From an uncultured Acidimicrobiales bacterium (GTDB lineage: Bacteria; Actinomycetota; Acidimicrobiia; Acidimicrobiales; JAHEJN01), in the NCBI GenBank assembly GCA_963787285.1, contig CAWBCM010000013.1, forward strand, positions 37,562 through 101,561: 64,000 nucleotides of DNA. The letters run 5' to 3'. Position 1 is the stretch's first letter. Each line of letters begins with the position of its first letter. The translations under genes and the position numbers were made by a program. The notes under the pieces were generated by a model, which made no database searches, had not been told where the DNA came from, and saw nothing but the letters and a program-made list of their open reading frames with translations. Below are positions 1 to 64,000 of this stretch, piece after piece.

Positions 1-10
1 GCAGGTCGAC

Positions 11-2661
11 ATGGTCGGATCGAGCGAGCGCAGCGCCGACGACGGCACGCCGCTGCCCGACGCCCCCCGCCGGGTCGCCTTCGCCACCGGCAGAATCGAC
101 CTCGTCGTCCCGCCGATCGCGCAGACCCTCGACGTGGTGGCCACGCCGGCCGATCCGACGCTGCTGCCGGGCGACGACACGTCGGTGACCGTCGACGTGC
201 GCGACGCCGACGGCAATCCGGTGCCCGGCGCCGGCGTGGCCGTGGTGGTCGTCGACGAAGCGGTGCTCGCGCTCACCGGCTACGAGCTGCTCGATCCGAT
301 CGACGTCTTCTACTCCAGCGTCTACTCGAACGTGTTCACCGAGTACGTCCGGTCGAGTGTCGTGCTGGCCGACCCCGAGTTGCTGGCCGGTGGAAACACG
401 GTCAGCCCGACTGCGGCGGGAGGCGACGACAGCGCAACCGCGGACTTCGCCGAGGAGGAGTCGGCCGACGAGGCCGCCGCCGAGGCTTCCGGTGCGCCGG
501 TCGCCCGTGACGGCTCGAGTCCGATCACCGTACGCAGCGACTTCGGCGCTCTCGCGGTGTATGCCCCCGAGGAGACCACCGGCACCGACGGCACGGTCAC
601 CGTCGAGGTGCCGCTTCCCGACAACCTCACCCGGTACCGCGTCATGGCAGTGGCCGTCGACGGGGTCGATCGCTTCGGCAAGGGCGAGGCCAACATCACG
701 GCGCGACTGCCGCTGATGGCCCGCCCCTCGGCCCCCCGGTTCCTGAACTTCGGCGATCGGTTCGAGCTGCCCGTGGTGGTGCAGAACCAGACCGACGCGC
801 CCATGGAGGTCGATGTCGCGATCCAGACCGCCAACCTCACGTTGCCGGAGACGGCCGGCAAGCGGGTGAGCGTGCCGGCCAACGATCGCGTCGAGGTCCG
901 CTTCCCAGCGGCGGCCGAGGACGTCGGAACCGCAAGGTTCCGGGTGGCGGCGGTGAGCGCAACGAACGCCGACGCGGCCGAGATCGAGCTGCCCGTGTAC
1001 ACCCCGGCGACCGCAGAGGCCTTCGCCACCTACGGCGTGATCGACGACGGCGCCATCGCCCAGCCGGTCATAGCCCCCGATGGCGTGTTCCGGCAGTTCG
1101 GCGGGCTCGAGATCAACACGTCTTCCACCGCCCTTCAGGCGCTGACCGACGCCGTGCTCTACCTCACCGACTACCGCTACGACTCCGCCGATGGGTATGC
1201 GTCACGCATCATGGCCGTGGCCGCACTGCGCGACGTCCTGGTCGCCTTCGAGGCCGATGGCCTGCCGTCAGCGGGTGAGCTGAACGCGCAGGTCACACGC
1301 GACATCGATCGGCTGGCGGCCCTCCAGAACGACGACGGCGGGTTCCCGTACTGGCAACGGGGCCAAGACTCGATTCCGTGGGAGTCGATCCAGGCGACGC
1401 ATGCCCTCGTGCTCGCCGATGACGCCGGGTACTCCGTGCCATCGGCCACGCTCGCGGCCGCGTTGGCCCATCTCGGCGACGTCGAGAGCCACATCCCGAG
1501 CGACTACTCCGTCGAGGTGCGCAACACGCTGAGCGCCTACGCGTTGTATGTCCGCGATCTGGCCGGCGACGGTGATGCCGCGAAGGCCGAATCGCTGTAC
1601 GAGCGGGCCGGCGAGGACCTGCAGCTCGACGCCTTGGCCTGGCTGTGGCCGGTGATCGACGACGGGGGCAGCCGGACCGCCATCGAGCGCCGCTTCGAGA
1701 ACGCCGCCGTCGAGACCGCGGGCGCGGCGACCTTTGCCAACAGCTATGGCGAGGATGCCTACGTGATCGCCAACTCCGACCGGCGAACCGACGGGGTGAT
1801 CCTCGATGCGCTCGTGACCCAGACGCCCGACAGTGACCTGATCCCCAAGGTGGTGGCGGGGTTGCTCGGCAACCAGGTGCGGGGCCGTTGGAACAACGTG
1901 CAGGAGAATGCCTTCATCCTGTTGGCCCTCGATCGCTACTTCGGCGCCTTCGAGTCGGTGAGCCCCGACTTCGTCGCCCGGGCCTGGCTCGGCGACCTCT
2001 ACGCCGCCGAGGCGACCTTCGACGGCCGTACCACCGATCGTGCGACCACGGTGGTGCCCATGGCCGAGCTCATTGCCGCGGGCGACAGCGATCTCGTGGT
2101 GGCAAAAGACGGGACCGGTCGCCTCTACTACCGTCTCGGCCTGCGCTACGCCCCCGACGATCTGGTTCTCGATGCACGCGACGAGGGCTTCGTGGTCGAA
2201 CGGCTCTACGAGGCCGTGGACGATCCGGCCGACGTGCGCCGCGATGCCGACGGCGTGTGGCGGATGCGGGCCGGCGCCACCGTGCGGGTTCGACTGACCA
2301 TGGTCGCCGACGCGCAACGAACCCACGTGGCGCTCATCGACCCGCTCCCTGCGGGTCTCGAACCCCTGAACCCGGGTCTGGCGGTCACCCCGACCACACC
2401 ACCCGAGGTTTCCGGCGAAGACGCAATCGCCGTCGACCGCGGTTCTGGTGTTGGTGCTGGCAATGGTTCGGGCATCAGAACCTTCGCGACGACCGTGCCG
2501 AGGCGTTCACCAGCTTCCTGCCCGGCGGCACCTACGAGTACACCTACCTGGCTCGAGCCACGACCCTCGGCACCTTCGTGGTGCCCCCCGCCCGGGCCGA
2601 GGAGGTGTACGCACCGGAGGTCTTCGGCCGTTCACCGTCGGCCACCGTCGTGGTGGGTTGA
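11..2661 (+). CDS. alpha-2-macroglobulin family protein, C-terminal ~880 aa (gene continues upstream of the window); frame breaks near 2435-2445
   Basis: ORF is open to the window edge. The translation looks like bacterial A2M (YfhM/MagD-like), including NDDGGFPYWQ. The family C-terminus, QNLRDDRAEAFTSFLPGGTYEYTYLARATTLGTFVVPPARAEEVYAPEVFGRS, lies in the frame of ORF 1888..2661, while the body is in the frame of ORF 11..3001. This implies a 1-nt indel near 2440. The expected thioester position reads YRYDSADGYASR, with no CxEQ. Confidence 0.75.
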
Positions 2662-2730
2662 CGCCGAGCTCTCACGGTTCTGGTGGAGCGGCGGCGTCAG
2701 CTGCCCGATTGCTCCACCAGAACGGCCTGG

Positions 2731-3015
2731 CTACTCGAGCCACCGGCGATCGGAGTGGACCACCTCGATCTCGGGAAACGACCACACGAACCGGTCGACG
2801 TCGTCGATGACCGCACGGGCGAGGCGCTCGGCCGAGGCGACCACGGCGAAGCCGAGGACCGCTGACCTCCATCGGTCCTGCTGGTCGATCTCGGCGCTCG
2901 AGACGCCGAACCGACGACGGGCACCCTCGATGATGGGGTTGATCGTTCGGCGCTTGTCCTTCAACGAGTCGGCATGGACCAGGCGCAGCTCGACCTCGTA
3001 GGCAAGCACGAACAT
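2731..3015 (-). CDS. DUF503 (YlxP-like) family protein
   Basis: 94-aa reading from ATG at 3013-3015: MFVLAYEVELRLVHADSLKDKRRTINPIIEGARRRF... The longer 163-aa ORF has an Arg/Pro-rich N-terminus typical of a GC artefact. Confidence 0.6.
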   Translation of the reverse strand: MFVLAYEVELRLVHADSLKDKRRTINPIIEGARRRFGVSSAEIDQQDRWRSAVLGFAVVASAERLARAVIDDVDRFVWSFPEIEVVHSDRRWLE

Positions 3016-3020
3016 GGGTC

Positions 3021-3503
3021 TCAGCCGTCGGGGTGGGCGGCCGCATGGAAGGCTGCGGCCAGACGGGGCATCATCTCGGCCAGGGTGACCACATCGTCGG
3101 CGGTGAGGTGGTCGAACAGGTGCCGGCGCACCGACTCGACATGGCCCGGTGCGGCGGCGGCCAGAGCGTGAAGGCCGTCGTCGGTCAGCACGGCGAACCA
3201 CCCGCGCTTGTCCTCCTGGCACCGACGACGTTCGACGTATCCCTTGCCCGACAGCCGGTCGACCCGCTGGGACAGACGGCTCGCGGACTGCACCGTGCTC
3301 GTGGCCAGCTCGGACATGCGCATCTCCCGCCCGCCGGCCTCGGACAGATTCACCAGCACCTCGTAGTCGTCGAAGGTGAGGCCGCTTTCCTGGCGGAGAT
3401 CGTGCTCGATGGCCGAGGCGATGCGCTCGGTGGCCTCGAGCCAGCCGCGCCAGGCGGCATCCTCCTCACGGGTGAGCCACGCAACGTCGGCCACTGGGGT
3501 CAT
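3021..3503 (-). CDS. MarR family transcriptional regulator
   Basis: Winged-helix MarR pattern: LTFDDYEVLVNLSEAGGREMRMSELATSTVQSASRLSQRVDRLSGKGYVERR. Start taken at ATG 3501-3503. Divergent from the yceI-like gene. Confidence 0.85.
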   Translation of the reverse strand: MTPVADVAWLTREEDAAWRGWLEATERIASAIEHDLRQESGLTFDDYEVLVNLSEAGGREMRMSELATSTVQSASRLSQRVDRLSGKGYVERRRCQEDKRGWFAVLTDDGLHALAAAAPGHVESVRRHLFDHLTADDVVTLAEMMPRLAAAFHAAAHPDG

Positions 3504-3526
3504 GACGAAGATGCTAGCCGAACCGG

Positions 3527-3570
3527 TTGACATCACTTCAGAATTGAAATAGATTGATTCAAATCTTGAA
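3527..3570 (+). promoter_or_regulatory. candidate promoter and MarR operator in an AT-rich divergent intergenic region
   Basis: TTGACA (3527-3532), a 17-nt spacer, then TAGATT (3550-3555). Inverted repeats TTGAA(3544)...TTCAA(3558-3562) and TTCAA-atc-TTGAA (3558-3570) overlap the -10 region. AGGAG lies upstream of ATG 3596. Confidence 0.45.
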
Positions 3571-3595
3571 ACATTGCTCAACAGGAGTCCCCCCA

Positions 3596-4147
3596 ATGAC
3601 CACCATCGAAACCGCCACCCTCATCCCCGGTACCTGGGTCGTCGAACCCGCTCACAGCGAGATCGGCTTCACCGTCCGTCATCTCGGTCTGTCGAAGGTC
3701 CGGGGACGGTTCAACGCCTTCACCGGCTCCGTGCAGGTCGGCGAGCGGCTCGAGGCCAGCGCCATCGAGGCGGAGATCGACCTGGCCTCGGTCGATACCA
3801 ACAACGACCAGCGTGACGAGCACCTGAGGGGTACCGATTTCTTCGACACCGACGCTCATCCCAGGATGACCTTCGTGTCGACGACCATCGTGAACGACGG
3901 GGAATCGGGCACCATCGCCGGGAACCTCACGATCAACGGCATCACCAAGGCCGTCGAGCTCGAGACCGAGTTCTTCGGTGTCGGTGTCGACCCCTACGGC
4001 GTCACTCGTGCCGGCTTCTCGGCATCGACGGCCATCAGCCGCAAGGACTTCGGCATCGACTTCAACGTGCCCCTCGGTGGCGACAAGGTGCTCATCGGCG
4101 ACAAGGTCTCCATCGATCTCGACGTGCAGATCGTTCCCGCGAGCTGA
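3596..4147 (+). CDS. YceI family (polyisoprenoid-binding) protein
   Basis: Translation WVVEPAHSEIGFTVRHLGLSKVRGRFNAFTG...DTNNDQRDEHLRGTDFFD...ISRKDFGIDFN is a typical YceI-like lipocalin fold. Start ATG 3596 follows an AGGAG. Confidence 0.85.
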   Translation: MTTIETATLIPGTWVVEPAHSEIGFTVRHLGLSKVRGRFNAFTGSVQVGERLEASAIEAEIDLASVDTNNDQRDEHLRGTDFFDTDAHPRMTFVSTTIVNDGESGTIAGNLTINGITKAVELETEFFGVGVDPYGVTRAGFSASTAISRKDFGIDFNVPLGGDKVLIGDKVSIDLDVQIVPAS

Positions 4148-4229
4148 TCGTAGGGAATCACCCCGCAGCACCGGCGCCGGGTGTCGCCGACGCCTTCCTC
4201 CGGGCTCGACGGCACCCGGTTCTGCGCGT

Positions 4230-4853
4230 TCAGCTCAGGCCGATCACGAGCAGGGCCTGCGCGAGGTGGTAGGTGACATGCACCGCCAACCGACCGCCCG
4301 GAGCCGGCCCCACGAAACGGCCCCAGCCGAGGAGAGAATCCGACGCCAGGAACAACAGCGCGCCGGCGGCCAACGCGTAAGAGCCGGTGGCATAGGCCAC
4401 GACGGTGAGGCCGGAGATCGCAGCGAAGTACACGGCCACCGGCACGCGTAGGTTCGCCGGTGCGCCTCGAAGCACCGGAACACCCACGACTCGCAGATCG
4501 ACGGAAACGATCGCGGTGGCGATGATGGCCAGTAGCAACGAGCTCGTGTGCGGCAGCATGCCGATCACGTAGGCGACATGGCCCAGCAGAAACGCACCGA
4601 GACCGACGACGAAGGCATCGAGTCGGGGCAACAGGGCGACGTCGCCGACGAGGCACAGGACGAGCGCCACCACGAACCACCACCGCATCGCGTTCGATGC
4701 CGGGTCGATGGCGACCGCGGCCGCGATCAGGGCAAGCATCACGAGCGGCTTCGCAACCGCCTCGAGTCGGTCGTTGCCGAGGTGCACGGCGCGCCAGTCG
4801 GCGGCCGCCGCGACCGCCGCAACGATCAGCAGAATCACCGCAACCGTGGTCAC
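4230..4853 (-). CDS. YhhN family lysoplasmalogenase-like membrane protein
   Basis: Multi-TM protein with YhhN-like segments (LVLCLVGDVALL, FLLGHVAYV, LFLASDSLLGW). Probable GTG start at 4851-4853, just after the stop of the upstream gene. Confidence 0.65.
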   Translation of the reverse strand: MTTVAVILLIVAAVAAAADWRAVHLGNDRLEAVAKPLVMLALIAAAVAIDPASNAMRWWFVVALVLCLVGDVALLPRLDAFVVGLGAFLLGHVAYVIGMLPHTSSLLLAIIATAIVSVDLRVVGVPVLRGAPANLRVPVAVYFAAISGLTVVAYATGSYALAAGALLFLASDSLLGWGRFVGPAPGGRLAVHVTYHLAQALLVIGLS

Positions 4854-4857
4854 CGCA

Positions 4858-5482
4858 TCAGTCCAGAGCCAGCTCTGCGTCGTACTCGTCGGCGAGCGAG
4901 GACCGCATCGCCTCGGCGTCGCCACCGTGCTGGCAGCTGAAGATCTCGGCCAGGTCGGGAGCATCGGCCAACGCCGTCCACGACTGGGGCTTCCACAGAC
5001 CGCTGCGGCGGAACGCCTTGGCGCAGTGGACGAAAACCTCGGTGGTTTCGACGACCACGGCGAGCTTGGGCATGCGCAGCTCGGCGGCGAAGCCCGACAG
5101 GATGGCCGCGTCGGTCGTGAGTCCCGCCGGACCGTTTATCCGCAGGGTCTCGTCGTGGCCCGGGATGATCAACAACAGCCCGACCTGCGGATTGGCCACG
5201 ATGTTGCGAAGGCTGTCGAGGCGATTGTTGCCGTTGAGGTCGGCGACAGCGACGTGGCGGTCGTCGAGTCGCTGGACGAAACCCGGTGGCCCGCCTCGGG
5301 GCGAGGCGTCGACCGAGCCGTCGGCCGACGCCGTCGACAGGACGAGAAACGGACACCGATCGATGAACCGGGCCGAGGCCGCATCGATTTCCGACTGTCG
5401 ACTTGGCCGCCACCCGATCCGACGGTGGCCGGTAGAGGGCGAGAAGGTCGTCGAGGGACGCAACGGGGGAAGGGAGATCCAT
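4858..5482 (-). CDS. pyridoxamine 5'-phosphate oxidase-like (PPOX class) FMN-binding protein, with an apparent frameshift near 5390-5405
   Basis: The body, FIDRCPFLVLSTASADGSVDASPRGGPPGFV...LLLIIPGHDETLRINGPA, is in ORF 4858..5463. The expected N-terminus, MDLPSPVASLDDLLALYRPPSDRVAAK, is in ORF 4850..5521 from ATG 5480-5482. The two frames join at about 5390-5405. Confidence 0.6.
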
Positions 5483-5499
5483 CGGCGAAGTCTTGCACC

Positions 5500-6363
5500 C
5501 TAGGCCGGCAGCGGCACCCAAGGATCGTGATCGCCCGGCACGCGGGGAAAGGTCTGGGCCGACCAGTCGGCCTTCGCCGCCTCGATGACCTCACGATCGC
5601 TGTGCACGAAGTTCCACCAGATGAAGCGCTCTCCGAGTGGTTCGCCTCCCAGAACCACGGCCCGCCCGGAGCCGCGCACCTCGGGGCGGGCCGTGGTTTC
5701 CAGGACGGCGAGCGCCCCGTGGCCGAGGAGCTGTCCGCCGACGGTGAGATCGCCGTCGAGGGCCAGAACCGCTCGTTCGGAGTGCTCATCGTCGACGGTG
5801 ATGACTCCGTCGGCACCGAGATCGATCTCGGCGAGCACCAACGGTGACGACACCTCGACGGGGGACGTGAGCCCCCACCCGGTTCCGGCGGCCAAGCGCA
5901 GTCCGACGCCGCCGACGGTGTCGACCGGGATGGATTCGGCCGGATGGTGTTCGAAGAACGGAGCCGTGTCCTCGGCGCCGTCAGGGAGCGCAACCCAGGT
6001 CTGGAGGCCGTGTTGGCGCCGGGCGACGGGCCGGTCCTCGTCGAGGCTGCGTTCGGTGTGGGCCACACCGGCTCCTGCGGTCATCCAGTTCACCGCTCCC
6101 GGCTCGATCGTGGCCACTGCGCCCGTCGAGTCGCGGTGCTGCATACGCCCGGCGAACAGGTACGTGACCGTCGACAGGCCGATATGAGGATGGGCGTCGA
6201 TGTCGGTGCCGGATCCGGGCGGCACCTCTTCGGGACCGATGTGATCGACGAAGATGAACGGCCCGACCATGCGTCGCTTCCGCCACGGCAGCAAGCGCTC
6301 CACGGTGCCGTTGCCCACCGGGCGGGTACGCGGTTCGACGATCAACTCGATGCCCGAAGCCAT
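5500..6363 (-). CDS. pirin family protein
   Basis: 287-aa intact ORF with the pirin cupin signature: RMVGPFIFVDHIGP...DAHPHIGLSTVTYLFAGRMQHRDSTG...NWMTAGAGVAHTE. Confidence 0.9.
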   Translation of the reverse strand: MASGIELIVEPRTRPVGNGTVERLLPWRKRRMVGPFIFVDHIGPEEVPPGSGTDIDAHPHIGLSTVTYLFAGRMQHRDSTGAVATIEPGAVNWMTAGAGVAHTERSLDEDRPVARRQHGLQTWVALPDGAEDTAPFFEHHPAESIPVDTVGGVGLRLAAGTGWGLTSPVEVSSPLVLAEIDLGADGVITVDDEHSERAVLALDGDLTVGGQLLGHGALAVLETTARPEVRGSGRAVVLGGEPLGERFIWWNFVHSDREVIEAAKADWSAQTFPRVPGDHDPWVPLPA

Positions 6364-6447
6364 CTCGCAACGCTACCGGTCGTGCCGGCGCCGAACTGCG
6401 GGTGGTTCGACGTTCAAGTCGATCGGGAACCCTGACGATACGACGAC

Positions 6448-6846
6448 GTGGAATCGCGGGCGAGAACTCGCGCCCCCTGGCGGCGCTCCCTGGCTGTCGT
6501 CGCCGTGGTGGTGGTGGCCGCCACGGCCTGTGCCGACGACGACTCCGGACTGCGCTACGAGCTGACGGAGCCGGGATGCGACCTCGACGCCCACATCTGC
6601 CAGCTCCTCGACTCGATGAGCGACCAGAACTCCCGTTACTACGTCACCACCTACGAGGGCCTCTACGACCGCCTGGCCCCGAACTCCCTGGCCGAGCTCG
6701 ACCGGCAACAATGGGTCGTGCTGTCCGAGCCCGAGGACGATCTGTTCCTCGACACGCCGACGCCGACCCCCACCGGACCCGACACGTCCACGGTCGGACC
6801 CGCACCGGGCCCGGCCGCCGGCTACGGCCGCAACGGGTCGATGTAG
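6448..6846 (+). CDS. hypothetical lipoprotein
   Basis: Signal-like N-terminus with a lipobox (VVVAATAC-ADDD) and a Pro/Thr-rich tail. I recognised no family. Confidence 0.4.
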   Translation: MESRARTRAPWRRSLAVVAVVVVAATACADDDSGLRYELTEPGCDLDAHICQLLDSMSDQNSRYYVTTYEGLYDRLAPNSLAELDRQQWVVLSEPEDDLFLDTPTPTPTGPDTSTVGPAPGPAAGYGRNGSM

Positions 6847-6896
6847 GGCCCACCGGCCACGGGCCGGGTGAATATCGGTGATGCTTTGGTCGACGC

Positions 6897-7289
6897 GTGC
6901 CGGGATCTGTAGGCTCGGTGCCCGTGTCGGACTTCCTCCGCAGTTATCTCACCGTTGGCCTGTTCGGCGCGTTGGCCGTCGGCTTGGTCGGCGCCTTCAT
7001 CGGCCTGTCCAGCCTGGTGCGGCCCACCCGGCCGCAGAGCCAGAAGTACATCAACTACGAGTCGGGCGTCGATCCCGTCGGCACCGGCTGGGCCCAGGCC
7101 AACATCCGCTACTACGTGTTCGCGCTGTTGTTCGTGATGTTCGACGTCGAGGCCGTGTTCATCTTCCCCTGGGCCACGCGGCTCGAGGCCTATGGTCTGT
7201 TCGGTCTGGTCGAGATGTTCATCTTCATCTTCATCCTGTTGCTCGGCCTTCTGTACGCATGGCGCAAGGGAGTTCTTCGGTGGATCTGA
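6897..7289 (+). CDS. nuoA: NADH-quinone oxidoreductase subunit A
   Basis: Contains [40 protein letters not shown]. The start is uncertain, with GTG candidates at 6897, 6918 and 6924. Confidence 0.9.
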
Positions 7290-7320
7290 TGTCAACCAGC
7301 CAACTCGAGGTCACCGACTG

Positions 7321-7821
7321 ATGGGTCTCGTCGAGAGCGGCAAGGCCCCGGCCTCGCTCAAGAAGCTGCTCAACATCAGCCGCAAGTACTCGCTCTGGGT
7401 CTACCAATGGGGCCTGGCGTGCTGTGCCATCGAGATGGGAGCGGCCTTCGCTTCGCCCCGATACGACGTCATGCGCCTCGGGGTGATTCCCTTCCCGGCG
7501 TCGCCCCGCCAGGCCGACCTCGTGGTGATCTCGGGCACGGTGACCGACAAGATGGCCCCCGCCATCCTTCGCCTCTACGAGCAGATGCCCGACCCGAAGT
7601 ACGTCATCTCGATGGGCTCGTGCGCCAACTGCGGCGGGCCCTACTGGGACAGCTACTCCGTCACCAAAGGCGTCGATCAGATCATTCCCGTCGACGTGTA
7701 CGTCCCCGGCTGCCCGCCACGACCCGAAGCGCTGCTCGAGGGCATCGTGTTGTTGCAGCAGAAGATACTGAACGAGGATCCCGCCGAGCGATGGAAGGGT
7801 GATCCGATTGTCGTCGGCTGA
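7321..7821 (+). CDS. nuoB: NADH-quinone oxidoreductase subunit B
   Basis: Contains [10 protein letters not shown]...[11 protein letters not shown]...VPGCPPRPE, the ligands of cluster N2. Start ATG 7321. Confidence 0.95.
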
Positions 7822-8482
7822 CACCACGGTCGAGGAGGCCGAGGCCCCGGTGGTCGACACGGCGCGCAATGCCGCGGCCGCAGCCTTCGTCGACGCGCTC
7901 GGCGATGCGGTGGTCGAGTCGTTCGTGAAACCCGGATGCGACGTGATCATCCGCGTCCGCACCGATGCGTGGCGCCAGGCCGCCGACGCGGCCCGCAACG
8001 GCCTCGGCTTTCGGTTCTTCGACTTCCTGTCGGCCATCGACTGGATGCCGTCGCCGTTCGGCCGCGACATGGATGCCGAGCAGGACGCCGGCCCCGGCGA
8101 CGCGTCGGCTGCCGCCGAACCCATCGTGCAGGGCTACGGCGGCGGCGAGACCCGTTTCCAGGTCCTGGCTCGTGTGTACTCGCTGTACGAGCACGTCGGC
8201 GTCACCCTCAAGGCCGACGTGCCCGACGACGACCCCCGCATCGAGAGCTGGATCTCCGTGTACGGCGGCGTGAACTGGCACGAACGGGAGGCCCACGAGA
8301 TGTTCGGCATCGAGTTCGACGGGCATCCGGGACTGCGTCACCTGTATCTGCCGGGCGACTTCGAGGGACACCCCTTGCGCAAGGACTTCCCCCTCGTCGC
8401 CCGCCGGGTGAAGCCGTGGCCCGGCATCGTCGACGTCGAGGGCATGCCCGGAGCCGACGACGACGAAGGTGACGACTCATGA
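7799..8482 (+). CDS. nuoC: NADH-quinone oxidoreductase subunit C
   Basis: Contains [42 protein letters not shown]. The GTG start overlaps the end of nuoB, so the exact start is uncertain. Confidence 0.9.
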
Positions 8483-9654
8483 CCGCGCCGACCGAACCCC
8501 AGCAGCTCGCCTACATCGCCGCGCAAGCGGCCGATGCCCGCGTGAACGTCGACGTCGAGACCGGCGACGGGATGATCCTCAACATGGGTCCCCAGCATCC
8601 GGCCACTCACGGAACGCTTCGCATCGTCGCCAAGCTCGACGGCGAACAGGTCATCTCCGCCGAGCCCATCATGGGCTACATGCACCGGGGCTACGAGAAG
8701 CTCACCGAGGTGCGCACGTACCCACAGGTCACCACCCTGGTGAACCGCATCGACTGGCTCGGGAACTTCGCCAACGAGGTGCCGTTCATCCTCGCGGCCG
8801 AGCAGCTCATGGAGGTCGAGGCACCGCCGCGTGCCCAGTACATCCGCACGATTCTGTTCGAGATGAGTCGCGTGGCCAACCTGGCCCTGTTCCTGGGCGA
8901 CATGGCGGTGCAGCTGGGCGCAACGACGCCGGTCTTCTACGCCTTCCGCGATCGCGAACACGTGCTCAACCAGATCGAAGCGGTCACCGGCGGTCGTTTC
9001 CATCCCAACTTCGACCGCATCGGCGGCATCAAGGACGACCTGCCCAAGGGTTGGATCGACGACACCAAAGCCGTCATGGGCAAGATGCGCACCTTCTGCG
9101 ACGAGATGGAAGATCTCGTCGTCGGCAACGAGATCTTCCAGACCCGCACCCGCGGCATCGGCATCATTCCCGCCGACACCGGGCTCGAGTACGGGATGTC
9201 CGGCGCCAACATCCGGGCCTCGGGGGTCGACTGGGACCTGCGCAGGGACAACCCCGTCGGGCTGGCCTACGACAAGGTCGACTGGAAGGTCTGGACCCAC
9301 CCCGACGGTGACAGCTTCGCCCGGTACTGGGTGCGCCTCCAGGAGACCCGCGAGGCCACCCTCATCGTCGATCAGCTGCTCGACTCCCTCCCCGCGGGTC
9401 CGATCATGGCCAAGGTGCCCCGCATCATCAAGGTGCCCGAGGGCGAGGCCTACGTCGCCACCGAGAACCCGCTCGGCGAGATGGGTTACTACGTGGTCAG
9501 CAAGGGCGATCTCGTCCCGTTCCGGGTGAAGATCCGGTCGGCCTCGTTCTCGAACATCTCGATCACCCCCTGGTTGCTCCAGGGTGTCTATGTTCCCGAC
9601 ATCATCACCATCCTGGCCAGCCTGTACTTCATCCTCGGAGACATCGACCGATGA
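8479..9654 (+). CDS. nuoD: NADH-quinone oxidoreductase subunit D
   Basis: Intact 391-aa ORF with [14 protein letters not shown]...[12 protein letters not shown] overlap with nuoC. Confidence 0.95.
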
Positions 9655-10686
9655 CCTCCGTTCTCGCGGTCGAGCTGTCGTACTGGCAGGAAACCGGCAT
9701 CCGCATGGTCATCGGGCTGGCGGCGGTCCTGCTGCCGGCGGGCACGTTCGTGTACGTGTACCTGTTCAAGATGATGTCGTTCATGCAGAGTCGTCTCGGA
9801 CCGATGGAGGCCGGGCCCTACGGCTCGATGCAGCTGCTGGCCGAGGTCGGGAAGTTCTTCCAGAAGGAAGACATCATCCCCGAGCGGGCCGACCGTCCGG
9901 TGTTCAAGATGGCGCCCTTCGTGGTGCTCATCTCCACGTTCTTGTTGGTGTTGGTGCTGCCGGCGGGGCCCGACGCGTACTTCGTCGATCTCGACGTCGG
10001 CATCTTCTTCGCCCTCGCCGTGTCGCTCGATCTCGGTGATCGGCATCCTCATGGCCGGCTGGTCGTCGGCCAACAAGTACTCGCTGCTCGGGTCCTTGCG
10101 TGCCACCGGTCAGCTCATCGCCTACGAGCTGCCGCTGGTGCTGGCGGTGGTCGGCGTGGTCATCCAGGCCGGCACGCTCAACATGCAGAGGATCGTGCTC
10201 GCCCAGGCCGACGGCGAGATCTTCGGATGGGGTGCCATCGGCAACCCGTACATCCTCACCCAGTTCGTCGGCTTCGTCCTGTTCCTCGTCGCCGTGCAGG
10301 CCGAGCTCACCCAACCGCCCTTCGACATGCCCGTCGCCGAGTCCGAGCTCGTCACCGGCTACCTGACCGAGTACTCGGGCATGCGGTTCCTCATGTTCTT
10401 CATCGGCGAGTTCGCCACCGCCGGCGTGTTCTCCGGCATCGCCGCCGTGCTGTTCCTCGGCGGTTGGTGGGTGCCGGGCCTCGACTCGTCGAGCAACTGG
10501 TTCAACGTCATCGGCCCCGCCGTGCTGTTCGGCAAGATGATGCTGGTCTCGTTCCTGATCTTCTGGTTCCGGTTCACCTACCCTCGGTTCCGGGAGGACC
10601 AGCTCCAGAAGCTGGCCTGGAAGGTTCTGATCCCCATCGCCCTCGGCAACATCGTCGTGACTGCTGTCCTGAAGGTGGCCCTCTGA
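9651..10686 (+). CDS. nuoH: NADH-quinone oxidoreductase subunit H, with an apparent 1-nt insertion near 10027
   Basis: The N-terminal part is in the frame of ORF 9651. The remainder, [36 protein letters not shown]...[15 protein letters not shown], is in ORF 10036..10686. Removing one c in gtgtcgCtcgatctcg restores AVSSISVIG. Confidence 0.85.
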
Positions 10687-11189
10687 TGCCCAAGCTCCCC
10701 GGCATGGTCACCGGTCTCGGCGTCACCATGAAGACGATGCTGCGCACCGCCCAAGACGGTGCCGCGACGGTGCAGTACCCGCACGAGAAGGAGGAGCCGG
10801 CCCCTCGGGCCCGTGGCGTCATCGCGCTGCACGAGGAGAACTGCACGGCGTGCATGCTCTGCGCCCGTGAGTGCCCCGACTGGTGCATCTACATCGAGGG
10901 CCACAAGTACCTCGCCCCGCCCCGCCGCGAGGGCGGCAAGCCCCGCCAACGCAACGCCCTCGACCGCTTCGACATCGACTTCTCGCTCTGCATGTACTGC
11001 GGCATCTGCGTCGAGGTCTGCCCGTTCGAGGCCCTGTTCTGGAGCCCCGAGTACGAGTTCTCCGAGCCCCGCATCGCCGACCTGCTCCACGACAAGGAGC
11101 GCCTCGGCGAGTGGATGGAGACCGTCCCCGACTTCGAGGCGTACGAGGCCGGCGCCGAGGTCAAGAAGAAGTCGGTGCCGGCGACATGA
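10686..11189 (+). CDS. nuoI: NADH-quinone oxidoreductase subunit I (2x[4Fe-4S] ferredoxin)
   Basis: Contains [12 protein letters not shown] and [15 protein letters not shown] 10686 overlaps the nuoH TGA stop. Confidence 0.93.
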
Positions 11190-11715
11190 CGCGTAGCGGC
11201 GTACTGGCCGAGGTCGACTGGAACATCGCGCAGAACGTCTTCTTCGGCATCTGTTCGCGACCATCCTGGTGATCGCCGCGATCAAGGTGGTCACCACCAA
11301 GAACGTCGTGCACGCCGCCCTGTATCTCGTGGTGGTGCTGGCCGGGGTCGCCGCCCAGTTCATCCTGCTCGGCGCCGAGTTCGTCGCCATCACCCAGGTC
11401 CTCGTCTACATCGGCGCCGTCGTCGTGCTGTTCCTGTTCGGCATCATGCTCACCCGGGCCAAGCTCGGTGTCGACGACGAGCTCGACCAGGACAATCGGG
11501 TGCCGGCGCTGCTCACCGGCGTGCTCCTCGCCGGCGTGCTCGTCGTGACGCTCCTGCGGACCTTCGAGGACATCGAGCTCCCGGCCGAGACGCGCAGCAC
11601 CACCGCCCAGGTGTCCGACACCATCTTCAGCCAGTACATCGTGCCGTTCGAGGCGGTGTCGGTCCTCCTTCTCGCCGCACTCATCGGGGCCATCGTCGTG
11701 GCCAGGAAGGACTAG
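11186..11715 (+). CDS. nuoJ: NADH-quinone oxidoreductase subunit J, with an apparent 1-nt deletion near 11250
   Basis: [22 protein letters not shown] is in one frame (ATG 11186, ATGA overlap with nuoI). It continues as [25 protein letters not shown]... in ORF 11269..11715. Confidence 0.85.
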
Positions 11716-11723
11716 GGGCCGCC

Positions 11724-12024
11724 ATGTTGCTCAACCAGTTCCTCCTCCTCGCCGCCGATCCTGTTCTGCATCGGCGTGTACGGCGTGCTCGCCCGCCGCA
11801 ACGCCGTGCTCGTGCTCATGTCGATCGAGCTCATCCTCAACTCGGTCAACATCAACCTCGTCGCCTTCGGTGCCTTCAACGACACCGTGGCCGGTGAGGT
11901 GTTCGCGCTGTTCGTGATCGCCGTCGCCGCCGCCGAGGTCGGCGTCGGCCTGGCCATCGTCCTGCTCATCTATCGCAACCGCCGCAGCATCGACCTCAAC
12001 CAGGCCGATCTCATGAAGGGCTGA
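11724..12024 (+). CDS. nuoK: NADH-quinone oxidoreductase subunit K, with an apparent 1-nt insertion near 11756
   Basis: ATG 11724 gives [11 protein letters not shown]. The conserved [31 protein letters not shown] continues in the frame of ORF 11776..12024. Confidence 0.85.
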
Positions 12025-12029
12025 GGCAG

Positions 12030-14263
<2,234 letters not shown>

Positions 14264-14285
14264 GACGAGGATCCGAGAAACCATC

Positions 14286-15904
14286 ATGGAACTGCTCGAC
14301 GACTGGGTACTGACCGCTCGCCACGTTCCTGCCGCTGGTGGGTGCGGCGATCGTCATGGCGATCCCCGAGCAGAGGAGACAGCTGCATCAAGCTGGTTGC
14401 GTTGGGCACCGCCCTCGTCGTGGCCGCGCTGGGCGTGTACCTGCTCGTGCGAGTTCGACTACGACGACGGCCGGCGAGCTGCAGTTCGTGGTCGACAAGT
14501 CGTGGATCGACGTGATCAACAGCCGCTACATCGTCGGCATCGACGGCATCTCGCTTGCCGCTCGTCCTGCTCACGATGCTGGTGACGCCGGCCTCTGCAT
14601 CATCTACTCGTTCGGACCACTTCCCCGAGCCCCACAACCCCAAGGCGTTCCTGGCGCTCATCCTGATCCTCGAGACCGGCATGATCGGCACCTTCGTCGC
14701 CCAGGACCTCATCCTCTTCTTCGTGTTCTTCGAGGTCGTGCTGCTGCCGATGTTCTTCATGATCGGCGTGTGGGGTGGCGAGGACCGCAAGTACGCCTCG
14801 CTCAAGTTCTTCCTCTACACGATGTTCGGTTCGGCGCTGATGCTGGTGAGCTTCCTGGCGTTGTTCTTCCTCGCCGACGGCACACTCGCCGGCGTCGAGG
14901 CGAACACCTTCGACATGCGGGCCCTGCCGACCGCCGCCGGCGCGATCGCGTCGACCAGCCAGCTGTGGATCTTCGGTGGCATGTTCATCGGCTTCGGCGT
15001 CAAGGTGCCGATGTTCCCGTTCCACACCTGGCTGCCCGACGCCCACACCCAGGCACCCACGGAGGGCTCGGTCATCCTGGCCGCCGTGCTCCTGAAGCTC
15101 GGCACCTACGGGTTCGTCCGCATCGCCATCCCGATCCTCCCCGAGGCCGCCGTCGAGTGGGCGCCCTTCATCGGGCTGCTGGCGGTCATCGGCATCATCT
15201 ACGGTGCACTGGGCTGTCTGGCCCAGACCGACATGAAACGCCTGATCGCCTTCTCGTCGGTGGCCCACATGGGCTTCGTCATGCTCGGCATCGCGACCCT
15301 CACCGATTTCGGCATCAACGCCGCGGTCTTCGGCATGGTCGCGCACGGCCTCATCACCGGCATGTTGTTCTTCATCGCCGGCTCGGTGAAGGAGCGTTTC
15401 CACACCCTCGACATGTCCCGTCTCGGCGGTCTGCTCCTGCAGGCACCGCGAATGGGCTGGATCCTCGCCTTCTGTGCCATGGCGTCGCTCGGGCTGCCGG
15501 GCCTGGCCGGATTCTGGGGTGAGTTCCCGGCCATTCTGGCTTCGTACAATCCTGCAGGGCCGCTGAACGAGGCCGTGTTCCGGACCTACATGGTGGTGGC
15601 CGCACTCGGCACGGTGCTGGCCGCGGGCTATCTGCTGTGGATGCTCCAGAAGGCCGCCTTCGGAACCGTGAAGGAAGAATTCGTCGACGACCCGCACATC
15701 CACGACGCCACGCTCATCGAGTACCTCGCGTGGGCGCCGCTGCTCGCCCTCATCCTCGTGCTCGGCGTCTACCCCAACCTCTTGTTCGACCTCACCGACC
15801 CCGCCGTGGTGAACAGTCTCAGCACCTGCCTCACCGAGGTGGGCGAAGCCGCCGAGGCGTGTTTCGACGCCGGGGCCGGTATCTCCCAGGCTGCGGGCAA
15901 CTGA
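14286..15904 (+). pseudogene. nuoM: NADH-quinone oxidoreductase subunit M, frame broken about 7 times in the first ~330 nt and intact afterwards
   Basis: Segments switch frames up to about 14615: MELLDDWVLTA, TFLPLVGAAIVMAIPEQ, IKLVALGTALVVAALGVYLLV, EFDYDD, GELQFVVDKSWIDVINSRYIVGIDGISL, PLVLLTMLVT, LCIIYSF, DHFPEPHNPKAF.... ORF 14555..15904 then runs uninterrupted and includes FPFHTWLPDAHTQAPTEGSVILAAVLLKLGTYG. Confidence 0.85.
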
Positions 15905-15907
15905 CCG

Positions 15908-17437
15908 ATGTCGCTCGTTGCCGTGCTCGCCCAGCTGCCCCAGGCCGACTTCGTGCGGCCGGCCATCGACTGGCACGCGGTCGCGCCCGAGCTCACCTTG
16001 CTGGCGGCCGGAGCGCTGCTCACCCTGGTCGACATCATCGGTCTCGACCGCACCCGCCGCTACAGCGCGTCACTCACCGGCTTCGCCTTTCTCGCGCCGC
16101 TCATCCCGATCGCCACGCTCGCCATCGACGGCATCGGCGGCGAGCCCCGCAGCCTGTTCGGTGGCGCGTACGTGGTCGACGCCTACTCGCTGGTACTCAA
16201 GGCGATGTTCCTCGTCATCGGATACGTCGTCGTGTTGCTCAGCACGCAGTACATCGAGGAGGGCGACTACTGGGAGAGCGAGTACTACCAGATGCTCAGT
16301 GCCTCACTGCTGGGCATGGTGGTGATGGCCAGCGCCCGTGATCTCATCACGATCTTCGTGGCCCTCGAGCTGCTCTCGATCCCCGCCTACCTGCTCGCCA
16401 CATGGCGCAAGCGCGACGTGCGGTCGAACGAGGCCGGGATCAAGTACTACCTCATGGGCGTGTTCGCCTCGGCGGTGATGCTGTACGGCATGTCGCTGGT
16501 CTTCGGCGTGGTGGGCTCGACGAAGCTGGTCGACATCGGCAGCGCGCTCGGCGGGGCCATCGGCGACGAACCGGCCGTGACGCTGGGTCTCGTGTTCGTG
16601 ATCGTCGGCTTCGCATTCAAGGTGTCGGCGTTCCCCTTCCACATGTGGGCGCCCGACACCTACGAGGGCGCCCCCACGCCGGTCACCGCCTTCCTGGCCG
16701 TGGCGTCGAAAGCGGCGGGCTTCGTCGCCCTGATGAATCTCATCGTGGTCGGGTTCCTCGATCGCGAGGAGGTGTACCAGCCGGTGATCTTCCTGCTCGC
16801 CTCGGCCTCGATGTTCGCCGGCAACTTCATGGCTCTTCGCCAGACCAACGTCATCCGACTCATGGCCTATTCGGGTGTGGCCCAGGCCGGCTTCATGCTG
16901 GCACCGCTCGTCGTCGTGGGCGAGGCCGGTCTGGCCGACGACGCCGTCGGCTCCATCGTCACCTACATGGTCATCTATGCCGCGATGAACCTGGGGGCCT
17001 TCGGCGTGATCCTCACCGTCGCCCGCAAGACCCGATCCGGCGAGCTCACCAGTTTCGGGGGGCTGTTCGACTATGCCCCGGCGCTGGCCGTGCTCATGAC
17101 GGTCTTCCTCGCGTCGCTGGCCGGCATCCCGCCGCTCGGAGGGTGGTACGCCAAGTTCGGCATCTTCCGGTCTCTGATCGAGGCCGACACCGGCTGGGGC
17201 TACGGCCTGGCGGTCATCGCTGCGGTGAATACGGTGGTCGCGGCCGCCTACTACTTCAAGCTGGCGTCACGCATGTGGTTCGACGAGGTGCCCGACGGCG
17301 ACACCACCAAGATCCCGCTGCCGGCGCCGCTGCTGGCCGCACTGGCCCTCTGTTTGATCGGCACGCTGATCTGGGGAGTGGTTCCCGAGACGGTCACACA
17401 CTTCACCGAGGTCTCGCTGCTGGCGGCCGGCAGCTGA
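15908..17437 (+). CDS. nuoN: NADH-quinone oxidoreductase subunit N
   Basis: Intact 509-aa ORF containing FPFHMWAPDTYEGAPTPVTAFLAVASKAAGF. It is the last gene of the operon. Confidence 0.93.
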   Translation: MSLVAVLAQLPQADFVRPAIDWHAVAPELTLLAAGALLTLVDIIGLDRTRRYSASLTGFAFLAPLIPIATLAIDGIGGEPRSLFGGAYVVDAYSLVLKAMFLVIGYVVVLLSTQYIEEGDYWESEYYQMLSASLLGMVVMASARDLITIFVALELLSIPAYLLATWRKRDVRSNEAGIKYYLMGVFASAVMLYGMSLVFGVVGSTKLVDIGSALGGAIGDEPAVTLGLVFVIVGFAFKVSAFPFHMWAPDTYEGAPTPVTAFLAVASKAAGFVALMNLIVVGFLDREEVYQPVIFLLASASMFAGNFMALRQTNVIRLMAYSGVAQAGFMLAPLVVVGEAGLADDAVGSIVTYMVIYAAMNLGAFGVILTVARKTRSGELTSFGGLFDYAPALAVLMTVFLASLAGIPPLGGWYAKFGIFRSLIEADTGWGYGLAVIAAVNTVVAAAYYFKLASRMWFDEVPDGDTTKIPLPAPLLAALALCLIGTLIWGVVPETVTHFTEVSLLAAGS

Positions 17438-17438
17438 T

Positions 17439-18437
17439 TCAGACCACGTCGGCGATGACGTCGACGGCGGTCTTGATGTCGGCCTCGCTCACGTCGAGGT
17501 GGGTGACCAGACGCCCACCGTGGGGGCCGAGCAACGTGTCGACTCCGGCCGCCCGCAGCCGTTGGGCGACGCCTTCGACGGGAGAGTCGAGCCCGACGAA
17601 CACCATGTTGGTTCCGGTGTAGTCGGTGGTGACACCCGCCAGCGCGGCCAGACCCTCGGCCAGCCGCGCCGCGTTGGCGTGGTCTTCGGCGAGCCGATCG
17701 ATGTGATGGTCGAACGCGTGGAGACATGCGGCCGCCAGGCTCCCTGCCTGCCGCATGCCGCCGCCCACCATCTTGCGCCACTTGCGGGCCTCGGCGATCA
17801 GCGCAGCGCTGCCGACCAGCACCGACCCCACCGGCGCACCGAGACCCTTCGACATGCACAGCGACACCGTGTCGAACGGCTCGGTCATCACCGCGATGTC
17901 TACGTCGAGGGCGACGGCGGCGTTCCAGATGCGGGCACCGTCGAGATGCAGGCTCAGCCCGTGGCGGGCGGCGACGGCGGCCGCCTCCTCGTGGAACTCG
18001 GGCGTGAGCACCTTGCCGTCGTGGGTGTTCTCGAGGCACAGCAGCCGCGACCGGGCGAAGTGCTCGTTTTCGGGCTTCACGACCGACTCGACATGGGCGA
18101 GGTCGAGGCGACCGTCGGGGAGGATCCGGACGGGTTGGGGCTGGATCGAGCCCAGCACTGCCGCGCCGCCACCCTCGTACTTGTAGGTGTGCGCGACCTC
18201 GCCGACGATGTACTCGTCGCCCCGTTGGCAGTGGGCGAGCAGAGCGACGAGGTTGCTCTGCGTCCCCGACGAGGCGAAGAGCGCCGCTTCGAATCCGAGA
18301 CGTTCGGCCACCCAGCTCTGCAACCGGTTCACCGACGGGTCGTCGCCGAACACGTCGTCGCCGACATCGGCGGCAGCCATCGCGGCCCGCATGGCCTCGG
18401 TGGGGCGGGTCACGGTGTCGGAACGGAGGTCGATCAC
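17439..18437 (-). CDS. ltaE: low-specificity L-threonine aldolase (PLP-dependent)
   Basis: Contains IDLRSDTVTRPT...DDVFGDDPSVNRLQ...SGTQSN...SLCMSKGLGAPVGS. Start taken at GTG 18435-18437. The ORF extends to 18503, but that would overlap the divergent gene. Confidence 0.85.
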   Translation of the reverse strand: MIDLRSDTVTRPTEAMRAAMAAADVGDDVFGDDPSVNRLQSWVAERLGFEAALFASSGTQSNLVALLAHCQRGDEYIVGEVAHTYKYEGGGAAVLGSIQPQPVRILPDGRLDLAHVESVVKPENEHFARSRLLCLENTHDGKVLTPEFHEEAAAVAARHGLSLHLDGARIWNAAVALDVDIAVMTEPFDTVSLCMSKGLGAPVGSVLVGSAALIAEARKWRKMVGGGMRQAGSLAAACLHAFDHHIDRLAEDHANAARLAEGLAALAGVTTDYTGTNMVFVGLDSPVEGVAQRLRAAGVDTLLGPHGGRLVTHLDVSEADIKTAVDVIADVV

Positions 18438-18490
18438 CCGGTCACTGTGCCCGTCCGCACCCGCACGCGCAACCGCTAGCGTCGGCCATC

Positions 18491-19612
18491 GTGAACGCGG
18501 CATCCGTCATCCGAGCCGAGATCGAACGCCATGGTTCGCTTCCGTTCTCGCGGTTCCAGGAGCTGGCCCTGTACGGACCCGGCGGGTTCTACGCGGCGGG
18601 AGGAGCCGGCCGAGGCCGCGACTTCCTCACCAGCCCCGAGGTCGGCCCCCTCTTCGGGGCCGTCGTGGCCCGGTTCCTCGATGCGACCTGGGCCGAGCTC
18701 GGCCATCCGGACCCCTTCGTGGTGGTCGAAGCCGGGGCCGGACCCGGCATGTTGGCGGCCACGATCTTGGCAGCCGAGCCGAAGTGTCTGACTGCGCTGC
18801 GCTACGTGCTGGTCGACCGGGTCGAGCAACAGCGCGACCGACAGGCCCGACGACTCCCACTCGTGCCGGCGGCGGAGGCCTTCGCGGCGTCGGCGGAGGA
18901 TCGCGACGGCGAGATCGTTCCGCCGGCGGCCGACGGGCCGCTGCTCGTCGCCCTCGAAGCCCTGCCCCGCCAGATCGACACCGGCGTGATCATCGCCAAC
19001 GAGCTCCTCGACAATCTGCCCGTCGACATCGTCGAGCTGCAGCCCGACGGCTGGCACGAGGTCCGTGTCGGGGCGGCCGGCAACGACTTCGTCGAGGTCC
19101 TGGCTCCGGCGACCGAGACCCTGACCCGGACCGCCGAGCGGGTCGCCGCCACCGCCGATCCGGGGGCACGCATCCCGATCCAGCACGCCGCGCTCGAGTG
19201 GCTCCGGGAGGCGTTCGATTCGTTGCGGTCGGGTCGGGTCGTGGTGTTCGACTACATGCGGTCCACCCTCGAGATGGCTGCGGTCGGACCGGGCTCGTGG
19301 CTGCGGACCTACCGGGGCCACGAGCGGGGAGGGGACCCGTTGACCTTCCCGGGCCGCGCCGACATCACCTGCGACGTGGCCGTCGACCAGCTGGCTTTCG
19401 CCCGCCGTCCGGGCTCGGTGACCGCCCAGCGCGACTGGCTGCGGACCCATGGCCTCGATGCGCTGGTCGAGGAGGGGCGCGAGATGTGGCACGAACGGGC
19501 GTCGGTCGGCGACCTCGCAGCCGTCCGGGGCCGCAGTCGGATCGGCGAGTCCGAGGCGCTCACCGACCCCGAGGGCCTCGGCTCGTTCACCGTTGTCGAG
19601 TGGCGCTCCTGA
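18491..19612 (+). CDS. SAM-dependent methyltransferase, MidA/NDUFAF7 (DUF185) family
   Basis: 373-aa ORF with a GTG start. It contains LPFSRFQELALYGPGGFYAAGG...DFLTSPEVGPLFG...VVEAGAGPGMLA...IIANELLDNLPV, typical of MidA-like methyltransferases. Confidence 0.75.
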   Translation: MNAASVIRAEIERHGSLPFSRFQELALYGPGGFYAAGGAGRGRDFLTSPEVGPLFGAVVARFLDATWAELGHPDPFVVVEAGAGPGMLAATILAAEPKCLTALRYVLVDRVEQQRDRQARRLPLVPAAEAFAASAEDRDGEIVPPAADGPLLVALEALPRQIDTGVIIANELLDNLPVDIVELQPDGWHEVRVGAAGNDFVEVLAPATETLTRTAERVAATADPGARIPIQHAALEWLREAFDSLRSGRVVVFDYMRSTLEMAAVGPGSWLRTYRGHERGGDPLTFPGRADITCDVAVDQLAFARRPGSVTAQRDWLRTHGLDALVEEGREMWHERASVGDLAAVRGRSRIGESEALTDPEGLGSFTVVEWRS

Positions 19613-19645
19613 CCCCGCCGTCGATCCCCGTTACACTTACGCTGT

Positions 19646-20281
19646 ATGTCGACGATCGAGCGTCAGCCGCTCACCCGTGATCGCATCGCCGAGGCCGCCC
19701 TCGGGCTCATCGATGCCGACGGCCTCGACGCACTGACCATGCGCAAGCTCGGTGCCTCACTCGGCGTCGAGGCGATGTCGCTCTACAACCACGTGGCGAA
19801 CAAGGACGACGTGCTCGGCGCAGTGGCCGATCTGTTGAGCGCTCGGGTCAGCGAGCACTTCCATGCCCACACCACCGGTGAGTGGCACGCCGATGCCCGG
19901 GCGCTGGCCATGGCGTGGTGGACGATCGGTCTGGCTCATCCTCATGCCTTCACGCTGATCTCCGACCATGTGTACGACTCTCCCAGCGCCATCCAGAAGA
20001 TGGCCGACGTGTACAGCGTCTTCGCCCGCACCGGCCTCGACATGGCGCAGGTCTCCGACGCGTTTCACACCGCGGCCTCCTACGTGGTCGGGGCGGTGCG
20101 CCAGGAGCTCACCGTGCTCGAGGCGCTGCGCAACGGCGCCGGTTTCGACGAGGCCGCGCTGCCCGAGGGGTTCGAATGGCTGGTCGACTTCAAGGCTGCC
20201 TGCGTCGCCACGCCGGGCGAGGCGCAGTTCCGTCGCGGACTCGAGATCGTGCTCACCGGCATCGACGCGCTGCTCGACTGA
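19646..20281 (+). CDS. TetR/AcrR family transcriptional regulator
   Basis: N-terminal HTH: RDRIAEAALGLIDADGLDALTMRKLGASLGVEAMSLYNHVANKDDVL. The C-terminal domain looks like the tetracycline-repressor type. Confidence 0.88.
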   Translation: MSTIERQPLTRDRIAEAALGLIDADGLDALTMRKLGASLGVEAMSLYNHVANKDDVLGAVADLLSARVSEHFHAHTTGEWHADARALAMAWWTIGLAHPHAFTLISDHVYDSPSAIQKMADVYSVFARTGLDMAQVSDAFHTAASYVVGAVRQELTVLEALRNGAGFDEAALPEGFEWLVDFKAACVATPGEAQFRRGLEIVLTGIDALLD

Positions 20282-20320
20282 CCGTCGGGGCCAGCTCGGC
20301 GGTCGACTCCGAGCGCGACT

Positions 20321-20354
20321 GCGGCCGCGAGTCCGGGCGGTGACTCGCGGCCGC
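20321..20354. terminator. 13-bp GC-rich hairpin between the convergent tetR-like and mmpL genes
   Basis: GCGGCCGCGAGTC (20321-20333), loop cgggcggt, GACTCGCGGCCGC (20342-20354). Confidence 0.5.
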
Positions 20355-20457
20355 AACCGCCGGGGTTACCGGCAGCAAAAATCTACACGAGGCTAGGTCT
20401 CCTATCCCACTATGGCTGTTCGAATTGGGTCACCGGCCTCACAGCCGATGGGCAACA

Positions 20458-22608
20458 TCACCCACCGACGAGCACTTCACGGTCGCGACCTCGCAGGTCA
20501 GCGGGTACAACGGGCTGATGAGGCCCGGTACCACTCGGGGCCTCGTGAAGGCCGAAACGATCGTGAAAGCGCCGCAGTGGCGCCGGCGCCCACCAGTTCC
20601 ACTCGCCCATCAGACGCATCGTGGCCGGCACCAACAACGTCCGCACCACCGTTGCGTCGAGCACGATGGCCAGGGCGAAGCCGATGCCCAGCGCCTTCAT
20701 CTCGACGCCGGCTCCGGTGGCAAAGGCCCCGAAGACGACGCCGATCAGCAGCGCGGCCGAGGTGATGATCTTGCCGGTTCGCTGGAGCCCTTCGGCCACC
20801 GCGTGATCGTTGTCACCGGTCTCGTCGTGGATCTCCTTGATCCGGGCGAGCAGGAACACCTCGTAGTCCATCGAGAGACCGAAGGCGATGAAGAACACCA
20901 GGAACGGAAGCCACAGCGACAGATAGCCGATGTCGTCGAAGCCGAGCAGGCCGGCCAGGTGGCCGTCCTGGAAGCCCCAGACGAGCACACCGAAGGTGGC
21001 GGTGAGCGACAGCATGTTCATCACGAGCGCCTTGATCGGCACGATCACCGAACCGGTGAGCAGGAACAACAGCACCAACGTGGCTGCGGCCACGAAGCCC
21101 AGCGCCCGAGGCAGCCGGTCGTACAGGGCATTTCGTTGGTCGGTGAGGCTGGCCGCAGGGCCGGTGACCGCAGTCGCGAAGTCGGTGTCGAGAGCCCGGA
21201 TCTCGGCCACGACGCCTTCGGCGGTGGCGCTCTGAGCGGGCCCTGCCGGCAGGACGTCGACGACGGCGACGCCGTCGCTCACCGCTCGGATGTCGACACC
21301 GAGCACGTCGTCGAGCGCGACGAGCGAGTCGACGTAGTCGTCGATCGCCGTGAGGTCGGTCACATCGGCCAGCACCGTGATCGGGTCGTCACCGCCGATC
21401 AGGAACCGGTTCTCCCGTTCGTCGAACACCTGCCGGGTCTCGAGCGACGACGGCAGCGCTTCGGCGCCGGGGATCTGCAGCCGCACGCCCAGGAACGGCG
21501 TGGCCAGGACCAACAGTCCGGTGGTGACGGCGACCGCGGTGACCGCCGGTCGGGCTTGGACCGTGCGGGCGATCCGTCGGAAGCGATGGCCTCCGTCGGC
21601 GCCGGCCGGGCGGATGCGATGCCCGAACGAGGCGAGGATGGCAGGAAGCAACGTCAGCGCGACGATCATGGCCAGCAGGACCACGCCCATGCTGCCCAGC
21701 CCGATCGAAGGGAAGACGTTGCCGCTCAACATCAGGAACCCCCCGAGGGCAACCGCCACGGTGAGGCCGCTGAAGGCGACCGTCACACCGGCCGTCTCCA
21801 CCGTTCGACGCACCGCAGCCTCGACATCGAGCCCCGCCCCGCGCTCCTCACGGAAGCGATTGACGATCAACAAGGCGTAGTCGACCGCCAGTCCGAGGCC
21901 GAGCATCGTCGCCGCGTTGAGCGCGAAGACGTGGATGTCGGTGACCTCGGTGAGGAGCCGGAGGACGAGCAGCGTGCCCGGAATGGCGATCAGGGCGACG
22001 ATCACGGGCAGGGTGGCGGCCAACAAGCCGCCGAAGATCACGACGGCCAGGACCAACACCACCGGGAGACTGAGGAGCTCGGCCTTCTGGAGGTCGGCCT
22101 CGGTCTGTTCGACGCTCTCCTCGTCGAGCAGGGCCTGCCCGCCGATCAGGACGCGTTCGGCAGCAACGGTGCGGAGCTCGGCCTCGACGGCATGGACGGT
22201 GTCGGAGTACTCGTCGTCGCCGAGCGTCGGGTCGACCGCAACGGCGACCAGAATCGCGCGGCCGTCGGTCGAGACGAGGAGTGGGCCGGCCGTCGACGGA
22301 TCGACGACCTCGACCACGTGAGGAAGAGCGGTGAGTCGGTCAACATGGGATCGGATCTCCATTCGGGTTTCGGGATCGTTCGGGTCGATGCCGTCGATGA
22401 AGGCGACGACATCGGGGGCGGCGTGGCCGATGGCCTCGAGCCGCTCGTCGGCCAGCGCCGACTCGACGCCGGCATCGCCTTCGGCGTCGGTGACGAGCCG
22501 GTCGACGGCGGTGCTGCCGAGGGTGATGGCCACCGCCACGAACAGGCCCCATGCAAGGAGGGTCAGGCGGCGATGGGCGACGAGCAGTGAGGCAAGGGTG
22601 GTGAACAT
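20458..22608 (-). CDS. MMPL/RND-superfamily membrane transporter
   Basis: 716 aa from ATG 22606-22608: MFTTLASLLVAHRRLTLLAWGLFV.... Two 6-TM bundles with large loops, and segments such as FGLSMDYEVFLLARIKE and LGLAVDYALLIVNRFREE are typical of MMPL proteins. Confidence 0.9.
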   Translation of the reverse strand: MFTTLASLLVAHRRLTLLAWGLFVAVAITLGSTAVDRLVTDAEGDAGVESALADERLEAIGHAAPDVVAFIDGIDPNDPETRMEIRSHVDRLTALPHVVEVVDPSTAGPLLVSTDGRAILVAVAVDPTLGDDEYSDTVHAVEAELRTVAAERVLIGGQALLDEESVEQTEADLQKAELLSLPVVLVLAVVIFGGLLAATLPVIVALIAIPGTLLVLRLLTEVTDIHVFALNAATMLGLGLAVDYALLIVNRFREERGAGLDVEAAVRRTVETAGVTVAFSGLTVAVALGGFLMLSGNVFPSIGLGSMGVVLLAMIVALTLLPAILASFGHRIRPAGADGGHRFRRIARTVQARPAVTAVAVTTGLLVLATPFLGVRLQIPGAEALPSSLETRQVFDERENRFLIGGDDPITVLADVTDLTAIDDYVDSLVALDDVLGVDIRAVSDGVAVVDVLPAGPAQSATAEGVVAEIRALDTDFATAVTGPAASLTDQRNALYDRLPRALGFVAAATLVLLFLLTGSVIVPIKALVMNMLSLTATFGVLVWGFQDGHLAGLLGFDDIGYLSLWLPFLVFFIAFGLSMDYEVFLLARIKEIHDETGDNDHAVAEGLQRTGKIITSAALLIGVVFGAFATGAGVEMKALGIGFALAIVLDATVVRTLLVPATMRLMGEWNWWAPAPLRRFHDRFGLHEAPSGTGPHQPVVPADLRGRDREVLVGG

Positions 22609-22619
22609 CAGCGACTCCG

Positions 22620-22680
22620 AGCGGTACTTACAGCGTAAACTTACTCTGTAAGGTATAGAACTTACGAAGTAAGTACGCAA
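22620..22680. promoter_or_regulatory. AT-rich mmpL upstream region with five ACTTAC/GTAAG half-sites (candidate operator array)
   Basis: ACTTAC at 22625, 22639 and 22660. GTAAG(T) at 22648 and 22669. Perfect palindrome ACTTAC-gaa-GTAAGT at 22660-22674. CTTACAG(22627)...CTGTAAG(22646) form an inverted repeat. Confidence 0.45.
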
Positions 22681-22704
22681 GCAGAAGTTTCCCGGAGCGC
22701 GAAC

Positions 22705-22732
22705 GAGGACGGGGCCGATGAGCCCCGTCCTC
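22705..22732 (-). terminator. hairpin downstream of mscL
   Basis: GAGGACGGGGC (22705-22715), loop cgatga, GCCCCGTCCTC (22722-22732). There is no clear U-tract. Confidence 0.45.
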
Positions 22733-22759
22733 GGACGAAAGACGTGTGCTGAGCAGGTA

Positions 22760-23119
22760 TTACCGGTTGGCCAACGCGTCCCGGATCTCGGTGAGGAGCT
22801 CGACCTCGCTCGGGCCTGCATCCTCCTCTTCCGGTGGTACGGCCTGGTTGTAGGCCTTGACCAGGAGGAACAGGACGGCCGCAACGGAGACGAACGACAC
22901 AATGGCCGTGATGACGAAGCCCACGCCGATGCGGGCATCGCCGAGGTCGAAGCCGATGGTGTCGAAGTTGGGCTCTCCGACGATGGCGGCGACGATCGGC
23001 ATGAGGATGTGCTCGACGATGCTGTCGATGACGGGCACGAACGCCAGAGCCAGTATCAGTCCGACAGCCGCCTGGAACACGCCGCCCTTGCTGATGAAGT
23101 CCTTGAACTCTTGAATCAT
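22760..23119 (-). CDS. mscL: large-conductance mechanosensitive channel
   Basis: MIQEFKDFISKGGVFQAAVGLILALAFVPVIDSIVEHILMPIV... from ATG 23117-23119. Confidence 0.93.
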   Translation of the reverse strand: MIQEFKDFISKGGVFQAAVGLILALAFVPVIDSIVEHILMPIVAAIVGEPNFDTIGFDLGDARIGVGFVITAIVSFVSVAAVLFLLVKAYNQAVPPEEEDAGPSEVELLTEIRDALANR

Positions 23120-23283
23120 TCTGACTGACCGCTTTCTGCTGGTGATCCCCTTGTTGGCGGACCAAGATAGTCGCAAGCGCAGCAACGACGCAGGATTGCC
23201 ATCGACTGCGCCTTCGCCTACCGCAGGGTTGCCCTACTAGTCTCGCCACCGACGGGTCACCGCCAGAGCCAAGGAGCACGACG

Positions 23284-25260
23284 ATGAGCGACGCCACCAT
23301 CGAGGTGTACGAGAACGAGGCACGTCGGTTCCCCCCGCCCGCGGCGTTCGCCGCGACGGCTCTGGTCAGTGACCGTTCGCTCTACGAGGAGGCCGAGGCC
23401 GACTACGAGGCCTTCTGGGCCCGACAGGCCCGCGAGCTGCTCACCTGGAACCGAGACTTCGACACCCCGCTCGTCTGGGACCTGCCCTTTGCCCAGTGGT
23501 TCGTGGGCGGCAAGCTCAACGTGTCGGAGAACTGCCTCGATCGCCACGTGGCTGCGGGCGGTGGCGACAAGGTCGCCTACCACTGGGAGGGTGAGCCCGG
23601 AGACACCCGTACGATCACCTACGCCCAGCTGCTCGCCGACGTCGAGAAGTTCGCCAATGTGCTCAAGGGCTTCGGGCTCACCACCGGCGATCGCGTCGCC
23701 ATCTACCTGCCGATGATCCCCGAGCTCCCGGTGGCGATGCTGGCCTGCACCCGGATCGGCGTGGTCCACTCCGTGATCTTCGGCGGGTTCTCGCCGACGT
23801 CGATCGTCGACCGGTGCGACGACGCCGAGGCCAAGCTGGTGATCACCGCCGACGCCGGGTACCGGCGGGGGGCACCCTCCGATCTCAAGTCGGCGGTCGA
23901 TTCGGCACTGGCCGACGGTGCTCCGAGCGTCGAGCACGTGATCGTCGTGAACCGCTGCGATAGCGGTCCCAGCATGATGGAAGGTCGCGACCACTGGTGG
24001 CACGACCTCATGGCCGAGGCCGACGATCACTGCCCGCCCATTGCCCTCGACAGCGAGCAGCTCCTCTACCTGCTCTACACCTCGGGGACCACGGCGAAGC
24101 CCAAGGGAATCATGCACACCACGGGCGGCTATCTCACGCAGGTGGCGTTCACCCACAAGTACGTCTTCGATCTGCATCCCGACACCGACGTGTACTGGTG
24201 TGCGGCCGACATCGGCTGGGTCACGGGTCACAGCTACATCGTCTACGGGCCCCTGGCCAACGGCGCGACCTCGGTGATGTACGAGGGCACGCCCGACACC
24301 CCACGAGAGAGCGACCGCCGAGGCGATCGCTCGGAATGGGCCAAGGATCGCCTGTGGGACATCATCGAGCGCTATGGGGTCACGCAGCTGTACACCGCGC
24401 CCACGGCCATCCGCACGTTCATGAAGTGGGGCGTCGGCTGGCCCGAGGGTCACGATCTCTCGTCGCTACGCGTGCTCGGTACCGTCGGTGAGCCCATCAA
24501 CCCCGAGGCGTGGATGTGGTATCACGAGCACATCGGCGGCGAGCGGTGCCCCATCGTCGACACGTGGTGGCAGACCGAGACCGGCGGCCAGATGATCAGC
24601 CCGTTGCCCGGAGTGACCACGACCATCCCCGGCACCGCCACCACGCCGATACCCGGGGTGTTCGCCGAGGTCGTCGACCGCGACGGCAACAAGGTCGAAG
24701 TCGGGGGCGGGTACCTCACCATCACCCGGCCGTGGCCGTCGATGCTTCGCGGTATCTGGGGCGATCCGGACCGGTACTTCGCCACGTACTGGTCGGAGTA
24801 TCCCGGCCGCTACTTCGCCGGCGATGGCGCGCGGGTCGACGAAGAGGGCAACATCTGGATACTCGGCCGGACCGACGACGTCATGAACGTCTCCGGTCAC
24901 CGCATCTCCACCAGCGAGATCGAATCGGCGCTCGTCGATCATCCGGCGGTGGCCGAGGCTGCGGTGGTCGGCGCCAACGACGAGGTCACCGGCCAGGCCA
25001 TCGTGGGTTACGTGATCCTCATCGGTGGCTTCGACGATTCCCCCGAGCTGCGCGAGGAGATTCGCCAACACGTGGCCACCAAGCTCGGGGCCATCGCCCG
25101 CCCCCGAGCGGTGAACGTGACCCCCGACCTGCCCAAGACCCGCTCGGGCAAGATCATGCGCCGGTTGTTGCGCCAGATCGCGCAGGGCGAGGAGATCGGC
25201 GACACGACGACCCTGGCCGACCCGTCGGTGGTCGATGCCCTGCGCTCCAGCGCCGAGTGA
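23284..25260 (+). CDS. acs: acetyl-CoA synthetase (AMP-forming)
   Basis: 658-aa intact ORF containing YTSGTTAKPKG, WWQTETGG and the C-terminal PKTRSGKIMRRLLR, which holds the Lys acetylated in characterised Acs enzymes. Confidence 0.95.
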   Translation: MSDATIEVYENEARRFPPPAAFAATALVSDRSLYEEAEADYEAFWARQARELLTWNRDFDTPLVWDLPFAQWFVGGKLNVSENCLDRHVAAGGGDKVAYHWEGEPGDTRTITYAQLLADVEKFANVLKGFGLTTGDRVAIYLPMIPELPVAMLACTRIGVVHSVIFGGFSPTSIVDRCDDAEAKLVITADAGYRRGAPSDLKSAVDSALADGAPSVEHVIVVNRCDSGPSMMEGRDHWWHDLMAEADDHCPPIALDSEQLLYLLYTSGTTAKPKGIMHTTGGYLTQVAFTHKYVFDLHPDTDVYWCAADIGWVTGHSYIVYGPLANGATSVMYEGTPDTPRESDRRGDRSEWAKDRLWDIIERYGVTQLYTAPTAIRTFMKWGVGWPEGHDLSSLRVLGTVGEPINPEAWMWYHEHIGGERCPIVDTWWQTETGGQMISPLPGVTTTIPGTATTPIPGVFAEVVDRDGNKVEVGGGYLTITRPWPSMLRGIWGDPDRYFATYWSEYPGRYFAGDGARVDEEGNIWILGRTDDVMNVSGHRISTSEIESALVDHPAVAEAAVVGANDEVTGQAIVGYVILIGGFDDSPELREEIRQHVATKLGAIARPRAVNVTPDLPKTRSGKIMRRLLRQIAQGEEIGDTTTLADPSVVDALRSSAE

Positions 25261-25745
25261 CCACGCCGGAGAACTGGATCTGGGCCGACGGTCACATCGC
25301 AGGCGGTCGCGCCGTCATCGTCGACGTCGACGGCGTGATCGCCGACGCCAGCCACCGCCAGTGGTATCTCGACGGCGCCCGCCGTGACTGGCGGGGCTTC
25401 TTCGAGGCGTGTGTCGAGGATCCCCCCATCGACTCGGTGATCCGGCTGGTTGCGCTGTTCGACCCGGGTGTGGCCGTCGTGCTCCTCACCGCTCGGCCGT
25501 ACTACGTCACCGAACAGACCGAGATCTGGCTCCGGGCCCACGGCGTGCGCTGGGACCTGCTCGTCCTGCGGGCCCGAGCCGACGAGGCGACCAGCTCCGC
25601 TCCGTTCAAGCGGCGCGTGGTCGGCGAGCTGAGGCACGCCGGGTTCGACCTCGAACTGGCGATCGACGACGACATCACCAACATCGGGATGTACCACGAG
25701 GAATCGGTTCCCGCCGTGTACATCCACAGCGGCTACTACGAATAG
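25257..25745 (+). CDS. HAD-like phosphatase domain protein (polynucleotide kinase-phosphatase-like)
   Basis: GTG 25257 overlaps the acs stop (GTGA). It contains VIVDVDGVIADASHR (DxDG motif)...VVLLTARP...AIDDD. The family assignment is tentative. Confidence 0.5.
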   Translation: MTTPENWIWADGHIAGGRAVIVDVDGVIADASHRQWYLDGARRDWRGFFEACVEDPPIDSVIRLVALFDPGVAVVLLTARPYYVTEQTEIWLRAHGVRWDLLVLRARADEATSSAPFKRRVVGELRHAGFDLELAIDDDITNIGMYHEESVPAVYIHSGYYE

Positions 25746-25749
25746 TCGC

Positions 25750-26238
25750 TCAGTCGCGGAAGTTGCCGAACTGGAGAGGGATCCCGAAGTCGTCCTCTTT
25801 CAGCGCCGCGATGACCGCCTGGAGATCGTCCCGCTTCTTGCCGTTGACTCGCAGCTCGTCGCCCTGGGTCTGTGACTGGATCCCCTTCAGGTCGAGCCCC
25901 TTGATGAACTTGTTGAGCTCGCGCGCCTTGTCGGAGGAGATGCCGGCGGCGAGGGTGGCCACCATTCGTGACCGGCCACCGGCGGCGGGAGTGACGGTGC
26001 CGAAGTCGACGCCCTTCAGCGAGACCTTGCGCTTCACGAGCTTTTCCTCGAGCACCTGCCGGAGGGCATTCACGCGGTCGTCGGCCGACGACTCGAGGGT
26101 GATCGTCGAGTCGCCGAGCTCGATGAGCGAGTCGGTCCCCTTGAAGTCGTAGCGGTTGGCAATCTCGCGTTGGGCCTGGTCGACCGCGTTGCGGACTTCC
26201 TGGGCGTCGAGCTCGGAGGACACGTCGAAGGAAGGCAT
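25750..26238 (-). CDS. yajQ: YajQ family nucleotide / cyclic-di-GMP-binding protein (UPF0234)
   Basis: MPSFDVSSELDAQEVRNAVDQAQREIANRYDFKG...GIPLQFGNFRD from ATG 26236-26238. Confidence 0.88.
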   Translation of the reverse strand: MPSFDVSSELDAQEVRNAVDQAQREIANRYDFKGTDSLIELGDSTITLESSADDRVNALRQVLEEKLVKRKVSLKGVDFGTVTPAAGGRSRMVATLAAGISSDKARELNKFIKGLDLKGIQSQTQGDELRVNGKKRDDLQAVIAALKEDDFGIPLQFGNFRD

Positions 26239-26277
26239 GGCCGAAAGTCTAGGACGACGTCGGTCGGGAAAACCGAA

Positions 26278-26302
26278 AGCAGGCCTGCGGGGCAGGCCTG
26301 CT
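26278..26302 (-). terminator. intrinsic terminator downstream of tRNA-Tyr
   Basis: AGCAGGCCTGC-ggg-GCAGGCCTGCT forms an 11-bp stem. On the minus strand it is followed by TTTCGGTTTTCC. Confidence 0.7.
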
Positions 26303-26304
26303 GA

Positions 26305-26389
26305 TGGTGGGCCGGGGAGGATTTGAACCTCCGAAGGCAATGCCGACGGGTTTACAGCCCGTTCCCTTTGGCCACTCGGGCACCGACCC
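26305..26389 (-). tRNA. tRNA-Tyr (anticodon GTA), long variable arm, CCA encoded
   Basis: The reverse complement reads GGGTCGGTGCCCGAGTGGCCAAAGGGAACGGGCTGTAAACCCGTCGGCATTGCCTTCGGAGGTTCAAATCCTCCCCGGCCCACCA. It has a 7-bp acceptor stem, anticodon loop CTGTAAA, and TTCAAAT in the T loop. Confidence 0.93.
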
Positions 26390-26444
26390 AGGGCTGTCAC
26401 AGTATCGGGACCTCCCGGCGATCGGTACGCCTTTCGCCGTCGGA

Positions 26445-27464
26445 TCAGCCCGGCATCTGGCTGGGTCGACCGGCGATGATCCCCGCGGCGCCCTGATCGA
26501 TCATCTCGGCATAGAACTCCGTGTTCTCCTGGGTCTCGGCGTTGCTCGGCCACACCCACACCGCCACGTCGCTCGCGGCCACCGTCTCCCAGAAGCTCGG
26601 CGTGATCACCGCAAGGCCGTCGAAGTCAGGGGGCACCTGCACGATGCGATGACCAGCGAGTGGTTGGCGCCCGAACAACCACACGGTCATCTCGTTCGAG
26701 CCAGGCGAGGTCTCGACCCCCGGAAGGCGCGCTTCGAACGCCTCCACCAGTGCATCATCGAACGAGACCACGACGACGTTGTCCTCGATGCCGGCGGCTT
26801 CGATCTCGACGGCCAGCGCCTCGACCACGGGGAGGGCGTCGGGAGCCGACCCTTTGATCTCGATGTCGAACGGATGGCGGGGATAGCGCTCGACGAGCTC
26901 GGCGAAGGTGATGATGCGGAAGTCGTCGGCGTTGGCGCCGGGTGGGGGAGGGGTGGCGCCGGTACGAACGCCTCGATAGGGATACGCGTCGGCGGGAAGG
27001 TCGCGACACGGCCAGCACCAATGGCTGAACCAATAGGCGGCATCGAGCGACTGCAGCTCGGCCAGGGTGCGCTCGGAGACGGGTCCGGTGGCGTCGGTGG
27101 TCTTGTCGACGGTGTCGTCGTGCTGCACGATCAGGACCCCGTCGCCGCTCAGTTGTACGTCGATCTCCAACATGTCGGCGCCGGCGGCCACCGCCTGATC
27201 GAAGGCGAAGAACGTGGAGTGGGGCCCTTCTTGGTCGCCGCCGGCGTGGGCGATGTTGAGCGGCTCGGCGCGGCTCACCAGTTCGTCGATGGTGGGGCGC
27301 TCCGGCACCGGCTCGGGGGTGGCGGTGGGCGTCGGTTCGGCGGTGGGAGACGAGTCGGCGGTCGCCGAGTCGGCCGGCGCGCTCTCGTCGGCGCCCGACG
27401 AGCAGGCCGCCGCCAGGGTGGCGACCAGCAGCGGGGTCAGGAGGAGTCGACTCACCGTGCGCAT
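26445..27464 (-). CDS. glycerophosphodiester phosphodiesterase family lipoprotein
   Basis: Lipobox LAAAC-SSG, a Pro/Thr linker, then NIAHAGGDQEGPHSTFFAF...GADMLEIDVQLSGDGVLIVQHDDTVD, matching GDPD motifs. Confidence 0.85.
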   Translation of the reverse strand: MRTVSRLLLTPLLVATLAAACSSGADESAPADSATADSSPTAEPTPTATPEPVPERPTIDELVSRAEPLNIAHAGGDQEGPHSTFFAFDQAVAAGADMLEIDVQLSGDGVLIVQHDDTVDKTTDATGPVSERTLAELQSLDAAYWFSHWCWPCRDLPADAYPYRGVRTGATPPPPGANADDFRIITFAELVERYPRHPFDIEIKGSAPDALPVVEALAVEIEAAGIEDNVVVVSFDDALVEAFEARLPGVETSPGSNEMTVWLFGRQPLAGHRIVQVPPDFDGLAVITPSFWETVAASDVAVWVWPSNAETQENTEFYAEMIDQGAAGIIAGRPSQMPG

Positions 27465-27530
27465 ACGGCCGTTCTAGCCGAGCGGCGCGCCGGTGAGGCG
27501 TCGTGGCTCCGGTTCTGCTCAACTCGGGGG

Positions 27531-28454
27531 ATGGCCACCGGCTATGTCACCCATCCGAGTTGTCTGCTCCACGAGATGCCCTCCGACCACCCCGAGTCTC
27601 CTCGGCGGCTGTCGGCCATCAACGATGCGCTGGTCGAGTCGCGGCTGATGCCGTTCCTCGACGTGATCGAGGCTCCCGCGGCCACCGACGACCAGCTGGC
27701 GCGTGTCCATTCCCGTGATCACATCGAGTGGGTCAGGTCGAAGGTCCCCGCATCGGGCTGGTTCGAGGTCGATCCGGACACGTTCATGAACCGCCACACC
27801 CACGACGCAGCCCGACACGCTGCGGGTGCGGTGGTCAGAGCCGTCGAACTCGTGGTCGGCGGAGACCTGACGAACGCCTTCTGCGCCGTGCGCCCACCTG
27901 GTCATCACGCAACGCGTGAATCGGCAATGGGATTCTGCTTCTTCAACAACGTCGCGGTCGGGGCCGCTCACGCGCTGGCCCAGCACGGTCTCGAGCGGGT
28001 GGCCATCGTCGACTTCGACGTGCATCAGGGCAACGGCACCATCGACATCTTCTCCGACAATCCCAAGGTGTTGTTCTGTTCGACCTACCAGCACCCGTTC
28101 TACCCCCACACCCCGCCGGTCACCGGTCACGATCACATGGTCGATCTTCCCCTCGCCGCCGGGTCGGGCAGTACGGCGTTCCGGCGGGCGGTCACTGACG
28201 GCTGGGTACCGAGGATCGACCGATTCGCACCCCAGCTGATCCTGGTGTCGGCCGGATTCGACGCGCACATACGTGATCAGCTGGCCCACTTCGATCTGAT
28301 CGACTCCGACTTCGCATGGGTCACCGAGCAGATCACCGAGCTGGCCGCCACCCATGCCGACGGGCGGGTCGTCTCGGTGCTCGAGGGAGGCTACGACCTC
28401 GTCGGGCTGGCGGCGTCGGTCACCGCGCACGTGCGGGGGCTCATGGGCGTCTGA
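27531..28454 (+). CDS. histone deacetylase family (Zn-dependent) deacetylase, AcuC/HDAC-like
   Basis: Contains RPPGHHA...GFCFFNNVAV...IVDFDVHQGNGT...SAGFDAH...LEGGY. Start ATG 27531. Confidence 0.9.
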   Translation: MATGYVTHPSCLLHEMPSDHPESPRRLSAINDALVESRLMPFLDVIEAPAATDDQLARVHSRDHIEWVRSKVPASGWFEVDPDTFMNRHTHDAARHAAGAVVRAVELVVGGDLTNAFCAVRPPGHHATRESAMGFCFFNNVAVGAAHALAQHGLERVAIVDFDVHQGNGTIDIFSDNPKVLFCSTYQHPFYPHTPPVTGHDHMVDLPLAAGSGSTAFRRAVTDGWVPRIDRFAPQLILVSAGFDAHIRDQLAHFDLIDSDFAWVTEQITELAATHADGRVVSVLEGGYDLVGLAASVTAHVRGLMGV

Positions 28455-28464
28455 GCCGCCGACC

Positions 28465-31170
28465 TCAGAGGGACTTCTTGGTGCGAACCAGCGACGGATC
28501 GTCGGGATCGGTCGTGATCCGAAAGCCCAGGCTGCGGGCGAGCGTCTTCATGCCGTGGTTGTCGGCCAACACGTGTCCGACCATGGTCTCGAGGTTGCGG
28601 TAGCGGGCGTACTCGATGAGTGCTTCCATCAGCTTGTGGGCCACGCCCTTGCCCTGCCAGTCGTCGGCGACGACGACGGCGAACTCGCAGCTCTCGCCGT
28701 CGGGATTGATCACGTAGCGGCACACACCGATCTCGGTCTCGTCGCCTTCCTCGTCGATGACGGCGACGAAGGCCATCTCGCGGTCGTAGTCGATCTGGGT
28801 GAAGCGAGCCAGCATCGCCGGTGAGAGCCGTTTGAAGGTGTTCATGAACCGGAAGTGCTTGGTCTCGGGTGACAGATTGTCGACGAAGGACCGCTCCATC
28901 TCGGCGTCCTCGGGACGGATCGGCCGGATCGTGCACGCAACGCCTCCCGCGAGCAGGGTGGTCGACACCAGGTGGCTGGGATACGGGTGGATGGCGGTGT
29001 GGGAGTACCGCCGGGAGTCGACGTAGTGGCGGTCGACGACGATGCGGGCGTCGGCGGCGATGACGCCGCTCTCGTCGGCGAACAGCGGGTTGATGTCGAG
29101 CTCCTTGATGGCCGGCAGCTCGCAGGCCATCTCCGACACCCGCAACAGCACGTCCTCGACCGCATCCATGTCGGCGGCCGGTCGGCCCCGGTACCCGGCC
29201 AAGAGCCGGGCCGCTCGGGTCTGGCCGATCATGTCCTTGGTGAGGAGGCGATTGAGCGGGGGAAGGCACACCGCTTTGTCGGCCAGCAGCTCGAGCTCGG
29301 TACCGCCCGTGCCGAAGACCACCACCGGCCCGAAAACGGGATCACGGTTGATGCCGACCAGCAGCTCGACGCCGCCGGCCATCGACACCATGGGCTGGAT
29401 CACCACTCCTTCGACGTCGGCGTCGGGCCGCTGCGCAGCGGCCGATCGGATGATGTCCTCGAACTCCCGCTGCACGGCTCCGGCACTCGCCACGTTCAGC
29501 CGCACGCCACCGATGTCGGACTTGTGGGTGATGTCGTGGGAATGGATCTTCATGGCCACCGGCAGGCCGAGTGTCTCGGCCACGACGATGGCCTCGGCCG
29601 AGGTCCGTACGACCGATGACTGCGTGACGGGAACGCCGAACGCGGCCAGCACCGCTTTCGACTCGACCTCGGTGAGCACCGAGCGCTTCTCGGACAACAC
29701 GTTGTCGATGATGAGCTGAGCGCCGGCGATGTCCGGGGTCGACTCGGTGGCGATCGGACCCGGCGTCTGGATGAGCAACTGTTGGTTGTGGTGGAACTGC
29801 GTGAGGTACGAGAAGCCCTGCACCGCGGTCTCGGGGAGGCGGAACGTGGGCATCTCGGCGCGGGCGAACAGTTCGCGGGACTCCCGAACCTGCTTGTCGC
29901 CCATCCAACAGGTGAGCACCGGTTTGGCGCTCGTCTCGCCGACCTCGATGATGCGGCGGGCGACTTCGGTCGGGTCGGTCATGGCCTGGGGGGTGAGCAT
30001 GACGAGCACCCCATCGGTGCCCTTGTCGGCCAGGGCCACTCGCGTCGCCTCCGCGTAGCGACCGGCGTCGGCGTCACCGAGCACGTCGATCGGGTTGCCT
30101 CTGGACCACATCGGGGGCAGCACGGCATCGAGGTCGGCGACGGTGGTCGGCGTGAGCTCGGCCAAGGGGATGTGGAGATCGCCGGCCTTGTCGCAGGCCA
30201 TGACGCCAGGTCCGCCCGCGTTGGTCACGATCGCCAGCCGATCGCCGTGGATCCGGGTGCGCCCGACCAACACGGCCGCGGCCGCGAACAGATCACCGAC
30301 GTGCACGCCGCGGACCACGCCGGCACGACGCAGCGCGGCGTCGAACACGTCGTCGGCGCCCGACAGCGCCCCGGTGTGGGAGACCGCGGCCTGCTCGCCG
30401 GCCTGGTGACGGCCGGCCTTGACGACGATCACCGGCTTGGCCCTCGCCGCCGCCCGCAGCGCGCTCATGAATGCCCGCGCGTTCTGCACGCCTTCGACGT
30501 ACATCAGGATGCTGTCGGTCTTCGGGTCGGCGACGAGGTAGTCGAGGATCTCACCGAAGTCGATGTCGGCGGAGATGCCCATGGACACCACGGCGGAGAA
30601 CCCGATGTCACGGTTCTCGGCCCAGTCGACGATGGCCGTGCACAAAGCACCCGACTGCGAGACGAGCGCGAGGTTTCCTGCGTCGGCGGTGCCCTTGGCG
30701 AAGGTTGCGTTGAGGCCGACGTTCGGCCGAATCAGTCCGAGGCAGTTCGGACCCATGAAACGAATGCCGAACAGTCGGGCCACCTCGATCGCCTGATGCT
30801 CGAGCCGACGGCCCTCCTCGCCGGCCTCGCGGAACCCTGCCGACAGGATCACCGCCGTGGTCACGCCCTTCTCCCCGCAGGCTTCGAGTATGGAGGGCAC
30901 CGTCGACGCGGGGGTGGCGATGACCGCCAGTTCGACGTCGGCGTCGACCTCCTCGAGACTCGGATAGCAGGTCAATCCATCGATCTGGTCGTACTTGGGA
31001 TTGATCGGGTAGACACCACCCTCGAAACCGGCCGAGACGATGTTCCCGAGCACGACGCTGCCGACGGCTGTCGGCCGGGTGCTGGCTCCGAACACGGCGA
31101 TCGACCTGGGTTCGAAGAGCGGGGTCAGGTAGTGGACCGGTGTCTCGAGTGTGTTCCGTCGTGTCGCCAT
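28465..31170 (-). CDS. pat: Pat/PatZ (YfiQ)-type protein lysine acetyltransferase: ADP-forming acyl-CoA synthetase-like domains plus a C-terminal GNAT
   Basis: 901 aa from ATG 31168-31170. The N-terminus is a CoA-binding/succinyl-CoA-synthetase-like fold (SIAVFGAS...GPNCLGL...SQSGAL), followed by an ATP-grasp region. The C-terminal GNAT contains EFAVVVADDWQGKGVAHKLMEALIEYAR. Confidence 0.88.
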   Translation of the reverse strand: MATRRNTLETPVHYLTPLFEPRSIAVFGASTRPTAVGSVVLGNIVSAGFEGGVYPINPKYDQIDGLTCYPSLEEVDADVELAVIATPASTVPSILEACGEKGVTTAVILSAGFREAGEEGRRLEHQAIEVARLFGIRFMGPNCLGLIRPNVGLNATFAKGTADAGNLALVSQSGALCTAIVDWAENRDIGFSAVVSMGISADIDFGEILDYLVADPKTDSILMYVEGVQNARAFMSALRAAARAKPVIVVKAGRHQAGEQAAVSHTGALSGADDVFDAALRRAGVVRGVHVGDLFAAAAVLVGRTRIHGDRLAIVTNAGGPGVMACDKAGDLHIPLAELTPTTVADLDAVLPPMWSRGNPIDVLGDADAGRYAEATRVALADKGTDGVLVMLTPQAMTDPTEVARRIIEVGETSAKPVLTCWMGDKQVRESRELFARAEMPTFRLPETAVQGFSYLTQFHHNQQLLIQTPGPIATESTPDIAGAQLIIDNVLSEKRSVLTEVESKAVLAAFGVPVTQSSVVRTSAEAIVVAETLGLPVAMKIHSHDITHKSDIGGVRLNVASAGAVQREFEDIIRSAAAQRPDADVEGVVIQPMVSMAGGVELLVGINRDPVFGPVVVFGTGGTELELLADKAVCLPPLNRLLTKDMIGQTRAARLLAGYRGRPAADMDAVEDVLLRVSEMACELPAIKELDINPLFADESGVIAADARIVVDRHYVDSRRYSHTAIHPYPSHLVSTTLLAGGVACTIRPIRPEDAEMERSFVDNLSPETKHFRFMNTFKRLSPAMLARFTQIDYDREMAFVAVIDEEGDETEIGVCRYVINPDGESCEFAVVVADDWQGKGVAHKLMEALIEYARYRNLETMVGHVLADNHGMKTLARSLGFRITTDPDDPSLVRTKKSL

Positions 31171-31216
31171 CGAGATCCAATGTACGGGCCGCAGCGTCGG
31201 TGGACCGACGCAGCGG

Positions 31217-32260
<1,044 letters not shown>

Positions 32261-32273
32261 GGTTCCCCGGTCT

Positions 32274-33242
32274 TCAGGGCCGGAGGTCGGTGCGCCAGTA
32301 GTCGACGCCGAGCTCGTCGGCCATGGCGGCCATGCGCGGCGCGATCGGATTCCCGATGGCGTCGAGCACTCGGTTCATCATCCCGTAGTTCCCGGCCACG
32401 GCCAGCGCGCGAACCGCGCCGGCCTCACCCACGGCTTCGACCAGCGCGGCGCGTGCCAGCGGCATCTCCTCGGCGTCCCACAGCGCCACGGCGTCGGCCG
32501 CGGCGCGCAGCTCGACGCCAGCCGGCAGCAACGGGTCGACCGCCACCTGGTTCACCGCTCTCAGGTCGACGGGCACCTGGTGGGCCTTGCTTCCCTCACG
32601 GAGAAACATCGCATGGGCGAACAGTCAATAGAAGCACTCGTTCAGCAGCGAGGTCCGCGCGGCGACCATCTCCATCTGGGGGCGGAGGAGATCCTTGACC
32701 AGACCGAACTCGGGGATCTGTTCGTTGGTGATGAAGAAGGCACCGTGGATCTCGTGCAGCGCGGCGTGATCGTCGGGTACCGCTGACAACGCCACGGGGG
32801 CCGACGGCGCGCCGACCGTGGGAACCCACGCCCCGTTCGACGCCGCGGCCACATCGGTGACGCCGGTGGGTTCGCCCGGCTCGGCGGTTGGGAGTCGACG
32901 AAGGGGGCGGCCGACTCCGAACTCGAACCCGTCGATCGCCGCGAGCCGCGAGACCACCCCGATGATCTCGACGTACGCGCAGCGATCGAGGCCCCGGTCC
33001 TCGAGCTGGTCGACCCACTCGCGCCGAATCTGATGAGCTCGGGTGGAGACCGCCCGGGCCGCCTCGGCGGCGACCGCCGCGACCTCTCCCGTGCGGGCCT
33101 CGTCACCGGCCCGCTCGCGACGGGCCTCGCGAGCGATGGCGACGCGCTCGGTCCCCGTGAAGAACGATCCGGGCCGGGCCATGCGGGCCCAGTCGCGCTC
33201 GATGACGATGTCGTACCCGTCGCCTACACGCAGTTCGCCCAT
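32274..33242 (-). CDS. AhpD/carboxymuconolactone decarboxylase (CMD)-like peroxidase-related protein with an in-frame TGA (32625-32627) at the CxxC motif; candidate selenoprotein or a disrupted gene
   Basis: ORFs 32625..33242 and 32274..32609 share one frame. Reading through the TGA gives ...ARTSLLNECFY[TGA]LFAHAMFLREGSK..., which matches N-x-C-x-Y-C-x-x-x-H of the AhpD core. The downstream ORF's ATG lies 5 codons after the TGA, inside the motif helix. Confidence 0.6.
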
Positions 33243-33305
33243 GGGGACTCCAACTCATTTGCCGATGCCCAGCATCGCATGCCGACGCCGCCGCGGGCAG
33301 GGGAA

Positions 33306-33794
33306 TCAGAGAAGCTTCTGCAGGACGGCGACGTCGAGCCATCGGCCGAACTTTCGTCCGACCTCTCGCTCGACGCCGACCAACTCGAATCCGAGCGAGG
33401 TGTGGAGCTGTCTCGACACGGCGTGATCACCGACCACCCTGGCCACCACCGAATGGAAACCGTGGCGCTGGGCCACGACCAAGAGCTCGGCCAGCAGCGC
33501 TCGCCCCACCCCCTTCCCCTGGTGGGCGTCGACCACATAGACGCTGTCCTCCACCGTCGACCTGTAGGCGGGTCGGTCGCGGTAGGGCGACAGCGACGCG
33601 AAGCCGACGATCTCGCCGTCGAGCTCCGCCACCATCACCGCATGGGCTCCCGACCGCTCGCTCAGCCATCGTCGCTGTTCGTCGAGGGATCGGGGGGCGA
33701 GGTCGGTCGTCGCGGTCGACTCCAGCACCTGGCGGTTGTAGATCGTGCGGATGGCGTCGGCATCGCGTTCAACGGCGAGTCGTATGCGCACCAT
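33306..33794 (-). CDS. GNAT family N-acetyltransferase (phosphinothricin / methionine-sulfoximine acetyltransferase-like)
   Basis: MVRIRLAVERDADAIRTIYNRQVLESTATTDL...VDAHQGKGVGRALLAELL...LGFELVG from ATG 33792-33794. Confidence 0.8.
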   Translation of the reverse strand: MVRIRLAVERDADAIRTIYNRQVLESTATTDLAPRSLDEQRRWLSERSGAHAVMVAELDGEIVGFASLSPYRDRPAYRSTVEDSVYVVDAHQGKGVGRALLAELLVVAQRHGFHSVVARVVGDHAVSRQLHTSLGFELVGVEREVGRKFGRWLDVAVLQKLL

Positions 33795-33900
33795 GCGGAC
33801 CCTACTCCGAGCGTCGGGGCAGCCTCGGGCTTCGGCCGGGCGAAGGTTTCGAGAACGCCCGAACCGTGGCATCATCAGAGGCTGTCCGGTTCGCCGGCCC

Positions 33901-33973
33901 GCCCCCTTAGCTCAGTCGGCAGAGCGTTTCCATGGTAAGGAAAAGGTCGTGAGTTCAATTCTCACAGGGGGCT
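33901..33973 (+). tRNA. tRNA-Thr (anticodon GGT), CCA not encoded
   Basis: GCCCCCTTAGCTCAGTCGGCAGAGCGTTTCCATGGTAAGGAAAAGGTCGTGAGTTCAATTCTCACAGGGGGCT. Acceptor stem GCCCCCT/AGGGGGC; anticodon loop ATGGTAA. Confidence 0.92.
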
Positions 33974-34004
33974 CCCACCGATGCTCGGCACCTCGTCGGG
34001 CTGC

Positions 34005-34078
34005 GGCGGCGTAGCTCAGTTGGTGAGAGCGCTCGACTCATAATCGAGAGGTCGGCAGTTCGAATCTGCCCGCCGCTA
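34005..34078 (+). tRNA. tRNA-Met (anticodon CAT), CCA not encoded
   Basis: GGCGGCGTAGCTCAGTTGGTGAGAGCGCTCGACTCATAATCGAGAGGTCGGCAGTTCGAATCTGCCCGCCGCTA. Anticodon loop CTCATAA. Positions 1-72 form a G-T pair. I cannot tell whether it is elongator Met or lysidine-modified Ile. Confidence 0.88.
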
Positions 34079-34146
34079 CCGCACCGGCACCGAGTCGGTG
34101 TCGGGAAATCACGTCGTACCGACGTCAAACATGCAGGAAGGTCACC

Positions 34147-35334
34147 ATGGCCAAGGCAACTTTTGTGCGGAACAAGCCCCATGTGAATGTGGGGACGATG
34201 GGTCATATCGATCATGGTAAGACGACGTTGACGGCGGCGATTACGAAGGTGTTGTCCGAGAGTGTGGAGGGTTCGGCGTTTACGTCGTTCGAGAATATTG
34301 ACAAGGCGCCTGAGGAGCGTGAGCGGGGGATTACGATCAATGTTTCGCATGTGGAGTATGAGACCGAGAATCGGCATTATGCGCATGTGGATATGCCGGG
34401 GCATGCCGATTACATCAAGAACATGATTACCGGTGCGGCGCAGGTGGATGGCGCGATTTTGGTGGTGTCGGCGGCGGATGGTCCGATGCCTCAGACCCGT
34501 GAGCATGTGTTGTTGGCTCGTCAGGTGGGGGTGCCGTCGATTGTGGTGGCGTTGAACAAGGTCGACATGGTCGATGATGACGAGTTGATCGAGTTGGTGG
34601 AGATGGAAGTTCGTGAGTTGTTGGATGAGTACGATTTTCCTGGGGATGACACGCCGATCATTCCGGTGTCGGCGTTGAAGGCGTTGGAGGGTGACCCGGA
34701 TGCGGCGGCGCAGGTGTTGGCGTTGATGGCGGAGGTGGATTCCTATGTGCCGGAGCCGGTGCGGGATATGGACAAGCCGTTTTTGATGCCGATCGAGGAC
34801 GTGTTTTCGATTACGGGTCGGGGCACGGTGGTGACGGGCAAGGTCGAGCAGGGTGTGGTGCACACGGGTGACACGATCGAGATCGTGGGGATCAAGGACA
34901 CCCAGACCACGACTTGTACCGGGGTGGAGATGTTCCGGAAGTTGTTGGATCAGGGTCAGGCGGGGGACAACATCGGGGCTCTGTTGCGGGGTATCGACAA
35001 GGATGATGTGCAGCGGGGTCAGGTGTTGGCGGCGCCCAAGAGCATCAATCCTCATACCCGGTTCGAGGCCGAGGTGTATGTGTTGACCAAGGACGAGGGT
35101 GGCCGGCACAAGCCGTTTTTCAGTAACTACCGTCCGCAGTTCTATTTCCGGACCACCGATATCACCGGGTCGATTGCGTTGCCCGAGGGCACCGAGATGT
35201 GTATGCCCGGTGACAACACCACCATGACGGTGGAGTTGATCGCACCGATCGCGATGGATGAGGGTCTGCGGTTCGCCATCCGTGAGGGTGGCCGTACCGT
35301 AGGCGCCGGCGCCGTCACCAAGATCCTCGAATAG
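34147..35334 (+). CDS. tuf: elongation factor Tu
   Basis: Intact 395-aa ORF containing [22 protein letters not shown] and SAL. It sits in a tufB-like position after tRNA genes and before secE-nusG. Confidence 0.97.
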
Positions 35335-35412
35335 AAGACCGGACCCACCCTTCGCCGCTGCGGCAGCCGGTGTTACGGTTGTAACGCGCGGCGCTACGAG
35401 GGGAGTCAGACC

Positions 35413-36009
35413 GTGGATGAGATGAGTGGGTTGATCGAGGCGGCGAAAGGCGGCGACCGCGCCGCGTTCGACGAGATCGTTCGACGCACGCACCGCGACG
35501 TCTACTCGCTCGCAGTGCGGCTCACCGGTGACGAAGAGGATGCCAACGATGTCGTGCAGGAGGTGTATGTCCGGGCCTACAGGGCCATTCGCCGTTTCCG
35601 CGGCGATGCTGCCCTCAGCACCTGGTTGTACCGCATCTGTGCCAACTGCTCGGCCACCTTCCTGCGCAAGCGCACTCGTCAGCGATGCGAGGTCCTCGAG
35701 GAGAACGACCTGGTGCTCGACCACTCGCCCGACAACGACCCCGTGCTGCGGGCCGAGGCGAGCCTGGCCCGGAGCGGCATCGAGTCGGCCATCCGCGACC
35801 TGCCCGACCGGCTCCGAGCCGTGGTCGTGTTGCGTGACGTGTACGACCTCAGCCACCACGAGATTGCCGCGGAGCTCGACATCTCCGAGTCCGCGGCCAA
35901 GGTGCGCCTGCATCGTGCCCGTCGCAAGCTCCTCTCCGTGCTCGAGGGCGTGACCGATGCTGACGGAGCTGCTGACGACGCTGATGGAGAGGCTTCGGAT
36001 GTCGGCTGA
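35413..36009 (+). CDS. ECF (group 4) RNA polymerase sigma factor
   Basis: Region 2: FDEIVRRTHRDVYSLAVRLTGDEEDANDVVQEVYVRAYRAIRRFRGDAALSTWLYRI. Region 4: LPDRLRAVVVLRDVYDLSHHEIAAELDISESAAKVRLHRARRKL. Start is GTG 35413 or ATG 35422. Confidence 0.88.
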   Translation: MDEMSGLIEAAKGGDRAAFDEIVRRTHRDVYSLAVRLTGDEEDANDVVQEVYVRAYRAIRRFRGDAALSTWLYRICANCSATFLRKRTRQRCEVLEENDLVLDHSPDNDPVLRAEASLARSGIESAIRDLPDRLRAVVVLRDVYDLSHHEIAAELDISESAAKVRLHRARRKLLSVLEGVTDADGAADDADGEASDVG

Positions 36010-36289
36010 GCCGAACCTGGCCAGTGTCACCGACCTCACGCAGTTCCTGGCCGACGCACGCGATCGTCAGGAGTTCGCCTGGTTGTTCGACCAGCTGGCC
36101 GAGCTTCGCGCTTCACTCTTCGAGCCCCCGGCCACCCTTTTGCCCTCGGTCTTCGACGAGCTCGATCGCACCGATCGTTTCGCATGGGCCAGGTCGGCGC
36201 CGCCACGCTGGATCGCCTACGCGGGCGGATTGGCCGCCAGTGCCGCCGGTGCACTGGTTATCGCCACCCGAACCCGTCGCGCCCACTGA
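35999..36289 (+). CDS. putative anti-sigma factor (small, C-terminal TM helix)
   Basis: ATG 35999 overlaps the sigma-factor stop (ATGTCGGCTGA). The 96-aa product ends in WIAYAGGLAASAAGALVIATRTRR. The assignment rests on position only, and the ORF could start as early as 35957. Confidence 0.45.
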   Translation: MSAEPNLASVTDLTQFLADARDRQEFAWLFDQLAELRASLFEPPATLLPSVFDELDRTDRFAWARSAPPRWIAYAGGLAASAAGALVIATRTRRAH

Positions 36290-36360
36290 CGCGCTCGGTC
36301 GAGCCTCCGGGCGGGACCGGAGTCTCGGGACGGGCTGGTAGCCTGACCGGTCGAACCTTT

Positions 36361-36436
36361 AGGGGCGTGGCTCAATTGGTAGAGCACCGGTCTCCAAAAC
36401 CGGCGGTTGGGGGTTCGAGTCCCTCCGCCCCTGCCA
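36361..36436 (+). tRNA. tRNA-Trp (anticodon CCA), CCA end encoded
   Basis: AGGGGCGTGGCTCAATTGGTAGAGCACCGGTCTCCAAAACCGGCGGTTGGGGGTTCGAGTCCCTCCGCCCCTGCCA. Confidence 0.93.
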
Positions 36437-36506
36437 CGTACGTACGGCATCACCCCCGTGATGTGGACACCGGCCCGAACCAGAGGGTCGTCGAGGACAG
36501 CAAACC

Positions 36507-36803
36507 ATGGCAATGAACCGAGAACAGAAGCGCATGCTTCGCCGGCAGGGCGAGGTCGACGAGCAGGGCGAACGCATCGCCACTCGTCGGGCGCCGGCCG
36601 CCCACCAGCGAGAGCAGCGGGCCAGCGTGCCACAGTTCTTCCGCGAGGTCCGCGGCGAGCTCCGCAAGGTCGCCTGGCCGTCCCGCGACGAGGTCGTGAA
36701 CTACTCGGTCGTGGTCATCGTGGTGGTCGTTGCCCTCACCGCGATCATCGCGGGACTCGATTTCCTGTTCGGTGAAGGCATCCTGAAGTTGTTCGAGCGA
36801 TGA
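36507..36803 (+). CDS. secE: preprotein translocase subunit SecE
   Basis: Contains FFREVRGELRKVAWPSRDEVVNYSVVVIVVVVALTAIIAGLDFLF. It lies downstream of tRNA-Trp and has an ATGA overlap with nusG. Confidence 0.9.
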   Translation: MAMNREQKRMLRRQGEVDEQGERIATRRAPAAHQREQRASVPQFFREVRGELRKVAWPSRDEVVNYSVVVIVVVVALTAIIAGLDFLFGEGILKLFER

Positions 36804-37636
36804 GCATCACCGACGAAGACCACAGCCCCGAAGAGGACGACGCCGTGACCGTAGACCCCGAAGCCGCCACCGTGGCCGACGAAACCCCCTCCACGCCCGA
36901 CCCCGTGCCCGCTGACGCCGTGACCGAGGCCCCCGAGATCACCGACGCCCCTGATGTCACCAAGGCCGAGCCCGAGGCCGACGCCGAACCCGAGGCTGTC
37001 GAGGTCGCGGCAGCGGTCGACGAGGATGCCCTCATCTACGAAAAGGATGTCGAGGAAGCCGACGTCCCGCCGCCGGTGAGTCCCTACGACCGGCCCGGAC
37101 GTTGGTATGTGGTGCACACCCAGTCGGGATACGAGAAGAAGGTCAAGCAGAACCTCGAGGCCCGCATCAACTCCATGGGCATGGAGGAGCGCATCCATGA
37201 GGTGGTCATCCCCCTCGAGGACGTCGTCGAGTTCAAGGGCGGCAAGAAGGTCGTCGTCCAGAAGAAGGTCTTCCCCGGGTACCTGCTGGTGCGTTGCAGT
37301 CTCGACGACGACGCCTGGTACGTGGTGCGCAACACCCCTGGCGTCACCGGATTCGTCGGTGCGGGGAACAAGCCGTCGCCCCTCGGTCGTCGCGACGTCG
37401 AGACGTTCCTCGCCGCGAAGGTCGAAGGTGACGAAGCGGCGATGGCCAAGAAGAGCAAGCCCCGCCTCCAGTACGAGGTCAGCGAGACCGTCCGCGTCAA
37501 GGAAGGTCCCTTCGCCGATTTCTCGGGCGAGGTCATCGAGATCAACGAGGATCAGCTCAAGGTGAAGGTGTTGGTGAACATCTTCGGGCGCGAGACCCCT
37601 GTCGAGCTCGAGTTCGCGCAGGTAGCGAAGCTCTGA
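36800..37636 (+). CDS. nusG: transcription termination/antitermination factor NusG (acidic N-terminal extension)
   Basis: Contains [22 protein letters not shown]...FPGYLLVRC...[12 protein letters not shown]...[16 protein letters not shown]. Confidence 0.95.
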
Positions 37637-37685
37637 GAACCCCGGCACACTGCTACGTCCGCTTTTCGAGATTCCGAGAACCCCC

Positions 37686-38111
37686 ATGGCCAAGAAACAA
37701 GTAAGCGCAGTCGTCAAGATCCAGATTCCGGCTGGCCAGGCATCGCCTGCACCACCGGTGGGTACCGCTCTCGGTCCCCACGGTGTCGCCATCATGGACT
37801 TCTGCAAGGAGTACAACGCGCGCACCGAGGCCCAACGCGGCACCGTGGTGCCCGTGGAGATCTCCATCTACGAGGATCGCTCGTTCACGTTCGTTCTGAA
37901 GACGCCGCCGGCGTCGGTGCTCTTGCGCCAGGCGGCCGGGCTCGAGAAGGCCGCGAGCACTCCCGGGAGCGAGACGGTCGGCTCGATCAGCGATGCTCAG
38001 CTCACCGAGATCGCCCAGACCAAGCTGCCCGACCTCAACACCGACGATCTCGATCAGGCCAAGCTCCAGATCGCCGGTACCGCCCGCAGCATGGGCATCA
38101 CGATCGCCTGA
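37686..38111 (+). CDS. rplK: 50S ribosomal protein L11
   Basis: [45 protein letters not shown]... Confidence 0.97.
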
Positions 38112-38190
38112 GCATCCGCAACATCATCGTGCACGGGGACGACCTCGCCCCGGCCGGTGTAATCCGATGAGGGACCCGAAAGGGGCAGAC

Positions 38191-38877
38191 ATGCCAGGTA
38201 AGCGATATTCCGATGCGAAGCGCCGCTACGACAACGAGCGGTTGCACAGCCCGGCCGAGGCGATCGACGTGGTGAAGTCACTCGCCAGCACCGGCTTCGA
38301 CGAGAGTGTCGATGCCGTTGTGCGACTCGGCGTCGATCCGCGCAAAGCCGAAGAGATGCTGCGCGGCACCGTGTCGTTGCCCTCGGGCTCCGGCAAGGAC
38401 GTCCGGGTGGCCGTGTTCGCCCAGGGCGAAGCGGCCGCCGCCGCCCGTGAGGCCGGCGCGGAGTTCGTCGGTGGCGACGACCTCGCCGCCGAGGTCGAAG
38501 GCGGGATGCTCGATTTCGACGTGGCCATCGCCAGCCCCGACATGATGCCCACGGTCGGCAAGCTGGGCCGCGTGCTCGGTCCACGTGGACTCATGCCGAA
38601 CCCCAAGACCGGTACCGTCACCCCCGACGTGGCCAAGGCCGTCGAAGAGTTCAAGAGCGGCAAGGTCGAGTACCGCACCGACCGTCAGGCCAACGTGCAT
38701 GTGCCCATCGGCAAGGTCAGCTTCGACACCGAGGCGCTCCAGGCCAACTTTGCGGCCCTGATGGACGAGCTCCAGCGGGTCAAGCCGGCGGGTTCCAAGG
38801 GTCGCTACGTCAAGCGCGTCGGGGTGTCCTCGACCATGGGTCCGGGCGTGAAGGTCGACCACACCCTCTACGCCTGA
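38191..38877 (+). CDS. rplA: 50S ribosomal protein L1
   Basis: MPGKRYSDAKRRYD...VRLGVDPRKAEEMLRGTVSLPSG...LGPRGLMPNPKTGTVT from ATG 38191. Confidence 0.96.
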   Translation: MPGKRYSDAKRRYDNERLHSPAEAIDVVKSLASTGFDESVDAVVRLGVDPRKAEEMLRGTVSLPSGSGKDVRVAVFAQGEAAAAAREAGAEFVGGDDLAAEVEGGMLDFDVAIASPDMMPTVGKLGRVLGPRGLMPNPKTGTVTPDVAKAVEEFKSGKVEYRTDRQANVHVPIGKVSFDTEALQANFAALMDELQRVKPAGSKGRYVKRVGVSSTMGPGVKVDHTLYA

Positions 38878-39160
38878 TCGATCCCGCTCCCACGCGAGGA
38901 TCGTCGCGGCCTGGCCGCTAGCCTGCCCCGCACAATTCAAGTTCTGCTCGCCGAAGACCTCCGGTGCTCCCCTGGGAGCGTGAAATGGCATCTGCCAGCC
39001 CGATGAGGCGGACACTCCCGAACGGCACCGCTTCGTCGGTTCGTTCCTGGGCGTTCGTCCGGTTTCCGGCGGACGCCCATCGTCGTTTTCGGCCCACCAG
39101 CCGGCGGCGTGAACCCGAGGTGCTGAGGCATCTCACGAGCAAGTGAAAGGGAGGTGCCAC
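38878..39160 (+). promoter_or_regulatory. long rplJ 5' leader (candidate L10-L12 autoregulatory leader)
   Basis: 283-nt non-coding gap upstream of rplJ, in a region where other gene junctions are short. I did not derive a structure. Confidence 0.3.
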
Positions 39161-39937
39161 ATGGAGAATCCACGACCCGAGAAGGTCGCCGTCGTCGATG
39201 AAGTGAAGTCGAAGCTCGAGGCTGCCACCGGGGTGATTCTCACCGAGTACCGCGGGCTGAACGTCACGGCCATGGCCGAGCTCCGCAAGTCCATTCGCGA
39301 TGCCGGCGCCGAGTACAAGGTCTACAAGAACACCCTCGTGCGGTTTGCCGCCCAGTCCCTCGACATCGACCTCGACGAGCTGCTCACCGGTCCCACGGCG
39401 GTTGCCTTCGCGTCGCCGTCGGCCGACGGCACTCCGGGTGACACCGTCGGCCTGGCCAAGGCACTGGTCGACTTCGCCAAGGCCAACGACATGCTCGTCG
39501 TCAAGGGCGGGTTGCTCGGCGATGTCGCCATCGACGCCGACGGCGTCACGGCACTGGCCAAGACCCCGCCGCGCGTCGAGCTGTACGCCGAGTTCCTCGG
39601 AGCCGGTCTGAGCTTCTACCAGGAGTTCGCCGGACTGCTCGACGCCAAGCTGCGTGAGTTCAGCTACGCGTTGCAGGAACTGGTCGACAAGGGGGTGCTC
39701 GCCGAAGGCGACGCACCCGCCGAGGAACCTGCACCCGCCGAGGCCGCGGCCGAGGAAGCTGCACCGACCGAGGCTCCGGCCGAGGAACCTGCACCGACCG
39801 AGGCTCCGGCCGAGGAACCTGCACCGACCGAGGTCGCGGCCGAGGCCGAAGCGACCGAAGAAACGAATCAAACCGAGGCTGTTGCCGAGGTTCTCGACGA
39901 GTCTGGCGAAGCCAGCGACAGCACGGAGGAAGATTGA
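39161..39937 (+). CDS. rplJ: 50S ribosomal protein L10 with an ~85-aa acidic Pro/Glu/Ala-rich C-terminal extension
   Basis: [59 protein letters not shown]... followed by a repetitive tail, [20 protein letters not shown].... Confidence 0.93.
39721..39840 (+). repeat. four tandem 30-nt units inside the 3' end of rplJ
   Basis: Units start at 39721, 39751, 39781 and 39811 (consensus cgaggaacctgcaccgaccgaggctccggc). They encode (A)[10 protein letters not shown] repeats. Confidence 0.85.
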
Positions 39938-39939
39938 TC

Positions 39940-40320
39940 ATGGCAACCAAGGAAGAAATTCTCGACTCGATCGCGTCGATGACGGTTCTGGAGTTCAAGG
40001 AACTGCTCGACGAGTTCAAGGAGAAGTTCGATGTCCAGGCGGCGGCTCCGGTCGCCGTTGCCGCCGCGGCAGCCGCCGGCGGCGCCGACGTGGCCGACGA
40101 GGAGGAGAAGAGCAGCTTCGATGTGATCCTCACCGGCGCCGGCGACAAGAAGATCCAGGTGATCAAGGAGGTCCGTGGCCTCACGAATCTGGGTCTGAAG
40201 GAAGCCAAGGAGCTCGTCGACAACGCTCCGAAGCCCGTCATCGAGGGTGCCTCGAAGGACGACGCCGAAAAGGCCAAGGCTGCCCTCGAGGCCGCCGGGG
40301 CCAGCGTCGAGCTGGCCTGA
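39940..40320 (+). CDS. rplL: 50S ribosomal protein L7/L12
   Basis: [32 protein letters not shown]...[24 protein letters not shown]... Confidence 0.97.
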
Positions 40321-40354
40321 GCCTCGCGTCGACGCGGAATCTGCAATCAACACC

Positions 40355-40392
40355 CCGCAGCGGTGGTTCGGGCAACCGGGCCGCCGCTGCGG
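40355..40392 (+). terminator. hairpin after rplL (candidate rplL-rpoB attenuator)
   Basis: CCGCAGCGGTGG...CCGCCGCTGCGG forms a 12-bp stem with one mismatch. A second small GC hairpin plus T-tract lies at 40637-40668, just before rpoB. Confidence 0.35.
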
Positions 40393-40688
40393 CGCGTCCG
40401 TCGTCCTTTCGGTGGGGCAAAACCCTGTGATTCCGGTGGTCTTGGTAGCGGTTGTGTTACATCCGGCCCGAATTCCTTGACCTCAGGAGCCAGTTTCCTT
40501 ACCCTGACGCCCATTCGCAGGCCCGCGCAGCCGCTAGCTGTGCTGTGTTCGGGTTGATATCGATGCTCGCGCACGCCTAGACTCCTGTTGTCGTGTCGTG
40601 CCGCTCGTAGCTTCGTCCTCAAAGACAAAGGTCCTTGCGCGCCGCCGCGCGTCTTTTCCGTTTTCTGCCCTGCCCCCAGGAGTGCACT

Positions 40689-48284
<7,596 letters not shown>

Positions 48285-48320
48285 ACCCGCCCGACATCGA
48301 CCCGAACCACCCGAACCACC

Positions 48321-48378
48321 CGAAATCCCCATCGGCAGTAGCGCTATCCGCTACTGGCCGTGGGGATTTCGTGGGTTT
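48321..48378 (+). terminator. strong compound hairpin plus T-tract downstream of rpoC
   Basis: Outer stem CGAAATCCCCA (48321-31) / TGGGGATTTCG (48361-71). Inner stem CAGTAGCG / CGCTACTG. Followed by TGGGTTTTGGGG. Confidence 0.75.
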
Positions 48379-48404
48379 TGGGGTGGGGCGTAGGCTCACC
48401 GGCG

Positions 48405-49448
48405 ATGGCTCACGCTCTGGTCCCCACCACCCTCGTCGGCAGCTATCCGCCACCCACGTGGTTGGTCGACACCGATCTGCTCGGCGAGCTGCTGCCCCAA
48501 CGTGTGCCCAATCCTGCGCTTTGGCGAGTCGGGGCCGATCACCTCGGCGAGGCGCTCGACGACGCCACCCTGGCCGTCGTCGCGGACCAGCTCGCGGCGG
48601 GCGTCGACATCGTCACCGACGGGGAGGTGCGGCGGGCCAGCTACTCCGAGCGGTTCTCCAACGCCCTGGACGGGATCGACCGTGACCATCCCGGCACGGC
48701 CACCAGTCGCACCGGCGCCCAGGTCGCCGTGCCGCGCATCGTGGGACCCATCGAGCGCCGCGAGGCGGTGGAGGTCGACGTGGCTCGGCTCATCGGTAGC
48801 GTGTTCCAGGCCCCGTTGAAGGTGACACTGCCGGGCCCCTTCACCATGGCGCAGCTGTGTCAGGACGACTACTACTCGAACGCCGGAGAGCGGGCCATGG
48901 CCTTCGCCGGTGCGGTGAATGCCGAGATGCACGAGCTGTTCGCCGCAGGGGTGGCCGTGGTCCAGATCGACGAACCGTACCTACAGGCAAGAGCTGACGA
49001 GGCACGCGATTACGCTCTCGACGCCATCGCCGCTGCCCTGGCCGGCGCCAAAGGGCGGACCACTCTCCACTCCTGCTTCGGCTACGGCCGATACGTCAAG
49101 GACAAGCCGGCGGGCTACCCGTTCTTCGCCGAGCTGGCCGGCTGCGCCGCCGACGACATCTCGATCGAGTCGGCCCAACCCGATCTCGACCTCGCGATGC
49201 TGACCGAACTGGGCGACAAGACGATCCAGCTCGGTGTGATCGACTGCGCTAGTCACGACATCGAGACGCCCGATGCTGTGGCCGACCGGATCGGACGGGC
49301 GGCGGAGACCGTCGCGGTCGGGCGATTGGTGGCGGCACCGGACTGTGGCATGAAGTACCTGCCCCGGGCGGTGGCGCAGGCCAAGCTTGTTTCCATGGTC
49401 GAGGGGGCCGCGCTCGCCCGCGAACGCCTCGCGGAGTCCGTGGGGTGA
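48405..49448 (+). CDS. cobalamin-independent methionine synthase (MetE C-terminal domain-like) family protein
   Basis: [20 protein letters not shown]...[10 protein letters not shown]...VVQIDEP...LHSCFGY...[10 protein letters not shown]. This matches the short MetE-like, Zn-binding family. Confidence 0.75.
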
Positions 49449-49927
49449 GCGATCGCCCGTTCCGCGTGCTCGGTGTGCAGCAGTTCGCCATCGGTGGCAC
49501 CGACAAGCAGCGGTTGCGCGCGCTCTGGGTGGACCTGCTCGGCCTGACGCCCGTCGGGACGTTTCGCAGCGAGGCCGAGAACGTCGACGAGGACATCTTG
49601 ACGATCGGTGCCGGTCCGCATGCCGTCGAGGTCGACATCATGGAACCCATCGATTCGCAGCGATCCCCGCGCGTCGACACCCCACCGTTGAACCACATCG
49701 GCCTGTGGATCGACGACCTGGCCGCCGCAGTCGATTGGCTCACCGGCCAGGGCATGCGATTCACCCCGGGCGGTATCCGCCGGGGTGGCAGTGGCCACGA
49801 CATCTGCTTCGTGCATCCCAAGGCCGGCGACTCGTTTCCCTTCGGTGGAGAAGGCGTGCTGATCGAGCTGGTCCAGGCTCCGCCCGATGTGATCGCCACG
49901 TTGGGTGACCTCGAGGGGTTGACGTAG
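49445..49927 (+). CDS. VOC (glyoxalase / methylmalonyl-CoA epimerase-like) family protein
   Basis: GTG 49445 overlaps the upstream stop (GTGA). It contains [25 protein letters not shown]...ICFVHPK...GVLIELVQ. Confidence 0.7.
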
Positions 49928-49955
49928 CCTTTCGCCATGCTCTGCTCCCGCCCGC

Positions 49956-51185
49956 ATGCGAATCGCTGACTTGTCGTTGCCACCGGACGCGGAACGCCGA
50001 GCGCACGAGCGGTCTGACGGCGCCGCCGCCTCGACTCGGCCCCTCGATGGGCTCCTCGTGGCCGACCTCTCTCGGGTGCTGGCCGGGCCCTACTGCTCGA
50101 TGCTGCTCGCCGACATGGGAGCAACGGTGATCAAGGTCGAGAGTCCAGCGGGCGACGACACCCGCACCTGGAGCCCTCCCGAGGTCGATGGGGTCGCCAC
50201 CTACTACGCCTCGATCAACCGCAACAAGAAGTCGATCGTGCTGGACTTTCGCGACGACGACGACGTGAGCCTCGCCCGTGAGCTGGTGCGTCGCTCCGAC
50301 GTGACCATGCAGAACTTCAAGGTCGGGGCCCTCGAGAAGTACGGCCTCGACTACGAGAGCGTGGCCATCGACAACCCGGGCCTCGTCTACCTGTCGATCA
50401 GCGGTTTCGGCTCGAAAGAAGGTGCGTGGCTTCCCGGCTACGACCTGATGGTTCAGGCCGTCTCGGGATTGATGAGCCTCACCGGCGACCCTGAGGGACC
50501 GCCCTTCCGTGCGGGAATCTCGGTGTTCGATGTGATGGCCGGTCTGCACGGGCTCGCCGGAGTCCTGGCCGCGCTGCTCCAACGGTCGGTCACCGGCCGC
50601 GGCCAGCACGTCGAGGTCAATCTGTTGTCGTCGGCGATGTCGGGCCTGGTCAACCAGACCGGCGCGTACACACTGTCGGGGACCGTTCCGTTCCGCATGG
50701 GAAACGCTCACCCGAGTGTCTATCCGTACCAGGCGATGCCCACCGCCGATCGCGACATGATCATCGCCGCCGCCAACGACCGCCAGTTCCGCTCGCTCTG
50801 CGAGGTTCTCGGGATCGCATCGGTGGCCGACGACCCACGATTCGCCGCCAATGTCGATCGCACCGCGAACCGCGACGAGCTGCATCCGCTGCTCCACGAC
50901 GCGTTGTCGCGATGGAAGGCCGACGACCTCTTCGTCGCTCTGAATCGGGTCGGCGTGCCCGCCGGACCCATCAACACCATCGGGCAGGGTGTGGAGCTGG
51001 CCGAGTCGCTCGGCCTCGAACCGCGGGTCACCGTGGGCCAGGGCAAGCGGGCCGTCGACACCGTGCGAAATCCCATCACCTTCCACGACGCCGAGCTGAC
51101 CTACTCGCTGCCGCCGCCCCGACTGGGCGAGCACTCCGACGAGCTGCGGGCCTGGTTGTCGTCGTCCGCGGAGCAGACCCCGTGA
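49956..51185 (+). CDS. CaiB/BaiF family III CoA-transferase
   Basis: Contains PLDGLLVADLSRVLAGPYCSMLLADMGATVIKVE...NRNKKSI...GYDLMVQAVSGLMSLTG. Confidence 0.9.
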   Translation: MRIADLSLPPDAERRAHERSDGAAASTRPLDGLLVADLSRVLAGPYCSMLLADMGATVIKVESPAGDDTRTWSPPEVDGVATYYASINRNKKSIVLDFRDDDDVSLARELVRRSDVTMQNFKVGALEKYGLDYESVAIDNPGLVYLSISGFGSKEGAWLPGYDLMVQAVSGLMSLTGDPEGPPFRAGISVFDVMAGLHGLAGVLAALLQRSVTGRGQHVEVNLLSSAMSGLVNQTGAYTLSGTVPFRMGNAHPSVYPYQAMPTADRDMIIAAANDRQFRSLCEVLGIASVADDPRFAANVDRTANRDELHPLLHDALSRWKADDLFVALNRVGVPAGPINTIGQGVELAESLGLEPRVTVGQGKRAVDTVRNPITFHDAELTYSLPPPRLGEHSDELRAWLSSSAEQTP

Positions 51186-51985
51186 CCACCGACCCGCCTG
51201 TCTCGTTTCCCACCGAGCTCGGAACCTCCGATGCCGAGTCCATCACGTTGCTCGGGCACGATCTGGCCAACGACCTCATGGGAAAGGTGAGCTTCGGCGA
51301 GCTGGCCTACTGGTTGGTGGCCAAGCGGCGACCGACGCCCGAGCAGCTCACGATGTTCGAAGCCGTGCTCGTTGCGCTCGCCGACCATGGGTTCACCCCG
51401 ACGGCCATCGCCGCACGGGTCACCTACATCAGTGCACCCGACTCGATCCAGGGTGCACTGGCCGCCGGTCTACTCGGTGGCGGTTCCCGCTTTCTCGGCG
51501 TCACCGAGGACGCCGCCCAGTTCCTTGCCGCCGCCCTGGCCGATGTCGAGGTGATTCCCGTCGATGACGACGGGTGGGATGCGTTGGCCAGTGAGGTCGT
51601 CTCGACCACGAAGGCTGCCGGTCGTTTCGTGCCGGGTCTCGGCCATCCCGTGCACAAGGAGCAGGACCCGCGAACCCCGGTCCTGTTCGCGCTCGCCCGA
51701 CAGAACGGCCTCTTCGGTGCCCATCTCCAGTTGTTCGCGGCGATCGGACGGGTGAGTGAGGCGGTGCTCGGGCGTCGGCTGCCGCTGAACGGCGCGGGCA
51801 CATGCGGAGCGGTGCTGGCCGATCTCGACCTACCGCTCGGCGTGATGCGCGGTTTCGCGCTGCTGGCCCGCTGCGCAGGCCTCCTGGGGCACCTCGCCGA
51901 GGAGCAGAAGCCGGAAACCCAGGCCGGAATGGCCATGTATCTGAGCATCGACCGCAACACCGATTACCACTCGCCGTCGCCCTGA
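51182..51985 (+). CDS. citrate synthase-like / citryl-CoA lyase family protein (short form)
   Basis: GTG 51182 overlaps the CoA-transferase stop. It contains FEAVLVALADHGFTPTAIAARV...GGGSRFLG...VPGLGHPVHKEQDPR...LNGAGTCGAVL. Confidence 0.65.
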   Translation: MTTDPPVSFPTELGTSDAESITLLGHDLANDLMGKVSFGELAYWLVAKRRPTPEQLTMFEAVLVALADHGFTPTAIAARVTYISAPDSIQGALAAGLLGGGSRFLGVTEDAAQFLAAALADVEVIPVDDDGWDALASEVVSTTKAAGRFVPGLGHPVHKEQDPRTPVLFALARQNGLFGAHLQLFAAIGRVSEAVLGRRLPLNGAGTCGAVLADLDLPLGVMRGFALLARCAGLLGHLAEEQKPETQAGMAMYLSIDRNTDYHSPSP

Positions 51986-51994
51986 TCGGCTGCG

Positions 51995-53374
51995 CTATGC
52001 CCGGTGCCAGGTGGTGCCGTCGGCGGTGTCCTCGAGGATGATGCCGCGCGCCGCCAGCTCGTCGCGGATGCGGTCGGCCTCGGCGAAGTCGCGTGCGGCG
52101 CGAGCCTCGTTGCGGAAACCGATCATGACGGCGATCTCGTCGGCTTCCCCCGCTGAGGCGGTGTTGTCGCCCGCCGCCAGACCGAGCACCTCGGCGAGGT
52201 GGAGGGCGGTGTGACCGGCGCAGGCCGCGGTGGCGTCGTCGTCGACATCGAGAGCCTGGTTGGCACGGCGGACCAGACCGAAGATGACCTCGACGGCCGC
52301 CGGGGTGGAGAAGTCGTCGTCCATGGCGGCCTCGAACCGGGCGACGGCGTCGGCGTCGAGGGGCGCGCCGGCAACGTCGAGTCCGGCCGCCCCGAGGCGG
52401 CGATGCATGCTGTCGAGTCGCTTCAGTCCCTCGGCCGCGGCAACGAGCGCATCGTGGCCGATCTCCATGGTGCGCCGATAGTGGGTCTGCAGCATCAACA
52501 GTCGCAGCGCCCGCGGTTCGTGATGGTCGAGCAGCTCGGCGAGGGTGGTGAAGTTGCCGAGGCTCTTCGACATCTTCTCGCCGTCGACGTTCACCATTCC
52601 GTTGTGCAGCCAGTACCGCGCGAAGCGATGGGCGCTCGCGTCGGCCTGGGCGAGCTCGTTCTCGTGATGCGGGAACACCAGGTCGTCGCCGCCACCGTGG
52701 ATGTCGAAGCCGTCGCCGAGGATCGACAACGACATGGCCACACACTCGGTGTGCCAACCCGGCCGCCCCTTGCCCCACGGCGTCGGCCACGACGGCTCGC
52801 CGGGCTTGGCCGACTTCCACAGTGCGAAGTCGAGGGGTGAGCGCTTGCCCTCCTCGACCTCGACCCGCTGACCGGCACCTGCGGCGAGCTCGTCGCGGGT
52901 GCGACCTACCAGCTGCCCGTACGTCTCGGCGGCCGACGTGTCGAAGTACACGCCGAGGCCCTCGATGACATAGGCCGCGTCGTGCTGGAACAGCTCGGTG
53001 ATCGTGGCGATCATGCCGTCGATGAACTCGGTCGCTCGGGGGCTGACATCGGGACGAGCGATGCCGAGGCGATCCATTTCGCGGTAGTAGACGTCGGTGT
53101 ACTCGTCGGCGACGTCGGGTTCGGTGCGACCTTCTTCGGCAGCCCGCCCGATGATCTTGTCGTCGATGTCGGTGATGTTGGCCACATAGGTGACTTCGAA
53201 GCCTGCGTGGGCGAGGTATCGACGCATCACGTCGAACACCACCTCACGGCGAGCGTGCCCGACATGGGGCGTGTCGTACACCGTGGGTCCGCACACGTAC
53301 ATCGACACTCGGCCCGGTTCGCGGGGCTCGAATGGCACCTTCCGGCGCTGGAGGTTGTCGTGGACGTGGAGCAC
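51995..53374 (-). CDS. cysS: cysteine--tRNA ligase
   Basis: Contains [18 protein letters not shown] (HIGH-type motif) and KMSKSLGNF. 459 aa with a GTG start. Confidence 0.96.
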
Positions 53375-53400
53375 GGAGGCCAGGCTACTGATGCGCTGCC

Positions 53401-54837
53401 TCAGTCGGCCTGGGATATCGCCGGTCCGTCGGCGCCGGCGCGGCGGGGCAGGCCGGGGAAGTCGGGGGGATACGGGATCATCTCGGCCTCCAGGCGGACC
53501 AGCTCACGGCGGAGCTCGGCGACGATGTCGGTGTGATGGGGAGCGAGATCGGCGGCCTCCCGGCCATCGACGGTCACGTCGTACAACAGCTCGTACTCGC
53601 CCTCGTGGAGCGGCCAGTGGCCGAGCCTGCCGCGGGGCCGATGGTCACGGACGTACTTCCACCGGCCTCGCCGCAGGGCCGCCTGGCTGCTCGTGCGCCA
53701 GAACAGGTCGTGCGGCGGATAGTCGTCGCCGTCGATCAGCCACCCCAACAGGCTGGGCCCGTCGAGTGGGTGGTCGGGAGGTGGAGCCGTGCCCGCGGCG
53801 TCGAGAATCAGGTGGGTCCAGTCCATCGTGATGTTGGGTTCGGTGCTGATCTGGTGGCCGTCGACGGCGGCGGGCCAGCGAAGGAGGAACGGCACGCGGA
53901 TACCGCCCTCGGTGAGATCGCCCTTCTCGCCCACGAAGGGCCAGTTCCGCGACCATCGTTCGCCGCCGTTGTCCGAGCAGAAGCACACGATGGTGTCCTC
54001 GGCCCTGCCCGCCGCATCGAGGGCATCGAGCACCCGACCGATACCGGTGTCCATTGCCTCGACCAGTTCGCCGTACTTGGCCAGAGACCCATTGTGGAGG
54101 TCATAGAGCGGGTACCCGCTCGGTTCGTCCATCGCCTCGTACTCGGCTCGGATACGGGCGCCGACGAGGGCGTCGTCGGGGCCCTCCCATGGCCAGTGCG
54201 GCGCCGTGTAGTTGAGCTGGAGATAGAAGGGTCGGTCTCGCTCGGTGGCCACGTACTCGGCGGCACGATCGGAGATCATCCAGGTGAAGTAGCCGGTCTC
54301 CTCCACCGGTGTCTCGTTCTCCCACAGATCGGGCTGGCCGAGCGTGTCGAGATGCTCGAAGTAGTCGATGGCACCGTCCAGGCAACCGAAGAAGCGTTGG
54401 AACCCCGCCTTCGAAGGGCTGTACCAGGGCAGCCAGCCGCAGTGCCACTTGCCGAACATCGCCGTGTCGTAGCCGGCCTCACCGAGGAGGGAGGGCAAGG
54501 TCGGGTGATCGTGGGGAATGCCGGTGGCGTCGTCGCGGGTGCGCAGCGGCTCTTCGATTCCGGCCGGGATCCGCCCTGGATATCGGCCGGTGTACAGGCT
54601 GATGCGGGTCGGCGAGCACCACGGGGAGCCGCTGTAGGAGTGGGTGAAGCGAATGCCCTCGGCGGCCAGCCGATCGAGGTTCGGGGTGGAGATCTCGGTC
54701 GACCCGAAGCAGCCGAGATCGGCCCACCCGAGGTCGTCGGCCATGATGAAAACGATGTTCGGACGAGCGGCGGGTCGGCCCGAGCCGGTGCTGACGAAGA
54801 GGCGCTCGTCACCGACGGGGCCTTGTGCGTAGGTCAT
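53401..54837 (-). CDS. Cys-type sulfatase (arylsulfatase family)
   Basis: NIVFIMADDLGWADLGCFGS...SPWCSPTRISLYTGRY carries the C-x-P-x-R formylglycine motif. Start ATG 54835-54837. No obvious signal peptide. Confidence 0.88.
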   Translation of the reverse strand: MTYAQGPVGDERLFVSTGSGRPAARPNIVFIMADDLGWADLGCFGSTEISTPNLDRLAAEGIRFTHSYSGSPWCSPTRISLYTGRYPGRIPAGIEEPLRTRDDATGIPHDHPTLPSLLGEAGYDTAMFGKWHCGWLPWYSPSKAGFQRFFGCLDGAIDYFEHLDTLGQPDLWENETPVEETGYFTWMISDRAAEYVATERDRPFYLQLNYTAPHWPWEGPDDALVGARIRAEYEAMDEPSGYPLYDLHNGSLAKYGELVEAMDTGIGRVLDALDAAGRAEDTIVCFCSDNGGERWSRNWPFVGEKGDLTEGGIRVPFLLRWPAAVDGHQISTEPNITMDWTHLILDAAGTAPPPDHPLDGPSLLGWLIDGDDYPPHDLFWRTSSQAALRRGRWKYVRDHRPRGRLGHWPLHEGEYELLYDVTVDGREAADLAPHHTDIVAELRRELVRLEAEMIPYPPDFPGLPRRAGADGPAISQAD

Positions 54838-54850
54838 TGGTCCGGTGGTG

Positions 54851-56482
54851 TCAGCCGACGGGATCGGGCAAAACGCTGACACTCGAGAAGCACATCTCGT
54901 CGACGGTTCCCTCGTTCCAGGTGATGTAGCGCGGCTCGGGAAGATCGACCAGGGCTCGATCCCAGGTGCACTCGAAACGGATGACGTCGTCGGGTTCGAT
55001 GGCGATGTCGTCGACGGGCACGTAGTACAACTGCCACTCGAAGTCCCACACGGGGATGTCGAGCAGGATCTGCTCGTCGGGTGTGTCGGGGTTGAGGGTC
55101 ATGCGGTAGGCCGCCCCGAATTCGTGCATGTGGCCCAACACCGAGTACAGCGTGCCTCGCTGTCCGGCAGCAAGATCGCACGAGCTGGAGAAGCGCGTGC
55201 CGTCGAGGTCGTCGTAGTCGTCGACCGTGCCGCCGCACTGATTGATGAGGAAGTCGGGGATGAACGGGGCGATACCACCGTACTTGCGGCCGATGTCGGC
55301 GAGCACCGCGTCGCGGTCACAGAGCGGACCCGACTCCTCCGGTGTGCAGGGCCCTTCGGCCGGTGTCAGGTAGGTGCGGCCCGACACCGCCGTCATCGGC
55401 GCGTCCAACTGGGCCAGCTCGGCGGCGTCGACCGTCTCGAACACGAGGACCGACTGGTCCGCCGGCGCCGGACCGTCGAAGTGATAGTGGACCTGGTTCA
55501 CGATGAAGGCCCCCGGTGGGAGGTACAGGCCATAGCCCTCGGGGTAGACCCGCGGTTGCTGACCCGGTGCCCATCCGCCGATGGACGTCACGCCCTCGGT
55601 CTGGAGGTTCGACAGGCCGAAGCAGGTCCAGCCGGGGCGCCCGTCGCTGCCGTCCTTGCGCATGGCCTCGGCCCGCCCGGCGGCGGGCACGGTGTAGACG
55701 ATGGAGTGGTGCACGACCTCGTCCTGATCGGGCTCGAAGGCGATGCCGGTGATCCATTCGCCGTCGCCTTCGGGATCGTCGATCTCGTGGATGAGGCAGC
55801 GGTAGTCGTCGGGCACCGAGGGATCGCCGGTGTACGGGGCACTGGCGGGGACGACCTGATCGCGTTCGATGGCCTCGAACGCCTCGGCCCGGGCCACCAG
55901 CGGCGTGTCGGCCGCGACGTCGATGGTGCCACCGTCGGCCACCCAGGCGGTGATGATCTCGATGTCGCGATCGGACAGGGAGATGTCGTGCTCGAACGCG
56001 ACGCTGAGGTCGGACGCGGGGAACGGAGGCATGTACCGGGCCGCGGTGACGAGCCCGATGTCGCCGGCGAGGGCGGTGGCGTCACCGGCGGTGTCGAGTG
56101 GATTGTGCGGCGATCCGGGGCCATTGGTGCGGTGGCACGACACGCAACCGATCTCGAGGATGGGCTGCACGTACTCGGCGAAAGTGACGACGGCCGGTAG
56201 GGGAGGGTCGTCGATAGTCGGAATCGGCTCGGGAACCGAAGTCGCTTCGAGGTCGACGGTGTCGTCGAGGGGAGCCTTCGGTGCCGCGGTGGGGGTCTCG
56301 GCGGATTCGGGTGCAGCCAGGTCACTCTGTGGTGGAGGCTCGGTGGCGATGTCGTTGCCATCGGACGAACCGCACGCGATGGCGAAGAACGCAACCATGA
56401 CGGCGACCGCCGCCACGCGTGCAACGGTTCGGCCGCGTGGTTCGGGATGGTCGATCATGGAGCTACCAATCGGCGATGACAC
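54851..56482 (-). CDS. lipoprotein with an N-terminal CxxCH motif fused to a copper type II ascorbate-dependent monooxygenase (PHM/DBH)-like catalytic core
   Basis: Lipobox FFAIAC-GSS. YVQPILEIGCVSCHRTNGPG resembles a Planctomycete-cytochrome-C-like CxxCH. The copper-ligand pattern is VVHHSIVY (HH), NQVHYHF, GHMHEFG (HxH) and TVDEMCF (Met ligand). An alternative ATG start lies at 56458. Confidence 0.7.
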   Translation of the reverse strand: MSSPIGSSMIDHPEPRGRTVARVAAVAVMVAFFAIACGSSDGNDIATEPPPQSDLAAPESAETPTAAPKAPLDDTVDLEATSVPEPIPTIDDPPLPAVVTFAEYVQPILEIGCVSCHRTNGPGSPHNPLDTAGDATALAGDIGLVTAARYMPPFPASDLSVAFEHDISLSDRDIEIITAWVADGGTIDVAADTPLVARAEAFEAIERDQVVPASAPYTGDPSVPDDYRCLIHEIDDPEGDGEWITGIAFEPDQDEVVHHSIVYTVPAAGRAEAMRKDGSDGRPGWTCFGLSNLQTEGVTSIGGWAPGQQPRVYPEGYGLYLPPGAFIVNQVHYHFDGPAPADQSVLVFETVDAAELAQLDAPMTAVSGRTYLTPAEGPCTPEESGPLCDRDAVLADIGRKYGGIAPFIPDFLINQCGGTVDDYDDLDGTRFSSSCDLAAGQRGTLYSVLGHMHEFGAAYRMTLNPDTPDEQILLDIPVWDFEWQLYYVPVDDIAIEPDDVIRFECTWDRALVDLPEPRYITWNEGTVDEMCFSSVSVLPDPVG

Positions 56483-56528
56483 GGAACTGCTGAGTGTAGG
56501 TGGCCGCTCCGACGGCCGACACCGGGGC

Positions 56529-58541
56529 TCAGATCGGTTCGATCTCGATGGCCTCGATGGCGGGCACCGCCAGGAGGTCGATCAGCGTCTGGCGGTCGTC
56601 GTCGGCCGAGATCAGGATGACGATGGGGGCCAGCTCGGCGCCCTGTTCGACCCACAGGTCGAGGGTGAAGCCGTCGGGCGACGAGCCGACGAGGTGGCGC
56701 CACGAGCGCCCTCCGATGTCCACAGGGTCCTCTTCGGCGATGGTCATGTCGAGCTGATCGCCCACGACCGAGGCGAGCTGATCGGCGATGAAGGCCGGTC
56801 CCCCGAGCTGCACGATGGCCGTTTCATCGGTGATCGACGCGCTCCTGCTCGACTGGACTCCGGTGGCGTCGGCGGTCCAGCCCACCGGCCGCACGCTCAG
56901 GAGGCTGACGCCGAAGTCGGCGATGTCGACCGAGTACGGCTCGAGCTCGATCGACTCGACGGGAACGGGGAGGAAGGCCGGCGGGTCGAGTCGGTCGACG
57001 CAGGAGATGTCGAGGGTGTTCGGTTCCACGATGAACGCCGCGGCGATCTGCATGCCACAGGGGTCACCGGTGACACCGTGGGCCAGCGTCGGGAACGCGA
57101 CCACACGGGCATTGTCGAGCTGGGCGGCGGCCGCCTCGGCCCACTCCGGTGGCGTCACGGGATCGAAGTAGCCGGCGAGCAACAGGGTGGGGATCGACCC
57201 GGTCACCGGCTCGTTCTGACTGGCCGACGCCTGCCCGGCCGGCCACGCCTCGCAGACGTCGAAGGCGAAGGATCCGACGTTCTCGGACGTTTCGAGTGGA
57301 CGTTCCCAGAGCGGGTCGGCCGGCTGGGCGGTATCGACCGCGTCGGGGGAGCTGAACGGCACTTCGTCGTGGCACGCGAACGAGAACAACAACCCGGGGG
57401 TGAAGAACGCCTCGTTGGTGGCGTCGAGGCTGAGGAAGGTCTCGGCCACGCCGACGCGGCCCGCCTCGAGGTCGACGACCAGTTCGGGCAGATCGGTGAA
57501 GGCGATCGGGTCGTACAAGGCTCCGAGGACCATCCCGAGCAGCGCATCGCCGTCGACGAGCACGTCGTCGGTACCCCCGGTGAGGAAGTTCGTGGCCGTT
57601 GCGGGCAGCGGATCGGCTTCGAGGCTCTCGAAGAGGGCACGGAAACGCTCGTCGAGGAACGGGAAGCGACCGGCGCAGTCGGCGTCGGCCGCACAGGCCG
57701 CCAGCACCCGCTCGTACGACCGAACCAACGACGCCTGCGTGTCGGCGGTGGCGTCGACCTCGGGCGGAAGGGTGGAGTCGAGAACCGCCGTGCGAACGAT
57801 GTCAGGGTGGCGCTTCATCACTTCGAGCCCCAGTCGGGTGCCGTAGCTGATGCCGAAGAGGTCGAGCTGATCGACGCCGAGGGCTCGGCGGATCTGGTCG
57901 ACGTCGTCGGCGTTGTTCGCCGTGTTGTACTGCGCGAGGTCGACTCCGGCGGTACTCAGCCGCTGATGGCAGGCCGTCAGCCCGTCGAGCACGTTCTGTC
58001 GGTACCCGTCGGGGTCGAGATCGGGTCGAACCGCCACCTCGTCGTAGACCGCATCGAGCTCGGGGCAGTCGAGCCGGGGTACCGATTGGCCGACCCCTCG
58101 TTGATCGAACACGATGACGGCGGCGTGGTCGAGAAGCGGCAGGTACCGGTCGGCGTAGACGAACGGAATGGTCTCGAGCGCATGGCCGCCGGGACCCCCC
58201 TCGAGATAGATCGTCGGGGTGGCCGCAGGATCGTCGGCAGTGCTGGCCAGCACCGAGACGGCCAGATCGACGGTGCCCGCCGACGGATCGTCGTAGTTCT
58301 CGGGAACGCTGACGGTGCCGCATTCGATCGTGGCGCCACCGGGAACGTCGAAGGAGCAGGGGCCAGGGACGAAGGTCCCCGCGATCTCGGCCGAACCGGA
58401 AGGCTCGGGCACCGAACCGTCGTCGGCTACTTGTGGTGTCGGCTCGGCCTCGGGAATCGCCAGGTCGAAGTTGGGGCTGCAGGCACCGACGGCCAACGCA
58501 GTCACCGCTACGGCGCCGAGGAGCCGCCCGAGGGAAGTCAT
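56529..58541 (-). CDS. secreted alpha/beta-hydrolase lipoprotein, tripeptidyl aminopeptidase (TAP, S33)-like, with a C-terminal extension
   Basis: Lipobox LAVGAC-SPN. It contains YLEGGPGG...FDQRGVGQS...LFGISYGTRLG (nucleophile elbow GxSxG)...AHGV. Start ATG 58539-58541. Confidence 0.8.
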   Translation of the reverse strand: MTSLGRLLGAVAVTALAVGACSPNFDLAIPEAEPTPQVADDGSVPEPSGSAEIAGTFVPGPCSFDVPGGATIECGTVSVPENYDDPSAGTVDLAVSVLASTADDPAATPTIYLEGGPGGHALETIPFVYADRYLPLLDHAAVIVFDQRGVGQSVPRLDCPELDAVYDEVAVRPDLDPDGYRQNVLDGLTACHQRLSTAGVDLAQYNTANNADDVDQIRRALGVDQLDLFGISYGTRLGLEVMKRHPDIVRTAVLDSTLPPEVDATADTQASLVRSYERVLAACAADADCAGRFPFLDERFRALFESLEADPLPATATNFLTGGTDDVLVDGDALLGMVLGALYDPIAFTDLPELVVDLEAGRVGVAETFLSLDATNEAFFTPGLLFSFACHDEVPFSSPDAVDTAQPADPLWERPLETSENVGSFAFDVCEAWPAGQASASQNEPVTGSIPTLLLAGYFDPVTPPEWAEAAAAQLDNARVVAFPTLAHGVTGDPCGMQIAAAFIVEPNTLDISCVDRLDPPAFLPVPVESIELEPYSVDIADFGVSLLSVRPVGWTADATGVQSSRSASITDETAIVQLGGPAFIADQLASVVGDQLDMTIAEEDPVDIGGRSWRHLVGSSPDGFTLDLWVEQGAELAPIVILISADDDRQTLIDLLAVPAIEAIEIEPI

Positions 58542-58735
58542 GGGGGGCAGACTAGCGAGCGGGAGGTGCCTCCCTGTCGCGCATCGACCCGCCGCCGAAG
58601 CAACGGGCCGATGGCACTGGAGGGGAACCCGCCTCACCGAATGGCTCGGCTGGTTCTCCCTCCGACTCCTCAGTTTGCAGTGTGGTTACATTCACCCATC
58701 GCAAAACACGTGGAGCGCGACGACGGCGGGCGCGC

Positions 58736-59384
58736 TCAGCCCTTCGCCGCCTTGCGTCGACGGGTCGACTCGAGGTCGGGCTCGACCAATCGGTCACGTT
58801 TCAGTTCGCTGAAGTTGTCGTAACGGACCAACCACGACATGTGGTGCCAGAGGGCGCGTGCCTCGTCGGGATCGGTGGTGGGATTGGAGATCACCGGCCC
58901 GAAGATGGCCGGCCCGTCGCCACCGTCGAGCACGATCGCCGGTACGCCGAACGCGGCCGTGCGTTCGACCAGCGACCGGTGGTCCGCCAGCAGCCGATCG
59001 AAGGTGGCCCGGTCGGCCATCGCCTCGGCGAGTCGCTCGGGCGGCAATCCGGCGGCGGAGAGCGCCTTGCGCACGACGTGGTGGTCGTCGAGGTCGAGCC
59101 CGGAGTGATGACCGGGCCGAGCCCAGGGCGGAGTAGAGCCGTCCGAGCGCCTCGTTTCCGTCGGTGTCACGCACCAGCACGCACGTGCGGAGCGCCGCCA
59201 CGCCGCGCGCGGCGTCGATGTCGAGCTCGGCGATGTCGCCCTGGTGGTTCTGGATGGCTAGCGAGAACACGTCCCACTCGACCTCGAGATCACCCAGCCC
59301 CACGAGCTGTTTGATCCATCCAGAGGTCTGGAAGCACCATGGTCAGAGTGGGTCGAAGTGAAAGTCGATCTTCTCGGTCGGCAT
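58736..59384 (-). CDS. DsbA-like thioredoxin-fold protein of the Rv2466c (mycothiol-dependent reductase) type, with an in-frame TGA (59343-59345) replacing the first Cys of CPWC, plus a frameshift near 59110-59125
   Basis: From ATG 59382-59384 the translation is [13 protein letters not shown][TGA][32 protein letters not shown]...LGRLYSALG. It then switches frame to ...[27 protein letters not shown]...[10 protein letters not shown]...FGPVIS...NFSELKRDR. From memory, this parallels Rv2466c (FWFDPLCPWCWITSRW...FFELKRTR). Confidence 0.6.
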
Positions 59385-59499
59385 TCGGCCGACCCTATCG
59401 GGACCCGCCGGTCGCAAGTCGCGCCGAACGCCCGTAGCATGGTGAGTCGCTCGTGGCCGCTAGGCGCGCCCGCACCGGGCTTGTTCCGAGGAAAGAACG

Positions 59500-59736
59500 A
59501 TGTCGAAGATCTGTCAGGTAACCGGACGCAAGCCAGCGTTCGGCAACAACGTGTCGCACTCGCACCGCAAGACGCGGCGTCGGTGGGATCCGAACATCCA
59601 GAACCACCGTTTCTGGGTTCCGTCCGAGAAGCGCTGGATCAGCCTCACCGTTTCGGCCAAGGGGATCAAGACGATCAACAAGCACGGCATCGAGAAGGTC
59701 GTGGCCGACATGCGCAAGCGTGGGGAGAAGCTCTGA
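59500..59736 (+). CDS. rpmB: 50S ribosomal protein L28
   Basis: [59 protein letters not shown]... Confidence 0.95.
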
Positions 59737-59903
59737 TGCCCGCCGGTTCCGACAAGCGACCCATCATCAAGCTCAAGTCCACTGCTGGCACGGGCTACAC
59801 GTACGTGACCACCAAGAACAAGGTCAACCAGCGTGAGCGCATCGAGCTGAAGAAGTACGATCCCGTCGTACGCAAGCACGTGATCTTCAAGGAAGAGAAG
59901 TAA
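59736..59903 (+). CDS. rpmG: 50S ribosomal protein L33 (Cys-less form)
   Basis: ATG 59736 overlaps the rpmB TGA stop. [55 protein letters not shown]. Confidence 0.93.
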
Positions 59904-59925
59904 GTCTTCCCGTAAGGGAGTGCTG

Positions 59926-60705
59926 ATGCCCTCGATCGACGAGGGGCGCGAGATTCTGTCGGCGGTGCTGGTCACCGACGATCCCCGCCCCGGGCTCTGG
60001 GAGTTCGTCGACACCGGTCTGGCCGACGCCTTCGTGCCCGAGCTGCCCGCTCTCCGCCTCGAGCAGGACCCCATTCACCGGCACAAGGACGTGCTGGCCC
60101 ACACCATTGCGGTCACCGCCCAGACGCGGGCCGAGCTGCGACTGCGGCTGGCCGCGCTGTTCCACGACGTCGGCAAGCCCCGCACCCGGCGCATCGACGA
60201 CGAGGGGGTGACCTTCCGTCACCACGAGGCGGTCGGCGCCAAGCTGACGAGGAAACGACTGCGCGAGCTCGGCTACGACGACGACGTCGTCGACGACGTG
60301 ACCGAGCTGGTCAGGTTGTCGGGACGGTTCAAGGGATTCGCGGCGGGTTGGAGCGACTCCGCCGTCCGGCGCTATGCCCGCGACGCCGGGCATCTCCTTG
60401 GCCTGCTGAACGAACTGGTGCGGGCCGACTGCACCACCCGCCACGAGCACAAACGGGTCGAGCTCCACAGCCACGTCGACGAGCTGGAGGACCGGATCCA
60501 CGCGCTGGCCGAGGAGGATCGACGCAACGCCGAGCGGCCTCTGCTCGATGGTCAAACGGTGATGGCCCACCTCGGGATCGAACCGGGTCCCGATGTGGGC
60601 GCAGCGATGACGTTCCTGCTCGCCCTGAAGCGAGCCGAACCCGACCTCGACGAGGCGGCCACCATCGCGCGCCTCGACCAATGGTGGGCGGCCCGCAACC
60701 GCTGA
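59926..60705 (+). CDS. HD-domain protein homologous to the C-terminal half of actinobacterial CCA-adding enzyme / poly(A) polymerase; no nucleotidyltransferase domain
   Basis: ATG 59926 follows AAGGGAG. It contains DPIHRHKDVLAHTIAV...AALFHDVGKPRTR...TFRHHEAVGAKL. Only 22 nt separate it from the rpmG stop, which leaves no room for an N-terminal PolyA_pol domain. Confidence 0.65.
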   Translation: MPSIDEGREILSAVLVTDDPRPGLWEFVDTGLADAFVPELPALRLEQDPIHRHKDVLAHTIAVTAQTRAELRLRLAALFHDVGKPRTRRIDDEGVTFRHHEAVGAKLTRKRLRELGYDDDVVDDVTELVRLSGRFKGFAAGWSDSAVRRYARDAGHLLGLLNELVRADCTTRHEHKRVELHSHVDELEDRIHALAEEDRRNAERPLLDGQTVMAHLGIEPGPDVGAAMTFLLALKRAEPDLDEAATIARLDQWWAARNR

Positions 60706-60727
60706 GATCGTCGCCGATGGGCTCTGC

Positions 60728-61525
60728 TCACCGGCCTCGGAAGTCCGGTCGACGCTTCTCGACGAAGCTCTGCACGCCGTCCGCGTAGTCGTCGCTGTCG
60801 TAGCACGCCGTCCAGAGCTGATCGACCCGCTCCGGCGAACGGCGGTCGTCGGGGCGAACCCGTTCGGTGAGCGCGAACTTGGCCGCACGGAGTGTGAGCG
60901 GCGCCAGTGCCGCGATCCGAGTGGTCACGTCGTCGACGGTCGCTCGGAGCTCGAGCTTGGGCACCGTGTGGTGCACCAGACCGAGCGTGGTGGCCTCGAG
61001 CGAGTCGATGACCCGGGCGGTCAGCACGAGCTCCTTGGCCGTGGCCGTGCCCACGAGATCAGCGAGCACGTCGAGGCCGTCGGGCGGGTAGCCGATGCCG
61101 AGCCGACCCGGTGGGACCGCGAAGGTCGCGTCGTCGGCCGCGTAGCGGAGGTCGGTGCAGGCGGCCAGGGCGAACCCCCCGCCGCGACAGGCACCGTGGA
61201 TCTCCGCCACGGTCGGCATCGGCGCGTCGAGCAGCGCCTCGTGGGCCTGCCCTTCCGCCTCTGCGTAGCGACGCCAGTTCGCCGCCGTGCGCAGCGTCGC
61301 GAACTCCGAGATGTCGGACCCGGAGCAGAACGCCGCCGTGCCCGCCCCCGACACCACGATCACGCGAACGCCCGCATCGACGAGCTCGGCGATGGCGAGG
61401 GGAACCGCTTCGTACATGGCGAGGCTCATGGCGTTGTGACGGCCGGGACTGTCGATCGTGAGCCGGCCGACCAGGTCTCGGACGTCGGTGAGAATCCGTC
61501 CGGGTGTCGCGACAGGAGCGTTCAT
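60728..61525 (-). CDS. enoyl-CoA hydratase/isomerase (crotonase) family protein
   Basis: Contains VIVVSGAGTAAFCSGSDISEF...AEIHGACRGGGFALAACTDLRYA. Start ATG 61523-61525. Confidence 0.88.
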   Translation of the reverse strand: MNAPVATPGRILTDVRDLVGRLTIDSPGRHNAMSLAMYEAVPLAIAELVDAGVRVIVVSGAGTAAFCSGSDISEFATLRTAANWRRYAEAEGQAHEALLDAPMPTVAEIHGACRGGGFALAACTDLRYAADDATFAVPPGRLGIGYPPDGLDVLADLVGTATAKELVLTARVIDSLEATTLGLVHHTVPKLELRATVDDVTTRIAALAPLTLRAAKFALTERVRPDDRRSPERVDQLWTACYDSDDYADGVQSFVEKRRPDFRGR

Positions 61526-61545
61526 GCCGGTCACGGTATAACGGG

Positions 61546-62967
61546 GTGGTGGCGCTCCTGACGATTCGAGCACGGACGGTACGGGGGTGGGTCGCCCTGG
61601 TCGCGACGCTCGCCGTGGTGACGGCGTCGTGTGGCGCCGAGATCCGCATCGAGATCGCGGGGCCTGTCCCACCCCGGGCCACCGTGACACCGGCGCCGAC
61701 ACCGACGCCGACACCGGCACCCGAAGCTCCGACCGTGCCCGCCGACCTGGCGGCGGAGCTCTCCCTCGCCGACACCGTCGAGCTCACCCGGCTCGACCTC
61801 GAGCGGTACTGGGCGGTGGAGCTCCCCGACCTCTACGGACTGGCCTTCACGCCGGTCGCGGAATTCCGCGGGTACCGGCCGAGCAACGCCGCATCCCTGC
61901 CGCCGTGCGACGGTGAACGCGGAGCCCCGGAGGACTACTTCGACAACGCGTTCTACTGCCCGAGCGACGACATCATCTCGTGGGACGCCGAGTTCCTGTT
62001 CCCGACGCTGTACGACACTTACGGCGACTTCGCCGTGGCGCTGGTCCTGGCCCACGAGTACGGGCATGCGATCCAGGAACGGGGCGGGGAGCTGGCGCCG
62101 ACGATCCTGCTGGAGCTGCAGGCCGATTGCTTCGCCGGCGCCTGGGCGGGAGCGCTCGCCCGCGGGGAGAGCGAACTGCTGTCGCTGGTGGAGGACGACC
62201 TCGACGAGGCCATCGGCGGGTATCTCGAGTTCCGCGACCCCATCGGCACGCCGGCCGACGATCCCCTCGCCCACGGATCGGGCTTCGATCGGATCACGGC
62301 GTTCTTCGATGGCTTCGCCACCGGCCCGGAGGTCTGCGTCGACTACGACACCGATCCACCACCCATCACCGAGATCGCCCTCGATCCCGCAGATTTCGAG
62401 ACGGGTGGCGATCTTCCCCTCGCCGAGCTCGAGCCGTTGGTTCTCGATGAGCTCGCCGAGTACTGGAGCCAGCTTCTCGGCGGCGGCTACGAGCGGCCGG
62501 CGGAGATCCGCTTCGGTCCGAACACCGAATGGCCCGCCTGTGACGGCGAGGTGTTCCCGGACGACGCGTACACCGAGTCGGCGATCTACTGCACCGCCGA
62601 CAACGCGATGCTCTGGGATGGCCGGGTGCTCGTGCCCAGCCTCTGGAACCAGGTCGGCGACGGTGCGTCGATGTACGTGCTGGCCAACCTGTCGGCGCAG
62701 TCGGCGCTGGTGCAGCGGGGTGACGATGTCACCGATCCGAGCTTCATGCTCACCGCCGACTGCCTGACCGGTGCCTTCAATGCCGACCTGTACCTCGGCA
62801 ACCTGACGCAGCTGCGCATCTCGGCCGGTGATCTCGACGAGACGCTGGTGGGACTCTCGTTGTACGAGCCGTTCCTACCCGACGCGGCCGGACGGGTCGA
62901 AGCGGCGTTGCCGGATCGGATCGCCGCGCTGCGCCGCGGCTTCGACCGAGGATTCGCTGCCTGCTGA
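61546..62967 (+). CDS. putative neutral zinc metallopeptidase-like lipoprotein (HExxH)
   Basis: Lipobox VVTASC-GAE and a Pro/Thr linker. It contains NAFYCPSDDIISWD...VALVLAHEYGHAIQER...LQADCFAGAW, with a second degenerate copy of the domain. The start is uncertain, because the ORF opens at 61504 and overlaps the divergent gene. Confidence 0.65.
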   Translation: MVALLTIRARTVRGWVALVATLAVVTASCGAEIRIEIAGPVPPRATVTPAPTPTPTPAPEAPTVPADLAAELSLADTVELTRLDLERYWAVELPDLYGLAFTPVAEFRGYRPSNAASLPPCDGERGAPEDYFDNAFYCPSDDIISWDAEFLFPTLYDTYGDFAVALVLAHEYGHAIQERGGELAPTILLELQADCFAGAWAGALARGESELLSLVEDDLDEAIGGYLEFRDPIGTPADDPLAHGSGFDRITAFFDGFATGPEVCVDYDTDPPPITEIALDPADFETGGDLPLAELEPLVLDELAEYWSQLLGGGYERPAEIRFGPNTEWPACDGEVFPDDAYTESAIYCTADNAMLWDGRVLVPSLWNQVGDGASMYVLANLSAQSALVQRGDDVTDPSFMLTADCLTGAFNADLYLGNLTQLRISAGDLDETLVGLSLYEPFLPDAAGRVEAALPDRIAALRRGFDRGFAAC

Positions 62968-62974
62968 GGCGGTG

Positions 62975-63718
62975 CTACTGGAGGCTTCCGGTCTCCCCGC
63001 CATCGACGGCGATGGCCGCACCGGTGATGAACCCGGCGTGCTGGCTGCACAGGAAGGCCACGACCGCACCGAAGTCGTCGGGTGCGCCGAGGTGACCGAC
63101 CGGAATGGCGGCCGCCGCGGCGTCGACGTTGTCGCCGACCAGGCTGAGGAGCCGGCTCGTACGGTGGCTGCCGGGCTGAATGGTGTTCACCGTGACGCCG
63201 CTTCGGGCCACTTCGAGCGCCAGTGTCTTCAAATACGACGTGACGGCCGCGCGCACGGTGTTCGACAGCACCATGTCCGACATCGGTTCGCGCACCGATT
63301 TCGAGGTGACGCCGACGATGCGACCCCACCCTCGGTCGACCATCTCGTCGATGACCTCGGTGCACATCGTCACCGCCGACTGGAGCATCAGATCGACCGC
63401 GCTTGCGAGCTCGGCGGCGCCGAGCACGCGGGCCTGGCCCCTCGGCGGGCCGCCGCTGTTGGTGACGAGGATGTCGATGCCGCCCAGGTGCTCGTGGGCT
63501 CGGGTGATGAACGACGTGGCACCGCCCAGGGTGGAGACGTCGGCTTGTATCGGATGGGCACCGGGCAGCTCTTTGGCCGCGGCGACGAGTCGATGCGGAT
63601 CGCGACCGCAGATGACGACATCGCACCCTTCGTTGACCAGTGCTTTGGCGGTGGCGAACCCGAGACCCGCCGATGATGCTGCGACGGCGGCCCGCTTGCC
63701 TGCAATACCGAGATCCAT
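62975..63718 (-). CDS. SDR family oxidoreductase
   Basis: Contains GKRAAVAASSAGLGFATAKAL (Rossmann-type), NSGGPP and YLKTLALEVARSGVTVNTIQPG. Confidence 0.88.
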   Translation of the reverse strand: MDLGIAGKRAAVAASSAGLGFATAKALVNEGCDVVICGRDPHRLVAAAKELPGAHPIQADVSTLGGATSFITRAHEHLGGIDILVTNSGGPPRGQARVLGAAELASAVDLMLQSAVTMCTEVIDEMVDRGWGRIVGVTSKSVREPMSDMVLSNTVRAAVTSYLKTLALEVARSGVTVNTIQPGSHRTSRLLSLVGDNVDAAAAAIPVGHLGAPDDFGAVVAFLCSQHAGFITGAAIAVDGGETGSLQ

Positions 63719-63727
63719 GGCCGAACC

Positions 63728-64000
63728 CTAGTGCTGTCCGGTCTCGAGCTGCTTCGACAGTGACTCGACCGCCTCGATGAACTCCTCGACCATCTCGAAG
63801 ACCACCTGCGTCGCGGTCTTGCGCTGATTCATGGTGCCGACCACCTGCCCGACGAAGTAGTTGGCCAGCTTCTCCGCGCCCGAGCCGGTGGTGTGCGCCG
63901 CACGGGCGATACGACGTTGGGCTTCGGCGGTGAGCACGGGTTGCAGCGGCATGCCGAGGGGCGCCGGCGTGTCGTTCCGGTCCCACTCGTCGGTCCACGC
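63728..64000 (-). CDS. hypothetical protein, C-terminal part (ORF continues past the window end)
   Basis: The frame is open from the window edge: AWTDEWDRNDTPAPLGMPLQPVLTAEAQRRIARAAH...LSKQLETGQH. I recognised no family. Confidence 0.3.
   Translation of the reverse strand, partial: AWTDEWDRNDTPAPLGMPLQPVLTAEAQRRIARAAHTTGSGAEKLANYFVGQVVGTMNQRKTATQVVFEMVEEFIEAVESLSKQLETGQH

Follow-up and report, generated by a model that had tools for sequence, protein, structure and literature searches.

A TGA codon within a DsbA-like gene of an uncultured Acidimicrobiales bacterium is, we conclude with good confidence, a selenocysteine (Sec) codon. The gene would encode a Sec-containing, Rv2466c-like reductase of the DsbA type with the active site Sec14-Pro-Trp-Cys17, the UGA being recoded with the help of a hairpin in the coding sequence, and a frameshift in the same gene would be an assembly error. 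The preliminary description of the locus had proposed a UxxC selenoprotein of the Rv2466c/DsbA-like kind. This proposal is supported by the conservation of the TGA among orthologues, by an orthologue with Cys at the same position and by a hairpin specific to the Sec forms. All coordinates below refer to the window, that is, the complete stretch of 64,000 nucleotides that was analysed.

After removal of one extra base, the gene comprises 215 codons on the minus strand, from the start codon ATG at 59384-59382 to the stop codon TGA at 58738-58736. The features at and near its 5' end are the following:

58736-59384, minus strand: Rv2466c-like / DsbA-like thiol reductase gene, delimited by Pfam, Rv2466c structures and orthologues
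59343-59345, minus strand: in-frame TGA, codon 14, at the first position of the U-P-W-C redox motif
59346-59384, minus strand: the 13 codons 5' of the candidate Sec codon, part of the same protein, with a conserved peptide and synonymous codon variation
59392-59397, minus strand: conserved TAGGGT hexamer, 7 nt 5' of the ATG

The ATG at 59382-59384 and the in-frame TGA at 59343-59345 had been described before, and the sequence indeed reads so. The family assignment agreed well between methods. The Pfam profile PF22234 (Rv2466c-like) matches the two halves of the gene back-to-back, at profile positions 1-78 and 82-180, with bit scores of 42.6 and 38.7 (cutoff 27); PF01323 (DSBA) also matches both halves, more weakly than PF22234. 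When the repaired protein was aligned with the sequences of the Rv2466c crystal structures (4ZIL, 4NXI and 5XUR), the match ran end-to-end over ~200 residues (E ~1e-27), with the PDB chains covering residues 6-205. In this alignment, the TGA column matches the first Cys of the 4ZIL motif FDPLCPWC, and the window motif reads U-P-W-C. Both PF22234 and the Rv2466c alignment thus bear out the earlier statement that the TGA replaces the first Cys of a CPWC motif of the Rv2466c/DsbA type. By profile and by full-length alignment, the gene product is a member of the Rv2466c-like/DSBA thioredoxin-fold family; no NCBIfam model matches it. An alternative genetic code, in which UGA would be a sense codon genome-wide, was ruled out, as the dsbA-like gene and its neighbours themselves stop at UGA.

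Upstream of the start codon, the hexamer TAGGGT is kept in the window and in seven of the orthologous loci introduced below (L001, L002, L019, L020, L025, L026 and L028), while L021 and L024 carry TAGCGT 8 nt 5' of the ATG instead. Judging from its conservation, this hexamer may be the -10 element of a leaderless transcript. A scan for the sigma-70 promoter consensus and for terminators around the dsbA-like gene returned no match.

Conservation of the TGA and its exchange with cysteine

The preliminary description had asked whether orthologues carry TGA or Cys at this column. At least 11 independently assembled orthologues, with identities of 51-99%, have TGA at this codon. These are L001 and L002 (contigs of Acidimicrobiales metagenome-assembled genomes), L019, L020, L021/22/23, L024, L025 and L026 (contigs derived from metagenomes or SRA data), L027 and L028 (contigs found via the neighbouring L28 gene) and the distant L006, which at ~51% identity reads FDPV-TGA-PWCYQT. 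The gene order is the same at all loci: ECH, HD, rpmG, rpmB, the divergent dsbA-like gene and an Abhydrolase_1/4 hydrolase. In L001, L002 and L019-L028, the orthologues are 208-225 aa long. None of the orthologues shows additional stops or signs of decay; each frame is open to its normal stop and free of frameshifts.

The sequence on the 5' side of the TGA is conserved as protein. An ATG lies 12-13 codons upstream of the TGA in the orthologues, and the peptide M(P)TEKI.FHFDP[LI] is kept, although its codons vary synonymously (Pro as CCA, CCC or CCG; Phe as TTT or TTC; His as CAC or CAT); the segment 5' of the TGA is therefore translated. The start is set by in-frame stops that closely precede the ATG in L021, L025 and L026. 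Strong purifying selection was evident on both sides of the TGA. Decaying orthologues that lacked conservation 5' of the TGA had been named as grounds for rejecting the proposal, and what we found was a retained 5' peptide and intact frames. The TGA is an evolutionarily conserved codon and not a product of decay.

Public annotation does not reflect this arrangement. Close relatives recovered by protein search (67-85% identity) are annotated as products of 170-192 aa, unnamed or "hypothetical", whose predicted starts lie at M/V-FSLAIQ or at VELGD. The TGA is upstream of every one of these starts, and the calls drop the first 23-38 residues, including the active site.

Cysteine forms of the gene were also recovered. 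One full-length relative, P0001, is 73% identical and reads FDPLCPWC; at its locus (L029-31), TGC stands in the TGA column. The gene order there is the same as at the Sec loci, and P0001 is therefore a positional orthologue. TGC or TGT occupies the column in at least eight further homologues. Orthologues with TGA together with a syntenic orthologue with Cys constitute the classical signature of a Sec/Cys pair. Among the matches listed by a metagenome scan with the family alignment, most were Cys forms at 50% identity, along with the Sec form L006; these Cys forms served as the control set for the hairpin analyses below. In a rough neighbor-joining tree, the distant L006, a Sec form, groups with Cys forms, and the Cys orthologue is nested within the Sec clade. 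As far as such a tree can be trusted, this topology implies repeated switches between Sec and Cys, a known pattern.

The stem-loop after the UGA and probable Sec decoding in this organism

We compared the RNA downstream of the UGA across Sec and Cys forms using an RNAalifold consensus, shuffled sequences and threading. The following structures are discussed:

59280-59328, minus strand: long imperfect stem-loop, candidate bacterial SECIS
59301-59303, minus strand: its 3-nt apical loop, GUG in the window and GUC in most orthologues, 39 nt after the UGA
59319-59332, minus strand: short hairpin UCCAG-ACCU-CUGGA of the preliminary description, found in the window and L027 only

The long stem-loop spans positions +18 to +66 counted from the U of the UGA and thus begins 14 nt after the codon. 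It consists of a lower stem (GACCUC/GAGGUC), a middle stem (GGAUCA/UGAUCU) and an upper stem (CAGCUC paired with GGGCUG or GAGCUG), amounting to ~18-19 bp overall with two internal loops. In an alignment of nine sequences, 89.5% of the pair cells could pair canonically, compared with 26-43% when the partners were slid by 1-3 columns. Covariation is sparse because the coding sequence that holds the hairpin is itself conserved: compensatory changes were seen at only 3 of 19 pairs, for instance from C-G to U-A (L006) and from A-U to G-C (L002), and several pairs include A.C mismatches. Synonymous diversity per amino acid in codons +1 to +22 was lower than expected (3.7 observed, 5.4 expected; permutation p ~0.025), a modest dip that extends beyond the hairpin to approximately codon 55.

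The structure separates the two forms of the gene. Minimum free energies (MFE) of the hairpin in Sec forms ranged from -20 to -31 kcal/mol, and the segment had a mean shuffle z-score of -2.8 across 11 Sec loci, compared with -0.2 across 8 Cys-form homologues. When the structure of the Sec clade was imposed on the syntenic Cys orthologue by threading, the energy came to -1.7 kcal/mol, as opposed to -23 to -27 kcal/mol in Sec forms. At L029-31, the same peptide is encoded with other codons, and the segment has an MFE of -10.8 kcal/mol with a z-score of ~ +0.9. The long hairpin is present in all TGA forms and in no Cys form, and is a Sec-form-specific candidate SECIS.

According to the bSECIS model, the apical loop comprises 3-9 nt, the upper stem 4-16 bp and the MFE is at most -7.5; a G is found in the first two loop positions, usually as G[G/U], and a spacing of 16-37 nt fits "most" elements (PMC13188914). 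The hairpin described here has a 3-nt loop starting with GU, an upper stem of 6 bp and an MFE that all fall within these limits. In the main clade, 38-39 nt separate the UGA from the apical loop, slightly more than the 16-37 nt that suit "most" bSECIS elements; the figure is 38 nt for L026 and 34 nt for L006. The short hairpin that had been put forward earlier does exist in the window, and its loop lacks G as had been said, but it is not a conserved structure. Its 3' arm is unpaired in most orthologues, being non-complementary in L001 (CCGCA), L002 (CGAUA), L020, L025, L026 and L006; with a loop devoid of G, it was rejected as the SECIS. What holds of the earlier suggestion is that a hairpin follows the UGA; its position approximately 10 nt downstream gives way to the long stem-loop at +18 to +66.

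The window contains a second gene with an in-frame TGA:

32274-33242, minus strand: AhpD-related (seleno)protein gene of NCBIfam family NF041238, with its TGA at 32625-32627

This gene of 322 codons has the motif C-F-Y-TGA. With Cys substituted at the TGA, its product scores 229.9 bits on the NCBIfam equivalog NF041238 (cutoff 175), named "alkylhydroperoxidase-related (seleno)protein". A canonical bSECIS with an 8-bp stem, a bulged U and a GUGA loop lies 25 nt past the TGA. An exact-product look-up of the 205-aa ORF at 32625-33242 found it not to be on record. Since this second gene passes the NF041238 cutoff and carries a textbook SECIS, the organism probably decodes Sec. Two independent UGA-containing redox genes with GU-loop hairpins are thus found within one 64 kb window.

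The genes selA, selB and selD were found neither in the 64 kb window nor in the fetched loci, in searches that included Pfam and 38 window ORFs or ORF fragments, and ARAGORN, run on the window and on 17 loci, reported no tRNA-Sec. An Rfam scan of the window returned four tRNAs only. To our knowledge, Rfam contains no usable bacterial SECIS family, and the scan is therefore uninformative on SECIS elements. Sec machinery has been reported in Actinomarinales, another order of Acidimicrobiia (bioRxiv 10.64898/2026.04.03.716425).

From these sequence comparisons we infer that Sec is inserted at codon 14 and that SelB binds the hairpin. During translation, UGA-14 would be recoded as Sec, the apical part of the stem-loop presumably recruiting SelB with Sec-tRNA(Sec) as the ribosome reaches the codon; the terminal UGA of the gene, which has no such structure, would end translation. 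If Sec14 behaves like Cys19 of Rv2466c, its selenolate would act as the attacking nucleophile on disulfide or mixed-disulfide substrates, and Cys17 would then resolve the selenenylsulfide. Such a Sec14/Cys17 pair may make for a more reactive reductase.

The frameshift and alternative readings

The preliminary description had also noted a frameshift near 59110-59125. Comparison with the orthologues placed the extra base:

59112-59113, minus strand: extra single base (CGGT on the minus strand), causing a +1 frameshift

The frame changes after LYSALGSAR, where relatives have CGT or CGG- in place of the CGGT of the window. Deleting one base restores GCC CGG/CGT CAT CAC (A-R-H-H), the reading of the relatives. 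The insertion is absent from every orthologue compared. One of these, L027, stems from a separate sequencing run and matches the window at 99.8% identity along 3.6 kb (56499-60102). The two sequences are told apart by six substitutions and a single indel; the indel is the base at 59112-59113, and the L027 gene is intact and carries the same TGA. The substitutions in the coding sequence between the window and L027 cluster at the frameshift spot, which hints at an error of the consensus where the site is micro-heterogeneous.

Changes private to the window lineage comprise 7 nonsynonymous and 16 synonymous substitutions (N:S = 7:16), and 4:9 downstream of the shift, a pattern that looks like that of intact orthologues and unlike neutral decay. 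Other genes of the window contain single-base insertions as well, all in the +1 direction. In rpoC, with the insertion at about 44675, the N-terminus (MLDVNDF…HIWYL; Pfam Rpb1_1 positions 3-87) and its continuation (positions 90-312) lie in different frames. In nuoH, with its insertion at about 10029, positions 5-106 and 107-298 of NADHdh are likewise in different frames, and nuoL has frame insertions at about five places, including 12770-12810 and 13325-13360. A broken rpoC is impossible in a living cell. As this essential gene is interrupted by an insertion of the same direction, we judge the frameshift of the dsbA-like gene very likely to be technical, an insertion introduced in assembly or sequencing. 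Programmed +1 frameshifting was ruled out, as the shift is common to no orthologue.

The frameshift had been raised as a possible sign of a true pseudogene, a reading that the intact L027 gene and the insertions in rpoC, nuoH and nuoL speak against. It can be held in two forms. The selenoprotein family could be genuine and the copy of the window strain a fresh pseudogene, created by a real and recent 1-bp insertion. The extra base is, after all, present in the given sequence and lies outside long homopolymers; the site is variable in near-identical strains, with two substitutions in L027 as well; and selenoproteins are often lost, or their Sec replaced by Cys, in the course of evolution (PMC1794560). 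We nevertheless regard a fresh pseudogene as unlikely, given the same-direction insertions in rpoC, nuoH and nuoL that betray indel errors, an intact gene in a strain 99.8% identical and an N:S ratio past the shift that bears no sign of relaxed constraint. Far less credible is an ordinary pseudogene, in which the TGA would be a nonsense mutation of the catalytic Cys and the frameshift a second lesion. Two lesions within a 650-nt gene, the single change that separates TGC from TGA and the fact that no Sec machinery was found in the window would fit such a history. Against it, the TGA is fixed across 11 or more assemblies, even where identity drops to 51%, and these frames are intact and under strong purifying selection on either side of the codon; in addition, an RNA structure specific to the Sec forms follows the TGA, and the NF041238 gene lies in the same window.

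The conserved UGA might also be something other than a Sec codon: it could be read through by a near-cognate tRNA (Trp/Cys), or it could end a 13-residue leader that precedes an internal GTG or ATG start. Public gene callers, with their 170-192 aa products beginning at M/V-FSLAIQ or VELGD, favor such a start. A product initiated at FSLAIQ, however, would miss both strand beta-1 and the entire xPWC active site, and the 25 codons between the UGA and that start are kept as protein, in frame with the 13 codons upstream. Moreover, the position of the UGA is exactly that of the catalytic Cys, a Cys orthologue exists, the GU-loop hairpin fits SECIS features and known DsbA-like selenoproteins share the UxxC arrangement. 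We consider a non-Sec role of the UGA quite improbable and retain the reading of a Sec-containing reductase with an assembly error in its gene. The conserved TGA at the catalytic Cys is thus real even beside a frameshift, and the frameshifts of the window are best taken as assembly artefact and not as biology.

Relation to known systems

DsbA-like UxxC selenoproteins were first described in 2005 from Sargasso Sea metagenomes, with nine sequences (PMC1088965); Anaeromyxobacter, Desulfovibrio and Desulfotomaculum, among others, were added later (PMC1794560). By 2016 they had been counted in 41 organisms (PMC5029168), and a 2026 review lists a "DsbA-like protein form 1, PF01323, UxxC" (PMC13188914). 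The family as such is already known, and the window gene would add a member to it. What may be new is the assignment to the Rv2466c-like subfamily and to Acidimicrobiales, the geometry of the long hairpin and a family for which NCBIfam has no model. The result is a well-supported candidate selenoprotein in soil and freshwater Acidimicrobiales, where Sec use has barely been described. Taken together, the close Sec orthologues, the one Cys orthologue nested among them and the remote Sec form amount to a compact natural experiment on how Sec and Cys replace each other, and the same set of orthologues informs what a SECIS must preserve within a coding sequence.

More tentatively, the Rv2466c-like (mycoredoxin-type) branch could form an Acidimicrobiales selenoprotein lineage of its own, linked to housekeeping genes (rpmB-rpmG), perhaps expressed from a leaderless transcript with the Sec-UGA 39 nt from the 5' end, equipped with a long SECIS whose loop lies beyond the consensus distance, and subject to repeated Sec/Cys switching. 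We put this forward as a possibility of rather less than even weight; if true, it would point to an actinobacterial SelB/SECIS geometry unlike the E. coli paradigm.

The reductase shares with the DsbA-like selenoprotein family the DSBA-type thioredoxin fold, a Sec in place of the N-terminal Cys (UxxC), widespread Cys homologues and a stem-loop with a G-containing apical loop past the UGA. It differs in belonging to PF22234 and in being of an Acidimicrobiales type, a comparison in which the published members were considered by description only. With Rv2466c of M. tuberculosis, a mycothiol-dependent thioredoxin-like reductase/nitroreductase, the window protein is collinear over ~200 residues, with an identical FDPLxPWC and a common C-terminal FxELKRxR motif; identity is only ~30%, and the nucleophilic position, held by Cys in Rv2466c, would be held by Sec here.

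The NF041238 protein ("hypothetical protein 1" of the Sargasso Sea study) is likewise encoded by a UGA-containing thiol-redox gene whose apical loop starts with GU. Its fold is unrelated, however, and it has a CxxU motif, with Sec at the C-terminal position of the motif, and a short canonical SECIS that contains a bulged U and is spaced 25 nt from its UGA. As in the SECIS of the E. coli fdhF type and the bSECISearch consensus model, the candidate element of the window gene lies in the coding sequence just 3' of the UGA, with a small loop starting with GU, an upper stem of 6 bp and an MFE far below -7.5 kcal/mol. It departs from that model in a spacing 1-2 nt beyond the range and in having no obvious bulged U in the upper stem; relative to the bSECIS consensus, the hairpin is longer, and the distance between UGA and loop is 38-39 nt where the consensus has 16-37 nt.

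A second TGA-containing gene and the relatives of the dsbA-like gene

The dsbA-like gene is accompanied in the window by another gene that is interrupted by an in-frame TGA:

32274-33242, minus strand, AhpD-related (seleno)protein gene, TGA at 32625-32627

Its product scored 229.9 bits on the NCBIfam model NF041238 (AhpD-related (seleno)protein), above the cutoff of 175. The redox motif around the TGA reads CFY-UGA, and a canonical bSECIS, comprising an 8-bp stem, a bulged U and a GUGA loop, lies 25 nt 3' of the UGA. Judged by these sequence features, the locus is predicted to be a second selenoprotein gene.

We further examined Cys- and TGA-containing relatives of the dsbA-like gene on other contigs:

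L029:3512-4141, Cys-form (CPWC) positional orthologue, represented at the three loci L029-L031
L006:2998-3640 (contig LXNJ01000018.1), distant TGA-containing homologue, ~51% identity

In a rough NJ tree, the Cys form of L029-L031 was nested inside the Sec clade, and the hairpin of the Sec forms (the candidate SECIS) was lost in this orthologue, which looks like a Sec-to-Cys replacement. The TGA form of L006 was placed among Cys-form relatives; its hairpin retains its position, with a compensatorily changed stem sequence and a loop of 10 nt.

Public gene calls were also inspected. Eleven protein records of dsbA-like orthologues (P0002-P0007, P0009, P0010, P0018, P0121 and P0122) are called as products of 170-192 aa that miss the first 23-38 residues together with the active site, and are either unnamed or named "hypothetical protein". 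The Sec codon has caused these truncated calls to be mis-annotated in a systematic way.

The region upstream of the dsbA-like gene

59385-59499, intergenic region separating the dsbA-like gene from the divergently oriented rpmB

This region is more conserved than the synonymous sites of the coding sequence, with ~52 of 56 nt identical among the window and the two Acidimicrobiales contigs carrying TGA-form orthologues (L001 and L002). The conserved stretch includes a TAGGGT hexamer 7 nt 5' of the dsbA-like ATG, and no Shine-Dalgarno sequence precedes this ATG within 59385-59499. Taken together, these sequence characteristics suggest a leaderless mRNA and regulatory elements that the dsbA-like gene shares with rpmB-rpmG.

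Frameshifts in the window and nuo gene order

At the frameshift site of the dsbA-like gene, the window (59112-59115) reads CCCGG, whereas L027:2614-2616, from a 99.8% identical strain, reads C-GAG. Except for one synonymous change, all coding differences between the two fall within 4 nt at this site, and this clustering may reflect an artefact of the consensus at a position that varies between strains. Other genes in the window are also frameshifted:

44354-48284, plus strand, rpoC, split by a single-base insertion, junction ~44675
9651-10686, plus strand, nuoH, one +1 frameshift, junction ~10029
12030-14585, plus strand, nuoL, about five frameshifts, junctions ~12770-12810 and 13325-13360
6436-17437, plus strand, nuo operon containing nuoH and nuoL

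The N-terminus of rpoC (…HIWYL) lies in the frame of 44354 and its continuation ([11 protein letters not shown]…) in that of 44430; Pfam Rpb1_1 matches at profile positions 3-87 and then 90-312 across the frame break. As rpoC is essential, it cannot truly be a pseudogene, and its insertion serves as a marker of assembly indel errors. Every frameshift in nuoH and nuoL is a single-base insertion in a G/C-rich context, and the frames of the neighbouring nuoA, B, C, D, I, J, K, M and N are intact. In the operon, nuoA-B-C-D is followed immediately by H-I-J-K-L-M-N, with nuoE, F and G absent between nuoD (end 9654) and nuoH (start 9651) in the window; the cluster encodes an 11-subunit-type complex I.
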